Assembly (NCBI GenBank): GCA_045863395.1 | Contig: BTVJ01000001.1 | Span: forward strand, 192,001-256,000 | Direction of reading: 5' to 3' | Source of the DNA: Myxococcales bacterium | Lineage (GTDB): Bacteria > Myxococcota_A > UBA9042 > JABWCM01 > BTVJ01 | DNA: 64,000 nt | Shown here: positions 1 to 64,000 of the stretch, piece after piece | How the letters are laid out: the number at the start of each line of letters is the position of its first letter | How positions within the stretch are numbered: position 1 is the stretch's first letter | Notes under the pieces: model-generated | What the model saw: the letters and a program-made list of their open reading frames with translations, nothing else | The model's database searches: none | What the model was told of the DNA's origin: nothing | Translations under genes and position numbers: made by a program

Positions 1-171
1 CTCGCGGGTGAGCCCTGCGCGCTGGTAGGCCTCGCCCACCTTGAGCTGGGTCCGGATGTCGCCCGGCTCGAGCTTCAGCGCCTTCTCGTACTCCGCGATG
101 GCCTTCTTGTGCTGGCCCTTCTCGGCGTACCTCTGGGCGGAGGCGATCAGCTTGGACTTGTTGGCAGCCAC
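1..171 (-). CDS. TPR protein, 5' part only (runs off the window edge); possibly SgmX-like
   Basis: Not in the ORF track. Manual translation from GTG at 171 gives MAANKSKLIASAQRYAEKGQHKKAIAEYEKALKLEPGDIRTQLKVGEAYQRAGLTRE, a TPR pattern. Position downstream of pilQ...efp recalls the myxobacterial pil locus. Confidence 0.75.
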   Translation of the reverse strand, partial: MAANKSKLIASAQRYAEKGQHKKAIAEYEKALKLEPGDIRTQLKVGEAYQRAGLTRE

Positions 172-339
172 AGTGCCCTCGTCCGTCCTTTGTGCGAGCG
201 GCGCAGCGCGCCAAGGCAACACAGGCTACACCGTGAACCCGGATCGGGCAATGCGTCCGCGCTACCAGAGCCTCTGCGCGGGCACAGTCGCGACGCATCC
301 GTCGCCCTGGGAGCGGTCGCCCGGCCGGCGCGCCTGCCG

Positions 340-903
340 CTAGCGGTTGACCTTCTCCACGTAGGCCCCATCGCGGGTGTCGACCTTGATGGTGTCGCCC
401 TCGTTGATGAAGAGTGGCACGTTGAGCTGATAGCCCGTCTCCAAGGTCACGGGCTTGGTCGCGCCCGACGAGGTGTCGCCCTTCACGCCCGGCTCCGCGA
501 AGGTGACCTTCAGCTCCATGAACGTCGGCATCTCGATGTTCAGGGGGCGGCCATTGTGGAAGAGCACGGAGCACGTCGTGTTCTCCTTCAGGAAGTTGAC
601 GACGTCGCCGAGCACGTCGCGCTCGATCACGAACTGCTCGTAGTTCTCCGTGTTCATGAAGGTGAAGTGATCGCCCTCCACATAGAGGTACTGGGCGTCG
701 TGCTCTTCCAGGTCGGGCTTGTCCACCTTCTCGCCCGACTTGAGGGTCTTCTCCAGCACCCGCCCCGACACGAGGCTCTTGATGCGGGTCCGGGTGAACT
801 GGTTCCCCTTGCCCGGCTTGACGTGCTGGAAGTCCGTGATGATGAAGGGCTCACCGTCCATCTCGATCTTGAGGCCCTTCCTGAAATCGCTCGTGTTGTA
901 CAT
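340..903 (-). CDS. efp: Elongation factor P
   Basis: MYNTSDFRKGLKIEMDGEP, QHVKPGKG loop, PGVKGDT, VPLFINEGDTIKVDTRDGAYVEK. Confidence 0.97.
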   Translation of the reverse strand: MYNTSDFRKGLKIEMDGEPFIITDFQHVKPGKGNQFTRTRIKSLVSGRVLEKTLKSGEKVDKPDLEEHDAQYLYVEGDHFTFMNTENYEQFVIERDVLGDVVNFLKENTTCSVLFHNGRPLNIEMPTFMELKVTFAEPGVKGDTSSGATKPVTLETGYQLNVPLFINEGDTIKVDTRDGAYVEKVNR

Positions 904-983
904 GGTGTCTCCGTGGTCGATGCCGAGCCCCAATCGTCGCGGGGCGGTTGTTCTCAGTCGGTTTCAGCCTTCGTCAGTCGTTC

Positions 984-1439
984 TCAGCCGCTCTCGGGTG
1001 TCACGACGTCGCGGAGGTGCTCCAACAGCCCCTCCAACGCAATACAGTAGCCGTGGGCACCGAAGCCCATGACACGCCCGACGACCATGTCGGCGAGCAG
1101 CGATTGGTGGCGGAAGAGTTCACGCGCGTACACGTTGGTCAGGTGAACCTCGACCGCCGGGAGGGCCGCCGCGAGCAATGCGTCGCGGATGGCCACGCTG
1201 GTGTGAGTATAGCCGGCGGGGTTGATCAACACGCCGTCGAAGCTCCCAGGTGCCTGCTGGATCCAGTCGACGAGGACTCCCTCGTGGTTGCTCTGACGGC
1301 AGTCGACGACCGCCCCGCTTGCCACCGCCCGGGTGGCCAGGCGGTCGTCGATCTCGGAGAGGGTCACACGCCCGTACCGCTGCGGCTCCCGCTGCCCGAG
1401 CAGGTTCAGGTTGGGTCCGTGCAACACCAGCACCCTCAA
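984..1439 (-). CDS. aroQ: Type II 3-dehydroquinate dehydratase
   Basis: [59 protein letters not shown]. Confidence 0.97.
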
Positions 1440-1711
1440 GACGCCCTCTCCACCAGGCTGTGGACGACCTGCCTCCGCCGAACGACCCGGTCGAGCAGCG
1501 CCCGCAGCAGCGCCACCCTCGACCTCCCACCAGCATCCCCTCGCGTCGAGGCGGCGCCGCCGTCGAGCAGGCCGCGGGCCGCCGCGAGACGCTCCCTCAG
1601 CTCGGCCCGCTCGGGCGAGCGCTGGACCAGCGCCTCGAGCACCCGCACCGCCTCAGCGTAGTGCCCCTGACGGATGTACAGGTCAGCGAGAGTCGCGGTC
1701 ACAAGCGGCAC
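1436..1711 (-). CDS. Small single-TPR protein
   Basis: [29 protein letters not shown] is a TPR motif. Its stop overlaps the aroQ start by 4 nt. Confidence 0.7.
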
Positions 1712-1830
1712 GAATCCGCCTCCCGAGCGCAGGGCAGGGGCGATCTCTATCGGAAATCGCGATGGGGGTCAATCGGAGGGCCGCGCACCTCGCGCTGGAT
1801 CAAGGCAGCGCCGCGGGCCAGTGCCGGCGA

Positions 1831-2658
1831 CTACTTCTTGACGGGCGGGAGGCAGAGGGCCGCCTCCTTCTTGCTGACGGCGAGCTGGTAGCAGGCACGG
1901 CAGTCCACCCCTTCATCCTGCCCGGGGAAGCAGGGCAGCGTCACCTCCTCGGTGGGCGGCAGGGTGCAGTCGAGCACGGGGAAGAACACGAGGCACCCAT
2001 TGCAGACGTTCAGCGGGTAGACGAACTCGTTGGAGTTGACGGTGTCCCCATCCTTCATGACCGCCTCGACGGTCACCCGCACCAGGATCTGGGTCGTGGC
2101 ATAGCGCTCCGACAGGATCTTCGACAGGCGCAGCGTCTCGCCGACCCTCGGTGGAACCACCTCGAGGACCGCTACGGTGGTCGACCCTGGCTCGATGCTC
2201 CCCGACGTGAACACGAACTGGCCCTGGGGCACCTCGACTCCCTGGTTCTCTGCGAGATCCGCCTGGATGTCCTCCGGGATGTCGTAGTAGACGGTGGCCC
2301 CCGTGATCTGGACCGTGTTGTTCTCCAGACGCAGGGTCGAAGGTCCCTGGCCCGAGATCTCCGCGCTCGTCGGCATGCCGTTCTCCACGGAGGGGAACAG
2401 CAGGTAGCGGTTCGTGATGCCGATGTCCATCCACCCGATGGGGCGGGTGATCTGACCGCCGGCGCGCGCCACGCACGACGAGGCCCGATCCACCGCCTGG
2501 TTGAACTGGACGAAGAGCGCCTGCGGGCTCCGGTCGGTGCAGCCCGCGACCCCCACGAGCGCAACCGCGAGGGCGGCGGCCCGCGCCCGGAGTGTCCCTG
2601 CGCTGCCCGCCCTGCTCGATGTGTCCCTGCTCTGCCCGTTCACCATGTTCCCTCTCAC
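1831..2658 (-). CDS. Hypothetical lipoprotein with a Cys-rich C-terminus (start uncertain)
   Basis: Lipobox-like AVALVGVAGC, typical high-GC3 codons, C-terminal VCNGCL...PCFPGQDEGVDCRACY. Confidence 0.75.
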   Translation of the reverse strand: MRGNMVNGQSRDTSSRAGSAGTLRARAAALAVALVGVAGCTDRSPQALFVQFNQAVDRASSCVARAGGQITRPIGWMDIGITNRYLLFPSVENGMPTSAEISGQGPSTLRLENNTVQITGATVYYDIPEDIQADLAENQGVEVPQGQFVFTSGSIEPGSTTVAVLEVVPPRVGETLRLSKILSERYATTQILVRVTVEAVMKDGDTVNSNEFVYPLNVCNGCLVFFPVLDCTLPPTEEVTLPCFPGQDEGVDCRACYQLAVSKKEAALCLPPVKK

Positions 2659-2679
2659 GTGCGGACCTGGTTCCTCGCA

Positions 2680-3765
2680 CTATCCCAAGAAGGCCTCACC
2701 AGCGAGCCGGAGCAGGCTGGCCATCGACAGGCTCACCGTCTCCACCTTCCCGATGGCACGCACGGCGACGAACCGGATGTCGCTGCCGCGCGCCTTCTTG
2801 TCGTGGCGCATCGCCGACGCCCAGGGGGCGTCCCTGTAGGGGGCCGGATCCGTCAGGAGCCGGCAGCCCTCCAACGCATCGGTGATCGCGTCCTCGACCT
2901 CCGGCCCGCACATCCCGAGCCGCCTCGACACCCTGGCTGCCACCACCATCCCGAGGCCGACGGCCTCGCCGTGGTTGAGCTCCGTGTACCCCGTCGCGGC
3001 CTCGATGCCGTGCCCGACGGTGTGGCCGAAGTTCAGGACCTCGCGGACGCCCGCCTCCGTCTCGTCTGCGGCCACGATGCCCGCCTTGACCCGACAGCAG
3101 AGGGTCACGATGGGCTCGATGACGTCCGGGCACCTGTCGAGGATCGCCGCCTCGTCCCGGCTGATGGACTCCAGCAGGGAGGGCTCCGCGATCACCCCGT
3201 ACTTTATCACCTCGGCCAGCCCGCAGCTAAGATCGCGGTCCGCCAGGCTACGCAGGGCGCCGAGGGGCACATGGACCAGCGACGGCTGGTGGAAGGTGCC
3301 TATCTGGTTCTTGCCAGCCTCGTGGTTGACGCCGGTCTTCCCACCGACGCTGCTGTCCACCATGGCGAGCAGCGACGTCGGCACCATCACCAGGGGCACG
3401 CCCCGCAGGTAGATGCTCGCTACGAAGCCGGCGAGATCTCCCACCACGCCACCGCCCAGGGCCACCACCGGGCGCCTGCGCCCGTGGCCCGTGTCGATGA
3501 GCCAGCCGATCAGCTCCTCCGCCTGCGCCATCGACTTCGAGCGCTCTCCAGGCGCGATCACCCGGAGGCGCGGCGACATGCCCAGCTCCCGCAGGCACCT
3601 GGTGAGGGGCTCCGCATAGAGGGGAGCCACCGTGCCGTCCGAGATCACCGCCACCGCACCCTCGGCGAAGCGGTCTGCGATGGCCTTTGCGGCCCTCCAC
3701 GGCCGGCCCCGCTCGATGCGGACTGGGTAGCTCCGCTCCCCAAGGGAGACCTGGACGATCTTCAT
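2680..3765 (-). CDS. aroB: 3-dehydroquinate synthase
   Basis: MKIVQVSLGERSYPVRI, GERSKS, ALGGGVVGDLAGF, PTSLLAMVDSSVGGKTG, LNFGHTVGHGIE, LNHGEAV. ATGA overlap with aroK. Confidence 0.97.
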   Translation of the reverse strand: MKIVQVSLGERSYPVRIERGRPWRAAKAIADRFAEGAVAVISDGTVAPLYAEPLTRCLRELGMSPRLRVIAPGERSKSMAQAEELIGWLIDTGHGRRRPVVALGGGVVGDLAGFVASIYLRGVPLVMVPTSLLAMVDSSVGGKTGVNHEAGKNQIGTFHQPSLVHVPLGALRSLADRDLSCGLAEVIKYGVIAEPSLLESISRDEAAILDRCPDVIEPIVTLCCRVKAGIVAADETEAGVREVLNFGHTVGHGIEAATGYTELNHGEAVGLGMVVAARVSRRLGMCGPEVEDAITDALEGCRLLTDPAPYRDAPWASAMRHDKKARGSDIRFVAVRAIGKVETVSLSMASLLRLAGEAFLG

Positions 3766-4295
3766 CGGGCCTCCTCCGCGCCACGGCCCATGCGACGGGC
3801 GACCGTCCGGGCCACCTGGTCCGGTGACCGGTCGCCCGCCTCGACACGCACGTGGGCGCGGGAATACCAGGTCCTCCGGCGCTCGCTCAGCTCCATGAGC
3901 ACGAACTCGGGATCTGCCGCAGCGTCGAGGAGCGGCCGACCAGCGGTGTCCCCGATGCGACGGCGGAGCTCCTGCGCAGGCGCGTCCAACCATACGACCA
4001 GCGTCCCTGGCCCCACGAGGCTCCAGGCGACCTCGCTGCACAGTGTGCCTCCACCAGTGGCGACGACGACGCGGACCTGCTTGGACACCTCGCGGAGCGC
4101 CGCCTGCTCACGGCGCCGAAAGCCCTCCTCGCCCTCGGCGGCGAAGATGGCCGGGATGTCGCAACCCGCGGCCTGCGCGACCAGAGCGTCCGTGTCGAGC
4201 GGCACCCACCCGAGCCGCGCAGCGAGGAGCCCTGCGACCGTCGTCTTGCCCACCCCCATCGGCCCGATGAGCAGCACCCGCTCTGCTTGCTCCAT
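3762..4295 (-). CDS. aroK: Shikimate kinase
   Basis: LIGPMGVGKTT P-loop, DTD, IFAAEGEEGFRRRE, VATGGG, RPLL. Confidence 0.96.
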   Translation of the reverse strand: MEQAERVLLIGPMGVGKTTVAGLLAARLGWVPLDTDALVAQAAGCDIPAIFAAEGEEGFRRREQAALREVSKQVRVVVATGGGTLCSEVAWSLVGPGTLVVWLDAPAQELRRRIGDTAGRPLLDAAADPEFVLMELSERRRTWYSRAHVRVEAGDRSPDQVARTVARRMGRGAEEAR

Positions 4296-4339
4296 GTCAG
4301 AGAGCCTCGCGGAGTCGGCTGACCGCCCCGCCCCGACGC

Positions 4340-7300
4340 TCACGGCGCCGCCACCGACGCCTGCCGGTTGATGATGCGCGGTGTCAGGAAGATCAGCAGC
4401 TCGCTCCGCTGGTCGGTCTCGCTGCGGGTCTTGAACAACCAACCCAGGATGGGGATGTCTCCAAGCAACGGCACCTTGCTGTAGTTGGTGCCTTGGTTAC
4501 GCGTATAGATTCCCCCGATGACCGTGGTGTCGCCGTCCCGGAGCAGGAGCTCCGTGTGAGCCTCCTTCTTCTGGATGGTCGGGTTGCCGTTGGCACCGGT
4601 CCGACCGAAGTCCGGCTCGTTCTTGGAGATGTCGATCTTCATCGCGATGGTGCCGTCCTGGGTGACGTGTGGCGTCACCTCCAATTTGAGCTCCGCGTTG
4701 AAGAACTGGGTGTTGACGCCCTGAGCCGACACGACGCTGATCGGGATGGACACGCCCTGACGGATGGTGGCCGCGGCGTTGTCGAGGGTCGAGATCTTCG
4801 GACTCGACACGATCTTGACGAAGCCCTCCTCCTCCGCCGCGGACAGCCGCAGGTTGATGTTCGCCGACTGGCTCAGATTGCCGAGGGTGAAGCCGATGGC
4901 GCCGCCTGAGCCTTGGCCTGCGGGAGCGGGCAGGTTGACCGCGAAGCCTGGCTGGTTCGTGTAGAGGCCGTCCGTCAGCGCCTGGCGGCCCGTGGCGCCG
5001 CCCGAGATGCCGACGATGCTCGGGAAGGAGAGGCCCGTCTCGTTGCCAAAGGCTGGCGACATGGCGAAGTTGCCGCCCCACTGGATGCCGACGTCCCGCG
5101 TGAAGCTCGACGACGCCTCGACGATGCGGGCCTCGATGAGCACCTGCGGCGTCTGGGTATCCAGCCGCCGGACCAGGTCCTCGGCAGCGATGATGTGGTC
5201 CTCGATGTCCTTGATGATCAGGGTGTTGGTGCGGTCATCGGTGCTGACGGAGCCCTTGGGACTCCGGATCTTGTCCACCTGCTCCGCAAGCGCGCTCGCC
5301 TTGCCGTAGTTGACGGGAATCAGGCGTACGTAGAGGGGCTTCAGGTCCACCTTCTTCTTGCGCTTCTCGATCTCGTCGTCGATCTCCTTCTTGATGGTGT
5401 CGATGGGCGCCACCCGGTAGATGCCCTCCTCCTTGACGTAATCGAGGCCCTTGGTGCGCAGGATCATGTCGAGCGCCAGGTCCCAGGGGATGTCCTCCAG
5501 GTGGAAGGTCACGCGGCCGCTGACATCCTCGCCGGCGATGATGTTCACCCTGCCCTCCTTGGCCAGGAAGGTGAGCACATGCTGGATGTCGGCGTCCTTG
5601 ATGGTCAGGTTGATGCGCTTGCCCGTGTAACGCTTCTTCTTCTTGCGCTTGTCGAAGGTCGGATTGATCGGCGTGTACGAGACGTCCGCAGCCGGAGCGG
5701 CCGCCGCCTGGCTGACCACGTTCGGGTAGTACCGCACCCCCGAGGTGGGCGGCGCGGGTGGCGGGACCGAGGCCGGAGAACGCGTCCCCGCGACCGGCGG
5801 GGGCGTCACCGCCGTTGAGCGATCGAACTCCCAGACCAGCGTGTCCTTCTCGCGCCGCAGGCGGTTCGAGACAGGGTTGCGCAGGTTGACCACGACGCGC
5901 ACGGCCCCCTGCTCCGACGGCTCCGTGGACTCGAAGGAGCTGACCATGGTGACCGACCCGTGGAAGTCCGAGACGTCAAGGCTCCGGCGCAGCTCCGAGG
6001 GCAGCGCCACATCACGGAGCAGGAGCACCGCCTGGCTACCGCTCTGGTCGATGACCTCGTACCGGGTGTCCGGCGTGACACCAATCTCTACCTGGGACCG
6101 CCCCGCGTCCTCGCGGAAGTCGATGCGGGCCACCGGGACCGTCGCCGCGCTCACCCTGGCGCCGGCCTGCGAGCGCGCTGCTGCGAGCATCCGGTCTGCC
6201 TCGGCTCGGGCCAGGCGGGCCGCCTCTGCATCCCTCTCGGCCTGGTCGCGCGCCGCCCGAGCTGCCGCCGTGTCGAGACCGGCCAGGCGCGCTGCCTCGT
6301 GGCGCGCCGCCCGCGCAGCCTCCGCCTCGCGGGCGGCCTGCTCACGCGCCATGCGCGCGGCCTCCGACTCCCGCCCGGCGACACGGGCAGCCTCCTCGCG
6401 CGCGGCGCGAGCCGCCTCCGCGTCCCGCTCCGCTTGCTCGCGGGCCACGCGCGCCGCCGCGGTGTCGAGCTCTGCCTGCCTGGCAGCGGTCACCTTCGCG
6501 GTGCGCGCCGCCTCCGCGTCGCGCTCCGCCTGCTCTCGCGCGTGCCGCGCCGCCTCCGTGTCCTGGCCGGCAAGCCGCGCCGCCTCCTCGCGCGCCTGAC
6601 GCGCCGCCTCCGCGTCCCGCTCCGCCTGCTCCCGCGCCTGCCGCGCCGCCTCCGTGTCCTTGCCGGCAAGCCGCGCCGCCTCCTCGCGCGCCAGCCGCGC
6701 CGCCTCCGCGTCCCGCTCCGCCTGCTCCCGCGCCTGCCGCGCCGCCTCCATCTCCGCCGCGGCCTTCCGCGACGCGGCCTCCTGCTCCGCGCGCGCCTCC
6801 TGTGCCTTCCGGAGCGCCTCCTCCTGTGCCGCGCGCATCTTTCCGATCTTCGTGTCGGACGCGCCAAGGGCCGCCTCGGACGCGTCGATGCGTGCGCGCA
6901 GACGCGAGATCTCCTCCTGGTAGGAGCGCTCGACCGACGCCCGATCTCCGCGCTGGGCCTCCGCCAACGACAGGCGCTGCTCCAGGTCGGCCAGCCGGGC
7001 GGCGACCGCCTTCTCCGCCGCGCGGGCCCGCTCCTCGCCCGCCTGCCGCTCGTCGCGGAGCTGCCGCTCGAGGTCCTTGACGGCGGGCCCGGCCGCCCCA
7101 GCACGGGCCTTCTCCTGCGCGAGCCTCGCCTCCAGCGCCGCGACCTTGGCGGCCAGCGCCCGTGAGTCGCTCAGCGCGTCCTTGCGCGCCTGGTCCTCGA
7201 TGCGAGCGCGCTCCGCATCGAGCTTCGCCAGCTTCGACGCCTGCTCACCGAGGGAACTCTCCAGCTCGACGATGCGCGCGTCCCGGGCCTTGACCGCCGC

Positions 7301-8896
7301 GTCGAGTTCTGCTCGGGCTCGCGCCGCGTCATCGCTCGCCTTGCGCGCCACGCCGAGCTCCTGCTCCAGGCGCCCGGCGGCCGCCTTCGCGTCGCTCGCC
7401 GCCTTGAGCGCCGCCGTCAGCCGTGCCTTGGCATCCTTGCCGGCCTTGCCGCTGACCTGACGCGTGGCCGCGAGCTCCGCCTGAAGCGCGTCGCTGGCGC
7501 GCTGCGCCTCCGCCGACGCGCTGCGCGCCGCCTCCAGCTCGCCTTCGAGGCGAGAGATGGCTTGCTCCTTCTGGACGATCTCCTTCTGGCCGCTCTGCTT
7601 CGTCTCCTGAAGCTCGCCTTGAAGCCGGTGCACCTCGGCCTCGGCCACCCGCGCGCGGTCCAGGGCGTCCGCAAGCCGCGCCACCTCCTGCTCCTTCTGC
7701 GCCAGCACTCCCTCCAGTCTGGCCACCTCTGCCTGCCGCGCGCCCTCGTCCGTTCGCTGGGTGCGCGCCGCCTCCGCTCGCGCCTTCTCCGCGGCGACGA
7801 GATCCTCGCGAACTCGAGCCAGCTCCCCCCGCCCCGCGTCCAGCTCCTGGCGCAGCGAGGCGACCTTGGCCTCCTCCTTTTGGCGCGCGGCCGTCACCTC
7901 GGAGAGCCTTCGCTGCTCCTTGTCCAGATCGTCGCGGAGCGCGCGCACGCGGGCCTCCTGGATGCCCACATCCGACTGGAGCTCCTCGTTCTCGCGCTTC
8001 TTGGCCTGCCAGGCGCCCTCGAGCTCAACCAGGGCCCGCTCCTTCGCCCGAAGCGAAGCGCTGAGGGTCGCCTCGCGCTCCAGCACGCGCGCCCTCTGCG
8101 CCTCGATCTCCTGCGCGAGCTGCGCGAGACGAGCCTCTTCTGCCTTCCGCGTGGCCTCCTGCTCGGGGAGCGCCTCGCTCAGGGAGCGCTGAACCCGCTC
8201 CTGCTCGGCGACCGTGCGCGCCAGGGAGTCCCGCTCGGCCCGGAGCGCGTCCACCGACGCCTGCTCGGACGCCCGGGCGCCCTCTGCGGACGCGCGCGCG
8301 GCCTCCATCTGCTCACGCAGGGCCTCCTCGGCGCGCCGCTGCTCTGCCGCCTTCGTCCGGAGCTGCTCCTCCTTGAGGCGCTCCAGCTTCAGCTTCTGCA
8401 GGAGGTCTCGCTCCCGGTCCACCGCCGCACGCACCCGCTCGTGCTCGGCGCGCAAGGCGCCTGTGTCGGGTCCAGTGCCAGCGGCGCGGCCCGCCCCATC
8501 GACGACCACACGGATGCTGGACCCGTCGGCATCCACCCGGTAGGTCGCGTCCTTGGTGAGGCCGATGATCACGCGCCCGATGGGCGTGCCGTCGTTGCGG
8601 AACTGCAGGGTCCCGATCTGGCCCACGACACCATTGTCCACGTCGATGGTGGAGTCCGCCCCGGACACGTCGCCGTTGGCGACGTCCACGAACAGGCGCA
8701 CCGGGTCTGCGAGCTTGAAGACGTTGAAGGTCGGGTGGGCCGAACCCCGGACGACGATCACCGTGCTGTCCGCGGTCTCCTCGACCACGATCCCCCGGAT
8801 CGCGTTGACCTCCGCGCGCGGCGCCTGTGCGCGGGCCGGCGGGGCCGCGGTCGTCACGACTGCGACCATGACCGAAGCCACGAGGCAGAATCTCAT
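4340..8896 (-). CDS. pilQ: Type IV pilus secretin PilQ (1518 aa) with a very large coiled-coil insertion between its AMIN domains
   Basis: Signal peptide; AMIN domain (FKLADPVRLFVDV); ~770 aa of E/A/R/K/Q coiled coil; second AMIN (LRRSLDVSDFHGSV); YTGKRINLTIKDADI (N0); DDRTNTLII; LDTQTPQVLIEARIVE; KVPLLGDIPILGWLFK...ELLIFLTPRI. Followed by aroK-aroB. Confidence 0.93.
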   Translation of the reverse strand: MRFCLVASVMVAVVTTAAPPARAQAPRAEVNAIRGIVVEETADSTVIVVRGSAHPTFNVFKLADPVRLFVDVANGDVSGADSTIDVDNGVVGQIGTLQFRNDGTPIGRVIIGLTKDATYRVDADGSSIRVVVDGAGRAAGTGPDTGALRAEHERVRAAVDRERDLLQKLKLERLKEEQLRTKAAEQRRAEEALREQMEAARASAEGARASEQASVDALRAERDSLARTVAEQERVQRSLSEALPEQEATRKAEEARLAQLAQEIEAQRARVLEREATLSASLRAKERALVELEGAWQAKKRENEELQSDVGIQEARVRALRDDLDKEQRRLSEVTAARQKEEAKVASLRQELDAGRGELARVREDLVAAEKARAEAARTQRTDEGARQAEVARLEGVLAQKEQEVARLADALDRARVAEAEVHRLQGELQETKQSGQKEIVQKEQAISRLEGELEAARSASAEAQRASDALQAELAATRQVSGKAGKDAKARLTAALKAASDAKAAAGRLEQELGVARKASDDAARARAELDAAVKARDARIVELESSLGEQASKLAKLDAERARIEDQARKDALSDSRALAAKVAALEARLAQEKARAGAAGPAVKDLERQLRDERQAGEERARAAEKAVAARLADLEQRLSLAEAQRGDRASVERSYQEEISRLRARIDASEAALGASDTKIGKMRAAQEEALRKAQEARAEQEAASRKAAAEMEAARQAREQAERDAEAARLAREEAARLAGKDTEAARQAREQAERDAEAARQAREEAARLAGQDTEAARHAREQAERDAEAARTAKVTAARQAELDTAAARVAREQAERDAEAARAAREEAARVAGRESEAARMAREQAAREAEAARAARHEAARLAGLDTAAARAARDQAERDAEAARLARAEADRMLAAARSQAGARVSAATVPVARIDFREDAGRSQVEIGVTPDTRYEVIDQSGSQAVLLLRDVALPSELRRSLDVSDFHGSVTMVSSFESTEPSEQGAVRVVVNLRNPVSNRLRREKDTLVWEFDRSTAVTPPPVAGTRSPASVPPPAPPTSGVRYYPNVVSQAAAAPAADVSYTPINPTFDKRKKKKRYTGKRINLTIKDADIQHVLTFLAKEGRVNIIAGEDVSGRVTFHLEDIPWDLALDMILRTKGLDYVKEEGIYRVAPIDTIKKEIDDEIEKRKKKVDLKPLYVRLIPVNYGKASALAEQVDKIRSPKGSVSTDDRTNTLIIKDIEDHIIAAEDLVRRLDTQTPQVLIEARIVEASSSFTRDVGIQWGGNFAMSPAFGNETGLSFPSIVGISGGATGRQALTDGLYTNQPGFAVNLPAPAGQGSGGAIGFTLGNLSQSANINLRLSAAEEEGFVKIVSSPKISTLDNAAATIRQGVSIPISVVSAQGVNTQFFNAELKLEVTPHVTQDGTIAMKIDISKNEPDFGRTGANGNPTIQKKEAHTELLLRDGDTTVIGGIYTRNQGTNYSKVPLLGDIPILGWLFKTRSETDQRSELLIFLTPRIINRQASVAAP
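6200..6748 (-). repeat. About 5.5 copies of a 96-bp (32-aa) coding tandem repeat in pilQ
   Basis: The unit EAARQAREQAERDA-EAARLAREEAARLAGKDT recurs with variation. Confidence 0.85.
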
Positions 8897-8975
8897 TCGG
8901 GATCCTCCAGAGCGTGCCGGACGGACCAGGGGGCACGGCACGCCTCGCCCGGTCCGCAACAACCCGCTGATTTCA

Positions 8976-8992
8976 CGCACGAAACGAGCCAA
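8976..8992 (-). promoter_or_regulatory. Possible sigma-54 promoter for pilQ
   Basis: Minus strand reads TTGGCTCGTTTCGTGCG (GG-N10-GC), about 80 nt upstream of the pilQ ATG. Confidence 0.35.
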
Positions 8993-9200
8993 GGCGTCCT
9001 CATGATGCTCCGAGCGCCGGCCGATCCTAGCCACGAGCCGCCGGTTGAGCAAGAAAAACCGGGCGTTCGAGCCATCCACGCAGCGGCCCTCCGCGACGCC
9101 GTCCCCTGGGGACGGCTCACGCGCGGCCAGAACCCAACGGGATCGAGGGCTGGTTGCATGACGCAAACCGTTCTAGCACGAGCGCCGCCCGATGGAAACG

Positions 9201-11024
<1,824 letters not shown>

Positions 11025-11028
11025 AGGA

Positions 11029-13803
11029 TCAGGGCTTGCTCACGGCGGCGTACTGGATGGTGATGCCCTTCACGGTGGGCTTGAGGCTCTCCGAGGCGGT
11101 CAGCGTCAGCTCCAACTGGAGAAACCGGTTGCCCTTGGCCGCCGGCCCGAGGAGCGCGCCTGCGTCGGTGGGGAACACGCCTGGCGGGAACGGCCCGGCT
11201 TTGGCGCTCCAGGGAGCCCCGGCCAGGTCTCCGGCGGTCGCCGCAGCGCGCAGCCGCAGGGAGATGCTGGTGCCGGGCGGGGTGGTCGCATCGACGGACA
11301 CGGACTTCCACGCCGTGACGTACCAGTCCTGCAGGTAGGTGTCGAGCTCGGGCGCCTCGTAGGTGGCGACGTAGGTGCCGTCGGGCACGATGGCCTTGAA
11401 GAAGGTGGAGCCCGTCATGTCGCTGTAGGTGTATGGCCCTGCCCCGACGGGGTGCTCCAGCACGATGGACATGTTGTTCGGGTCGATCTTGGTCGCCGAC
11501 GCCGCGCTCTGGTTGACCGCCCAGACGTAGCCGTCCGGATCGACGGCGATGCCGACGGGGAAGCGCCCGCCTCCAAGGTTGGCGCTGCCGACCATCTTGA
11601 GGGTCTTGGAGTCGATCTTGGCGACCCGGCTCGCCTCGTCGTTGGCGACGAACACGAGGCCCTTGCCGTTGGACACGATCCCGCGGGGACGGTTGTCCGT
11701 CGCCACGCTGGACCACTGGCCGCCGTTTGGATCGAACACATACGCCACGTTGCCGCAGCAGCAGTTGCCGATCCAGATGCGGTCCAGCTCGTCGATGGCG
11801 ATGCCGTAGGGCTCGAAGCACCCGCCGGGGCTGTAGGGCTGGACGGCCTTGGTGTCCGGGTGCACACGGACCAGCTTGCTACCGCCCCGCCCGCTCACCC
11901 AGATGATGCCCTTGGAGTCGATGGCGAGGCCGTAGGGGTTCACGCCGATGCTGATGGTCTGCAGGAGGGCGCCGGTCTCCGCGTGGAGCTGCGCCAGCTT
12001 GGACTCGTTCCAGTAGCCGACCCACGCGGTGCCGTCGTAGGCGATTCCCAGCGCCCGCGCCAGGGAGCCCACGCCCGGGCTGACGTCGAAGAGCACGCAC
12101 TCGTCCTGCCCCTTTGGCAGCATCTCGCTCGCCTGGATCACGCCGTCGCCGTTGGCGTCGAAGGACGTCTCGACGACGCCGTTGCCGTTCTTGTCCGGGC
12201 ACTTCTCCACGATGTTGCGGATCTTGTGGACGTTGCCGTTGCCCCGGCAGGCGACCCAGGCGTCGCCGGACTTGTCGACGGCGGTGCGGGACGGGTCCGG
12301 GCAGGTCTTGTAGCGGCCGAGCTCCTTGCCCGTGATGGTGTCGAGCTTGCTGACCGTGCTCTCGGCGGAGTTGGCGATCCAGATGAAGTGAAGGTTGTAC
12401 GAGCTCTCGGACAGCGTGAGCCAGCCCTCGGGGGTCAGGACGATGCCGTCGGACGCCGCGTCGAGGGTGAAGGGGGCCTCGCCGCCAGGGCCCGTCGTGT
12501 CCAGGTGGCAGAGCAGGTTGCAGTCGCCGCACTCGCTCAGGACCCCCTCGTCCACCTGGCCGTCGCAGTCGTTGTCCTTGCCGTCGCACGACTCGGGGGC
12601 CTCGACGACCTCTCCCTGGCAGGACGACCAGTAGCCCTCGGTGCACTTGCGCGTCCCCGCCTTGCACAGGCCGATGCCGATGAGCGCCTGGTTGCCCGAG
12701 TAGCAGGTCTGGGTCTGGCCGGGGTTCGAGCAAGGGCAGCCGGCTACGATGCTCACTGCGCAGTTCGGACACTTGGCCTGGAAGTGGGGGTTGTTGTCGT
12801 CGCAGTCCGCGCCGGCGGGGCACCCGGCGCCCGTGCCATCGCCGTCGTCATCGACGCAGCCCGGGGGCTTCGTGCAGTCGGGCAGGCCCTCGTCCGTCGC
12901 GCCGTCGCAGTCGTCGTCCTTGCCGTTGCAGGCCTCGGCGGTCGGGACCTTCTCTCCGAGGCACTGGCTCCAGAAGCCGCCGGCGCAGGTGCGGGTGCCG
13001 GCCGTGCAGGTGCCCTTGCCGACCAGGTCCGTGTCCGCCGAGAAGCAGGTCTGGGTCTGCCCTTCGTTGGAACAGGGGCAGCCGCCGTGGATGGCCGCGC
13101 CGCAGTCGGGGCACTGGGTCGTGAAGAACGGGTTGGTGTCGTCGCAGTCCGGGCCCGCCGCGCAGCCGCCGCCGTGCCCGTCGCCGTCGAGATCGGTGCA
13201 CTCGGGCGGGACGCAGCCCGGGAGGCCGTCGTCCGGCGCCCCATCGCAGTCGTTGTCGATGCCGTCGCAGACTTCCTTGGCTGGGGCCACCTCGCCCGCG
13301 CAGGGGCCCCAGACGCCGTTCTTGCACGTGCGCAGGCCCGTGCGGCAGGGTCCGACGTCCACTTGCTCGGCGGCGCCGGAGAAGCAGGGCATCTGAAGGC
13401 CGGAGTCCTCGCACACGCAGCCCTCGGAGGGGCCGTCGTCGCAGCCGTTGCACTCCGTGGCGCGCAGCGGGTCGGTGTCGTCGCAGTCGGGGCCCTTCTC
13501 GCAGCCTGCTCCGAAGCCATCGCCATCCTGATCCACGCAGCCGCAGTCGTCGCAGGCGATGTCGGGGCCGGAGTCTGGGGAAGCGGCGGGCCCGGTGTCC
13601 GCACGGGGCGCCGCCCCTGCATCGGGCTCGCCCTGCCCGGGAGAGCCCTGGCCGCCGCCGAAGCCGCCGCTGCCACCGAAGCCTCCGGCGCCAGGATCCT
13701 CGACGGCGCCGGGCTCACCGGGGCCCGCAGGGGAGCCCCCGCCTTCGGGAGACGCGCCAGAGCAGGCGACGAGCAAGGAGAGCAACGCGACGTGCCAGCG
13801 CAT
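11029..13803 (-). CDS. Lipoprotein with three Cys/Asp-rich (MopE-like, putative metal-binding) modules and a C-terminal beta-propeller
   Basis: Lipobox LLVAC; repeats of DxDGDGxG...DCDDxxP and E.CDGxDNDCDG..DEG; propeller blades (PYGLAIDSKGIIWV, PYGIAIDELDRIWI, PVGIAVDPDGYVWA); PYTYSDMTG. Confidence 0.85.
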   Translation of the reverse strand: MRWHVALLSLLVACSGASPEGGGSPAGPGEPGAVEDPGAGGFGGSGGFGGGQGSPGQGEPDAGAAPRADTGPAASPDSGPDIACDDCGCVDQDGDGFGAGCEKGPDCDDTDPLRATECNGCDDGPSEGCVCEDSGLQMPCFSGAAEQVDVGPCRTGLRTCKNGVWGPCAGEVAPAKEVCDGIDNDCDGAPDDGLPGCVPPECTDLDGDGHGGGCAAGPDCDDTNPFFTTQCPDCGAAIHGGCPCSNEGQTQTCFSADTDLVGKGTCTAGTRTCAGGFWSQCLGEKVPTAEACNGKDDDCDGATDEGLPDCTKPPGCVDDDGDGTGAGCPAGADCDDNNPHFQAKCPNCAVSIVAGCPCSNPGQTQTCYSGNQALIGIGLCKAGTRKCTEGYWSSCQGEVVEAPESCDGKDNDCDGQVDEGVLSECGDCNLLCHLDTTGPGGEAPFTLDAASDGIVLTPEGWLTLSESSYNLHFIWIANSAESTVSKLDTITGKELGRYKTCPDPSRTAVDKSGDAWVACRGNGNVHKIRNIVEKCPDKNGNGVVETSFDANGDGVIQASEMLPKGQDECVLFDVSPGVGSLARALGIAYDGTAWVGYWNESKLAQLHAETGALLQTISIGVNPYGLAIDSKGIIWVSGRGGSKLVRVHPDTKAVQPYSPGGCFEPYGIAIDELDRIWIGNCCCGNVAYVFDPNGGQWSSVATDNRPRGIVSNGKGLVFVANDEASRVAKIDSKTLKMVGSANLGGGRFPVGIAVDPDGYVWAVNQSAASATKIDPNNMSIVLEHPVGAGPYTYSDMTGSTFFKAIVPDGTYVATYEAPELDTYLQDWYVTAWKSVSVDATTPPGTSISLRLRAAATAGDLAGAPWSAKAGPFPPGVFPTDAGALLGPAAKGNRFLQLELTLTASESLKPTVKGITIQYAAVSKP

Positions 13804-13943
13804 GGCACACCTCCGTGGGGTTGGAGCCCGCCAATCATAGATCCATTCCAGGACTGCCGCCACCCGCGAGTTCGGCGTCGGGTGGTAGGAGCACCGTTCT
13901 GGCCACCCTGACGACCGGCTGGTAGCCTGGGCTCGTGGGAAGG

Positions 13944-15440
13944 ATGATCACATGGGGGCTGCTGCTTGCCCTGGCGGCACCTGCGACGGCCGCACCCTGT
14001 GAGCCGGCCGGCGCCACCCTGCTCTGCGAACCGGGAACGGCGGAGGCAGAGGGGCGCTCCATCGCCCACCCGCTGGCCGCGCGGCCGACGGAGACGCCGC
14101 TCGCCGACTACGAGCGCGTCGTGGTGAGGTGGTCCCGCGCGGTGAAGATGACGCCGCTCCTGTTCCCCGGGGAGCCCGTCGGGGCAAGCGCGGAGCTGGA
14201 CCCGACGGCGGACCAGCGCGCCCGCCTGCGGGCGGAGACGCTGACCAACGGTTACCTCTGGACCCGCGACGAGAAGACCGCCCGCAGGTGGCACGTGCGG
14301 CTGGACCTCCGCGCCCTGTTCGACGCGGACTCTCTCGTCCTGATGCGCGGCGACCGGGCGCTCCCCCTGGTGCGTCGCGGCCAGCGGTACGAGCACGCCG
14401 AGGGTCCCATCGCCGGGTCCCGCGCGCGGCTCCTGCTCTTCGACCGTGTGGCGGAGCGCCGGGAGGACCTGGGGCCCCCGAGCGCCTTCGACCTGGACCT
14501 GCTTCGGGAGGAGGCGGGAGTCCGCCGCTTCGACGTCGACGCGCTCGACCCGACCATGGCGCGGGTGCGGGCGCGGTTCGCCAGCGGCCTCGTGGCGCCC
14601 GGGGTCGTCGTGCATGACGGCGCGCGGACGCGGCTCCTGCTGGAGGGGGACCGCGAGGCGCTGCGTGCGGCGATGACGGAGAGCCTCCGCCACATGGGCG
14701 TCGAGCGCGGCATCCTGGCCACGGCGGAGCTCATGGAGGCCGAGCGGCTGAAGTTCGACGAGCCGGTCGTCGAGATCGACCAGCAGGACGGCGCGGTCCG
14801 CCGCGCCTGGTGGAAGGCCTACAGCAGCGGAAAGGACACCTTCGTGATCAACGGCCACCGCTACGATGTCTTCGACGACGCGGGCCGGCCCTACGTGCCC
14901 CAGGTGTGCGTGGACTTCCTCGTGGACGCCTTCGACCGCTACGGCGGCTCCTGGTACGGGCGCCGCGACGAGCCGCGGGCTCGCACGCCGGGGCTGGTCG
15001 ACATGAAGGACCTGTCGGCCCGCCTCGGCTACGATCTGCGCATGATCCCCCACCTCGTGCGCATGGCGCGGGAGCACCCGGAGATGTGGGAGATCTACAG
15101 CGTCCCCAAGGCGGAGCGCGTGCCCTTCCGCCAGCGGGAGGCGTTCCACGAGCGCGTGCGGACCTTCCCGGTGGAGCTGCGCGAGGCGGACATCATCGTG
15201 ATCTGGGGCCTGCGGGACGACCAGCGGAACCACTACCACAGCTTCTTCGTCCACCGGACGGACCCGGTCCTCGGCTACCCCCTCGTGTTCTCGGAGAACG
15301 CCGGCTATGTGCGCGTGAGGGTGCTCGACGAGATCATGCGGGCCGCCCCCCGGCGGTTCTTCCACCACAGGCTGCGCCTTCGCACGGACTGGGTGCTGCA
15401 GCGGCAGGCGGAGAGAGCGGCGGAGCTTCGAGCCGATTAG
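13944..15440 (+). CDS. Secreted hypothetical protein; C-terminus resembles a papain/NlpC-P60-like (DUF1287-like) fold
   Basis: Signal peptide MITWGLLLALAAPATA; QVCVDFLVDAF ... ADIIVIWG ... HSFFV ... PLVFSENAG; strong codon bias. Confidence 0.7.
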   Translation: MITWGLLLALAAPATAAPCEPAGATLLCEPGTAEAEGRSIAHPLAARPTETPLADYERVVVRWSRAVKMTPLLFPGEPVGASAELDPTADQRARLRAETLTNGYLWTRDEKTARRWHVRLDLRALFDADSLVLMRGDRALPLVRRGQRYEHAEGPIAGSRARLLLFDRVAERREDLGPPSAFDLDLLREEAGVRRFDVDALDPTMARVRARFASGLVAPGVVVHDGARTRLLLEGDREALRAAMTESLRHMGVERGILATAELMEAERLKFDEPVVEIDQQDGAVRRAWWKAYSSGKDTFVINGHRYDVFDDAGRPYVPQVCVDFLVDAFDRYGGSWYGRRDEPRARTPGLVDMKDLSARLGYDLRMIPHLVRMAREHPEMWEIYSVPKAERVPFRQREAFHERVRTFPVELREADIIVIWGLRDDQRNHYHSFFVHRTDPVLGYPLVFSENAGYVRVRVLDEIMRAAPRRFFHHRLRLRTDWVLQRQAERAAELRAD

Positions 15441-15482
15441 GCTCACGGGGGCGGGCCCACGGCACGGACTCAGGGAGGTGGC

Positions 15483-16352
15483 TCAGAAGCCGGCGCCGAC
15501 GGCGACGCCGCCCTGGCCGCTCGGAGCGACCCAGACCGCGGGGGGAGGGTCGGCCTCTCCGAGCACCGCCATCAGGACGCCCGCCGCCGCGGCCAGGCCG
15601 CCGGCCGTGGTCAGGCCGACCCCGATGGAGCGCTCCAGGTCGCCGCCACCGTCGTAGCCCCCGTCCCGGCGCTCGTCGCCGACCACCACCAGCGCGATGC
15701 CAGCCGCGAGCACGGCGCCCCCGCTGACGCTGACGGCGATGCCCCAGTCGCGAAGCGGTCTGGCGGCCGGCGGAGGGGCCGCGACGGTCGACTCGGGCCG
15801 CAGCGTGACGGCGACCTCGCGGGACTCTCCGGGGACCACCGTCGCGACCAGATCGAGGGGCGGCCTCCCCGGCGCCTGCACCCGAACCCGGCGGGGGCCC
15901 GCGGGGACCAGCTCGCGCACGAGGGGGGTCCGGCCGACCGACTTGTCGTCGATGAACACCTCGCCCTCGCCGTCCGCCACGACCGTCAGGCGGCCCTGCC
16001 CGAAGGCGGCGCGGGTCGCCTCCATGCGCGCCACGGCCTGCTCGATGCCGTCGCCATCCGTCGACAGGGTGACGTACTGGCGATAGGCATCGAGGGCCTC
16101 CTCGTACTTGCCGGCCTCCTCGAGGACGACGCCCTTGTTGAACACGAAGGTAGGGTCCGGGAGCAGTGTGAAGGCTCGCTCCAGGAGGTCGACGGCCCCG
16201 GCATGGTCGCCCTCCTGCCACGCCCTCCGGCCCGCCTCATAGAGGTCGGTGGGCGTCGGACCGCGGGCCGCGCGCTCCCCCAGTGCGGCCAGCTCCTGCG
16301 CCTCGCCTGGAGAGACGAGCAGCGCGACCAGCAGCAGGGCGCGAGTGATCAT
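15483..16352 (-). CDS. TPR + PEGA domain protein
   Basis: Signal peptide; TPR (LYEAGRRAWQEGDHAGAVDLLERAF...FNKG); PEGA (EVFIDDKSVGRTPL...PAGPRRVRV); hydrophobic C-terminus ending GF. ATGA overlap with the upstream kinase. Confidence 0.85.
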   Translation of the reverse strand: MITRALLLVALLVSPGEAQELAALGERAARGPTPTDLYEAGRRAWQEGDHAGAVDLLERAFTLLPDPTFVFNKGVVLEEAGKYEEALDAYRQYVTLSTDGDGIEQAVARMEATRAAFGQGRLTVVADGEGEVFIDDKSVGRTPLVRELVPAGPRRVRVQAPGRPPLDLVATVVPGESREVAVTLRPESTVAAPPPAARPLRDWGIAVSVSGGAVLAAGIALVVVGDERRDGGYDGGGDLERSIGVGLTTAGGLAAAAGVLMAVLGEADPPPAVWVAPSGQGGVAVGAGF

Positions 16353-17923
16353 GGGGCACCTCGCGGGACCCACCGCTCGAAGGGCCGCGACGGTGGTGGC
16401 GGCGGGGAGGGGGCGACGCTCTCACGGGGCTGGCGGAGAGCGCGGCGCCTGTCTGAAGCCGGCTGGGTGCGTGGGGCCACCACGTCGACGGTGCGCCCGA
16501 CGCTCACCGCGCGCGGCTCCGAGGGCGCTATGGTGATCAGCGCGCCCTCGGGCTCGGGGACCGGAGGGGGCTGCGAAGCTGCCGACGTCACTTGTGTCTC
16601 GAGGCGCGCCTCGTCTGCCACCTGGTCGCCTGGCGCGGCGGCATCGGCTTCGGCGCGCTGGCTCACCGCGACCTCAGGCTCCGCCTGCCGCAGGGTCCGA
16701 GGCGTGGGCGCCGCACGCGGTGCGGGCGCCGCCAAGTGGGGCACCCTCAGGCCCGCGACCGCCAGGGCGCCTCGTCCCCCGGAGGCGGCAGGAGAGCCCC
16801 CGTCGAAGAACCCCATGGGGATCGCCAGCGCTGCCAACCCGAGCACACAGGCGCCGCCCCACACCCAGGCCCGCCGGAGGGGTTGGGCGTGTCCCGGGGG
16901 GAGCCCAAGCGCCCGCGGCGCACACACGATGGTCGGCCCCGCCGGCTCCACCACCTCCGCCTCGACCAGGGGCACCTCGGGGCGCACCACGATGTCGGCG
17001 CTCGACTCCTCCCAGCGCCCGTGGGTCCGCCGCGAGACCGACGGGTGCGCGGCGCAGGCCGCCAGCCGCTGGAGTACGTCATCGGCGGTGGGGGGGCGCA
17101 GCGCGGGATCCTTTCGCAGGAGATCGAGGATCAGCGCCTCCAGGAGCTCTGGCAGCGCCTCCGCGAGCAGGCGGGACGGGGGGACCGGGTCCCGGTGCAC
17201 CTGCATGGACAGGACCTTGCGCGCATCCTTGTGCTCGAAGGGCAGGCGGCCCGTGGACATTTGGTAGAGGAGCACCCCGAGTGCGTAGAGGTCTGCCCGG
17301 GCGTCCACCTCGTACCCCAGGGCCTGCTCGGGAGACATGAACTCCGGCGTGCCCGCGACCAGGCCGTCAGGCGCGGTGGGGCCCGGCATGGAGGCGATGC
17401 CGAAGTCGACGACCTTCACCACGTCCCGCTCGCCGTAGAGATCGATGAGCAGGATGTTGTCGCCTTTCAGGTCCCGGTGGATGACCTCCTCGCGGTGCGC
17501 GGCGTTGAGGGCCTTGGCGATCTGCATGGCGATGTTGACGACCCGGGCGGGCGGGAACCGGCGCGCCGTCGTGATCTCCGCCTCCAGGGTGCGCCCCTGC
17601 AGGAGCTCCATCGCCATCCAGAAGCCGCCGTCGTCGAGCTGCCCGAAGTCGTAGACGCGCACGGTGTTGGGGTGCTGGATGCGGGCGGCAGCGCGCATCT
17701 CGCGGTAGAACCACTGCACGTAGGGCGCGCTGTCCTCCGTGGGGACCCGCATCACCTTGAGCGCCACCCACCGATCCATGCTGACCTGGCGGGCCTTGTA
17801 GATGTCGCACATGCCGCCCGAGGCCAGGAGCTCGTGGACGCGGTACCGGCCGCCGACGGTGGCGCCGACGAGCCTCGGTGGGTTGGGGCGTGCGGCCAGA
17901 GGCTGTGAGGGTTCTTCGTTCAT
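16349..17923 (-). CDS. Membrane-anchored Ser/Thr protein kinase
   Basis: LASGGMCDIY, VALK, HRDLKGDN, DFG, GTPEFMSPE, then a TM segment WVWGGACVLGLAALAIPMGFF. Start uncertain. Confidence 0.9.
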   Translation of the reverse strand: MNEEPSQPLAARPNPPRLVGATVGGRYRVHELLASGGMCDIYKARQVSMDRWVALKVMRVPTEDSAPYVQWFYREMRAAARIQHPNTVRVYDFGQLDDGGFWMAMELLQGRTLEAEITTARRFPPARVVNIAMQIAKALNAAHREEVIHRDLKGDNILLIDLYGERDVVKVVDFGIASMPGPTAPDGLVAGTPEFMSPEQALGYEVDARADLYALGVLLYQMSTGRLPFEHKDARKVLSMQVHRDPVPPSRLLAEALPELLEALILDLLRKDPALRPPTADDVLQRLAACAAHPSVSRRTHGRWEESSADIVVRPEVPLVEAEVVEPAGPTIVCAPRALGLPPGHAQPLRRAWVWGGACVLGLAALAIPMGFFDGGSPAASGGRGALAVAGLRVPHLAAPAPRAAPTPRTLRQAEPEVAVSQRAEADAAAPGDQVADEARLETQVTSAASQPPPVPEPEGALITIAPSEPRAVSVGRTVDVVAPRTQPASDRRRALRQPRESVAPSPPPPPSRPFERWVPRGAP

Positions 17924-18321
17924 CTGCGACAAGCATAGGCTCGGCCGACGGGGGGGCAATGCGCGGGAGCGGGGGAGGGGACCCGTCCTCCTGCCGGGCG
18001 GCTCGCGCGCCGCCAACGGCTCCGCCCTTCCAAATGCTCGCGTGACGGCTCGTGGGTTCATGGCTGGGGGCGGCGTGCAAGGGTCGGGCCGGTGTGCCGC
18101 GGGGAGGGTGCCTGGCGTCCGGCCGTATGGGGAGGCGCCCCTCCTGGTCCGCGGCTGCCGGCGTGACGCCGTCCCTGACGCCCGATGTCCCACCTCCGCC
18201 ACGGGACACTGTCGCGCCAGCGTGCGGCTCCCTCCAGGACGGGAGCGGTCAGCGTGGCCATCGTTGTTGACCTCCCGCGAGCGCCAAGCCTATTCTCCGC
18301 GCACCTGACGTGGAGGAGCCC

Positions 18322-18837
18322 ATGTACATCGAGAGTGAAGATCACCTAGACCGAAGCGCCGACGAGGTGTACCCCCTGGTGCGCGACGAGATGCCCAGGC
18401 TGCTCCCCTACATGCCGGACGTGGAGGCGCTGGAGCAGCTCTCCTACGAGCGGGAGTCAGAGACCCGGGTACGCATCGTCAACCGCTGGCAGGCAAAGGC
18501 GTCGGTGCCGAGCCTGGTGGAGAAGTTCCTGCCCAAGGACATGTTCACCTGGATCGACCGCGCGTACTGGAAGGACGACGAGTACTGCGTGGACTACGTG
18601 CTGGAGGGCTTCGGCTACACGGCCAAGGGCACCAACTACTTCACGCCGGACGGGGGCGGCACCAAGCTGCGGGTCACGGCGGAGATCACCATCGACCCGT
18701 CGAAGTTCAAGATCCCCAAGCTCCTGTTCAACAAGGCCTTCCCCATGATCGAGGGCTCGGTGCGCAAGGCGGTCCAGCCCAACCTCACGGCGCTCGCCCG
18801 CGGGCTGCGCGACTACTTCGCGGCACAAGGCAAGTAG
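18322..18837 (+). CDS. SRPBCC/START-like ligand-binding fold protein
   Basis: GGAGGAG RBS, strong codon bias; beta-strand-rich core (NYFTPDGGGTKLRVTAEITI) plus a long C-terminal helix. Confidence 0.65.
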   Translation: MYIESEDHLDRSADEVYPLVRDEMPRLLPYMPDVEALEQLSYERESETRVRIVNRWQAKASVPSLVEKFLPKDMFTWIDRAYWKDDEYCVDYVLEGFGYTAKGTNYFTPDGGGTKLRVTAEITIDPSKFKIPKLLFNKAFPMIEGSVRKAVQPNLTALARGLRDYFAAQGK

Positions 18838-18845
18838 CGTCCCCC

Positions 18846-19178
18846 GTGGATCCGGCGCTCCGGGCGGGGGCGACCCTCTTTCACTCCGGCGCACTCTACG
18901 AGGCCCACGAAGCCTGGGAGGAGGAGTGGCGCGCCGAGGGCCCCGGGGAGCGGCGGGAGCTGCTGCAGGGGCTCGTGCAGGTGGCGGTGGCGCTGCTCCA
19001 CCGCGACCGGGGCAATGCGATTGGTGCCGCGCGGGTGGGGGCGCGGGCCGCCGAGCGTCTCGCCGCGCTCCCTGCCGTGGTCTGTGGGCTCGACATCGAG
19101 GGACTCAGGGCGTCCTTCGCCCAGGCGCTGGTCGAGCCTCCGGGGAGCCCCCATCCCCGCCTGCGATCTGTCGGGTAG
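18846..19178 (+). CDS. DUF309 family protein
   Basis: LFHSGALYEAHEAWEEEW...LLQGLVQVAVALLH..RGN..GA. Confidence 0.88.
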   Translation: MDPALRAGATLFHSGALYEAHEAWEEEWRAEGPGERRELLQGLVQVAVALLHRDRGNAIGAARVGARAAERLAALPAVVCGLDIEGLRASFAQALVEPPGSPHPRLRSVG

Positions 19179-19263
19179 GCCCGATCCTCCATGATGACCC
19201 CTCGTCGGCACTAACGTTCGGGACGGTTGACCATCGAACGTTGCAAACGTTAGGCTTGACCAC

Positions 19264-20580
19264 ATGAACGTCGACCACATCAACGAGGCGCTCTTCCGCG
19301 GTGAGTTGGACCGACCGGGGGTGCTCCCCCACGTCCGGGCGCTGGGGGATGCACCGTTCGTGTTCCGCCAGTCGTTCGGACTGGACTCGCTGCCGGAGGA
19401 GCCGGGGGTCATTCTGGTGCGGGGGGCGCGGCAGTATGGCAAGAGCACGTGGCTGGAGAGACAGATCGCTGAAACCATCGAGCAGTATGGGCCCGGCACG
19501 GCGTTCTACCTGAACGGGGACGTGCTTCGCGACGCGGATACGCTGAGCGAAGCGATCCGGGCGTTGGTGCCGCTCTTCGCGGCCGAGGCTCCGGTGCGGC
19601 GCCTCTTCATCGACGAGATCACAGCAGTCGACGGCTGGGAGCGAGGACTGAAGCGCGTCATCGACGCCGGAGAGGTCCGACGGGTGCTCGTGGTGACCAC
19701 CGGCTCGAAGGCGACCGACCTGCGACGAGGGAGCGAGCGGCTCCCGGGGCGCAAAGGGAGGCTCGACAGGACCTCGTACCTGTTCACGCCGGTGATGTAT
19801 GCAGAGTTTCGACGGCTCTGCGGCGAGCAGCTCGGGGCACAGACTCTGCCCGCCTATATGCTGGCCGGGGGTTGCCCCGTCGCCCTCTCGGAGATCGCGC
19901 GTCACGGGAGGCTGCCTGAGTACGTGCTCGAGATGGTGCGCGACTGGATCCACGGCGAGGTCGCTGCCTCCGGCCGCCAGCGGTCGTCGCTGCTGGCCGT
20001 CATGGAGTGCCTCATGCAGCGCGGCGGGACGCCAGTCGGGCAGGCGCGCCTTGCTCGCGAGGCAGGGCTCGCCAACAATACGGTGGCTGCCGGGTACATC
20101 GAGCTTCTGGCCGACCTGACGTGTGTCGGGATCGCCCAGGCATGGGATGCGTCCCGGCGAGTCCGCCTCACGCGCCGGCCGGCGAAGTTCCCGTTCATCA
20201 ACCTGCTCGCAGCCGCCGCCTGGCATCCGGCGCGACCACGCAGCGCGGACGCCTTCGCGCTGCTGGAACCCGAGGAGCAGGGCCGGTGGTGCGAGTGGCT
20301 CGTTGCTCAGGAGCTGTGGAGACGCGCGGCGGTCCGCGGCGACGACTCACCGGAGCAGCTCCTGTTTTGGGGCAGCAAGCAGCACGAGCTGGACTTCGTG
20401 TGTCCCCCGGCCACGTTCGTCGAGGTCAAGCGCGGCCGGACCGGACCGCTCGAGCTCGGATGGTTTCCCAAGGTGTTCCCGGACGGGCGCCTGCTTGTGG
20501 TTGGCGGAGACCGTTTCGAGACCGACCGCATTCGCGGCCTCACGCTGGAAGACTTCCTGCTCGACGACAGCGTGGGCTGA
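19264..20580 (+). CDS. AAA_14 ATPase with a C-terminal DUF4143 (PD-(D/E)xK-like) domain
   Basis: LVRGARQYGKST, LFIDEI, VTTGS, ERLPGR; C-terminal ELDFV...FVEVKRG. Confidence 0.88.
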   Translation: MNVDHINEALFRGELDRPGVLPHVRALGDAPFVFRQSFGLDSLPEEPGVILVRGARQYGKSTWLERQIAETIEQYGPGTAFYLNGDVLRDADTLSEAIRALVPLFAAEAPVRRLFIDEITAVDGWERGLKRVIDAGEVRRVLVVTTGSKATDLRRGSERLPGRKGRLDRTSYLFTPVMYAEFRRLCGEQLGAQTLPAYMLAGGCPVALSEIARHGRLPEYVLEMVRDWIHGEVAASGRQRSSLLAVMECLMQRGGTPVGQARLAREAGLANNTVAAGYIELLADLTCVGIAQAWDASRRVRLTRRPAKFPFINLLAAAAWHPARPRSADAFALLEPEEQGRWCEWLVAQELWRRAAVRGDDSPEQLLFWGSKQHELDFVCPPATFVEVKRGRTGPLELGWFPKVFPDGRLLVVGGDRFETDRIRGLTLEDFLLDDSVG

Positions 20581-20882
20581 CCTGGGAGGAGCGTGGAGCG
20601 GGTCGTGCGGCAGGGACGGGTCGGGACCGCTCCCACGTCAGCGTCGGTCGTCGCCCACGGGGGGATGTGGGGGCTCGCGCCCAGCGGGGGATCGCGTCCG
20701 CGCAGTCGAACCCGCGGCAACGCGAGATCGGCAGCGCCTTCGTTGTTGACGCCGCGAGGGAGAATCAATGACCTCGGAGGCCGGCACCAGGCGAAGTGCG
20801 CGAGCGGCGATGGGATGCGCCGGAGCGCTCGATGCTCGCCTTGGACCCGCCCTTCACCCTGTCCGAACGATGGAGACGACCC

Positions 20883-21608
20883 ATGAGAAGAGTTGCGCTT
20901 CCGGTAGCGGCGGTGTTTCTTGCAGCCGCGCTGCTTCCCGCCTGTGAGCATGCCCCCGATGAGCAGGAGGTCGAGTTCCAGCTCGCCGTGCAGGACCTGA
21001 AGACCTTCAGGGGCAAGGTGACCCCCGGCAGCTACGACGTCACCGTCGATGCCATCGTCGGCCCGGCTGATGTCAACGTCTCCACCACGTTCCATACGCC
21101 GAAGGGCGCGGTCGTGGCGTTCGACTGGTCGGTCTCACATGCTGACGCGGGCAACCCGATCATCGGCGCGGAGGGGTCCGCGTCGGCCAAGGGCTTCCTC
21201 GTGGCCGGCGGCGGGCAGAGCAACACGCTGTCCATCGTCGTCGAGTTGAAGGTCCCCCTGGGCTTCATCGATGACAACATGGACTTCGTGAACCCACCGT
21301 CCCTCCTCGGGATCGTCGGGCCGGCCGATGTTCCGCTGGGCACCGCGATCCCCGCGGCAGCCACCGTGATCGACAACGAGGGTGTGGTCGGCGTCACCGC
21401 GCGCCTCTTGAGCCCCAACAACACGCCGTTGTCCAAGGTCGTGCCCTTGGTCGAAGGACAGCAGGGTCCAGAGAAGTCCCAATCATTCTCAGGCGTCGTG
21501 GACGGCCCGAACGAGGCGGGCACAATCACTCTGAGACTCACGGCGATGGACGGCGATGGCCACGCGAGCGTCGAGAACCTCACGATCATCGTGGGCCCTG
21601 CCGACTGA
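20883..21608 (+). CDS. Hypothetical lipoprotein, beta-rich with an Ig-like C-terminus
   Basis: Lipobox MRRVALPVAAVFLAAALLPAC; GGAGA RBS; ends with TITLRLTAMDGDGHASVENLTIIV. Confidence 0.7.
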   Translation: MRRVALPVAAVFLAAALLPACEHAPDEQEVEFQLAVQDLKTFRGKVTPGSYDVTVDAIVGPADVNVSTTFHTPKGAVVAFDWSVSHADAGNPIIGAEGSASAKGFLVAGGGQSNTLSIVVELKVPLGFIDDNMDFVNPPSLLGIVGPADVPLGTAIPAAATVIDNEGVVGVTARLLSPNNTPLSKVVPLVEGQQGPEKSQSFSGVVDGPNEAGTITLRLTAMDGDGHASVENLTIIVGPAD

Positions 21609-21653
21609 CGCGCTCCACTTCGAGGGGGGCCTTCCATGTGCTCGTGAGCCCAG

Positions 21654-22213
21654 TCAGCCCGCGGATTCGGCAATCTCCCATTGGGCTCCGAGTCCGAGCA
21701 GCGCAGCCCACTCATCGACAACGCGAAGGTCGAGGTCATCGATCAGATCGAGGACACCACGAATATCTCGAATGTGCTTGTCCGATCCTCCCTCCCGGTA
21801 GTATTCGAGCCTTCGGAGTATCACGTACTCAGGGGGGCGAGGGCGATACGGCCGCCCGGGAGATCGACTGACCGGCGGTGCTGCATGGCCCAGGCGTGGA
21901 GGGGTTCGTTGGCCTTCAGATAGATATCGGCCTTGAAGCCCGTCTCATGGTGGATGAGCTTGAAGTGTCCCCGCTGCGCGCGCCCGGCTTCCATGCGGAT
22001 GACTTCCGGTGGGGGGTAGTAGAACCGGTCCAACGGGAAGGCGGCCTCGATCAGTACGGCATCACGGGGACTCAGGGCGAGCACGATGTCGATGTCGTGG
22101 GTCATCCGCGGCTCGCCATAGACCGCGCAGGCGACCGAGCCCGTGATCAGGTAGTCGAGCCCCGACACCTCCAGCGGAGCCGTGAAGATGTGGACCAGCT
22201 CAGGATCGTGCAT
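21654..22213 (-). pseudogene. Nucleotidyltransferase-family (TA toxin-like) gene with a frameshift at a C6 tract
   Basis: YLITGSVACAVYGEPRMTHDIDIVL motif. The frame breaks at G21832-21837. Adding one base restores ...ALAPPEYVILRRLEYYREGGSDKHIRDIRGVL... to a stop at 21654 (186 aa). Confidence 0.8.
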
Positions 22214-22385
22214 GGAGGAACACCTCGCGCACCTTCTGCTCGATGCGACTCTCCGGCCACTCCGGGTGCAGGACGCGAAGCCCCGCCGCCTTCAATGCCC
22301 GGGCGTCGAACCACGCGCGCTCGGCCAGGGCCAGCTTCTCAGCGGGGGTCATTCGTCGAAACGCCTTGATCTGTTCGGGATGCAT
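22200..22385 (-). CDS. Small helical partner (antitoxin-like) of the nucleotidyltransferase
   Basis: MHPEQIKAFRRMTPAEKLALA...AGLRVLHPEWPESRI. Overlaps the NTase start, a TA-like layout. Confidence 0.75.
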   Translation of the reverse strand: MHPEQIKAFRRMTPAEKLALAERAWFDARALKAAGLRVLHPEWPESRIEQKVREVFLHARS

Positions 22386-22646
22386 CGTGCTCCGCTCCAC
22401 AAGCGCTCAGTCCCACGTCAACGGAACGCTCCTGGTGACGGGGTGGCAACGGAGGGACAGGTCTCCCGAGTTCACGTGCCCGCCGGCGAGCCGGGGGGTG
22501 GACCTTCGAGCAACCTCGCCCTCGTCTCGGCGCTCAGCGAGCTCGGCGGGCAGCTCCTGCGGGCTCCGTTTGCGCGGGCATCCACGGAGCCTCCGGGCCA
22601 TGCGCTTCCCCGCCCGCGGTCCGTCGTGTAGGCTCGACCCTGGACG

Positions 22647-25600
22647 ATGAGCACGCAGATCCGCCTGGGACCCTTCGAGCTGCACTCCCCCATTGGCCGT
22701 GGGGGCATGGCGGAGGTGTGGGCTGGCGTCCACGTGGAGCAGGCCGTGCCCGTGGCGGTGAAGGTCGTCACGGTGGCGCAGGCCCGGGAGCGCAAGTACC
22801 GCGACGCCTTCCGCAACGAGGTGCAGGCGGTGGCGGCGCTGGATCACCCGGGCATCGTGCTGGTGCTCGACTATGGGACCGTCACGGTCGAGGCGGAGCA
22901 GCGGTCGCAGGGGCGTCTGGTCTCTGGCTGCCCCTTCCTGGTCATGGAGCTGGCGAGCCGGGGGGCGCTCGACCGCTGGATCGAGACGCCGCTGCCGTGG
23001 GCGGCCATCCGGGCCATCCTTCTCTCGCTGCTCGACGCCCTGGCCCACGCCCACGCCCACGGGGTGGTCCACCGGGACATCAAACCTGCCAATGTGCTGC
23101 TCTCTGGGGCGGAGTCCGCCCGCCCTGGATTGAAATTGACGGACTTCGGGATTGCGCACGCCCATGAGCGCAGAAGCTCGTCAGGTCTCACACAGGCTCT
23201 GTCTGGAACGCCCGCGTACATGGCACCAGAGCAGATCCACGCGCGGTTCCGGGACTTCGGGCCGTGGACGGATCTCTACGCCGTGGGGTGCCTCGCCTTC
23301 GAGCTGCTGACCGGGCAGCCGCCGTTCTCCGGGGCGACGCTGCTGGCCACGGCCCTCGCGCACCTGACGACGCCGGTGCCGCCACTCGTGCCGCGCGTCC
23401 CCGTGCCGGCCGGCATCGACGGGTGGGTGGCGCGCCTGCTCGAGAAGAACGCCGGGGATCGCTTCCTGCGGTGCGCCGACGCCGCCTGGGCGCTGCTGGG
23501 GCTGGACCCGACGCCGGCGACCAGCGACCTGGCGGAGGCCCTCGTCGGCCCGCGGGTGTCCCTGGACGCCCAGCTCCCGACGCTGCTCGGGACCGCGGGC
23601 ACGGCGGACACGGGCCTCGGCGCGACCGCGGTCACCATGACGCTCGGGACCGGGGCGGACGCGACCATCGTCGATGAGGCGCCCGTGGCGATGGGGGTGG
23701 AGGTGGGGACGGCCTCGGCCCTCTGCCCCCGCGTGCTGCCTCCCATGGCGGAGACCTGGCGACGCCCGACGGGGGAGGGCGCGTCCATGCAGCTCGTGGG
23801 GGCGGGGCTCGGGTTGTACGGGCTGCGCACCATCCCGCTCGTGGACCGGGATCGCGAGCGGGACGCCCTCTGGTCGGCCCTGGGGGAGGTGCGGAGGTCG
23901 GGGACGGCGCGGGCGGTGATCATCGGCGGCGCCGCAGGGGTGGGCAAGAGCCGGCTCGTGGGGTGGATCTGCGAGCGCGCGCACGAGCTGGGCGCGGCGA
24001 CCGTGCTCAAGGCCAGCCACGGCCTGGAGACCGCGGGCGAGCTGGGGCTCGCGGGCATGGTGGCGCGGCACCTGCGCTGCCACGGCCTCGACCGCGAGGA
24101 GGCGACGGCGCGGGTGCGGGAGCTGCTGATCGGGCAGGGCGTGGCCGACGAGTACGAGTGGCTGGCGCTGACGGAGCTCATGGCGCCGGTCTTGGGGGAG
24201 GGCGAAGGGGGCCAGAAGATCCGGTTCTCGCGGCCGGTGGAGCGGTGGGTGCTCGTCGCGCGCCTCATGGAGCGGCTCGGGCGTGATCGTCCCGTGATCG
24301 TGTGGCTCGACGACGTCCAGTGGAGCACCGACTCCCTCGGGTTCGCCACCTTCCTGCTCGGGTCGCAGGCGACCCAGCCGCTCCCGGCGCTGGTGGTGAT
24401 GACCGCCCGCGAGGAGACCGTGGCGGAGGGCGAGGCGGCGGGGCTCCTGGAGGGGCTCGGCCGGCGGAGCGGCGTGGTGAGGCTGACCGTCCCGCCGCTG
24501 CCCGAGGAGCACCACGCCGAGCTGGTGCGGGGGCTGCTGGGCCTCGATGGTGCCCTGGCCACGGACGTGGAGCAGCGGACCGGCGGCAACCCGCTGTTCG
24601 CGGTGCAGCTCATCGGGGACTGGGTGCAGCGCGGTGTCCTGCGGGTGGGCCCGCGGGGCTTTGCGCTGGCGCCCGGCGAGAAGGCCGTGCTGCCCGACGA
24701 CATCCATGGAGTGTGGCGGGCGCGCCTGGATCGGGCGCTGCGGGGACACCCGGCCGATGCGGAGCGGGCCATCGAGCTGGCGGCCGTGCTCGGGCGGCAC
24801 GTGCGGGCCCTGGAGTGGCGGGACGCCTGCCGGGAGGCGGGCCTGCACCCGCAGGACCGGCTGCTCGACGCCCTGGTGGAGAGCCGGCTCATCGAGCGGG
24901 AGGAGGACGGCTGGAGCTTCGCCCACGCCATGCTGCGCGAGAGCCTGGAGCGGTCGGCGCGGGATGCGGGGCGCTGGGCCGGGCTGCACGCCGCCTGCGC
25001 CCGGATGCTCGCGCGGCGCTACCCCCGGGGGACCCGCGGCGTCGCGGAGCGGCTGGGGCGCCACCTGGTGGAGGCGGGGGAGTACGAGGCCGCGCTGGAG
25101 CCGCTGCTCGACGGGACGCGGGAGCACCGGGCCGCCGGCGACTACCGGGCGGCGCTGGGGCTGCTCGACCTGCGGGACCGGGCGATGGAGGCGACCGGTG
25201 CGTCGCCCGGGGATCGGCGCCACGCGGACGCCCTGGCGGTGCGCTCGACGGTCTTCCACGACCGGGGCCTCATCGACGACGCGGCCCGCTGCGCGGAGGA
25301 GGCCATCCGGCGCGCCGAGCTGTACGGGTGGGTGGGGGTGAAGTCGTGGGCCATCCGGACCCTGGCCAACGTGGCCTCGGTGCGAGGCCAGCTCGACCAG
25401 GCGCGCGCCCGCTATGCGGAGGCCCAGGACCTGGCCATCGCGGAGGGTGACGCCCGCGGCGAGGCGTGGTGCCTGATGGGCCTGGCCAACGTGTCCCAGC
25501 GGACCGGCGACCACGAGCGCGCGGAGGAGCTCTACAGCGAGGCCCTGCGCGTCTTCGAGGACCTGTCGGACGCGACGGGCATGGCCAAGTGCCTCTGCGG

Positions 25601-26216
25601 CATGAGCCTGCTGGCGCGACAGGGAGACGAGCTGGATCTGAGCGACCGCCTCACCCAGCGGGCGCGGGAGCTGTTCGAGCGGGTCGGCAACCAGTCGGGG
25701 GTCGCCGAGTGCTGGAACGGGCTGGCCGAGGCGTCCCGGTTCCGCGGCGATCTTGCGGCGGCCACGGACGGCTACCGCCGGGCGCTGCGCCTCATGGAGG
25801 CCATCGGATCGGGGACGGACGTCTTCGTGCGCATCAACCTGGGCCTGGTGCTGCTGCTGCGGGAGCAGTGGGCGGAGGCCGCCGTCTCGCTGGAGGCCGC
25901 GCGGGTGGCGCTGGAGGCGCAGGGCCTGCTGGGGTTGTTGGGGTGTGTCCACGCGGAGCTGCTGCCGAGCGCGGCCGCCGCCCGGGACTGGGGGGCGTGG
26001 GACCGACACCTGGCGCGGGCCCGGGAGCTCTTGGAGCGGGCACCCATGATCGACCCGGACATCGCGTGGCCTGCACAGCTCGCCGGGGACATGGCCCATG
26101 CGGCGGGCGAGCGGGGCCGGGCGCGTGCCGCGTGGGAGCTGGCGCTCTCCCAGTGGCGGGCGCTGGGCAACGAGGCGCGGGCGGTCGAGGTGGAGGCGGC
26201 GCTTGGCGCGGGGTAA
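22647..26216 (+). CDS. Ser/Thr kinase fused to an AAA/STAND-type ATPase and TPR repeats
   Basis: IGRGGMAEVW, HRDIKPAN, DFG, GTPAYMAPE; Walker A GAAGVGKS; Walker B VIVWLDD; TGGNPLF; C-terminal TPRs. Confidence 0.92.
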   Translation: MSTQIRLGPFELHSPIGRGGMAEVWAGVHVEQAVPVAVKVVTVAQARERKYRDAFRNEVQAVAALDHPGIVLVLDYGTVTVEAEQRSQGRLVSGCPFLVMELASRGALDRWIETPLPWAAIRAILLSLLDALAHAHAHGVVHRDIKPANVLLSGAESARPGLKLTDFGIAHAHERRSSSGLTQALSGTPAYMAPEQIHARFRDFGPWTDLYAVGCLAFELLTGQPPFSGATLLATALAHLTTPVPPLVPRVPVPAGIDGWVARLLEKNAGDRFLRCADAAWALLGLDPTPATSDLAEALVGPRVSLDAQLPTLLGTAGTADTGLGATAVTMTLGTGADATIVDEAPVAMGVEVGTASALCPRVLPPMAETWRRPTGEGASMQLVGAGLGLYGLRTIPLVDRDRERDALWSALGEVRRSGTARAVIIGGAAGVGKSRLVGWICERAHELGAATVLKASHGLETAGELGLAGMVARHLRCHGLDREEATARVRELLIGQGVADEYEWLALTELMAPVLGEGEGGQKIRFSRPVERWVLVARLMERLGRDRPVIVWLDDVQWSTDSLGFATFLLGSQATQPLPALVVMTAREETVAEGEAAGLLEGLGRRSGVVRLTVPPLPEEHHAELVRGLLGLDGALATDVEQRTGGNPLFAVQLIGDWVQRGVLRVGPRGFALAPGEKAVLPDDIHGVWRARLDRALRGHPADAERAIELAAVLGRHVRALEWRDACREAGLHPQDRLLDALVESRLIEREEDGWSFAHAMLRESLERSARDAGRWAGLHAACARMLARRYPRGTRGVAERLGRHLVEAGEYEAALEPLLDGTREHRAAGDYRAALGLLDLRDRAMEATGASPGDRRHADALAVRSTVFHDRGLIDDAARCAEEAIRRAELYGWVGVKSWAIRTLANVASVRGQLDQARARYAEAQDLAIAEGDARGEAWCLMGLANVSQRTGDHERAEELYSEALRVFEDLSDATGMAKCLCGMSLLARQGDELDLSDRLTQRARELFERVGNQSGVAECWNGLAEASRFRGDLAAATDGYRRALRLMEAIGSGTDVFVRINLGLVLLLREQWAEAAVSLEAARVALEAQGLLGLLGCVHAELLPSAAAARDWGAWDRHLARARELLERAPMIDPDIAWPAQLAGDMAHAAGERGRARAAWELALSQWRALGNEARAVEVEAALGAG

Positions 26217-26389
26217 TGGACTCCGCGGACCAGGTGGCTTCGCAGTGACCGTACCGACAATGTGGGGAGCGGTAGGGGCTTCCGCGCGACCGCGGTCATG
26301 CTTGTTGGCCCTGCTCCTCGCCGCCTTCGGACCGGGAGGCGCGGGAGAAACGCCAGCCCCGCCGGAGGACGACGTGTGGTGAGCACGGG

Positions 26390-26497
26390 ATGGTCGTCGT
26401 TCGAGGGAACCTCGATGTCCTGCCAGTTCCGATGTCGCTCTTCGAGCCGTCGGGTACGGGCTGCACCCCCGACTTCGGCCACTTCCCTAGTCGATGA
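26390..26497 (+). pseudogene. Possible short gene remnant
   Basis: Protein-like MVVVRGNLDVLPVPMSLFEPSGTGCTPDFGHF in a lower-GC intergenic gap; the frame ends immediately. Confidence 0.25.
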
Positions 26498-26660
26498 TGC
26501 TGATGTCCACCGACCGGGTTCTCGAGACCTACGAGGTGAGTCGGGTGAGCTGTCCGTCTCCGATCACGTCCCTCGGGCTCGTGCGGTCGCAGTACGGGGT
26601 CGCGTGGACAGGTAGCCCGGAGCGTCCAGATGGACCCGATCATGTCCCTGCTCGGGCAGG

Positions 26661-28910
26661 CTACTGCTTCTGGCAAGGCATGAGCCCCTGGGCGTCGGTG
26701 CGGATGAGCCAGCCGTTGTAGCCGCCGCCCTCCACGCCGTAGCGGGCGCCGGCCAGCGCGAGCGTGCCGTCTGGCAGCTCCAGGGCGGTGTGCAGGTCCG
26801 AGGCGGCGGGCCACGCGCGGGACCAGGCCATCCCGCCGTCGGGGTGGAGCCGAAGGCCGCGGGCGTCGTCGAAGGAGCCGCGGCCCACAGCGAGGACTCC
26901 GCCGTCATCGAGCGCCACGACCGCGCGCGCCTCGCCGGTGCCGTAGCGGCCTGACCAGACGGGCTCGCCGCTGCACGTCACGCGAAGCACCCACATCTCG
27001 GAGCCCTGGCGCCCGGCGAGCACCGCGCCCCCGTCCGGCAGGGCAGCCACTCCGCCCACCGACTGGGCCTCGCCTTCGGTGGGATAGGCGTGCTGCCACA
27101 GCGGCTCGCCGGCGGCATCGGTCCGCGCGAGCCAGGGGCGCGCCGAGCCCACGCCGACGTGGTTCCCCGCGACGAGGTATCCGCCCGGCACGGCCGTGAT
27201 CGCCACTGGATGCTGCACGCCGTCGCCCCCGAAGATCGACGACTGCCCGATCACCTGGCCCTCGGCAGAGACGCGCATCAGCCACGCGTCGCCCTGGGTC
27301 GAGCCCGCGGCGATGAGCCCGTCCTGCGTCTGGAGCAGCGCCCAGAACGACCCGCCGTCGCCCTTGGCCTCCGATGCGATCTGCCAGATCACCTCGCCGT
27401 CGGGGTTGGCGCGGACGATCCAGCCGAGCTGCGGCCCGCTCAACGTATCGGTCGACCCGGCGAACGCAAAGCCGCCGTCCTCGAAGCCGACGACCGCTCG
27501 CGCCGCGTCGAAGTCCTGCGGCTCCGTGCCAGCGTAGGTCTTCTGCCAGGCGGCGTTCCCGCCGTGGTCTACGCGGACCACCCAGGCGTCGGTATGCCCG
27601 CCGCCGAAGGACTCGGTCGTGCCGGCAAGGATGAATCCGCCTGGTATGCCGGCGATCCCATGGACGACGTCGTCCTTGGCGCCGCCCCAGGCGCGCTCGA
27701 AGAATGGAGGGACACCGCCCGTACACGCGCCGGCCTTGCACGCCTCGCCGGCAGTGCACGCCTTGCCGTCATCGCAGGACGTTCCGTCCTGAACCGGGAC
27801 GTGCTGGCAGACGCCCGACGCGAGGCAGAGGTCCAAGGTGCAGGAGCTCCCGTCACCGCAGTCGGCGTCGGTTGCGCACGCGCAGGTCGTCGCCGCTGCC
27901 GCGCACGCGCCCTCGATGCAGGACTCCTCGCTCGTGCAGGAGTCGCCGTCGTCGCACTCCTTCGGGCTGCCCACGCACGCTCCGCCCTGGCAGGCATCGC
28001 CGACCGTGCAGGGGTCGCCGTCGTCGCACGGGCCCGCGACCGACGTGTGCGTGCAGGTGCCGCCTGTGCAGGAGTCGGCAGTGCAGGCGTTCGCGTCGTC
28101 GCAGAGCGTGCCCTCGTCGGTGGTGCCATCGCAGTCGTCGTCGGCTCCGTTGCAGGCCTCGGCGGCGGGCACGGGGGCCGGGCAGGACGTGTCGCTCAGC
28201 GCGTGCTCGCAGACGACCGTTCCCGTGCAGGTGCCGTGGACGTTGCTGCGCGTGCAGGTCGTCGTCGTTTGTGCAGCGACGGCGAGCTCCGAACAGTAGA
28301 AGCACTGCCCCAATGTCGGATGGCACGCGCCGCCGGTGCAGTGGGTGGCGGCCGGGCAGTCCGCGCCCCCTGCGCAGGCGACCAGGCAGGTATGGCCAGC
28401 GGCGCCGAGGTCGGTGCACACGAGGCCGGGAGCCGCGCCTGCGGTCTGGCAGTCCGCCGCGGTCTCGCAGGGCAGGCACATGCCGGGGGGATCCTGGCCA
28501 CCGGTGCCCTCGTCGAGTTCGGGGGGGACGTCGTCCGGAGGCGTCCAGTCAGGGCAGGCCGCCGTGTTCCAGAGATCGGGCGCATCCGGGAAATCGGAGG
28601 CGTCCATCGCGTCGGGTCCTGCGGTGCCCGCGGTGCCTCCGGCGTCGAGTGCGGCTGTGTCGGACGGAGTCGCGTCGGCGGACGTACCATCGAGGGTCGC
28701 GTCGCCCTCTACGGTGGCATCCGGTCCGGTGGCGTCCGCCGTCGCGGCGCCGTCGATGGCCGCATCCGCGGTCGTGGCGTCCGTGAGCACCGGCGTGTCC
28801 TGGCTCACGGAGTCGGTCGTTCCGACCTCGGTCGATGGGCCGTCGCACCCGAGCAGTGCGAACACGAGGGCCCAAGCGGTGAACTGCGAAGATTCGATGA
28901 TGCGTGTCAC
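26661..28910 (-). CDS. Lipoprotein with a D/A/T-rich linker, Cys-rich repeats and a C-terminal beta-propeller
   Basis: AGGAGG RBS and GTG start; lipobox FALLGC; repeats CDDGDPCTVGDAC and EACNGADDDCDG; blades GGFILAGTT...DAWVVRVDHGGNAAWQKTY. Confidence 0.85.
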   Translation of the reverse strand: MTRIIESSQFTAWALVFALLGCDGPSTEVGTTDSVSQDTPVLTDATTADAAIDGAATADATGPDATVEGDATLDGTSADATPSDTAALDAGGTAGTAGPDAMDASDFPDAPDLWNTAACPDWTPPDDVPPELDEGTGGQDPPGMCLPCETAADCQTAGAAPGLVCTDLGAAGHTCLVACAGGADCPAATHCTGGACHPTLGQCFYCSELAVAAQTTTTCTRSNVHGTCTGTVVCEHALSDTSCPAPVPAAEACNGADDDCDGTTDEGTLCDDANACTADSCTGGTCTHTSVAGPCDDGDPCTVGDACQGGACVGSPKECDDGDSCTSEESCIEGACAAAATTCACATDADCGDGSSCTLDLCLASGVCQHVPVQDGTSCDDGKACTAGEACKAGACTGGVPPFFERAWGGAKDDVVHGIAGIPGGFILAGTTESFGGGHTDAWVVRVDHGGNAAWQKTYAGTEPQDFDAARAVVGFEDGGFAFAGSTDTLSGPQLGWIVRANPDGEVIWQIASEAKGDGGSFWALLQTQDGLIAAGSTQGDAWLMRVSAEGQVIGQSSIFGGDGVQHPVAITAVPGGYLVAGNHVGVGSARPWLARTDAAGEPLWQHAYPTEGEAQSVGGVAALPDGGAVLAGRQGSEMWVLRVTCSGEPVWSGRYGTGEARAVVALDDGGVLAVGRGSFDDARGLRLHPDGGMAWSRAWPAASDLHTALELPDGTLALAGARYGVEGGGYNGWLIRTDAQGLMPCQKQ

Positions 28911-29037
28911 GGCGTTTGCCTCCTGACCATCACAGTAGGTCCCCGAACCTGGCACGTCCAATGATGGATCTTCATGACGTTCCATCAGATTGAGTGATGG
29001 GCTGGGCGGTCCGTGACAGCGGAGGGACGCGCCTGGG

Positions 29038-29507
29038 CACTGGCAACTAGAATTGCCCGCCAGTGACAACTACTGCTGGCCGTACGTGGGAGGCGTAGTT
29101 GTATGGTGCCCTACCTCAAGGAGGAGGGCGCGATGAAGACCGACGCTCAAGTGAAGAGGCTGATGATGGAGATGGAGAAGAGGCCGAGCCTGACCCGCGC
29201 CGCCGAGGCGGCGGACATGGCCCGGACGACGGCCAGGCGCTATCGCGACCTGGGGAAGCTTCCGTCGGAGTTGAAGGAGCCGCGGTCGTGGCGGACGCGC
29301 GCGGACCCCTTCGAGGAGGCGTGGCCTGAGGTGGTGGCGATGCTGGAGCAAGCACCTGAGCTCCAGGCGCCGTCGATCTTCGAGTACCTCAGCGAGTGCG
29401 CGGTGGATCTTGGGGCTGAGCCCTTTCAGGAGGGGCAGTTGCGAACGCTGTACCGGCGGATCAAGCAGTGGCGGGAACAGTACAGTGATGCGCCTGTTTG
29501 CCCCTGA
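29038..29507 (+). mobile_element. istA: IS21-family remnant: subterminal repeats plus truncated istA (29133-29507)
   Basis: HTH AAEAADMARTTARRY, RSWRTRADPFEEAW, PELQAPSIFEYL, GQLRTLYRRIKQWR, then a stop with no DDE core and no istB. Upstream direct repeats CACTGGCAACTA (29038) and CAGTGACAACTA (29061). Confidence 0.85.
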
Positions 29508-29657
29508 CCACGCCCAGAGGCGCCGATGCCCGCTGACCCCGGTGCATGATCTCGCGACGCAGGCCCACGGGCCCACCAACCCACCGATGCGCCCGGCCCT
29601 TGCGGTGCGGGCGCTCCCGGTGGATTGGGGGACATGCGTCAAGGTGCGAGCCCGGCG

Positions 29658-31757
29658 TCAATCCAGGTCGCGCACGACCTTGCCGGCGGCGCGTGACTCG
29701 TCGACTCCGGCTCGGACCAGGTGGCGCTGGCAGAGGAGGCGCGGGCACTCGGCGCTCGCCCGGTAGGCTGCGCGGAGGACCGCGTTCTTGATTCGGCCGC
29801 CCGCCAGCTCGAAGCGCTCGCCCAGCTCCTCGAAGTCCACGTCGTCGCCGAGGGGGACCTGGCGGGGGACCAGGGTGCGCCAGATGCGGGCGCGCAGGTC
29901 GGCGTCCGGCTCCGGGAAGTGGATGCGGAAGAGGATGCGGCGCATCACCGCGTCATCGAGGGCGCTCATGAGATTCGTCGTCAAGAGCACGATGCCCTCG
30001 TAGCGCTCGATCTCCTGCAAGAGCAGGTTGATCTCCTGATTGGCGTAGCGGTCCGTCGCGCGCTCGATCTTCTCCACCCGCTTGCCGAACAGGGCGTCCG
30101 CCTCGTCGAAGAGCAGGATGGAGCGGCCGGCCCGTGCGCGGCGGAAGACCTCCTGGAGGTTGCGCTCCGTCTCGCCCACCCACTTGGACACGACGGATGG
30201 GATGTTGACGCGGCTCACGGGGCGCCCGAGCTCGGTGCCCAGGATCTCGCCGCACAGGGTCTTGCCGGTGCCGGGGGGCCCATCGAAGATGGAGATCACC
30301 CCCTTGCCTGTCGGCAGCCGGTCGCCGAAGCCCCAGGCATTGATCACGAACTCGTGGTTGCGGCAGGCGTTGAGGAGGTCGTGGACCTGGCCCTCCACGT
30401 CTGGCGGCAGCACCAGGTCCGCGAGCCCCAGGCGCGACTCGCTTGTCACCGCCAGGTCGTCGAGGCGGTTGCGGAGCTGGATGTCCGCCGCCTCGCGCAG
30501 CAGCGCCCCGTCGAGCGTGGGCTCCGACGGGTCTCGCGCCACCGCCTTGTTGAGGGCCAGCATCACCGTGTTCTTGATCATGCCGCCGGTGAAGTCGTAG
30601 GCCGCGGCCAGCTCGGCGAGGCTCGTGCCCTCGGTGATGGGCATCTCGGGCGGCAGGAGCGACTCATAGATGCGCTCGCGGGCGAGGCGGTCCGGCCGGG
30701 GAAAGTCCACCCGCAGGAGGACGCGCCGCTCCAGGGCCAGGTCCAGGTTCTCCGTGCGGTTGGTCGCGAGGATGGCGACCCCATCGAAGCGGTCGAGGAA
30801 CGCGAGGAGCGCCGCAAGGGCGGGACCACCTTCTGCAAACAGCGGGGCGCAGTCGTCGAAGAGCAGCACAGCGTCGCGGAGGCGCGCCTCGACGGCCAGC
30901 TCGTCGAGCACGTCCTCGGCGGCGGCCTGCGAGCGCATCATCTTGCTGACGAACACCCGCAGGAGCCGCGAGCCCATGCGGGTCGCCAGCGCCCGCGACA
31001 GCATGGACTTGCCGGTGCCCGGGGCGCCGACGAAGAGCAGCACGGCGCCGCGCCCGATGGGGAGCGCCTCGTCGTAGCCCCACCGGGCGAGGCGTTCGCG
31101 AAGAGAGGCGTGGGGCTCCAGGACGTCGAGGACCCGGCGCAGCAGCTCGTCGGGGAGGACGACGGAGTCGAAGGGGACCGAGGCTTCTTCCACCGCGCAC
31201 CACGGGGCGATCAGGTGGTGGAGTCCGGTCTCGCCCACCGCGAAGTGGACGATGCGCGGGTGCAGCGACACGGCCGACTGGAGGGCCGTTGCGCCTGCGG
31301 GGAGGTCCTGCACCACGAGGATGCGGTTTCGGACCAGCGCCCCTTGCGGGCCGATGGCGCGGCGGAGCGCGAGGGTCTCGTCCCAGGTGCGCGCGAACAG
31401 GCGCAGCAGCACCGCGGCGTCCAGGTGCTCCGACCACATTCCGCCGCGGAGCTGGCGAAGGAGCCCGGGCAGCTCCGGGTCCAGGTGGGGGGCGAGCGTC
31501 GTGGCCGTGACGTCCAGCTCCAGGGATGACAGCGAGAAGCGGCCGGCGAGCTGGAGCAGGGGCGGGCGCTCCTCGATGGGGCGCTTGCTCCACCGGCGGC
31601 GCGCGGCCTCCACCTCGCGGCTCAGGTCGCCCAGCAGGGCCGCGGCGCTCGCGCCGTCCGGGGCGAGCCGCGCCCGGATCAGGGCGCCCACCCGCTCGAC
31701 CTCCTGGTGGAGGTGGATGTCGTGGTCCGCGCCCGCGTTGCCACTCGTGTCGGCCAT
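29658..31757 (-). CDS. Double AAA+ ATPase resembling the eCIS-associated (Afp15/Pvc15-like) ATPases
   Basis: N-terminal RFSLSSLELDV..TLAPHLDP; GAPGTGKS/LLFDD; GPPGTGKT, VVSKWVGETERNL, LLFDEADALFGKR...DRYANQEINLLLQ, LAGGRIKN. Confidence 0.88.
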   Translation of the reverse strand: MADTSGNAGADHDIHLHQEVERVGALIRARLAPDGASAAALLGDLSREVEAARRRWSKRPIEERPPLLQLAGRFSLSSLELDVTATTLAPHLDPELPGLLRQLRGGMWSEHLDAAVLLRLFARTWDETLALRRAIGPQGALVRNRILVVQDLPAGATALQSAVSLHPRIVHFAVGETGLHHLIAPWCAVEEASVPFDSVVLPDELLRRVLDVLEPHASLRERLARWGYDEALPIGRGAVLLFVGAPGTGKSMLSRALATRMGSRLLRVFVSKMMRSQAAAEDVLDELAVEARLRDAVLLFDDCAPLFAEGGPALAALLAFLDRFDGVAILATNRTENLDLALERRVLLRVDFPRPDRLARERIYESLLPPEMPITEGTSLAELAAAYDFTGGMIKNTVMLALNKAVARDPSEPTLDGALLREAADIQLRNRLDDLAVTSESRLGLADLVLPPDVEGQVHDLLNACRNHEFVINAWGFGDRLPTGKGVISIFDGPPGTGKTLCGEILGTELGRPVSRVNIPSVVSKWVGETERNLQEVFRRARAGRSILLFDEADALFGKRVEKIERATDRYANQEINLLLQEIERYEGIVLLTTNLMSALDDAVMRRILFRIHFPEPDADLRARIWRTLVPRQVPLGDDVDFEELGERFELAGGRIKNAVLRAAYRASAECPRLLCQRHLVRAGVDESRAAGKVVRDLD

Positions 31758-31773
31758 CGGTATCCTCTCGCCC

Positions 31774-32037
31774 ATGGGACGCATCCTCTACCCGCTCGCT
31801 GGCGCCATCCTCGGCTACGTGCTCACGGTGCTCGTCGTCTTCTTCGCCTTCAAGTGGATCATTGGCGGCAAGGGCCTGGAGCTGCTAGGCGTGGCGTTGA
31901 TGACCTACCTCGCCATCGGGCCCGCGGGCGCCATGGGCGGCCTCATCCTGGGCTACCGTCTGTGGGCCCGGCGCCACACCGACGCCCTCATCCGGGACCT
32001 GGACGGGGATCGGGACGGGGATCGGGACGGGGACTGA
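31774..32037 (+). CDS. Small membrane protein (87 aa, two TM helices)
   Basis: Nearly all codons end in G/C; hydrophobic LAGAILGYVLTVLVVFFAF and LLGVALMTYLAIGPAGAMGGLILGY; acidic tail DGDRDGDRDGD from a 12-bp tandem repeat. Confidence 0.75.
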   Translation: MGRILYPLAGAILGYVLTVLVVFFAFKWIIGGKGLELLGVALMTYLAIGPAGAMGGLILGYRLWARRHTDALIRDLDGDRDGDRDGD

Positions 32038-32053
32038 GCGCGGGCATCGACCG

Positions 32054-35000
32054 TCACTCACCCGCCATGAGGACCCGGATGTTCCGCGCTCGCGCCTCCG
32101 AGATGCGCGCCTGGAACCGCCGCGGCGAGAAGCCGTTGAAGGAGAGAGACGCGTTCTGGAGCTGGCCGATGTGGAGCTGCCCGATGTCGAGCATGTTCCC
32201 GGCGATCTCCAGACCCTCCACCGAGGCGTTGAGCTGCTCCAGGCCGAGGTTCAGGCGCCGTGGCGTCTGACGCGGGTTCTGACCAAGGCCGAAGTAGCTC
32301 AAGGAGCCGCCGACGGTCAGGCCCGCGATGCCCGGGTGGGTCTCGTCGCCGAGCCGGATCACGGCGCCGGACGAGAGCGGAATCTCGCAGGCGGTCGGCA
32401 TGTCGAAGCGGCCGTCGATATTCGAGATCACCAGGTTCCAGAGCTCGAAGGCGGAGTCTCCGTCGCTCTCGGGCTCCGGCTCGTCGTCCGGGTCCGGCGG
32501 GAGCACGTCGGTCTGCGACGCCATGTTCCCGAGGCGCAGACGGCTTCGGTCGTGGGCCCGCTCCCGGTCCTCGTCGTTGCGCAGGTGCCACTGGAGCAGC
32601 TTGACGCTGCCGAACACGTAGTCCGCCTCCAGGTACGCCAGATTCCCGTCGGTCTCGAAGTCGATGGCCCACCCCTCGACGCCACCCAGATCGCTCTCCA
32701 GGTCGGCCATGTCGATCTCCCCGTTGGTGATCGGGATGGTCACGTCCGTCTCGAAGTTGGTGATCGCGAAGACGTAGTCCAGGTGGTACGTCATGAAGAC
32801 GTGGAAGTTCAGGTGCCCGTTCAGGTGGTCGAGGAAGTCCCAGGACGTGATGGAGTTTCCACTCTCTCCCTGCTCGCCGGACGACAGCGCGCCCACGTCC
32901 CGGATGGTGATGTCGGCCTGCCGAATCTGCAGATCCTCGATGTCCACCTGGTCGAGGCTCGGCAGGTCGACGCCCTCGGGCAGGACCGCCTCCAGGATCT
33001 CCAGGCGGATGTTCCCGTTGTCGTAGACGACCCCGGAGATGACCGTATTGCCGCTCTCCACGCGGGTCCCGGTCTGATCGCTGGTCACGCCGATGGTGTC
33101 GACGGCGATGGAGCGGACCTGGAAGTCCGAGCCGTTGGCCCGCCCGTGCATGTTCTCCAGGGTCAGGCTGTTGACGTCGATCTGGGTCGTGCCGTCGTCG
33201 AGCTGGCCGAGCTCGATGGCGCCCGTCGAGACGTCCGTCCAGAGATTCACGCCCTCCATGGCGACGCGCAGGCCGTCCAGGTCGAACGACCCCAAGCCCG
33301 CGCGCCCCGTCATCGCCCAGGACTGACCTTCGACCAGCGGCGCAGCGATGGTATATTCGTCCATCCACAGGCGGTTGATGGTCGCGGTCTTGTCTGCCGG
33401 CAGCGTGACCGTGATGCCTTTGTCCTTGAGGCGCACCTCCAGCCCAGAGACCGTGGTCGTCGGGACGTCGACGCGGTGCACGACGATGCTGTCGAGGCCG
33501 CCCCCTTGGGCCTCGGGGCGCCGGTGGACGGTCAGGTTGGCATGCGCGCCCGTCATCTCCGCCATGCCGTTCGACAGCAGGCTCACCTTCATGGTCGGGC
33601 TCTCGAACCCGAGCGCGTGCAGGCGCAGCGCGGGGATCGAGAGATTCGGGACGGTGACCTCCGTGTCGCTGACCGTGATGTCGCCCGTGTCGACGTGCTC
33701 GACCTCCACGGAGAAGTCGGTGCCGCCCGCTTGGCCCGTCACGCTGGCCGAGAGATCCTCGATGCGGGTGACGATGCGCCCGCCCTCCTGGAACGTGACG
33801 TGGAGGTCGTGGGCCGTGAAGCTGGCATCTGCGCTGAGGCTCGATCCGACCCGCACGGCGATGTCGTTGCCGACCACGGCGGCCACGTCGATCTGCGTGC
33901 TGGTGATGGCGCCGTCTGCCCCGACCCGAATCTGCTGCGCGTCGATGTTCGTGATGGTGAGCCCCGACGACTCGTCCCGCTGGCGGACGGAGACCCGACG
34001 GTCTCCCTGCGTGTAGAGCAGCTCGTCGGCGGACACCATGCCCACGTGCAGGCCGTCCACCTGGATGGTCGTCCCCGTCGTGCCGTCCGGCTGCCGGACG
34101 TTGGTCAGCGTCGCGTCGAAGCGGGTGTCGTAGATGTCGACCCCCGCCCGGGACTGGACGCGCTTGTCTCCCGAGCGCCAGTCGAGGCCGCCGAGGTGCA
34201 GGAGGCCCAGGTCCACGTTGCGGAGCCGCGTCGTGTCTCCGTCCGTCTCCACCTGGGCGTTCAGGTCGCGGGAGCCGCCCAGGTTGACCATGGTGACGTC
34301 ACCGGCCGGGTCGCCAAAGCGCAGGGCGAGATCCTCGGTGGACATGCCCTCGATGTCGTACTGGCCGCGGCCGTCTGCGAGCATCCCGATGCCCAGGTGG
34401 GCCATGCGCAGCCCGCCGGCGGCGTGCATGGAGGCGCCGATGGTCGCGTCGAGGCCGTCGAGGCGCAGCCCGTGGACGTCCGTGTCCATGACGAGCTGGT
34501 CCTCGGTCATGCGGAAGCCGCCCATGGTGATCCGGTCGGCGCCGCCGCGGCGCACGCGGATGTCCCACCCCTTGGACGCGTCCTGGTAGCGCACCCCCGC
34601 CAGGTCCGCCCGGTTGATCACCAGCTCGGTGACCTCCACCAAGGACGGCTCGGGCTGGTAGCGCCCGCGGACGGTGATGTCGTGGCCCTCCAGGCGCTCC
34701 GTGATGTCCATGCGCTTCGGCGGCCCGTTCCAGGCCACCCGGGAGAAGTCCAGCGTCCCGATGTGGATGTCGGGGAAGGCGATGGCTCCCGTGGCGCCGT
34801 CGTAGGTGAGGCCCGCGATGTCCGTGTCGTCCAGGCGCCGGATGGTCATGCCGAGGCCCGGCCGGTCCAGGGCGATGTCCGACCCACCCAGGTCCGCCAC
34901 GTTGACCGTGTAGCTCCCGGCCGTGGCGCTCGCCACGTCGATGCGCCCCGACGAGAGGGTGCCTACCCGGGCCGTCGTGTCATCCCCCAAGCTGGCGGCG

Positions 35001-38000
35001 AGGCCCGTCAGGCTGGTGCGATCCATCGATAGATTGCGCCACGTCGTGCCCGCGGCGGCGTCGTAAGTCAGCCCGACCAGATCGATGCCATCGAGGGATC
35101 CCTCGACCAGGTCCACCTGCATCGTGGAGGTGCGCAGGTGCAGGTCCGTTCCCGCCATGCGGTTGAAGTGCAGGTGGGACACCGTGACTCTCTGGAGCTC
35201 GCGAATCAGCGCCCCGTGCTCATCCCGCGTGCCCCAGAAGGCGTCTGCGATCACGGAGACACCTTCGAGGGTCACGCTCCCGGCGTCGATGCGCTTCTCG
35301 CCGCTGACCGCGTGGACACCGGAGACCGTCAGACTCCCGACGCTGAGCTCCGTCAGGCGGAGGTGGTCTGCGTCCACCTGCTCCACCTGGCCGTCCAAGG
35401 CCCGCAGGTCGATGTCCGCGACCTCGTTCTCTCCCTGTCGGGCGCCGGTCACGTGGACCCTGCCCACCATGGGCGTCCCCTCGCGGGAGCCCTGGACGCT
35501 GAGGCCGCCGGTGGGCATCTCCCAGCCATCCTGGAAGGCGTCGCCCACCCCGGTGATGCTCAGGTGCGCGTCCTCGATGGCGATGGAGTCCGCGTGGGCG
35601 CCACCACCCCACGCGGCCAGCTCCTGCTGGCGCCGCGCGTAGACGTGGATGGCGTCCCAGTCCTCCTGGGTTCGCTCCGCCTCCGCCTTGGCCGTCGCGG
35701 TCTCCGCCGCGGCCCGAAGGCTCTCGACCTCGGCCACCAGCCGCTCATGGATGCCGATCTGCTCGCGGACGGACAGCAGCTCCCCCGCTTGCGCCGGGGA
35801 CCGCTCCGCCAGCGCCTCCAGCTCCGCGAGGCGCCCCCGCAGCCGGTCGATGCGCCCGACCTGGTTGACCTCGGTCAGCGTCGCGCTCGTGGCGTCCACC
35901 GTGACGCGCCCGCCGTTGGCGCCGGTGTACCCGACGCCCAAGCCCGTCCCCTCGATGCGGTCCACCTCCATGCCGCCGGCCCGCACGCCGGTCAGGCTGC
36001 CGCTCTGCGCCGTGAAGCTGCCGCCGTGGTTCTGCATGTCCACGCCCATGGTCGCGCCTTGCAGATCCAGAGTGTCCGCGTGGAAGGACGCGTCGGCCCG
36101 GAGCAGCGCCAGGAGCTGCTGGTACTCGCCCTGCTCCTCCGTCGTGAGCTGCCCGAAGCGCCCCCGCAGGGCCGCGAGCCGCTCCACGTGCGGGCGCAGC
36201 GCGGCGAGCTCCCGCTCCTTGCCCTCCAGCTCCGCCCGCTGGTCCTCGTTGAGGGGCTGCTGCTGGCGCAGGCGCGTGATCTGCTCCTCCAACGCCTCGT
36301 GGCGGAGCTGCGTCGACGTGTAGCCCAGGTTGCGCCCCGTGATGGTGTCCGCGGTCACCGCCAGGGTCGCGGTCTGCGAGAGGCCCGGCTCCGTCGAGCC
36401 CGCAAGGCGCGCGTCGTGGTGCAGCGCCCCGCGGTCCGTGAGCTGGGCGTCGACCATGCCCCGCGCCCCAGGCAGCTCTCCGGTGATGCCGATGCCCGTC
36501 ACGTCGAGGGAGTCGGCGCTCACCCCCATCATGTTGGCGTCGCGGACGTGCAGGCCGCCCTCGATGCGCCCGTCCACCGCGACGGTCTGGAGCTGCGTCG
36601 TCAGCGTGTCGAGCTCCGTCTGCTCGTCCGCGTTGAGCGCTCCTTCTCCAGCACGGCGCTGCAGGTCCAGCAGCCGCGCCTCCCGCTGCTGCCAGAGCGC
36701 CAGCTCCTGCTCCAGGGCCGCGATGCGGTCGCGCTGCTCCTGGGTGGGGCGAGGCACTCGGCGCGCCTCGTCGAGCCGCCGCCGCACGTCCGCCTCCCGG
36801 TCGAGGGCGACGCGCACGTCGACGCCCTCCAGGCTGGCGCTGCCCACGTGGCCACCCCGGCTGTCCACCACGTCGGTGACCGCGATGGACCCCACCTGAA
36901 GGCGCAGGTTGAAGTCCTCGGAGAAGGCGGCGCGCAGGTGGTCGACCAGCGCCCCGAAGTCGCGGGTCCAGTCGCCGAAGAAGAAGCCGAGGGTGCCGAT
37001 CTTCCCGATGAACTCGAAGACGCGGCCGATGCCCTTCATCGCGTCTTCGAAGGCCGAGTCGCCCGCCAGCACCGGCGGCGCCCCGTCCCGCTGGCCAGAG
37101 ATGTCGAAGCCCGTCATCGTCAGGCTGCCGATGCCGATCATCCGGTCCGGGAAGACCAGCATCAGGTCGTTGATCACGAGGTTGTCGAGGCGCACGTGGA
37201 GCCGCGTGTCGGGGTCCACGTCGGTCGCGTACTTGGTCTCGAGGAGCACCCCTTCGACCGTGCAGGGCCCCGTGCGGATGGTCAGCGTGTCGACGAGCAT
37301 GTTGACGCTCTCGACGGGCAGGCTGGATGCCACCACCCGCACGAGGCCGCGCTCCTCGTCCACGTTGACGTCCAGCTCACCCGTGTCCTGCTGCCCCTCC
37401 TCGTCCTCCCGCTCCTCGCCGCCGGCGAAGCGCACTCCGCTGATGTGGCCCCCGAAGGCCTGCTGGAGCTCGTCCATCTCCAGCCCGCGCAGGTTCATGC
37501 TGTCCTGGAACCCGAGGACGTACCCGACGGTGCCCCCCTCGCCGCCCTCCGCACGCCCCAGCGCGTCGATGCCCTGCCCGATGGTGGTCAGGGTGTTGTG
37601 GTCCGTGCGGTCGACCACCGCCTCGTCGATGACCCCCGCGGGCCCGTACCCCATGCGGGCGAAGAGCTCCCCGTGGGCCGGCGAGTCGTTCCAGTGCTCG
37701 GCGATGCGTGGGTGCGCCTGCTGCATGAGGCCCGCCTGGGCGATCATGTGCAGCACCATGCGCAGGCGCCCGAGCGGGTCGGACCCGGTCGCAGGCCGCC
37801 AGAGGGCCGGGTCGAGGAGCTGGCCGAGCAGGTGGGTGGTGTCGCCGGACTCCTCCCCGTCGTACATGCCGAACTCGCGAGAGTCCCGCAGCTCCTGCGA
37901 CACGTTCTCGTCCATGCGCTGGTACCAGGTGGGGTCCTGGTCGATGAACTCGCGACGCATCCCTTCCGGGAGGGCGCGGATGCACTCGAAGGCGAGCCGC

Positions 38001-39958
38001 GCCTCGACGGCGGTGATCTCCCAGTCGAAGACACCGTAGGACATCAGGTCGCGCACCTGCTGCATGTTTCGCACGGGGTCCCGGTGGCGCAGGACGCGCA
38101 GCGTCATCACCCGGCGCTCCGCCCCCCACCGGGACTGCCCGAGCCGGTCGAGCAGGGTCTCGACGAGCCCCTGGCGGTCGAGATCCCGCGTCCAGGCGCG
38201 GCAGACGGGGCCGCCCTCGGCCCCGCCGGCGTGGTACAGGTCGCGGAGCACCCCGGCCATCTCCGCCTGGTTCGCCCGCCGGATGCGCTCCGCCACCTCG
38301 TCGAGCTGCTGCCGCGTCGACTGGAGGGTCGCCTGATCCTGGGCCCGCTCGGCCCGCTGCTCTTCGGTGGTCCCGCGCCCGGGCTCGCCGTCGACGAGCC
38401 CGTAGCCCCCCTCGTGGAAGTCGTGCTCCTCGCCGCGCATGACGCCGAGGCGCAGATTCTCCTCCATGCGCAGGAACCACCGGTTGCCGTCGCGCATGCG
38501 AAACGCATGCTGCGCGGTCTCGGGCAGGCCCCGGATCAGGTGGTAGGCCAGGATGGCCTCCGCGTCCGTGATCGCCCAGTCGAAGAGCCCATAGTCCAGG
38601 AGCTGCATGGCGTGCTGGATGCACATCTCCGGTGGGCGCGCCTGCAGGATGCGCAGGAAGGTCGCCACGTTGCCCGGCGCGTAGGCGACCTCGTTCGGCA
38701 GGTTGTCCACCCACCGCTGCATGAGGTTTCCGTCCCTGTGACCCTCCAGCCCGCGGACGACCGCGCGCAACTGCGCCGCGTCCCCCGCCATGGGGCGCAG
38801 CATCTCGAAGACCTGGGTGGCGTCCGAGTCGGTGACCGCCCAGTCGTCCCAGGCGCGGCGGAGCTGGCGGGCGATGCGCTCGATCGGGCCCTGGACCTGG
38901 GCCTGGAGCTCCTGCTCCTGCGTCGCCTCACCCCTCCGGGCCGCGTCCTGGCGCCGCAGCCGCTCCTCGGTCTGTGCGTTGACGCCACCTTGGAGCGTCG
39001 CCTGGGCCCCCGACGGCAGCGCGCGCCGCCACGCCCGGTAGGACTCGCCGCCGTCGTGGGCCTGGAAGCGCTCCAGCGACGCACGCGGGAGCCCCTGGAC
39101 CATGTAGAGGACCATCAGGGCCTCGTCCGTGGTGACCCGCGTCCAGAAGCCGCCGCCGGTCATGTCGAGGACGCGCGTCAGGCGCTCGGCGGGGGGCAGC
39201 GCCTGGCAGGTGGCGATCATCTCCCGCGGGTGCGCCTGGAAGTGCTCGGGCTCCAGGTTGTCGAGCAGGTCGTCGAGCCAGCCCCTCCCGATGAGGGACC
39301 ACGCCCGCGTGATGGTCTCGGAGGGCCAGTGGGACAGGATGTTCAGCACGTTGTGCACGTCCTGGTCGGACGTGTGGCCGCGCAGGCACTGCACCACGCG
39401 GGCGATCTCGGGCCCGTAGGCGGCGCGGATGGAGTCGAGCTCCTGCTGCTCGGTGCGCCCCGCGGCCCGGTCCTGGGCGGTGTCGCCGGCGTCGAAGTGG
39501 ATGGCCGGCCCCTCGTGCCGGTGCTGTCGCACATGGGCCAGCTCGTGGGCGAGCAGCCCGAGCCCCACGCCCGCGGCCTCGTCGATGGCCCCCGGACGCG
39601 CCACGACGGTCAGGCCCACGGCGGCGGCCTCGGCGCCCCCCGCCGCGAACACGACCGGGAAGTCCTCGGACAGGCGCACCCCGTGCAGGTCGCGGAAGGC
39701 CGCGAGGTCCGGCGCGTCGAGGCGCACCTGGCGCGAGGAGGACGTCCCCGCGAGGTGGGCCTCGATGCGAAGCACGTCCTCGGGCGACACGACACCGGCG
39801 CTCACCCCCCCGTGCAGCGCGGCGTCCAGGGCCGCCCGGTCCCCTGCCGCCGCCTCCAGGGAGCGGAGCACGGCCTGCGGCGAGGCCGGGGCCTTGTCGC
39901 GGGAGTCGCGGGTGTCACGGGTGTCGTCACGCCGTCGGGCGAGCGCCTGCTCAGTCAT
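32054..39958 (-). CDS. Giant (2634 aa) DUF4157/eCIS-core-domain protein with annexin-like helical repeats and a long beta-rich C-terminal region
   Basis: AGGAGG RBS; GLGLLAHELAHVRQ (HELAH at 39533-39547); repeats LDYGLFDWAITDAEA, MSYGVFDWEITAVEA, WDDWAVTDSDA; ~1800 aa of alternating hydrophobic beta-strand pattern; no signal peptide. Confidence 0.85.
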   Translation of the reverse strand: MTEQALARRRDDTRDTRDSRDKAPASPQAVLRSLEAAAGDRAALDAALHGGVSAGVVSPEDVLRIEAHLAGTSSSRQVRLDAPDLAAFRDLHGVRLSEDFPVVFAAGGAEAAAVGLTVVARPGAIDEAAGVGLGLLAHELAHVRQHRHEGPAIHFDAGDTAQDRAAGRTEQQELDSIRAAYGPEIARVVQCLRGHTSDQDVHNVLNILSHWPSETITRAWSLIGRGWLDDLLDNLEPEHFQAHPREMIATCQALPPAERLTRVLDMTGGGFWTRVTTDEALMVLYMVQGLPRASLERFQAHDGGESYRAWRRALPSGAQATLQGGVNAQTEERLRRQDAARRGEATQEQELQAQVQGPIERIARQLRRAWDDWAVTDSDATQVFEMLRPMAGDAAQLRAVVRGLEGHRDGNLMQRWVDNLPNEVAYAPGNVATFLRILQARPPEMCIQHAMQLLDYGLFDWAITDAEAILAYHLIRGLPETAQHAFRMRDGNRWFLRMEENLRLGVMRGEEHDFHEGGYGLVDGEPGRGTTEEQRAERAQDQATLQSTRQQLDEVAERIRRANQAEMAGVLRDLYHAGGAEGGPVCRAWTRDLDRQGLVETLLDRLGQSRWGAERRVMTLRVLRHRDPVRNMQQVRDLMSYGVFDWEITAVEARLAFECIRALPEGMRREFIDQDPTWYQRMDENVSQELRDSREFGMYDGEESGDTTHLLGQLLDPALWRPATGSDPLGRLRMVLHMIAQAGLMQQAHPRIAEHWNDSPAHGELFARMGYGPAGVIDEAVVDRTDHNTLTTIGQGIDALGRAEGGEGGTVGYVLGFQDSMNLRGLEMDELQQAFGGHISGVRFAGGEEREDEEGQQDTGELDVNVDEERGLVRVVASSLPVESVNMLVDTLTIRTGPCTVEGVLLETKYATDVDPDTRLHVRLDNLVINDLMLVFPDRMIGIGSLTMTGFDISGQRDGAPPVLAGDSAFEDAMKGIGRVFEFIGKIGTLGFFFGDWTRDFGALVDHLRAAFSEDFNLRLQVGSIAVTDVVDSRGGHVGSASLEGVDVRVALDREADVRRRLDEARRVPRPTQEQRDRIAALEQELALWQQREARLLDLQRRAGEGALNADEQTELDTLTTQLQTVAVDGRIEGGLHVRDANMMGVSADSLDVTGIGITGELPGARGMVDAQLTDRGALHHDARLAGSTEPGLSQTATLAVTADTITGRNLGYTSTQLRHEALEEQITRLRQQQPLNEDQRAELEGKERELAALRPHVERLAALRGRFGQLTTEEQGEYQQLLALLRADASFHADTLDLQGATMGVDMQNHGGSFTAQSGSLTGVRAGGMEVDRIEGTGLGVGYTGANGGRVTVDATSATLTEVNQVGRIDRLRGRLAELEALAERSPAQAGELLSVREQIGIHERLVAEVESLRAAAETATAKAEAERTQEDWDAIHVYARRQQELAAWGGGAHADSIAIEDAHLSITGVGDAFQDGWEMPTGGLSVQGSREGTPMVGRVHVTGARQGENEVADIDLRALDGQVEQVDADHLRLTELSVGSLTVSGVHAVSGEKRIDAGSVTLEGVSVIADAFWGTRDEHGALIRELQRVTVSHLHFNRMAGTDLHLRTSTMQVDLVEGSLDGIDLVGLTYDAAAGTTWRNLSMDRTSLTGLAASLGDDTTARVGTLSSGRIDVASATAGSYTVNVADLGGSDIALDRPGLGMTIRRLDDTDIAGLTYDGATGAIAFPDIHIGTLDFSRVAWNGPPKRMDITERLEGHDITVRGRYQPEPSLVEVTELVINRADLAGVRYQDASKGWDIRVRRGGADRITMGGFRMTEDQLVMDTDVHGLRLDGLDATIGASMHAAGGLRMAHLGIGMLADGRGQYDIEGMSTEDLALRFGDPAGDVTMVNLGGSRDLNAQVETDGDTTRLRNVDLGLLHLGGLDWRSGDKRVQSRAGVDIYDTRFDATLTNVRQPDGTTGTTIQVDGLHVGMVSADELLYTQGDRRVSVRQRDESSGLTITNIDAQQIRVGADGAITSTQIDVAAVVGNDIAVRVGSSLSADASFTAHDLHVTFQEGGRIVTRIEDLSASVTGQAGGTDFSVEVEHVDTGDITVSDTEVTVPNLSIPALRLHALGFESPTMKVSLLSNGMAEMTGAHANLTVHRRPEAQGGGLDSIVVHRVDVPTTTVSGLEVRLKDKGITVTLPADKTATINRLWMDEYTIAAPLVEGQSWAMTGRAGLGSFDLDGLRVAMEGVNLWTDVSTGAIELGQLDDGTTQIDVNSLTLENMHGRANGSDFQVRSIAVDTIGVTSDQTGTRVESGNTVISGVVYDNGNIRLEILEAVLPEGVDLPSLDQVDIEDLQIRQADITIRDVGALSSGEQGESGNSITSWDFLDHLNGHLNFHVFMTYHLDYVFAITNFETDVTIPITNGEIDMADLESDLGGVEGWAIDFETDGNLAYLEADYVFGSVKLLQWHLRNDEDRERAHDRSRLRLGNMASQTDVLPPDPDDEPEPESDGDSAFELWNLVISNIDGRFDMPTACEIPLSSGAVIRLGDETHPGIAGLTVGGSLSYFGLGQNPRQTPRRLNLGLEQLNASVEGLEIAGNMLDIGQLHIGQLQNASLSFNGFSPRRFQARISEARARNIRVLMAGE

Positions 39959-40280
39959 GGTGGGGTGCCTCCTGCCTGCGCCCACTGTACGGCGGGTGGG
40001 GGCGTGAGCGCAATTCCGAGGTGCCACGAAGGCCTGCGACTGCGGGGGCCTGCCGGGCGCCTGCCCTCCGAGGCCGACGGACGTTCGTGGCGGCCCGTAC
40101 CAGCCCACGGTTGCGCACTCAAGGCATGCTGTGGCACAACGGCCCCAGCCTCTGAGGGCTCGGCCCCACGGGCGACGAGGGGGCCCTCGTCGCAGGCTCT
40201 ACGCAGCGAGGCGTTGGTGCCGGACTTCGCGTCGCAGCGCTCGCATACGATGAGCGCACTCGTTGTCGGAGTGTCACATC

Positions 40281-41510
40281 GTGATCCGCACCATCGAGGC
40301 ATCCAACTTCCGCATGATGCGCGCCAATCGCGTGTCGCTTGGCCGCTTTCACGTCCTCGTGGGTCCGAACGCGTCGGGGAAGACCACGTTCCTCGACGCG
40401 CTTCAGTTCGTGTCCGACGTGGTCGAGCGTGGCGTGCGACAGGCGGTCGCGGACCGGTCGCCAAACTTCCACGACCTGTGCTTCACACCCGAGCGACCCA
40501 TCGGCATGGCGGTGGAGCTGGACGTACCGTCCGGCAGCGAGGGCAGAGCGGTGCTGCGCCACGAGATCGAGGTCGGCATCGTCGATGACCGTGGGCTGCG
40601 CGTGCTGCGGGAGAACTTGTTCGTGCGGCCCGAAGCCGATGACGGCGGCCACCAGCGCAGCTTGTTCGGCGACTACGCGACAGAGCAGGTCGTCAAGTCC
40701 AGCACACCTCGCCGCTGGCGAAAGGTCGTGGGCAAGACTCCAGAGGGTCGGGACTACTTCCAGGACGAGAAGACGAGCTGGAACAACGTGTTTCGCTTCG
40801 GTGACGACCGGTCTGCCGTCGGGAGCATGCCCGAGGACCCGGACCGGTTCCCGCTGGCCCTAGCCGCGCGCAGGGTGCTCCGCGAAGGGGTCCGGCGGCT
40901 GGCGCTCGACCCGCGGCGGCTCGCCGCCACTGCACCGCCTGGCGGGCGACCCGTTCTTGGCCTGGACGGCTCCAACCTCCCCTACGTCGTGCGCGACCTT
41001 CGGGACCGGGATCCGCGCCTCTTCCAAGACTGGGTCCGCCATGTGTCGTCGGCCGTGGGGGGGCTGAAGGACGTCGATGTTCTCGTTCGTGACGACGACC
41101 GGCACCTGGTCCTGCGCGCCCAGTTCGAAGGGTCGCACGAACAGCCTGTGCCCTCCTGGCTCCTCTCGGACGGGACCCTTCGGCTGATGGCGCTGACCGT
41201 GCTCAGCTACGCATCGACGGCCGAGCGGGAGGAGGCCTACCTCGTGGAGGAGCCCGAGAACGGGCTTCATCCGCTGGCCATCCAGGCGGCCTTCTCCGCG
41301 ATCTCCTCTCCGCTGTCGGGGCACCAGTGGCTCTGTGCTACTCACTCTCCCGTCTTCCTGGCGCACGTCGGTCTGGACGACGTGCTGGTCTTTCGCCGCG
41401 ACAGGCAGGGCTACAGCATCGTTCGGCACGGGGATGAGGTCCCGGAGCTTGCCGGGTGGACAACCCGCCGAAACCTGTCCGACCTCTTGGTCGCTGGGGT
41501 GCTCTCGTGA
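40281..41510 (+). CDS. ABC/AAA_21-type ATPase, MAD3-like (defence-associated)
   Basis: MIRTIEASNFR, HVLVGPNASGKTTFLD, signature LLSDGTLR, Walker B YLVEEPENGLHP, H-loop ATHSP. Confidence 0.88.
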   Translation: MIRTIEASNFRMMRANRVSLGRFHVLVGPNASGKTTFLDALQFVSDVVERGVRQAVADRSPNFHDLCFTPERPIGMAVELDVPSGSEGRAVLRHEIEVGIVDDRGLRVLRENLFVRPEADDGGHQRSLFGDYATEQVVKSSTPRRWRKVVGKTPEGRDYFQDEKTSWNNVFRFGDDRSAVGSMPEDPDRFPLALAARRVLREGVRRLALDPRRLAATAPPGGRPVLGLDGSNLPYVVRDLRDRDPRLFQDWVRHVSSAVGGLKDVDVLVRDDDRHLVLRAQFEGSHEQPVPSWLLSDGTLRLMALTVLSYASTAEREEAYLVEEPENGLHPLAIQAAFSAISSPLSGHQWLCATHSPVFLAHVGLDDVLVFRRDRQGYSIVRHGDEVPELAGWTTRRNLSDLLVAGVLS

Positions 41511-42226
41511 TCGTGGACGAGCCACCCTTCGAGCTCGCCGTCGTCTTCGCGGACGCCGACGCACAGGCGTTGGTGTCCCGACTCATCGAGCGCGGCCAGC
41601 AGCGAGGGTGCCTGCGCCCGTTCCGGTGGCTGAGCAGACGCGACGCGATGCGAGACTCTTTCGTGACGCGCCCCCGAGACGTGGTGGAGCTGCTGGTGGA
41701 TCGACGAGCGACGCCGAGGCCACGCGTGATGCTGCTCTGGGATCACGCCGGTTCAGGGAGGGAGGGCGATGCCCCCGAAGTCGTCGAGGCCGAGATGAGG
41801 AGCGCGCTAGGCGCACTGGTTCAACCGTCCGAACTCTGCATCGCCGCATTCGTTCCCGAGGTCGAGGTCTGTCTGATCCCTGTGTGGGCACGTGTGAAGC
41901 AGGTCATGGCACAGCACCGTGATCGACTGCCTCCAGACGACAGCGCCGTTCTCCGCGCGGCGGTGCGGCTTCAGCGACGGGAGCGCCGGCCCAAGCCACT
42001 CGCAGCGGACTTCGACGTGGCTGCGCGGGAGTCTCCCAAGGAGATCTTCGAGGGGCTCCTGGCGGACTTGAACCTGCGGTCCGGGTCACGACACTTCGAG
42101 GATCTGGCAAACGCCCTGTCCATTCCAGCGCTGAAGCAGGACACCGCTCTCGGGAGAGTCGCCGAGGCCCTCGTCCGCTGGTTTCCCGGCGATGCTGGTG
42201 CCTTGACGCCCGGGGAGCGTTCCTGA
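41507..42226 (+). CDS. MAD4-like/TOPRIM-like partner protein (putative nuclease)
   Basis: GTGA overlap with the ATPase; LAVVFADAD, MLLWDHAGSGRE, VPEVEV, PKEIFE, C-terminal LVRWFP. Confidence 0.65.
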   Translation: MIVDEPPFELAVVFADADAQALVSRLIERGQQRGCLRPFRWLSRRDAMRDSFVTRPRDVVELLVDRRATPRPRVMLLWDHAGSGREGDAPEVVEAEMRSALGALVQPSELCIAAFVPEVEVCLIPVWARVKQVMAQHRDRLPPDDSAVLRAAVRLQRRERRPKPLAADFDVAARESPKEIFEGLLADLNLRSGSRHFEDLANALSIPALKQDTALGRVAEALVRWFPGDAGALTPGERS

Positions 42227-42254
42227 CCCGAGGGGCGGGCCCTCAGAGGACGCC

Positions 42255-42290
42255 GTCCTCATCCGGCAGCACGGCTGCCCGGATGAGGAC
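42255..42290. terminator. Stem-loop between convergent genes (possible bidirectional terminator)
   Basis: GTCCTCATCCGGCAGC-ACG-GCTGCCCGGATGAGGAC: 16-bp stem with one bulge. Confidence 0.55.
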
Positions 42291-42298
42291 ACACGCGC

Positions 42299-42577
42299 TC
42301 ACTTCTTCTTGCAGGTCCCCTCGGCGCACTTCTCGACGCCGCCCTCGTCCTTGGCCTCCATCAGGCACTTGTAGACCTCGTCCACGTTCGAGCACTTGTC
42401 GATGACGTGCTTCTGGAGGTCCTTGGTGCACTCCTCCTTGCTGTACTTGCCCCCGTCCATGAACTTGCCCATGTGCTCGCACACGGCGTCCTGGGTGGGG
42501 GCGCCCTTGCACCCTATGGCGCCGACCAGGAGGGCCGCGCCGGCGAACGAGAGAATGGCGCTGACTCGAAGACTCAT
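42299..42577 (-). CDS. Small Cys-rich lipoprotein (92 aa)
   Basis: AAGGAG RBS; lipobox LVGAIGC; six further Cys in a short helical mature region. Confidence 0.8.
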   Translation of the reverse strand: MSLRVSAILSFAGAALLVGAIGCKGAPTQDAVCEHMGKFMDGGKYSKEECTKDLQKHVIDKCSNVDEVYKCLMEAKDEGGVEKCAEGTCKKK

Positions 42578-42773
42578 GACTCGCTCCTTCTGCCGCGCGC
42601 CACTCCAGCGCGCGGGAAGCGGCGCCACCGCGGTGGGGGGGAGGCGCCTGGGGGTCCGGCCCACCCTGGGTGGCCACCGGGCGGCACCGGCGGTGCCGTG
42701 GCGGCGAGCTTGGCGCAGCGAGGCCGCGATGGCAACAGAATATCTGGCGGGAAGGCGAAGAATCTGCCCGGGT

Positions 42774-45422
42774 CTACGGCAACCACCCAACGAAGGCGTC
42801 GGTCGCGTCGCCGGGGCGGGCGACGAGGGCCGGGGTCGGCGGGGGGGACAGGGGGACGAGCGCGAGGCGGGCGCCGAGGGCGATGAGGGCCGCCTCACCG
42901 TCGGGGCTCGACGAGAGGAGCGCGCCCACGTCGCCCTCGACCAGGGGTGTGACGGCGCCGGTGTCGAGGGCGACTAGCACCACCCCCTGGCCGGCGCGAA
43001 GGACGAGCCGGTCATCGACCAGCAGAGCGTTCCCGAGGGGCGTGGGGAGGCCCTCGGCGATGACGCGCTGGGAGCCGGCGACGCCGGGGTCGGCGAGGGT
43101 GAGCGAGCCGCCTGCGCTCGCCAGCACCCCGTGGGGGGTCAGCGCGACGCCGACGAAGCCCGTCGCAGGCCCGAGCAACGCGGGCTCCGCGGAGGCGTCG
43201 GTGGGGGCGCTGAGGAGGCCGTCCGGTCCCTGCAGGATCACGCGGGACCCGTCGGCAGTCACCACGAGCGGGGAGCCCTCGGGGCGTTCGAACGAGAGAC
43301 CGGGTGGGGGGCTCCCCCACCGCCCCACGGGCAGCTTCGCGATGACCACCGCCTCGGGCGGATCGGGGCCAACCACCGCGGTGACCAGGGCGTCCGGGTG
43401 GGGGACGGCGGTCGCCTCGATGGAGACCTCGGCGAGGACGCGCCCTCCGTCCGGCGTGGGGGTGACGCTGAGGACCCACCCGCTCAAAGCGCCCACCGCG
43501 AGTGGGGACAGCGCCTCCGTCCCGTCGATGCGGGCGGCATGGAGCTCCGGCGTGTACGACGATTCCTGGACGGACAGCGCCAGCACCCGCTCGCCGCCGG
43601 GCATGGGGTACAGGCCCAGGACCGTGGCGCCCGCATCCAGAACCAGGATCGGCTCACCACCGAGCACGGGCTGCGAGACGACGCGAGCGCCTTGGGGGGC
43701 GACGACGACGCCGGCGTCGGGCAGAGGGAGGGGGCGCCCCGTGACGCCGGTCAGCAGGGTGCGAGGGGCGCCGTGGCCCGCTACATCGAGCGTCACGCCC
43801 ACGAGGGTGGTGCCCACCACACGCACGAGCGCTCCGGCGACGAGCGACGGTGCCTCCGAGGCTCCACCACCAGTCAAAGCCGGAACCGCGGGGCCCCCAC
43901 CGTCGCTGGACACCGCGTACCAGCCGGGTGCCGGGGCCTCGCACCCGTAGACGAACCACCCACCCTCAGTGCGCGGCGCGATCAGCGGCGCCTCGTGCCA
44001 GGGCGTCAGCAGCCGGGGCTCCTCGGTGGGGGACGTGGCAGCCGCGGCGCCGAGCGAGACGGCCTCGCGGGTCACGACGCCGTAGGGGGTGATCAGATCC
44101 CAGGTCCAGGCGCCGCCGAGCGCCGTGGGCGTCCCCCCGGCGGCGGGCAGCACCCAGCTCCGCCACCCGTCGGGCGTGTTCGCCTGGTAGAGCAGGTGGG
44201 TGGCCCCGGTGGAGACCACCGGCCACGGGTAGCTCATGTTGACGATGGGACCCACGTCGTGGACCACCTGGGACTTGGCGGTGGGGCCGCCGGGGAGGAA
44301 GAACCGCAGGACGCGCCCCTCCTCCGTGGCGCCGGCGATGACGTCGCCCGCGTAGCTCGTGACGTGGATGCGCTTGCCGTTCCAGGCGGTGATCTGGCTT
44401 CCGGCCCCGCCGGCGGGCCCCTCGAAGGCCGCCCACTTCTCACCGTCACCCCTGGCGGACCAGGCGACGCGCTCTCCGTCCCGCTGCACCGCGACGTCCA
44501 GGGTCGTGGAGGGCTCCGGGGTGAGGACCACGAGCGCCCCGTCCCCGTCCGCCGAGACGGAGACGAGCTCCCGGAGATCACTGCCTTGCGTGCGAAGCTC
44601 CGCGACCACGCGCCCGCCCGCCAGGCCTTCGAAGGTGGTGGGGCGACCGGGCGGGGTCAGGGGCACGGGGGTGCCGCCCTCGGCCGCGATGGAGTACAGG
44701 CGGTCATCGGCGCCCCGCGCGAGGACGCGCCCCCCGGGCAACGGCGCGACCAGCCACTCGAGTGTGGTGCCTGTCGAGGAGAGGTCCACGGGCTCGCCCT
44801 CCGCCACCGTCCAGACGCGTGAGCCCGCCTCGTCCACCACCAGGTAGGCGACCCACGCCGTCCCGGTCACCCACATGGGGTGCTCGATTCGGCCACTGGC
44901 GAGGAGGCGCGGCGTCGGGTCGGACCCGTCGAGGGCGGCAGCGTAGAGCCCCCCTTCGGCTGCGAACGCGACCTGCCCGCCGGCGTAGCTCCGGTCGAGG
45001 GCGCTGAGCCCAGGCGCCGCGGCCACCCGGATGGGGGCCTCGGCGCCGCTGCCGTCCGCGGGCAGAGCAAACAGCACCGGATCCCCTCCCACCTCCTGGT
45101 AGACGACGACCACCGTCGCGCCGTCAGGCGTGAGCTGTGGGTAGGAGACCGTCCCGGCTGCCCGCTGGTAGCCGGCCCCACGCCGCGGCCCGAGGCGGAG
45201 GGGGGCGGCGGCGCCAGAAGGCCCCACCCCTACGAACCAGGGCACCTCCACGCCAGCGGCCAGCGCCGTGACCAGGCGCAGCGGCGCGGGCGGTGAGCCG
45301 GCGTCGGGCGCGGCCGTGTCGGGCGGGCTCGTGGCGGCGTCGACCCCGGGCGCCACGGAGTCTCCTCCGCACGCAAGGACCAGGGAGGACACGAGAGCGA
45401 TGCAGCGGGTGATGCATTTCAT
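42774..45422 (-). CDS. Large beta-propeller lipoprotein (TolB/PD40-like blades)
   Basis: Lipobox MKCITRCIALVSSLVLAC; recurring LFALPADGSG, LYAAALDGS, LYSIAAEGG, LVSVSADGDG, LHAARIDGT motifs. Confidence 0.75.
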   Translation of the reverse strand: MKCITRCIALVSSLVLACGGDSVAPGVDAATSPPDTAAPDAGSPPAPLRLVTALAAGVEVPWFVGVGPSGAAAPLRLGPRRGAGYQRAAGTVSYPQLTPDGATVVVVYQEVGGDPVLFALPADGSGAEAPIRVAAAPGLSALDRSYAGGQVAFAAEGGLYAAALDGSDPTPRLLASGRIEHPMWVTGTAWVAYLVVDEAGSRVWTVAEGEPVDLSSTGTTLEWLVAPLPGGRVLARGADDRLYSIAAEGGTPVPLTPPGRPTTFEGLAGGRVVAELRTQGSDLRELVSVSADGDGALVVLTPEPSTTLDVAVQRDGERVAWSARGDGEKWAAFEGPAGGAGSQITAWNGKRIHVTSYAGDVIAGATEEGRVLRFFLPGGPTAKSQVVHDVGPIVNMSYPWPVVSTGATHLLYQANTPDGWRSWVLPAAGGTPTALGGAWTWDLITPYGVVTREAVSLGAAAATSPTEEPRLLTPWHEAPLIAPRTEGGWFVYGCEAPAPGWYAVSSDGGGPAVPALTGGGASEAPSLVAGALVRVVGTTLVGVTLDVAGHGAPRTLLTGVTGRPLPLPDAGVVVAPQGARVVSQPVLGGEPILVLDAGATVLGLYPMPGGERVLALSVQESSYTPELHAARIDGTEALSPLAVGALSGWVLSVTPTPDGGRVLAEVSIEATAVPHPDALVTAVVGPDPPEAVVIAKLPVGRWGSPPPGLSFERPEGSPLVVTADGSRVILQGPDGLLSAPTDASAEPALLGPATGFVGVALTPHGVLASAGGSLTLADPGVAGSQRVIAEGLPTPLGNALLVDDRLVLRAGQGVVLVALDTGAVTPLVEGDVGALLSSSPDGEAALIALGARLALVPLSPPPTPALVARPGDATDAFVGWLP

Positions 45423-45550
45423 GGAGAGAGTATGCGCCTGCGAGGGCCAGCGCGCACCCCCTGGAGTTTGCACGGGGCGGGCGCCCTGGGCCGAGTGGCA
45501 CGGAGCCCGGTCCCGGCGACGCGGGCCGGTCCTGTGTCCAACAGTCTCCG

Positions 45551-46003
45551 TCACGCAGGCAAGCGCCCCACCAGGCGGCGAAGGCCTCGGTGGGCCCGGT
45601 GGATCCAGGCCCCGTGCTCCAGGAACATCAGGACGCACTCGCCCTGGACGAGGTCCATCCCGTGCTCGCGCGCCCAGGCGACGGCCTCCGTGGACTCGGC
45701 GCCCTGCTGGAGCCAGACTCGCCCGATGCCCGCAGCGTGCGCCTGCTGGACGACCTTCAGGGCTTCGGGCGGGGGAACGACCACGACGACCCCGTCCACC
45801 TTGCCTGCCAGGTCCATGAGGGAGCGGGCGCAGGGGTCACCTTGGATCAGGTCGGCCGCCGGGTGCACCGGGAACAGCTCGTACCCCTTCGCCTTGAGCT
45901 CCCGGTACGCGTGGTGCCCGAAGCCCTTACCGGAGCGCGACGCTCCGACGAACGCGAGCCGCCGGCTCGCCATGAACGCATCCACCGCAGCCTTGCTGGT
46001 CAT
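45551..46003 (-). CDS. CoA-binding protein (YccU-like)
   Basis: LAFVGASRSGKGFG, GYELFPVHP, VDGVVVVVPP, VWLQQGAES. Confidence 0.9.
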   Translation of the reverse strand: MTSKAAVDAFMASRRLAFVGASRSGKGFGHHAYRELKAKGYELFPVHPAADLIQGDPCARSLMDLAGKVDGVVVVVPPPEALKVVQQAHAAGIGRVWLQQGAESTEAVAWAREHGMDLVQGECVLMFLEHGAWIHRAHRGLRRLVGRLPA

Positions 46004-46311
46004 GACGCCTCCTTCCTCCGGCACCCCACGCGCCGGGGTCAACGGGTAGAATAGCACGGCTGGGAGTGGGCGCATCGGGACGCAGGAGTCACCCCCGGCC
46101 ACCGGAGCGGCAGCGCGCCGCATGCGCCCGGCCGTCTCTGCGCCACCCTTCCCCGCGATCCGTGGCCCTGGCCGCTACGGCCCGTCGCACCTCGCTTCGT
46201 TCCCTCGCCGTAGCTCCGACGGCCGGCCGGGCGCGGTGAGCCCGCCGGGGCGCTGGCACTACCTGGGCGGAGTCAGCGCCCCGTGCGACCGGGGCCCGCG
46301 CCCGGCGGTCG

Positions 46312-46689
46312 CTACGCGCCAGCCAGGTCATCCACCAGCGTTGCTCCGATGAAGTCGTTCTCCGTGAGCGCATCGACGGCGTGGGTGCGGAACGCGACGC
46401 GGACCTGCCGGTAGTAGAGATGAACGTCGGGGTGGTGCCCCTCCCGCTCGACCAGCCACCCGAGCGCGCCGATGAACGACAGCGCCTCCTGGAAGCTCTG
46501 GAACTCGAGGACGCGCTCGATGGCGCGCTCGTCCTCCGAGAGCGACCAGTGGGGGAGGCGCCCCACGAGCCGTCGGGCCTGCTCGGCGGGAAGCGGCTCG
46601 AGCTCCCCTTCGCACGGGACGCACCGCTTGCGCACCAGCGATCCTCCCACCCAGCGGTGCCCCTCCAGCTCTCCAGCGGTCTTCGTCAT
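46312..46689 (-). CDS. phhB: Pterin-4-alpha-carbinolamine dehydratase
   Basis: CVPCEG, FQSFQEAL, EGHHPDV, THAVDALTENDF. Confidence 0.9.
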   Translation of the reverse strand: MTKTAGELEGHRWVGGSLVRKRCVPCEGELEPLPAEQARRLVGRLPHWSLSEDERAIERVLEFQSFQEALSFIGALGWLVEREGHHPDVHLYYRQVRVAFRTHAVDALTENDFIGATLVDDLAGA

Positions 46690-46859
46690 GGGATGTCCTC
46701 CCGGTGGTTCGGCCCGTCAGCCCGGGCTCTGGTGCGTGCCGAGCGGGCGCCGAGCGCTACACGCCCTCCGCTCGGCCGCTGTAACGCCGGACCCGATCCC
46801 GCCCCTCACGCTCCGACGGGGCGTACGAGGCGCCCGACGACGACCCCAAGGAGGATCCC

Positions 46860-46991
46860 ATGGCAGCGATGTGCCCGATCGACGGTTGCAAGGCGAAGAA
46901 GGGAATGTGCATCCACGACAAGCTCATGATCGCGATGGCGGCGGTCCTGGGGCTCCTCGGGGTCGCCCACTGGGGCCTCCACATCATCTGA
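46860..46991 (+). CDS. Small protein (43 aa): Cys/His motif plus one TM helix
   Basis: Not in the ORF track. AAGGAGG RBS; MAAMCPIDGCKAKKGMCIHDKLMIAMAAVLGLLGVAHWGLHII; strong codon bias. Confidence 0.75.
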   Translation: MAAMCPIDGCKAKKGMCIHDKLMIAMAAVLGLLGVAHWGLHII

Positions 46992-47008
46992 CCCGCTGGG
47001 AGCAACGA

Positions 47009-49240
47009 ATGACGGCCCTCATCGACGTCTCCCGGGGTGTGACCCTGCCGCCCCGGCCCACCCCCACGTTCCCGTTCCAGGTCGGCCGCCGCGTGGGGGA
47101 GGGCGCCATGGGCGAGGTCTACTACGCCGAGGACCTGGAGCTCGGCCGTCCGGTGGCCATCAAGGTCATCCGGCCCACGTTCCTCGCCGCACTCTCGGAG
47201 GACCAGGCCCACGACGCCGCGCGACGCTTCCTGCAGGAAGCACGGGCCGCCGCAGCCCTCACCCACCCGGGCGCGACGACCGTGCACAGGGTCGGCACCG
47301 AGCACGGGCGCCCCTACATCGCCATGGAGTGGATCGAAGGTCGGCCGCTCGACGCGGTGCTCCGACAGGACGGCCCCCTGCCGGTCGAGGAGGCGGTTCG
47401 CGTGGCCGTGCAGGTCCTCGACGTCCTGGCGGCGGCTCACGAGGCCGGCATCGTCCACCGCGACGTGAAGCCAGGAAACCTGATGCTCACGCGGGACGGG
47501 CGCGTCAAGGTCACCGACTTCGGGATCGCCCGCGTGCAGGGCTCCGACCTGGCGCGCACCCAGGCGGGGACCGTGCTCGGAACACCCCACTACGCTGCGC
47601 CGGAGCAGCTCGCCGGCCGGTCCGTCGATTGCCGCGCCGACCTCTACGCCGCGGGCGCGGTCCTTTACGAGACCCTGGTCGGGCAGCCTCCGTTCGACGG
47701 GGCGACCCTCTACGAGGTCATCCGTCAGGCCGTGCTGTCCGAGCCGGTCCACCCGTCGGACCGGGCCCCTCGCGTGCCGCGAGCTCTCGGGGACGCGGTG
47801 CTGCGAGCCCTCGCAAAGCAACCCGACGACCGGTTCCCCGACGCTCGGAGCATGGCGCGGGCGCTCCAGCCCTGGATTGCGGCCCCGGCTCCCACGGCGG
47901 ACACCGTGCTCTCTGGATCGGAGCCCATGCCGGTCACCGACCCGACGCTCTTCGTGGCCGGCGCCTCGGCGGGCGCCATCGTCGCGGCGCTGGTGCGGTC
48001 CTGGCCGGGGACGTCCCTCGGCGCCATGCCACCCGGCCGGCTCCTCGCCCGCCTCCACGAGCGCCCGCTCCACGCGGAGGCGTTCTGCGGCGGGGTCGAG
48101 GTCGGCGGAGCCACTCTGCTCGTCTTCGACGGCGTGCTGCACGCGGCCCTCGACCCGACGACCGGCGCCAGCGGCGACGCGGTGCTGGAGTCCCTGCCCG
48201 ATCCCGCAACTGCGCGGCTCTGCCCGCTCCCGGCCGGGCTGGACCCCCGCCTGATCCCGCTGCTGGCGGCCGCCGCAAGCCCGCGCCCACCCCGCCTGAC
48301 GGGGCTCGACCCGGCCTTCGCGAGCCTCCCGCACCTGGCGGCCCGCCTGGCCAGCGAGGGCTTCGACGGTGTCCTGCGCTTCGAGGGGGAGGGGCGCACA
48401 GGCTTCGCGCTGTTCAGCCGGGGCGCCCGCGTCCTCGACGTGTTCGGCGAGGGCTGGGCCGAAGACAGCGGAGCCGGCTGGGAGCAGTGGATCCGGTCCA
48501 GCGGGGCCCTGGCGAGCGTGGAGGACCTGGCGCCGCAGTTCCCGGCCTGCACCTACCGCCAGCAGCTCCGCGACGTCGCCCTGGACGTGGTCCGGCCCCA
48601 GGCGGCGGCGAGCGGCCTCCGGGAGGATGCCCGCGCGGAGGCGCAGGCTCTGACGCTCCGCCCGCGGGAGGCGGCCGGGGCCCGCCGGCCGGGCGACACC
48701 ACGTTCGCGGCCCTCCTCGACGGGGACCCCGCGGCGGCGCTGGCTCGCTGGGCGCTCGTGGATCTGGCGCCCCAGTTCCAGCAGCACGGTCGGACGGCCC
48801 GTTGGAGGGCCCTCGTCGAGCCCCTCGACACCGTCCGTGAGGTGCGGCTCCACCACGGGCTCCCGGTCCCAGGCGGGGCCGTCGAGGTCTTCGACGCCGT
48901 GACCATTGGCGAGGATGGGCAGGTCTGCCACGTCCTCGACCGGGTCGCCAGAGCCACCCCGGAGGCAGTCGATCACTTCGTGCGCCGCGCGCTCGCAGCC
49001 AAGGCTGGAGCCGCCGGCGCCGGGCTGTCCGGCGCGATCCTGGTGGCGCCCCGCTTCGACGATGACGCGCTGGAGGGTTACCTGCGAGCGCTCCGGCCGG
49101 CGAGCCGCGCAACGCTCCTCCGCACGTTCGACGCCTTTACGCACCGTGAAGGCTTCATCCGTACGGGTGCTCGGGCCGGCATGCACGTGCTGCTCGTCGA
49201 GGAAGACGGCGAGCGGCGGCGCCCCCTCGTCCCGAGCTGA
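47009..49240 (+). CDS. Cytoplasmic Ser/Thr kinase with uncharacterised C-terminal domains
   Basis: VGEGAMGEVY, VAIK, HRDVKPGN, DFGIAR, GTPHYAAPE; C-terminal DUF4388/PATAN-like and restriction-endonuclease-like segments. Confidence 0.9.
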   Translation: MTALIDVSRGVTLPPRPTPTFPFQVGRRVGEGAMGEVYYAEDLELGRPVAIKVIRPTFLAALSEDQAHDAARRFLQEARAAAALTHPGATTVHRVGTEHGRPYIAMEWIEGRPLDAVLRQDGPLPVEEAVRVAVQVLDVLAAAHEAGIVHRDVKPGNLMLTRDGRVKVTDFGIARVQGSDLARTQAGTVLGTPHYAAPEQLAGRSVDCRADLYAAGAVLYETLVGQPPFDGATLYEVIRQAVLSEPVHPSDRAPRVPRALGDAVLRALAKQPDDRFPDARSMARALQPWIAAPAPTADTVLSGSEPMPVTDPTLFVAGASAGAIVAALVRSWPGTSLGAMPPGRLLARLHERPLHAEAFCGGVEVGGATLLVFDGVLHAALDPTTGASGDAVLESLPDPATARLCPLPAGLDPRLIPLLAAAASPRPPRLTGLDPAFASLPHLAARLASEGFDGVLRFEGEGRTGFALFSRGARVLDVFGEGWAEDSGAGWEQWIRSSGALASVEDLAPQFPACTYRQQLRDVALDVVRPQAAASGLREDARAEAQALTLRPREAAGARRPGDTTFAALLDGDPAAALARWALVDLAPQFQQHGRTARWRALVEPLDTVREVRLHHGLPVPGGAVEVFDAVTIGEDGQVCHVLDRVARATPEAVDHFVRRALAAKAGAAGAGLSGAILVAPRFDDDALEGYLRALRPASRATLLRTFDAFTHREGFIRTGARAGMHVLLVEEDGERRRPLVPS

Positions 49241-49455
49241 CCGCGCTCCGACGGGGCCGGTCTGCACCGAGCCGCTCGTGGGTCGCAGACGGCCGGCGCC
49301 GCGTGGTATGAGTGCGAACGTTCGAGGACGTACCGGGCTGGCGGGTGGCTGACAGGATCGAGGCGAAGCCAAGCCACCTGGCCGGCGTCCTGTGTTGCGC
49401 GAGGGCCCGACTCCGCCGGAGCGGGACCAGAGACGCCTTCCGGGCGACAGGGGAC

Positions 49456-49484
49456 CGTAACGCCTGCGTCCCTCCGCGCACCGA
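49456..49484 (+). promoter_or_regulatory. Putative ECF promoter upstream of the sigma gene (autoregulation)
   Basis: CGTAAC-N17-CACCGA; one of four identically spaced copies. Confidence 0.7.
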
Positions 49485-49556
49485 CCGCTCGGCGGCGCGC
49501 GGCCGGACCCCGCCGTGGAGCGCGCCCCACTGCTCAACTCAGCTCGAGAGGCATGA

Positions 49557-50393
49557 ATGACCGCTGACGACGACTTCCTGGAGCGGCTCCGCGAGCGCGA
49601 CCGCGAGGCCTTCGCGGCCCTGCACGCCGAGGTAGGCTCCGCGCTCTTCGGGTTCGCCATGACGCTCGTTCGCGACCCGGACCGGGCCGCCGATCTCGTT
49701 CAGGACGCCTACGTGACGGCGCTGCGCAACATCGACGGCTTCCGCGGGCAGTCGTCCGTCCGGACGTGGCTGTGCGGGATCGTCGTCAACAAGGCCCGGG
49801 AGCAGCGGCGCCGCACGATCCGCGAGGTCCCGGAGTCCTCCCTGCCCGACGAGGTGGCGGATCGCTTCGGCGGGGACGGCCGATGGCAGGATCCGCCAGT
49901 GGGGTGGGACGAGCCGGGCGCGCGCATGGACCAGGACCGCCTGGCGGCAGCCGCCCGGGAAGAGATGGAGCACCTGGGGGAGATGGCGCGGACGGTCATG
50001 GAGATGTGCGATCTGGAGGGCTTCACGCCGGTGGAGGCGGCGGAGGTCCTGGGGCTCACGAACGGAAACGTGCGGGTCATCCTGCATCGGGCACGGGCGA
50101 CGGTGCGACAGCGCTTGGAGAGACGCCTCCAGGCGGAGAGAGCTGCGCGGGGCCAGGCGCAGGCGCCGGCGTCACCGGAGGCGTCCGGCGGGGGTGCCCT
50201 GTGCCTGGCGCTTCGGGTGGGGCTCGACCGGGCACCTGCGACGTGTGGTGCGCCTCCCGCGTGCCGGAGGGAGGCCGGGGACCTCGTGCGGCGTCCCTGG
50301 CGGTGGCTCGCGGGGGCGCTACGATCAGCGCTCTCCACAGCCACGTGGCCCGCGACTTTGTCTCTGCTGCCAGCGAGGGTTCGGTCATGCTGA
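49557..50393 (+). CDS. ECF RNA polymerase sigma factor with a C-terminal extension
   Basis: Region 2: AADLVQDAYVTAL..IDGFRGQSSVRTWLCGIVVNKAR. Region 4: LEGFTPVEAAEVLGLTNGNVRVILHRAR. Confidence 0.93.
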   Translation: MTADDDFLERLRERDREAFAALHAEVGSALFGFAMTLVRDPDRAADLVQDAYVTALRNIDGFRGQSSVRTWLCGIVVNKAREQRRRTIREVPESSLPDEVADRFGGDGRWQDPPVGWDEPGARMDQDRLAAAAREEMEHLGEMARTVMEMCDLEGFTPVEAAEVLGLTNGNVRVILHRARATVRQRLERRLQAERAARGQAQAPASPEASGGGALCLALRVGLDRAPATCGAPPACRREAGDLVRRPWRWLAGALRSALSTATWPATLSLLPARVRSC

Positions 50394-50644
50394 CCTGCAA
50401 GGAGCTCGTCGAGAAGATCGGCGATTACCTCGACGGAAACATGGGGCTGATGGATCGACTCGGGCTGCGCATGCACCTCATGATGTGCGGGCACTGCTCG
50501 ACATACTACGCCCAGATGCGACAGATGCTCGATGCTCTGCACGCGCTGCCTCCCGGGCACCTGCCGCCGGACTTCGAGATGATCCGCGCGGCGGTGCTGG
50601 CTGCGCTGGACGCTGAGCCCGAGGGGTCTGGCGGCCCGCGCTGA
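50387..50644 (+). CDS. Zinc-binding anti-sigma factor (zf-HC2/ZAS)
   Basis: MLTCKELVEKIGDYLDG...HLMMCGHC (HxxxCxxC); overlaps the sigma stop. Confidence 0.92.
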   Translation: MLTCKELVEKIGDYLDGNMGLMDRLGLRMHLMMCGHCSTYYAQMRQMLDALHALPPGHLPPDFEMIRAAVLAALDAEPEGSGGPR

Positions 50645-50681
50645 CCCCGCGCGGTGGAAACAGCCGCACGATGATTTGTCG

Positions 50682-50710
50682 CGTAACGGGCGGCGCCGAC
50701 CCGTCACGCA
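50682..50710 (+). promoter_or_regulatory. Putative ECF promoter upstream of the tandem P460 gene
   Basis: CGTAAC-N17-CACGCA. Confidence 0.65.
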
Positions 50711-50804
50711 CGCAGGGGCTTGACCACCCACATCGGCGCGCCGCCTGATTCAGAGCCCGGCTCGGTCGGGACCGCCGCCACCACGAACCGGAGAGGAGAG
50801 CGAC

Positions 50805-51869
50805 ATGAGGATTGATCGAGCGCTGCTCGCGCTGGCCGTAGGCATCGCGGCCGCGGCCTGCGGAGACTCAGACGACGGAGCGACCCCGGGCGGGGGAGCC
50901 GAACTCACGGACGCGGGCAGCGGCAGCGACACGGGCAGCCCAACCGACACCGGCGGGGGCACCGACGCAGGCAACACCGATGCGGGCAACACCGACGCAG
51001 GCAACACCGACGCGGGCAGCACCGACACGGACTACACGGACGCGGGCAACACGGACGCGGGCAACACCGACACAGGCGGCACGGACGCCGGGGGCACGCC
51101 GACGCCAAACCCCATCCCCAGCGACTACAAGGCCACGTTCACGAAGGTCACCGACCGCGCCAAGAGCGACACCCACGAGGGGATGATGGTCGAGGTCTGG
51201 ATCAACGACCTCGCGAAGGCGGCCTTCGACGCAGGCGCGGGACCCTTCGCGGAGGGCTCCATCGTCATCAAGGAGCACTACGGCGACGACACGACGACGG
51301 ACGTGATGGCCTGGACCACCATGGAGAAGCGATCCGCCGGGTACGCGCCCGACACGGGCGACTGGTACTGGGCCAAGGTCATGGGCGACGGCACCGTCGA
51401 GATGGACGGCACCCCAGCCATGTGTACGGCCTGCCACGCCGCGGCGAAGGACAAGGACTGGGTCTTCACGCTCGAAGAGACGACCGCGTCCGGCAACGAC
51501 CCCGTACCCGACGACTACAAGAGCACCTTCACCAAGGTGACCGAGCGAGCAGTGAGTCAGTCGCACGAGGGGATGATGGTGGAGATCTGGGTCAACGACA
51601 CAGCCAAGCCCACGTGGGACTCGGGCAGCGGAGTCTACGCCAAGGGCTCCATCGTCATCAAGGAGCACTACATGGACGAGGCGAGCACGGACGTGAAGGC
51701 CTGGACCACCATGGAGAAGCGCGAGGCTGGCTACGCTCCTGACTCGGGGGACTGGTACTGGGCCAAGGTCATGGGCGACGGCACCGTCGAGATGGACGGC
51801 ACCCCGGCCATGTGCGTGGGCTGTCACTCCACGGCGAAGGACGTGGACTGGGTCATGAGCAAGCTCTGA
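50805..51869 (+). CDS. Lipoprotein with two tandem cytochrome P460-family domains
   Basis: Lipobox IAAAAC; TDAGN repeats; two copies of GSIVIKEHY...MEKRxAGYAPDxGDWYW...CxxCH...DWV (CTACH, CVGCH). Confidence 0.85.
   Translation: MRIDRALLALAVGIAAAACGDSDDGATPGGGAELTDAGSGSDTGSPTDTGGGTDAGNTDAGNTDAGNTDAGSTDTDYTDAGNTDAGNTDTGGTDAGGTPTPNPIPSDYKATFTKVTDRAKSDTHEGMMVEVWINDLAKAAFDAGAGPFAEGSIVIKEHYGDDTTTDVMAWTTMEKRSAGYAPDTGDWYWAKVMGDGTVEMDGTPAMCTACHAAAKDKDWVFTLEETTASGNDPVPDDYKSTFTKVTERAVSQSHEGMMVEIWVNDTAKPTWDSGSGVYAKGSIVIKEHYMDEASTDVKAWTTMEKREAGYAPDSGDWYWAKVMGDGTVEMDGTPAMCVGCHSTAKDVDWVMSKL
50907..51097 (+). repeat. 15-bp coding repeats (TDAGN/TDTGG pentapeptide linker)
   Basis: ACCGACGCRGGCAAC-like units in tandem. 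Confidence 0.8.
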
Positions 51870-52022
51870 CCTCGGGCGGAGTCCGCGGCGCGGTGGCTTG
51901 GGTCGCGTGCGTCCAGCCCCGCGTTCCCGCGGGAGGGATAGCCCCAGGGGGCGGGCGCTCCGGCCCTCTGGTCCCGCACCCTCACCCCCGGGGGCACATC
52001 CCCCCGCTCGACCAGGAGAACG

Positions 52023-52862
52023 ATGATGAGACGGATGCGTATGGCAGCCCTCCCAATCGTGCCGCTCGTGGCGGCGGTCGCGAGCTGCGGCGGGGGCGCC
52101 TCCTCCCCGCCGGCGCCCGCCCCGCCCGCCACGGCAGCCGAGCACGCGTCAGCCACACGTGACGCCCCCGCGGTGACGGCGCCGGAGGCCGCGGAGCCGG
52201 GCCCGGAGGCCTCGGCGGACAGGCCGGCCTCGCCTCCCGCGGAGCCAGCGGCCGGTGCGCCACGCCGGATGCCCAGCGCGGCGCCACAGGCGGAGCGCCT
52301 CGGCACCCTCCCGGCGGGAGTCGGCATCGCCGTGGGGACCCAGGCCCCCGACGCGATGGTCGAAGACGCAGACGGAAAGGCGGTCCGGCTGCACGACCTG
52401 CTTGACCGGGGGCTTGTCGCGCTCGTGTTCTACCGCGGCGGCTGGTGCCCCTTCTGCAACCATCAGATCCATGCACTGACGACCGCCTGGCCGGAGCTTC
52501 AGCGCCGCGGTGTCACCCCCGTCGCGATCAGCGTGGACCGCGTGGACGAGGCGTCGAAGACCCGGGCCACGTATGACATCCCGTTCCCGGTGCTCGCCGA
52601 CCCGGACCTGAGAGCCCACACGGCGTTTGGCGTGGTCCACCGCGCGGACGACGCCGAAGTCGAGCGCCTGAAGTCCTTCGGGCTCGACATCGAGAGAGCC
52701 TCGGGGAAGACGCACCACGCGTTCGCGGTCCCCGCGATCTTCATCGTGGACCAGGCCAGGGTCGTCCGGTGGGCCCACGCCGACGCGGACTACAAGGTTC
52801 GCCCGACGACGGAGCAGCTCCTCGCCGCCATCGACGGGCTCGGGCTGGCGCCGGCACCCTGA
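52023..52862 (+). CDS. Peroxiredoxin-like AhpC/TSA lipoprotein
   Basis: Lipobox-like VASC, Pro/Ala linker, GTQAPD, LVFYRGGWCPFC, VAISVD, FPVLADPD, VPAIFIVD. Confidence 0.9.
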   Translation: MMRRMRMAALPIVPLVAAVASCGGGASSPPAPAPPATAAEHASATRDAPAVTAPEAAEPGPEASADRPASPPAEPAAGAPRRMPSAAPQAERLGTLPAGVGIAVGTQAPDAMVEDADGKAVRLHDLLDRGLVALVFYRGGWCPFCNHQIHALTTAWPELQRRGVTPVAISVDRVDEASKTRATYDIPFPVLADPDLRAHTAFGVVHRADDAEVERLKSFGLDIERASGKTHHAFAVPAIFIVDQARVVRWAHADADYKVRPTTEQLLAAIDGLGLAPAP

Positions 52863-53204
52863 CCCCCTGGTGTCGGTAGCGGGCAGGCCGACGCGCCAGA
52901 GTGGCGGCGTCGGGCTCTCGGCCACGTTCCCTGGGCTCCGTCCGGCGCTCCGCTGGGGCCGCGGAGTCCTCGCGCCGGCGAACCCTTCCCACCCACACTG
53001 CTCGCCCTCCGACGCGCGCGGCCCCAGAGATGCTCGCGACTCCCGTTCCGCGCCCCGGGACGCGGGACCCATGGAACCGTCTCCGCTCGGGGGACGTCCC
53101 TTCGATCCGTGACGTCGTGCGTCGCGCTGAGAGCCTCTCGGTCGTCGTGGAGACCGGCGCTTCCACGCCCCGCATGAGGCGCGCCAAGCCCTGGAGGGCT
53201 CATA

Positions 53205-54122
53205 GTGACACCCCGCCAATACCAGGCCATCGTGCCGCTCGCGCTGATCGCCGCCGCTTGCGCGGGGAACGGCGCGCCGCCACCGTCGCCTCCCAGCATG
53301 CCGCCGAGTCAGGCGCCCGTCACCCCAGCGGCCCCGCCAACTGAGACCGCACCAGCACCGTCGGGCGCGCCCGTGGAGCCGGCGCCCCAAGTCTCCGGTG
53401 ACCCCGCGCTGCCCGGCGTCCGCGCGGTGGACGCGGCCCTCTCGGCGGCCCGCGGGGCGGCGCTGGCGGCGAAGGGGCCAGGCTACCGACCACGGACGCG
53501 ACACGTCGCAGCCGACGGCAGGCCGACCTACACGAACCGGCTCATCCTCGAGACGAGCCCCTACCTGCTGCAGCACGCCCACAGCCCGGTGAGCTGGTAC
53601 CCATGGGAAGACGAAGCCTTCGAGCGGGCGCGCCGGGAGGACAAGCCCCTGCTGCTGTCCGTAGGCTACTCGACCTGCCACTGGTGCCACGCCATGGAGC
53701 GCGAGTCGCTCGAAGATCCTGAGATCGCAGCGTTTCCGAACGAGACGTTCGTCGCCATCAAGGTGGACCGTGAGGAGCGGCCCGACGTGGACTCCCTCTA
53801 CATGACCGCCGTGCACCTGCTCGCCGGGCGGGGCGGCTGGCCCATGACCGTGGTGCTGACTCCGTCCCGAGAGCCCTTCTTCGCCGGGACGTACTTCCCG
53901 GCCCGGGACGGCGACCGGGGCGCGCGCAAGGGGTTTCTGTCCATCCTGCGGGAGCTGCACGTCGCGTACAGGGAGCGCCGTGGAGAACTCGTCACCACCG
54001 CGGCCGAGTTCACGCGACGGCTGCGGGCCGCGACGGAGCCGGAGCGCCCAGCGGATCTGCCGGGCGCCGATGCCATCGCGCGCGCCGCCGCCAACCTGGC
54101 GCGAGCGTACGACCCGGCGTAG
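53205..54122 (+). pseudogene. Truncated YyaL/SSP411-like thioredoxin-domain (DUF255) gene
   Basis: [59 protein letters not shown]. Ends at YDPA-TAG-GGVG, exactly where the family reads YDxxxGGFG; the helical C-terminal domain is absent. Confidence 0.8.
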
Positions 54123-54232
54123 GGCGGCGTCGGGCTGAGTGCTGACGGCCGACCGCTGATAGCCCCGCGCCGGCCGTGCCCCCATCGGAGGACACCACCC
54201 TGAATAGCTGACGGGGCGATTCGACCCTCGAA

Positions 54233-54336
54233 TGACGCAAGGAACTTGCCGGACGATATACCTCGACCTGGAATCGCTGTGGTCGCTGGAGCCCGCCGAC
54301 GCGATTGACGCAAAGGAGCTTGCCGGACGATGTACC
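54233..54336 (+). repeat. Pair of ~30-bp imperfect direct repeats separated by 43 bp
   Basis: TGACGCAAGGAACTTGCCGGACGATATACC (54233-54262) and TGACGCAAAGGAGCTTGCCGGACGATGTACC (54306-54336). Confidence 0.75.
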
Positions 54337-54396
54337 AGCCGAGGGACGCGCGCCACCCACGGGAGGCGCCCCACCCGCGGCTGACCAGCGTCTGGT

Positions 54397-54425
54397 CGTA
54401 ACGCGCGAGTCCCTCTCGCCACCGA
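54397..54425 (+). promoter_or_regulatory. Putative ECF promoter upstream of the 65-aa ORF
   Basis: CGTAAC-N17-CACCGA. Confidence 0.65.
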
Positions 54426-54510
54426 TCCGCACGCGGACCGCATCCTGCCCGCGTGACCCTCTCTCGCCAGCACCGCACGGGCCGGCGACGCACTCTCCAG
54501 GAGGTGACCC

Positions 54511-54708
54511 ATGTCCTGGATCGTCGTCGCGTTCATCGCCTTCTGCCCGGCCGTCTTGATCCTCGGCGTCGCCGCGCGCGCCGCACGCGAGCACATCGGC
54601 GCTACGCGGCTCCACCAGGCGCTGGCAGAGGAGTCCTCCCGCGTGATCGCGGCCCCGCAGACGACGCCGGACCGCTGTGCTGAATCTCATGCGGGCTTGG
54701 CCCCGTAG
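54511..54708 (+). CDS. Small single-TM protein (65 aa)
   Basis: AGGAGGT RBS; hydrophobic N-terminus MSWIVVAFIAFCPAVLILGVAA; preceded by the ECF motif. Confidence 0.6.
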   Translation: MSWIVVAFIAFCPAVLILGVAARAAREHIGATRLHQALAEESSRVIAAPQTTPDRCAESHAGLAP

Positions 54709-54901
54709 CTGCGCTCCCGCCACACACGGCCGCTGCGCGACTGACGCCGCAGGGGAAGACGTCCTGCTCCGGCCGGACGATCCCGCTCCCTCCGCGGAGC
54801 TGGCTGCCGCCGGGCCGCGGACTGGGCGGCCGGCAGCCGCGCCCGGGCGTCTCGCCGGCGCCGCGTGATCCCTCTACGCGAGCCGCGCGTACTCCGGGCA
54901 T

Positions 54902-54930
54902 CGTAACGCGCAGCCTGCTCGCGTCACGGA
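54902..54930 (+). promoter_or_regulatory. Putative ECF promoter upstream of the RiPP precursor
   Basis: CGTAAC-N17-CACGGA. Confidence 0.7.
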
Positions 54931-55001
54931 CAACCGCTCGGAGCGACTCAGCCACTGACGGCGGCGCTCCGGCATCCCACACACCGAAACGGAGGCAACC
55001 G

Positions 55002-55289
55002 ATGAAGAACCTGACCAGCATCTTGAGCACCGCGGCCTTCTCTCTGAGCGTCCTCGCCTCGACCGCGGCCTTCGCGTCGTCGACGCCGGGAGACCACCTC
55101 GCAAACGCCATCGGAGACGAGAAGAAGTGCGGCGGAGACGAGAAGAAGTGCGGCGGAGACGAGAAGAAGTGCGGCGGAGACGAGAAGAAGTGCGGCGGCG
55201 GCGAGAAGAAGTGCGGTGGCGACGAGAAGAAGGACGCCGGCGCGGACAAGGGCGGCGAGAAGGGGTGCGGCAAGAACTCCTGCGGCTAA
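55002..55289 (+). CDS. Secreted Cys-repeat RiPP precursor (HvfA/oxazolin-like) for the adjacent MNIO
   Basis: GGAGG RBS; Sec signal ending TAAFA; five EKKCG repeats plus EKGCG and NSCG (7 Cys); immediately upstream of DUF692. Confidence 0.88.
   Translation: MKNLTSILSTAAFSLSVLASTAAFASSTPGDHLANAIGDEKKCGGDEKKCGGDEKKCGGDEKKCGGGEKKCGGDEKKDAGADKGGEKGCGKNSCG
55113..55232 (+). repeat. 21-bp coding tandem repeat (GDEKKCG)
   Basis: GGAGACGAGAAGAAGTGCGGC four times exactly, then one variant copy and one partial copy. Confidence 0.95.
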
Positions 55290-55301
55290 CCGCCCATCTC
55301 T

Positions 55302-55343
55302 CTCGCAGGGACCCCGTGCGCACTGAGGCGGGGCCCCTGCGAG
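55302..55343 (+). terminator. Stem-loop between the precursor and MNIO genes
   Basis: CTCGCAGGGACCCCG...CGGGGCCCCTGCGAG: 14 of 15 bases paired, 12-nt loop, no U tract. Confidence 0.6.
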
Positions 55344-55387
55344 GCTGCTCGACCCTGGTCGACCACCCCAGCCCACGAGCGACTCAG

Positions 55388-56248
55388 ATGACACGAGAGA
55401 CCTGGCGGCAGAGACACGCCCTCCCCGTCCTTGGCCATGGGATCGGGCTTCGGCGCCCCTTCTTCGACACGATCCTCGAGGTGGCTCGCCCCGTCGACTG
55501 GCTCGAGGTCGTGCCGGAGAACTTCATCCTGTTCGGTGGTCGCCCGCGCCGCGCCCTGGCGGCTTGCGCCGAACGGTGGCCGATCATCCCTCACGGCGTC
55601 AGCCTCTCCGTGGGCGGCCCTGACCCCCTCGACACGGACCTCCTGAACGGGATTCGGACGCTGGCAAGGGACGCGCGGTCCCCCTGGTTCAGCGACCACC
55701 TGTGCTGGAGCGCCGCGGGCGGGACCCACACCCAAGACCTGATCCCGCTGCCCTTCTCCGAGGAGGCTGTCCGCCACGTGGCCCCCCGCATCAGGGAGGT
55801 CAGCGAGCGCGTCGGCCTGCCGTTCCTGGTGGAGAACATCAGCAGTTACGCCATCATGCCGGGCAGCACCATGAGTGAGGCGCAGTTCTTGACGGCAGCG
55901 CTGGAGGAGGCGGACTGCGGCCTGCTCCTGGACGTGAACAACGTCGTCGTCAACGCGCACAACCACGGCTTCGACCCGGTTCGCTTCATCCAGTCCATCC
56001 CGCTCGAGCGAGTGGTGCAGATCCATGTGGCGGGTCACCGCGTCGTGGGCGACCTTCGCGTCGACGACCACGGCAGCGCCGTCAGCGATCCCGTGTGGGC
56101 GCTATACGAGCATGTGATCGCGCGGATCGGCCCCACGACGACCCTCGTGGAGTGGGACAACCACATCCCGCCCGTGGACGTTGTGCTCGACGAGGCAGAC
56201 AAGGCGCGCGACCGAGCCGAAGCTGCCCTGGCACGGAGGGCCGCATGA
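55388..56248 (+). CDS. DUF692 multinuclear non-heme iron oxidase (MNIO) RiPP maturase
   Basis: GIGLRR, DWLEVVPENF, HGVSLSVGG, WFSDHLCW, DLIPLP, LVENISSY, LLLDVNN...NAHNHG, QIHVAGH, DDHG, LVEWDNHIP. Confidence 0.95.
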   Translation: MTRETWRQRHALPVLGHGIGLRRPFFDTILEVARPVDWLEVVPENFILFGGRPRRALAACAERWPIIPHGVSLSVGGPDPLDTDLLNGIRTLARDARSPWFSDHLCWSAAGGTHTQDLIPLPFSEEAVRHVAPRIREVSERVGLPFLVENISSYAIMPGSTMSEAQFLTAALEEADCGLLLDVNNVVVNAHNHGFDPVRFIQSIPLERVVQIHVAGHRVVGDLRVDDHGSAVSDPVWALYEHVIARIGPTTTLVEWDNHIPPVDVVLDEADKARDRAEAALARRAA

Positions 56249-56952
56249 CATCCCTCCCTGGCTGGTTCGCCACCATGATGGGGCTCCTCGAGGGCCGCAC
56301 GGACGCGGCGGCCGTCGAGGCCGTGCTCGGTCCGTCCCCCTCGGGCACCACGCGCCTCCAGTACTACCGGACGCTCGTCTCGAACGACTGGACCGGGCTC
56401 CTCGACGCGGTCTACCCCTACACCCGCGCGCTGATGGCGCCGGCACAGTGGGACGCGGTCTGCCGGCGCTTCCTCGCCGAACACCCTCCGAACCACTGGG
56501 AGCTGAACCGCCTGGGCGCCCGCCTCCCGGAGTGGCTCGCGTCCCAGGCAGACGCGACGCCATGCCTCGCGGACGTCGCCGCGGTGGAGTGGCTGGAGCT
56601 CGAGGTCACCCTCCACCCTGCGCCGGACGTCCTGCCGTGGGAGGCGGGTCCCGTGGTACTCAACCCGACAGTCGACGTGAGGCAGCTCCGGTGGGACGTC
56701 CCGGGGTGGCTTGCGTCGGGGCGCCCCCACGGAGGCCTCACGGAGCGCCCGACGCTGTGCATCGCGTGGCGGGACCCGCGCACCTTGCGCTGCCGCCTGA
56801 CAGAGGGTACCGCCGCGATCCTGTTCGTCGTCCAGGCCGTCCACCAGGCCGTTCCCCCCCTCGATGCGGCGCGCGGGCACGGAGTCGACCCGGACGACGT
56901 CGAAGCGCTTGCCCGTGACCTCGGCCGGCGTGGCCTCCTGGTCGCGGCATAG
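56245..56952 (+). CDS. DUF2063-type MNIO partner (HvfC/BufC-like)
   Basis: ATGA overlap with DUF692; RLQYYRTLV...LLDAVYPYTRALM....W..VCRRFLAEHPP...LADVAAVEWLELEV, LNPT. Confidence 0.88.
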   Translation: MTSLPGWFATMMGLLEGRTDAAAVEAVLGPSPSGTTRLQYYRTLVSNDWTGLLDAVYPYTRALMAPAQWDAVCRRFLAEHPPNHWELNRLGARLPEWLASQADATPCLADVAAVEWLELEVTLHPAPDVLPWEAGPVVLNPTVDVRQLRWDVPGWLASGRPHGGLTERPTLCIAWRDPRTLRCRLTEGTAAILFVVQAVHQAVPPLDAARGHGVDPDDVEALARDLGRRGLLVAA

Positions 56953-57215
56953 GGGCGGACCCGGCCGGTGCCAGTCATCGCGGGGTGCCCCGCCGTTGAG
57001 TCCGGGGGGCGACGTCGCGGGCGGGTGGAGCGTCGAGGGCGCCTCGTTTCGCCCGCTGGTCTCGCATCCTCGGCGGCGAGGTCCTGCCGCGTCTCCAGCG
57101 AAGGGGGGCGCGGGAGCAACCCGGGGACGAACCGTGAGCTGCAGCCACGCTTGACCTGCGGGTCGCCGCTCGCACCGGGTTGTCTCAACACCGCGCCTCT
57201 GCGAGGATGCAGGAC

Positions 57216-60200
57216 ATGAGCTGGCTCCTCGCGCTGCTGTTGGCCCTCCCCGCGACCCGGGACCTGCGCTCGGAGGCGGACCGCGCCCTCGACCCGCTGC
57301 GTGGCCCCACCCTCGCCGTGGAGGCGTCGGTCCTCGACGCGCGGTGGGAGGGCGACGTGGTGCGGGTGGCGGTGGATCTCGTGTCCCCGGTCGTGGACGA
57401 GCGCCTGATCCACGAGGTGGTGGAGGCGCTCCTGGAGGTGTGGGCGGACGACCGCCCCCGCGGCGTCTACGTGGAGGCGCTCGACCCGGTCACCGGGGAG
57501 CTCCTGCCCTTGCCGGCGCTGCTCCCGCCCATCACGCCGCCGCCAGAGAAGCTGGTCTCTCCCCTGTCTCCTCCCATCGGCGTGACGGCCCCGGGACAAC
57601 CGGCGGGCTTCCTCGCGGGCAAGGTGATCTACGTGAGCCAGGCCCATGGGTTCACGTGGACGCAGGCGCTGAACCGGTGGGCGACTCAGCGGGGCAACAC
57701 GAACGGCATCGTGGAGGACCTGGTCAACGCCGAGGGCATCAACCACTACCTCGTGCACTACCTGCGGAACGCGGGCGCTACGGTGTTCACGGTGCGCGAG
57801 CACGACATGCAGCACCACATGGCGGTGGTGGACAACGGCGGCGGGGGCACCTTCGAGGAGGTGGGGGAGTGGTTCGACTCCACGCTGCCCGGCTTCGCGG
57901 CGGGGATGGCCCCCTACGAAGGGCAGGAGAACCCCCACGCCCTGGGAGGCAACCGCCTCGCCACCACCGTGAGCGGCTCGGCGACGGCGGTGGCGCGGTG
58001 GGTGCCCGACATCCCGGCGCCGGGCCACTACAACGTCTACGTCACATACTCACAGCACGCCGCGCGTGCCCAGGACGCCCACTACGTGGTGCGCCACCCC
58101 GGCGGCGAGTCCCACGTGCGCGTCAACCAGGAGCGGCACGGCGGCACGTGGGTGTTCATTGGCCGGCACTGGTTCGAGGCGGGTGAGGACGCGGTGATCG
58201 GGGCGGTGGAGCTGCACAACGACAGCGAGCTGGAGCCCGGCGACAACGTGAGCGCAGACGCGGTGCGCTTCGGCGGCGGGCTGGGAGACGTCGCGCGTGG
58301 CACCGGGAGCGGGGTCGCAACGAGCCCCACGAGCGGCCGCCCGCGGTGGGAGGAGTGCGCGCGGTACAACGTCCAGTTCCAAGGGGCCCCGCCGAGCGTC
58401 TTCGACTACTCGGCGAGCGACCCCAACGACGACGTGAGCTCCCGGTCCCGGTACGCCGCGTGGCAGAACGAGGCCGGGGAGGACGCCGTCTATGTCGCGT
58501 GGCACACCAACGCCCCGAACCCCGGCGTAGGCACGTCGAGCTACACCTACGGGCCCAACGAGCCCAACGGCGAGTACATCTTCACGGGAACCAAGGGCAG
58601 CGACCTGCTCCAGGATGTGCTCCACGCGGAGATCATCAACGATCTGCGCGCCGCCTTCGACCCGGCGTGGAAGGACAGGGGCAAGTACACCGCGTGGTTC
58701 GGCGAGGTCAACCCCAGCCACAACCCCGAGATGCCGGCGGTGCTCGTGGAGCTGGCCTTCCACGCGACGCCGTCCGACGCCGAGTGGCTCAAGGAGCCGC
58801 GCTTCCGCCAGGTTGCGGCCCGCGCCTTCTATCAGGGGGTCGCCAAGTACTTCGGGGCGCGAGATGGCGTAGCCGCGCCGCTCCTGCCGGAGCCGCCCCG
58901 AGCCCTGCGCGTGGAGAATCTCGGGGACGGCCGGCTGCGGGTGCGCTGGGCGCCACCGGAGACAGACTCGGTGGGCCTCGCCGGCGAGGCCGCCACAGGC
59001 TACCGCGTCTACCGGAGCCGGGACGGACTGGCCTTCGATGGGGGGACGCAGGTGGGTGCCACGGAGCTGATCATCGAAGACGCCCCACTCGGGGAGCCCC
59101 TGTACGTGCGGGTGACGGCAACGAACTCGGGCGGCGAGAGCTTCCCCACGCCGGTGGGCGGCGCCACCCCCACGTGCGGCCCGCGCGCCCTGGTGGTGGA
59201 CGGCTTCACGCGCATCGACAAGCACGGCCTCATCCCAGAGAATCTAGCGCCCTGGGATCTGGGCACCGTCCAGCGCTTCGACCAACGCCGACTCAACGCC
59301 TTCGACTACGTGCGTCACCACGGGGAGGCCCTGTTCGCGGCGGGCGTGGCCTTCGACTCGGCGCAGGCAGGTGCCGTGGAGGCGGGTGCCGTCAGCCTGG
59401 ACGCCTACGACCTGGTCGTCTGGTACCTGGGCGAGGAGAGCACCGCGGATCACACATTCACCCCGGCGGAGCAGACTGCCGTGCGCTCGTTCGTCGAGGC
59501 AGGCGGCCGGCTCCTCGTCAGCGGCGCCGAGATCGCGTGGGATCTGGGCGAGAAGGGGAGCGCCGAGGACCAGACGTTTCTCGCGGACATCCTGGGCGTC
59601 ACCTACGCGGCTGACAGCGCGGGCACGTATGCGACCTTGGGGGTGGGCCCGCTAGCCGGCCTCGGAGCCATCTCCTTCGACGACGGCACCCAAGGGGCCT
59701 ACGACGTCGACTACGCGGACGTGCTGGGCCCCGTGGGCGGGGTCGCCGTCCTGGAGTATGACGCGGGGGGCGCGGCGGCGGTGCTCTCCGGCACGGTGCT
59801 CACCCTGGGATTCCCCTTCGAGGCGGTCACGCCGGGCGCCGCCCGCATCGCGCTGATGCAGGCGGCGACGGAGATTCTCGGGGCGAGCCCGGACGCGGGC
59901 TGCGCCGTGACGCCTCCCGAGGACGTGGGGCCCACGGGAGACGCGGGCACTGTCCGGGCGGGTGATGCCGCCTCTCACGCGGACGGCGTCAGCGACTCCG
60001 ACAGCGACGCGGTCAGCGACAGCGGCCTGGACGCGGCCGACAGCGCCGTTGCGGAGCCACTGGATCCTCTGGACGCTGGCCCCGTCGGCCGGTGGAAGGA
60101 CGTGGCGTGGGGCGCTACCGACACGTCCGATGTGCAGGACGCTGCCACCGTCGTCGAGGGAGACACGGGGCGGGGGACTCCTCCATCGGGCATCACGGAC

Positions 60201-60329
60201 GGCGGCTGCGGCGGCTGCGGAACAGGAGGAGGTCCCGTGCCGGGCGCGCTGGGCGTGCTCCTCGCCCTGGGGCTCCGGCTCCGGCGGCGAGCCGCTGCCC
60301 GTGAGGTGGCCCAGGCGCGAGACTCATAG
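57216..60329 (+). CDS. Secreted N-acetylmuramoyl-L-alanine amidase (Amidase_3-like) with golvesin-like and FN3 domains and a MYXO-CTERM-like tail
   Basis: GKVIYVSQAHG, VEDL, AWHTNA, MPAVLVELAFH; inserted WVPDIPAPGHYNVYVTY...VNQ...GTWVFIG; FN3 (PEPPRALRV...GYRVYRS); C-terminal GGCGGCG...ALGVLLALGLRLRRR. Confidence 0.85.
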   Translation: MSWLLALLLALPATRDLRSEADRALDPLRGPTLAVEASVLDARWEGDVVRVAVDLVSPVVDERLIHEVVEALLEVWADDRPRGVYVEALDPVTGELLPLPALLPPITPPPEKLVSPLSPPIGVTAPGQPAGFLAGKVIYVSQAHGFTWTQALNRWATQRGNTNGIVEDLVNAEGINHYLVHYLRNAGATVFTVREHDMQHHMAVVDNGGGGTFEEVGEWFDSTLPGFAAGMAPYEGQENPHALGGNRLATTVSGSATAVARWVPDIPAPGHYNVYVTYSQHAARAQDAHYVVRHPGGESHVRVNQERHGGTWVFIGRHWFEAGEDAVIGAVELHNDSELEPGDNVSADAVRFGGGLGDVARGTGSGVATSPTSGRPRWEECARYNVQFQGAPPSVFDYSASDPNDDVSSRSRYAAWQNEAGEDAVYVAWHTNAPNPGVGTSSYTYGPNEPNGEYIFTGTKGSDLLQDVLHAEIINDLRAAFDPAWKDRGKYTAWFGEVNPSHNPEMPAVLVELAFHATPSDAEWLKEPRFRQVAARAFYQGVAKYFGARDGVAAPLLPEPPRALRVENLGDGRLRVRWAPPETDSVGLAGEAATGYRVYRSRDGLAFDGGTQVGATELIIEDAPLGEPLYVRVTATNSGGESFPTPVGGATPTCGPRALVVDGFTRIDKHGLIPENLAPWDLGTVQRFDQRRLNAFDYVRHHGEALFAAGVAFDSAQAGAVEAGAVSLDAYDLVVWYLGEESTADHTFTPAEQTAVRSFVEAGGRLLVSGAEIAWDLGEKGSAEDQTFLADILGVTYAADSAGTYATLGVGPLAGLGAISFDDGTQGAYDVDYADVLGPVGGVAVLEYDAGGAAAVLSGTVLTLGFPFEAVTPGAARIALMQAATEILGASPDAGCAVTPPEDVGPTGDAGTVRAGDAASHADGVSDSDSDAVSDSGLDAADSAVAEPLDPLDAGPVGRWKDVAWGATDTSDVQDAATVVEGDTGRGTPPSGITDGGCGGCGTGGGPVPGALGVLLALGLRLRRRAAAREVAQARDS

Positions 60330-60404
60330 CATCGACGCCCAGAAGAGGCTTCGTCTACGCCCGTCTTTCTCTCGCCTGGGCATCGCCGAGTCAAGCCCCC
60401 CGGA

Positions 60405-62240
60405 TCAAGGCGCGACCCACCAGACTCGGTTGGTGTAGCGCGTCCCTGTGGGGTCCTTCGAGCTCTGGTGAAAGTAGACTCGCGTACCGTCGGCGGACCA
60501 CCCAGCCAGCTCGTCGTCCTCGTCGTTGTCCGTGAGCAGGCGGACCTCGCCCCCGTCCGCCGAGACCACGGCAATCTCCGTGTCGCGGCTGTACCCGCGG
60601 GTCCCGAGATCTTCAGTGCGCCAGGTCTCGAGGGCGATCCGCTTCGAGTCGGGAGAGACTCGCAGGTCCTGGGCGCGGATGGCGGCGAGGCGGCGCCACT
60701 GGCCGCTCGTGAGATCGAGGCGGCCGAGCCAGACGTCGGACCCCGTCCGCTCCACCGCCACGAGGAAGGTGCCGTCCGGCGAGACCTCGGGCTCGTCGAA
60801 GCTCGACGCGCCCGCCTCCCAATCCGTGTCCTCCTCCTCCGGCGGCTCGCCTCCTCCTGTTCCTCCGGCGCCCAGCAGCGCCGTCGCCGCACCGCTCGCC
60901 GGGTCCAGCCCCCAGAGAGTGCCCACCTCGCCAGAGGGGCGCCGCGCCAGGTAGACACGTTTGCCGTCCGGCGCCCAGGCGACGCCGCTGCGAGACTCTC
61001 CTTCGGCTGCCTCCAGCAGTGTCCTGCGGTCGGTGCCGTCTGCGCGGATGATATCCAGGCTGCTCGGGCAACGGCGACAGGTGCGGTACCAGAACACGAC
61101 GTGGCTCCCGTCGGGCGAGACCTGAGGCGAGCTGAAGTACTCGCTCGCGTGAGAGAGCAGCTCCGTGCGCTTGCCTGTAGACAGTTCGAACAGGTTGACA
61201 CCCTTGGACCAGCCCCGGTGGTCGACCACCGCCGCCGCCCAGCGCCCGTCCGCAGACACGGAGGGGAAGCTGAACACGTTGTAGACCTCTGCGATCAGCG
61301 CGCGGCCGCCGTCGGGTCCTACGAGCAGCAGCTGCTCGTTGCCGCGCCGCAGCTCGTAGGCCCCCTTGGACTGGCGCACGTCGACGTAGTGGGGCTCAGC
61401 GAGCAGCACCAGCCCCCCGTCGGGGCGCACGGCGACGAGGTACTCCTCGGCGAAGTACTCCCCGACCAGGTGCCGCTCTGCGCGGCGCTCGCCCTTGGCG
61501 TCGTGCTCCCTGGCGGTGTCCTCCTCCTCCTGGCGCCGCTCCCGCTCGCTCCGCAGGTGGGCGGCGGCGCGAAACACGGGCTCCAGCTTGGACGCCACGG
61601 CCAGCTCCTCGTTGGAGAGCCCCGCGGCCTCCGTCTTGAGGCGCGCGACGGCGGGAAGCGCTGTGATCGCGGCGCTCAGGGCGGGCGCGAAGTCGGGGAG
61701 ATCCTCGGCCACCTCCAGGCGGGCCCGGTCGTCGCTGGCCGCTGCGAGGTTGAACACCAGCGGGTCCAGCGCGGCGGTTGCATCTGAGGCGGCCACCTCC
61801 AGCGCCACCTCGACCGTGTGCTCGGACAGCTCCGACCCGGTGAGCGGCATGACCCGCGCGCTGCGGATGGTGCCGGTGATCACCATGCCCGCGCCTGCGC
61901 GCTGGGCGGCCACCCGGAGCGCCGTGGGATCGCTCGCGCCCGCCAGCGCCTCGAGCAGCACCTCGTCGCCCGGCGGGACGACCGTCAGGCCGAGCTTCTC
62001 CAGCGGCTTGACCATGGCGGTGGCGACCCGCTCGGACACGCGGTCCTTGTCGCCCCAGAAGGACGCGCGGGTGCCGTCCGCCCCGACGGAGTGGACCAGC
62101 ACGGCCACCCGATCCAGCGGCGCCACGACGCGCCCTTGCATCCACCACCATCCCCCAGCGGCACCCGCGAGCACGACCACTGCTGCGACCAGCGGCCAGC
62201 GGCTGCGCCTGGGGGTCCACTCTGCGCCCGGGCTCTCCAT
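60405..62240 (-). CDS. Membrane-anchored TolB-like (PD40) beta-propeller protein
   Basis: N-terminal [21 protein letters not shown]; blades [43 protein letters not shown]. Confidence 0.85.
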
Positions 62241-62294
62241 GAGGCTCCTCCATGATGTGCGTCCCGCCGAAGATAGCCCGTGCGCGCCAAGGGC

Positions 62295-62315
62295 GACAAC
62301 CCCCGGCGGGTTGTC
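62295..62315. promoter_or_regulatory. Palindrome in the divergent intergenic region (possible operator)
   Basis: GACAACCC-CCGGC-GGGTTGTC: perfect 8-bp arms, about 50 nt from each start codon. Confidence 0.4.
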
Positions 62316-62364
62316 AAACGCACCGCGGACCCGGCATGATGGGCCCCTCACCCCCGGAGGAACC

Positions 62365-64000
62365 ATGTCGCAGAGCATCTACGCGCCGAAGCCGCACATC
62401 GTGGAGCGAGCCCACCTGAAGAGCCTGGACGAGTACCGCGAGCTCTACGAACGATCCCTGAGAGATCCCGAGGGCTTCTGGGCAGAGCAGGCCCGCACGC
62501 TGACCTGGTACCACGAGTGGCACACGGTCTTCGATGCGGACTACGAGGAGGTGGACTTCACGTGGTACTCGGGCGGGCGCCTCAACGCGGCGTTCAACTG
62601 CATCGACCGGCACCTGAGCGAGCGGGGCGACCAGCCGGCCATCCTGTGGGCGGGCAACGAGCCCGGCGAGTACCGGACGATCACGTATCGCGACCTGAAG
62701 CACAACGTCGGCCGCATCGCCAACGTGCTCCTGAGCCACGGGGTGCGCAAGGGCGACCGGGTGTGCCTCTACATGCCCATGATCCCCGAGCTGGCCTACA
62801 CCATGCTGGCCTGCGCGCGCATCGGCGCGGTGCACTCGGTGGTGTTCGCGGGCTTCTCGTCCGAATCGCTGCGGGACCGCATCGTGGACGCCCGGTGCAA
62901 GGTGGTGGTCACGGCCAACGAGGCGGTGCGCGGCCCGAAGCGCATCCCCCTCAAGCGCATCGTGGACCGCGCCATCGAGGGCATGTCGATGGTCGAGACG
63001 GTGCTGGTGGCGCGGCGCACGAACGCCGACGTGCCCATGACGCCGGGGCGCGACCTGTGGCTGGAGGAGGAGGCCCACCGCCAGCGCTCCACCTGCACCG
63101 CCGAGTGGATGGGCGCGGAGGACCCGCTGTTCATCCTCTACACGTCGGGGAGCACCGGCAAGCCCAAGGGGGTGCTGCACACCACCGGCGGCTACATGGT
63201 CTACGCGGCGCTCACCCACCGGCTGGTCTTCGACTACCACCCGGGGGACATCTACTTCTGCGCGGCCGACGCAGGGTGGATCACGGGCCACTCGTACATC
63301 CTCTACGGCCCCCTCGCCAACGGCGCGACGACGGTGATGTTCGAGTCGACCCCGACCTACCCGGATCCGGGTCGCTACTGGCAGGTGGTGCAGGACCTGA
63401 AGGTCAACATCTTCTACACGGCCCCGACGGCGCTGCGGGCCATCGCCCGGGAGGGGGACGAGCCCGTCCGGCGGTACGACCGCTCATCGCTGCGCGTGCT
63501 TGGGACCGTGGGGGAGCCGATCAACCCGGAGATCTGGCGCTGGTACCACGACGTGGTGGGCGAGGGGCGCTGCGCGGTGGTGGACACGTGGTGGCAGACC
63601 GAGACGGGGGGCATCCTGATCACGCCGCTGCCGGGGGTCACGCCGACCAAGCCCGGGTCGGCGACCTTGCCCTTCTTCGGGGTCAAGCCGGTGATCATGG
63701 ACGCGGGGGGGCAGCCCCAGGACGGCAACGGCGTCAGCGGTGCCCTCTGCCTGGCGACACCCTGGCCCGGCCAGGCGCGCACCATCCACGGAGATCACAG
63801 CCGCTTCCGCGAGACCTACTTCACCGCGTACCCGGGCTACTACTTCACGGGGGACGGCTGCACCCGCGACGAGGACGGCTACTACTGGATCACGGGGCGC
63901 ATCGACGACGTGATCAACGTGTCGGGCCACCGGCTGGGGACGGCGGAGGTCGAGAGCGCGCTGGTCGGCCACGAGGCGGTCGCGGAGGCCGCCGTGGTCG
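62365..64000 (+). CDS. acs: Acetyl-CoA synthetase, 3'-truncated by the window edge
   Basis: Not in the ORF track. [16 protein letters not shown]...[91 protein letters not shown]. Confidence 0.97.

Follow-up and report, generated by a model that had tools for sequence, protein, structure and literature searches.

Secretins are well studied, and their periplasmic halves are usually drawn as compact stacks of small domains. The PilQ proteins of Pseudomonas aeruginosa and Neisseria (714-761 aa) carry tandem AMIN domains and no rod; for the P. aeruginosa protein, the accessible text of PMC5285504 describes AMIN fragments that bind peptidoglycan and that polar placement requires, with the suggestion that they counter retraction force. 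The available portion of PMC10653833 gives Myxococcus xanthus PilQ (901 aa; 3jc8/3jc9) three AMINs on flexible linkers, which recruit PilQ to the septal and polar wall, one AMIN being sufficient for assembly and polar placement. In Vibrio cholerae, as far as the accessible part of PMC12632996 goes, the single AMIN is seen in situ as a ring beside the pore. The nearest printed precedent for a rod beside an AMIN is architecture viii of de Souza 2008 (PMC2572700), in which an AMIN is followed by a TolA-like, charged and coiled-coil-like helical region in deltaproteobacteria, the same broad group as here; in the available portion of that text, however, the fusion stands apart from PilQ (architecture iv), and no secretin, second AMIN or length is given. 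A PilQ of AMIN-rod-AMIN design was not found described in the literature searched, which comprised main texts with few subscription journals and without supplements, where a domain figure could exist. The word 'coiled' is absent from the accessible text of PMC10653833 and of two myxobacterial pilus-gene surveys (PMC6060248 and PMC13190605). New here is thus a PilQ-family protein with a long helical rod between its AMINs, the PilQ family itself being known.

The window, a stretch of 64,000 nucleotides from a Myxococcales bacterium, encodes this protein on the reverse strand, together with the following features.

4340..8896, minus strand: pilQ, type IVa pilus secretin, 1518 aa, with ATG at 8896, stop at 4340 and no internal stop
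8904..8908, minus strand: GGAGG, ribosome-binding-site-like by sequence, 7 nt before the pilQ ATG
8822..8896, minus strand: Sec signal-peptide-like N-terminus, aa 1 to ~25 of PilQ, judged by eye from the translation
8492..8815, minus strand: AMIN1, aa 28-135, distal domain of peptidoglycan-binding type, orthologous to M. xanthus AMIN1 (PF11741; 3jc8 residues 30-135)
6773..8491, minus strand: helical insert part A, aa 136-708, heptad-type coiled-coil region (periodicity 3.5; AlphaFold2 helices)
6197..6772, minus strand: helical insert part B, aa 709-900, six 32-aa Ala/Glu/Arg repeats, nine helical turns per repeat
6600..6695, minus strand: 96-bp repeat unit missing in the five-repeat allele (skip at 6599-6696 in runs X2 and X7)
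5819..6145, minus strand: AMIN2, aa 918-1026, proximal domain, matching M. xanthus AMIN3 and the Neisseria B2 domain
5627..5818, minus strand: Pro-rich AMIN2-N0 linker, 64 aa, of ordinary length
4343..5626, minus strand: STN/N0, N3 and secretin domains, aa 1091-1518 (Pfam STN, Secretin_N and Secretin; PDB; TIGR02515)
2680..4298, minus strand: aroK and aroB, directly downstream of pilQ, named from their translations

The product of 4340..8896 is a genuine type IVa pilus secretin PilQ in which two AMINs are parted by a helical rod. It scores 429.9 bits against TIGR02515 (PilQ; cut-off 284.35), and the GspD, SctC and MshL models all fall below their cut-offs (TIGR02517, GspD, 213.5 vs 351.35). 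Two PF11741 (AMIN) matches are present, with an AMIN following the signal peptide, the latter judged by eye. The best PDB match of the core is M. xanthus PilQ (3jc8, E 2e-140). AMIN1 matches the first AMIN of that protein (E 1.9e-16) and AMIN2 the third (3jc8 339-441, E 2e-5), and the rod therefore stands where M. xanthus PilQ has its second AMIN with the linkers on either side. As in P. aeruginosa and Neisseria PilQ (B1/B2; 6ve2, 4av2, 4aqz; core E 1e-64 to 1e-80), two AMINs precede N0, and AMIN2 also resembles Neisseria B2 (4aqz, E 0.003). The tandem-AMIN layout with short flexible linkers, canonical for these proteins, is nonetheless broken by the 782-aa helical insert.

This is the single PilQ-like secretin of the 8.8-Mb, 97% complete genome; the other tblastn match is a separate GspD on contig C26 (498.1 bits, TIGR02517). 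The partner genes are those of M. xanthus, namely pilMNOP and tsaP. The pilMNOP genes lie at 138-142 kb (G000:C1), ~55 kb from pilQ and not adjoining it; they adjoin pilQ in a genome of the same order (G001) and in most relatives. Of the rest of the pilus machine, the genome encodes tsaP and several T2SSE-family ATPases. Homologues of aroK and aroB stand downstream of pilQ in many relatives' loci, where they are usual neighbours. A PilB/GspE-like ATPase upstream adjoins pilQ in no relative's locus and was therefore set aside from the finding. A replacement of TsaP by the rod was also considered and dropped, a TsaP orthologue being present (E 2.5e-44 to 3jc8 TsaP). A promoter scan of 8850-9300 gave none matching the consensus. 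Two studies supplied metatranscriptome libraries whose contigs extend over most of pilQ, the insert included; contigs alone cannot show transcription.

The gap between AMIN1 and AMIN2 measures 782 aa, or 782 x 0.1485 nm = 116 nm as a straight helix. An earlier note on this DNA had described a ~770-aa E/A/R/K/Q helical insertion in a 1518-aa PilQ, with a contour above 100 nm at ~0.15 nm per residue, and both statements hold: residues 146-912 (767 aa) are 69% E/A/R/K/Q and contain two prolines (P244 and P604). Hydrophobic periodicity near 3.5 is found in most scanning windows across about aa 190-680. It is strongest at aa 191-474, where power reaches 1.3-1.7 in five windows starting at aa 191-391 (shuffled maxima 0.61-0.74, sd 0.14-0.22), is weaker at aa 441-724, and is no higher than in shuffles at aa 141-224 and aa 441-524. 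A tandem repeat of 96 bp x 6.1 at 6219-6801 encodes the six 32-aa Ala/Glu/Arg repeats of aa 709-900, which are without Leu/Ile/Val heptad signal and nonetheless keep helical phase. The insert thus has the length, near absence of proline and heptad or hendecad periodicity of a coiled-coil rod.

AlphaFold2, run with a 25-row alignment, returns two well-folded AMINs and divides the insert, at short breaks, into seven helices of 34-139 residues, with pLDDT of about 50-80 in the insert blocks, a pTM of 0.33 and packing that is not confident. Because of these breaks the insert is modelled as hinged and not as one unbroken coil, and it is predicted to be helical, not disordered. Of the continuous coil proposed earlier, the helical character is borne out by periodicity and AlphaFold2; its unbroken course is not, given the seven helices. 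Disorder, named beforehand as a refuting outcome, did not appear, the model giving helices. Foldseek against the PDB matched the AMIN domains alone (3jc8, AmiC 4bin, 4aqz) and returned no match for the rod. A single ESM Atlas match (0.81), to a cluster of 274-aa Myxococcota AMIN proteins, is below a useful level.

The modelled breaks yield helices of 95-139 residues that could pair antiparallel, as would be expected if the rod folded back into hairpins or a sleeve around the N-domains, with AMIN1 near the pore, and acted in stiffening, in gating or as a protein platform. However, the packing is not confident at a pTM of 0.33, and a fixed sleeve should limit length more than is seen; a folded-back rod is quite unlikely.

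An assembly chimera, another refuting outcome named beforehand, is contradicted by independent contigs. Among the 24 listed sequencing runs, 18 contain at least half of the sampled words, and four were aligned to the gene. A contig of 16,339 bases from run X2, of a study separate from the possible source, covers 2600-9748 except for one in-frame 96-base skip (6599-6696) and crosses the whole pilQ gene with few differences. Run X7, from a third study, has the same skip at 6599-6696; two RNA-library runs keep the 96-base unit and show other base differences. These data suggest that pilQ has five- and six-repeat alleles, the shorter form (P0002) being 1486 aa with five repeats, with the proviso that an assembler may have collapsed a repeat, 54 letters fitting either side. 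Five relatives' assemblies break the pilQ frame within the insert, which marks the insert repeats as hard to assemble and is the one point for an artefact or for an insert cut away after export. Against it, the 16.3-kb contig spans the gene, and dozens of independent genomes, as well as proteins from cultured species, show the same architecture. An artefact or processing appears highly improbable. A natural split form of PilQ, with AMIN1 in a separate frame in the five relatives, was likewise rejected: N gaps occur in two of them, and in G130 and G140, which are sister genomes, the frame shifts lie at different sites.

Of 41 close genomes, 40 contain a match to the secretin core, 38 of these matches being strong and at PilQ level with the genome itself counted; so do 170 of 201 genomes drawn from the phylum. 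PilQ was taken from 39 relatives in the class plus the window and from 56 genomes outside the class; the outside set was hand-picked, long ORFs first and then one or two per family, and therefore gives no frequency estimate. Within the class the helical insert lies in the secretin ORF of 37/40, the other three having AMIN1 and a helical ORF upstream in a broken frame. Outside it, carriers occur in 9/31 other families of the phylum. A quick tree of 95 cores, from which G023 was left out as too short, comprises 57 PilQs with the insert, 34 without and four unscored, three of these four with AMIN1 and a helical ORF upstream in a broken frame. On this tree the insert state changes 3 times vs 27.6 in shuffles; the tree is unrooted, and gain and loss are not distinguished.

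In the survey of pilQ lengths that had been proposed beforehand, lengths of 234-2026 aa were obtained for the 50 complete inserts, equal to some 35-300 nm of straight helix, with medians of 934 in the class and 417 outside. All 33 complete class inserts have at least 333 aa, and those of one family span 333-2026 aa, up to a six-fold range. Non-carriers (n=34) space AMIN1 and AMIN2 by 13-147 aa. One member of family f37 has apparently lost its insert. An insert above 200 aa is present in 64 of 67 database proteins; in two others it is 89 and 127 aa long, and the remaining protein has three AMINs. Named matches are mostly Myxococcota, Myxococcales or Deltaproteobacteria MAGs. A PilQ query from family f22 returned proteins of Lujinxingia litoralis, L. 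vulgaris and L. sediminis, whose inserts measure 398-412 aa, or about 60 nm. Judged from genes, the insert is a lineage-wide architecture, common to many myxobacteria-like bacteria including cultured predators, and not the one-gene oddity that it had first appeared to be.

Within this wide range of lengths, the indels point to constraint on one property. Proline makes up 0.1% of the inner insert over 50 complete inserts vs 12.5% of the AMIN2-N0 linker. Tandem repeats occur in 14/50 inserts, with lineage-specific units. Counted once per genus, 14/16 repeat periods fit 3.5-3.67 residues per turn vs 30/56 possible lengths (p 0.005), the fitting periods being 7, 14, 18, 21, 25, 28, 32, 36 and 50. 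Indels of at most 40 aa keep phase in 22/28 cases in the insert vs 3/21 in the Pro-rich linker (Fisher p 1e-5), and indels of one or two residues number 0/28 vs 10/21. The 28 are what is left of 34 insert indels with good flanks after five above 40 aa and one duplicate were removed; the 21 control indels come from 13 pairs, and the pair sets differ between insert and control. Lengths 3 and 4 were counted as phase-keeping post hoc, and without them the counts are 15/28 vs 1/21. One pair supplied 8 of the 28, and in periodic sequence alignment programs may tend to place gaps in register. The indels indicate selection for a continuous helix, in a test that does not separate coiled coil from single helix. 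Insert length thus drifts while helical phase is kept.

This drift also fits a linker that grew by tandem duplication and was selected only for a soluble, helical and protease-resistant state, its length and stiffness doing no work. The wide length range with its lineage-specific units, insert identity below that of the flanking domains in 28/28 close pairs, the apparent loss in the f37 member and the absence of the insert from most other families all suit such tolerated growth. It accounts poorly for the retention of at least 333 aa in 33/33 complete class inserts, at a cost of hundreds to 2000 residues per protomer, and for phase-keeping indels joined to stronger AMIN1 conservation in carriers. 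Tolerated growth is rather unlikely.

The R-hhh-D/E motif marks the wall-binding face of the AMIN of AmiC. Among carriers it is found in AMIN1 in 49/49 and in AMIN2 in 30/49. AMIN1 is more conserved than AMIN2 in 534/606 carrier pairs vs 21/65 pairs of non-carriers with two AMINs, pairs being non-independent. Since both the conservation contrast and the motif counts favour AMIN1, this domain at the rod tip is under tighter constraint than AMIN2.

Braun's lipoprotein joins a membrane anchor through a coiled coil to a wall-binding end. Struts of this kind, SlpA of Deinococcus among them, bridge the space between outer membrane and wall and are regarded as setting its width. SlpA resembles the present design in that a membrane barrel or anchor is joined by a coiled coil to a wall-binding end (PMC9388160, accessible part). 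Unlike these struts, PilQ here keeps a second AMIN beside the pore, and the length of its rod varies nine-fold. A much wider periplasm, in which a large gap separates outer membrane and wall and the rod bridges it in the manner of a long Lpp or SlpA strut, should lengthen the parts anchored in the inner membrane. Measured from one aligned anchor to the next, the PilN stalk has 58 residues in 69/69 genomes and the PilO stalk 51-61 residues (n=72), in both cases with inserts of 13-2026 aa (alignments viewed for 14 and 15 rows, respectively). The AMIN2-N0 linker is of ordinary length, 38-110 residues with the insert and 41-131 without, and PilQ has no extra N-domains. The genome's GspD fits the standard model over its full length, a genome scan read by eye shows no comparable lengthening in any other envelope connector, and upright rods would range from 35 to 300 nm among relatives.

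On the other side, carriers have a PilP linker with about 24 additional residues (median 98 vs 74.5), the length of which correlates with insert length among them (rho 0.68, kin not independent); their periplasmic portions of PilN and PilO also exceed those of non-carriers by about 35-45 residues in total. The scaling with other trans-envelope parts that a strut would show is absent, the PilP linker alone being modestly longer, an increase that suggests some difference in the dimensions of the envelope or of the machine. A periplasm more than 100 nm wide is unlikely; these gene lengths would allow a modest widening, far short of 100 nm. A rod spanning a wide envelope is improbable, and of the unusual envelope once proposed the very wide form is mostly unsupported in view of the PilN and PilO stalks, the AMIN2-N0 linker and the six-fold length range, while a modest widening suggested by the PilP linker is kept. 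The spacing of pore and inner membrane is probably near normal. A general trend to longer envelope proteins was considered and is unsupported: PilQ carries the second-longest coiled-coil-like run in the genome scan, and the other long runs look cytoplasmic from their N-termini, read by eye.

The reading preferred here, at a probability of about 45%, is that the insert is a hinged lateral tether that anchors the secretin, or targets it, to distant peptidoglycan. The short AMIN1-AMIN2 linker of an ordinary secretin would have become a long, hinged and near proline-free rod, AMIN2 staying beside the barrel. Since an upright stance would be impossible, each protomer would send its rod sideways through the periplasm, over 116 nm if straight and less if bent or folded back, with a hinge every 14-21 nm. 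AMIN1 at the tip would grip peptidoglycan far from the pore. Acting as guy-lines, the rods could let PilQ search for septal or polar wall over a greater distance and distribute the force of pilus retraction across a larger area of wall; stiffness and phase would matter and exact length little. By analogy with the P. aeruginosa, M. xanthus and V. cholerae AMIN papers we infer that in these organisms AMIN2 would sit by the barrel and AMIN1, carried on the outer tip of the rod, would bind distant wall. A lateral scaffold or tether was already among the options of the earlier note, and it fits the data best. In its favour are counted the spread of the architecture, the kept helical phase, the conservation of AMIN1 and the unchanged PilN and PilO stalks, along with TsaP, PBPs and an ordinary GspD in the genome. 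Against the tether stand the longer PilP linker of carriers, the drift from 333 to 2026 aa in one family, which also fits a weakly constrained linker, and the sufficiency of one AMIN in M. xanthus.

The heptad pattern needs a partner helix, and helical phase is conserved, as is the helix just after AMIN1, the first ~45 insert residues of which share a common consensus (alignment A1). These features suit a lattice in which the rods of neighbouring rings pair with one another, or with a partner protein, and set the spacing of machines at the pole. A ruler, however, should have a fixed length, at odds with the six-fold range in one family and the one-repeat difference between alleles, and no other long secreted coiled-coil partner was seen in the genome scan with N-termini judged by eye. 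Spacing by such pairing is unlikely. A complex prediction with two copies of aa 26-385 returned a score of 0.01 (mark 0.42) and counts neither for nor against pairing.

Taken beyond the single protein, the lateral tether leads to a tentative picture, which we would sooner doubt than believe, in which a large branch of the Myxococcota surrounds its pores with a periplasmic corona of hinged 35-300 nm rods that anchor them to distant wall or join them in arrays, rod length tuning pilus load or number. A dozen or more such rods per pore would have to fit a periplasm that the PilN and PilO stalks suggest is near normal. If real, the corona would be a structural element unseen in any pilus or secretion machine in the literature searched, with rods that reach a good part of the way across the cell pole. 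The rod bears on how the pilus machine may be held against retraction force, on pole finding, and on pilus number and spacing. The natural length series (234-2026 aa), the five- and six-repeat allele pair and cultured S-motile carriers make the design testable; pili, S-motility or gliding are reported for bradymonabacteria in the accessible parts of PMC11509652 and PMC7460792, which give no envelope width. The genome also holds six PBP transpeptidase matches. GC3 of the insert is 0.89-0.90, and that of the PilQ domains 0.92-0.94.

The type IVa pilus genes pilMNOP and the secretin gene pilQ are arranged differently in the genome of the window than in most relatives. pilMNOP and pilQ lie about 55 kb apart on opposite strands, unlike the contiguous pilMNOPQ of a genome of the same order (G001) and of most relatives. 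Family f8 and parts of families f3, f7 and f11 are likewise without pilMNOP upstream of pilQ. Further genes near pilQ in the window, and those of the separate pilMNOP locus (L090), are as follows.

Window 1831-2658, minus strand: lipoprotein-like ORF, 275 aa, no Pfam match
Window 9201-11024, minus strand: PilB/GspE-like ATPase of the MshEN type, immediately upstream of pilQ
Window 11029-13863, minus strand: Cys-rich protein, 944 aa, that combines an NHL/Vgb-like propeller with motifs of the MopE type
Contig C1 138412-141661 (L090 10412-13661), strand opposite to pilQ: pilMNOP
L090 11467-12957: PilN and PilO

The ATPase, one of five full-length paralogues in the genome, scores below the cut-offs of both the PilB and the GspE models, and no counterpart adjoins pilQ in the relatives' loci. 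A profile built from the 275-aa ORF matches ORFs 3' of pilQ-aroK-aroB in many relatives, some of these matches possibly reflecting profile drift; because of this position, the ORF may belong to the pilus locus. The Cys-rich product is probably a surface lipoprotein.

In genomes whose PilQ carries the long helical insert, the periplasmic parts of PilN and PilO are in total about 35-45 aa longer. The extra residues of PilN and PilO encoded at L090 appear to be placed within the globular domains, not the stalks. Two genomes of one genus (G036 and G166, 94-95% complete) have the order pilM-pilP-pilQ, with pilN and pilO not found in between and no match to PF04350 genome-wide. Their PilQ inserts are short (333-369 aa), and their secretin core sits on a very long branch (0.94) in the tree of PilQ cores.

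The PilQ of G143 is a 556-aa frame (L145 6629-8296) with no AMIN domain detected, and pilMNOP was not found upstream of it in that locus. A record titled as a Klebsiella pneumoniae MAG (L008 2184-9287) encodes a 2368-aa PilQ of the insert-bearing type that clusters with Myxococcota records; the MAG is probably mislabelled or a mixed bin.

The longest coiled-coil-like run in the genome of the window is found elsewhere.

Contig C3 118531-121995, minus strand: 844-aa coiled-coil-like run, preceded by a response-regulator-like N-terminus

The product resembles AglZ/FrzS.
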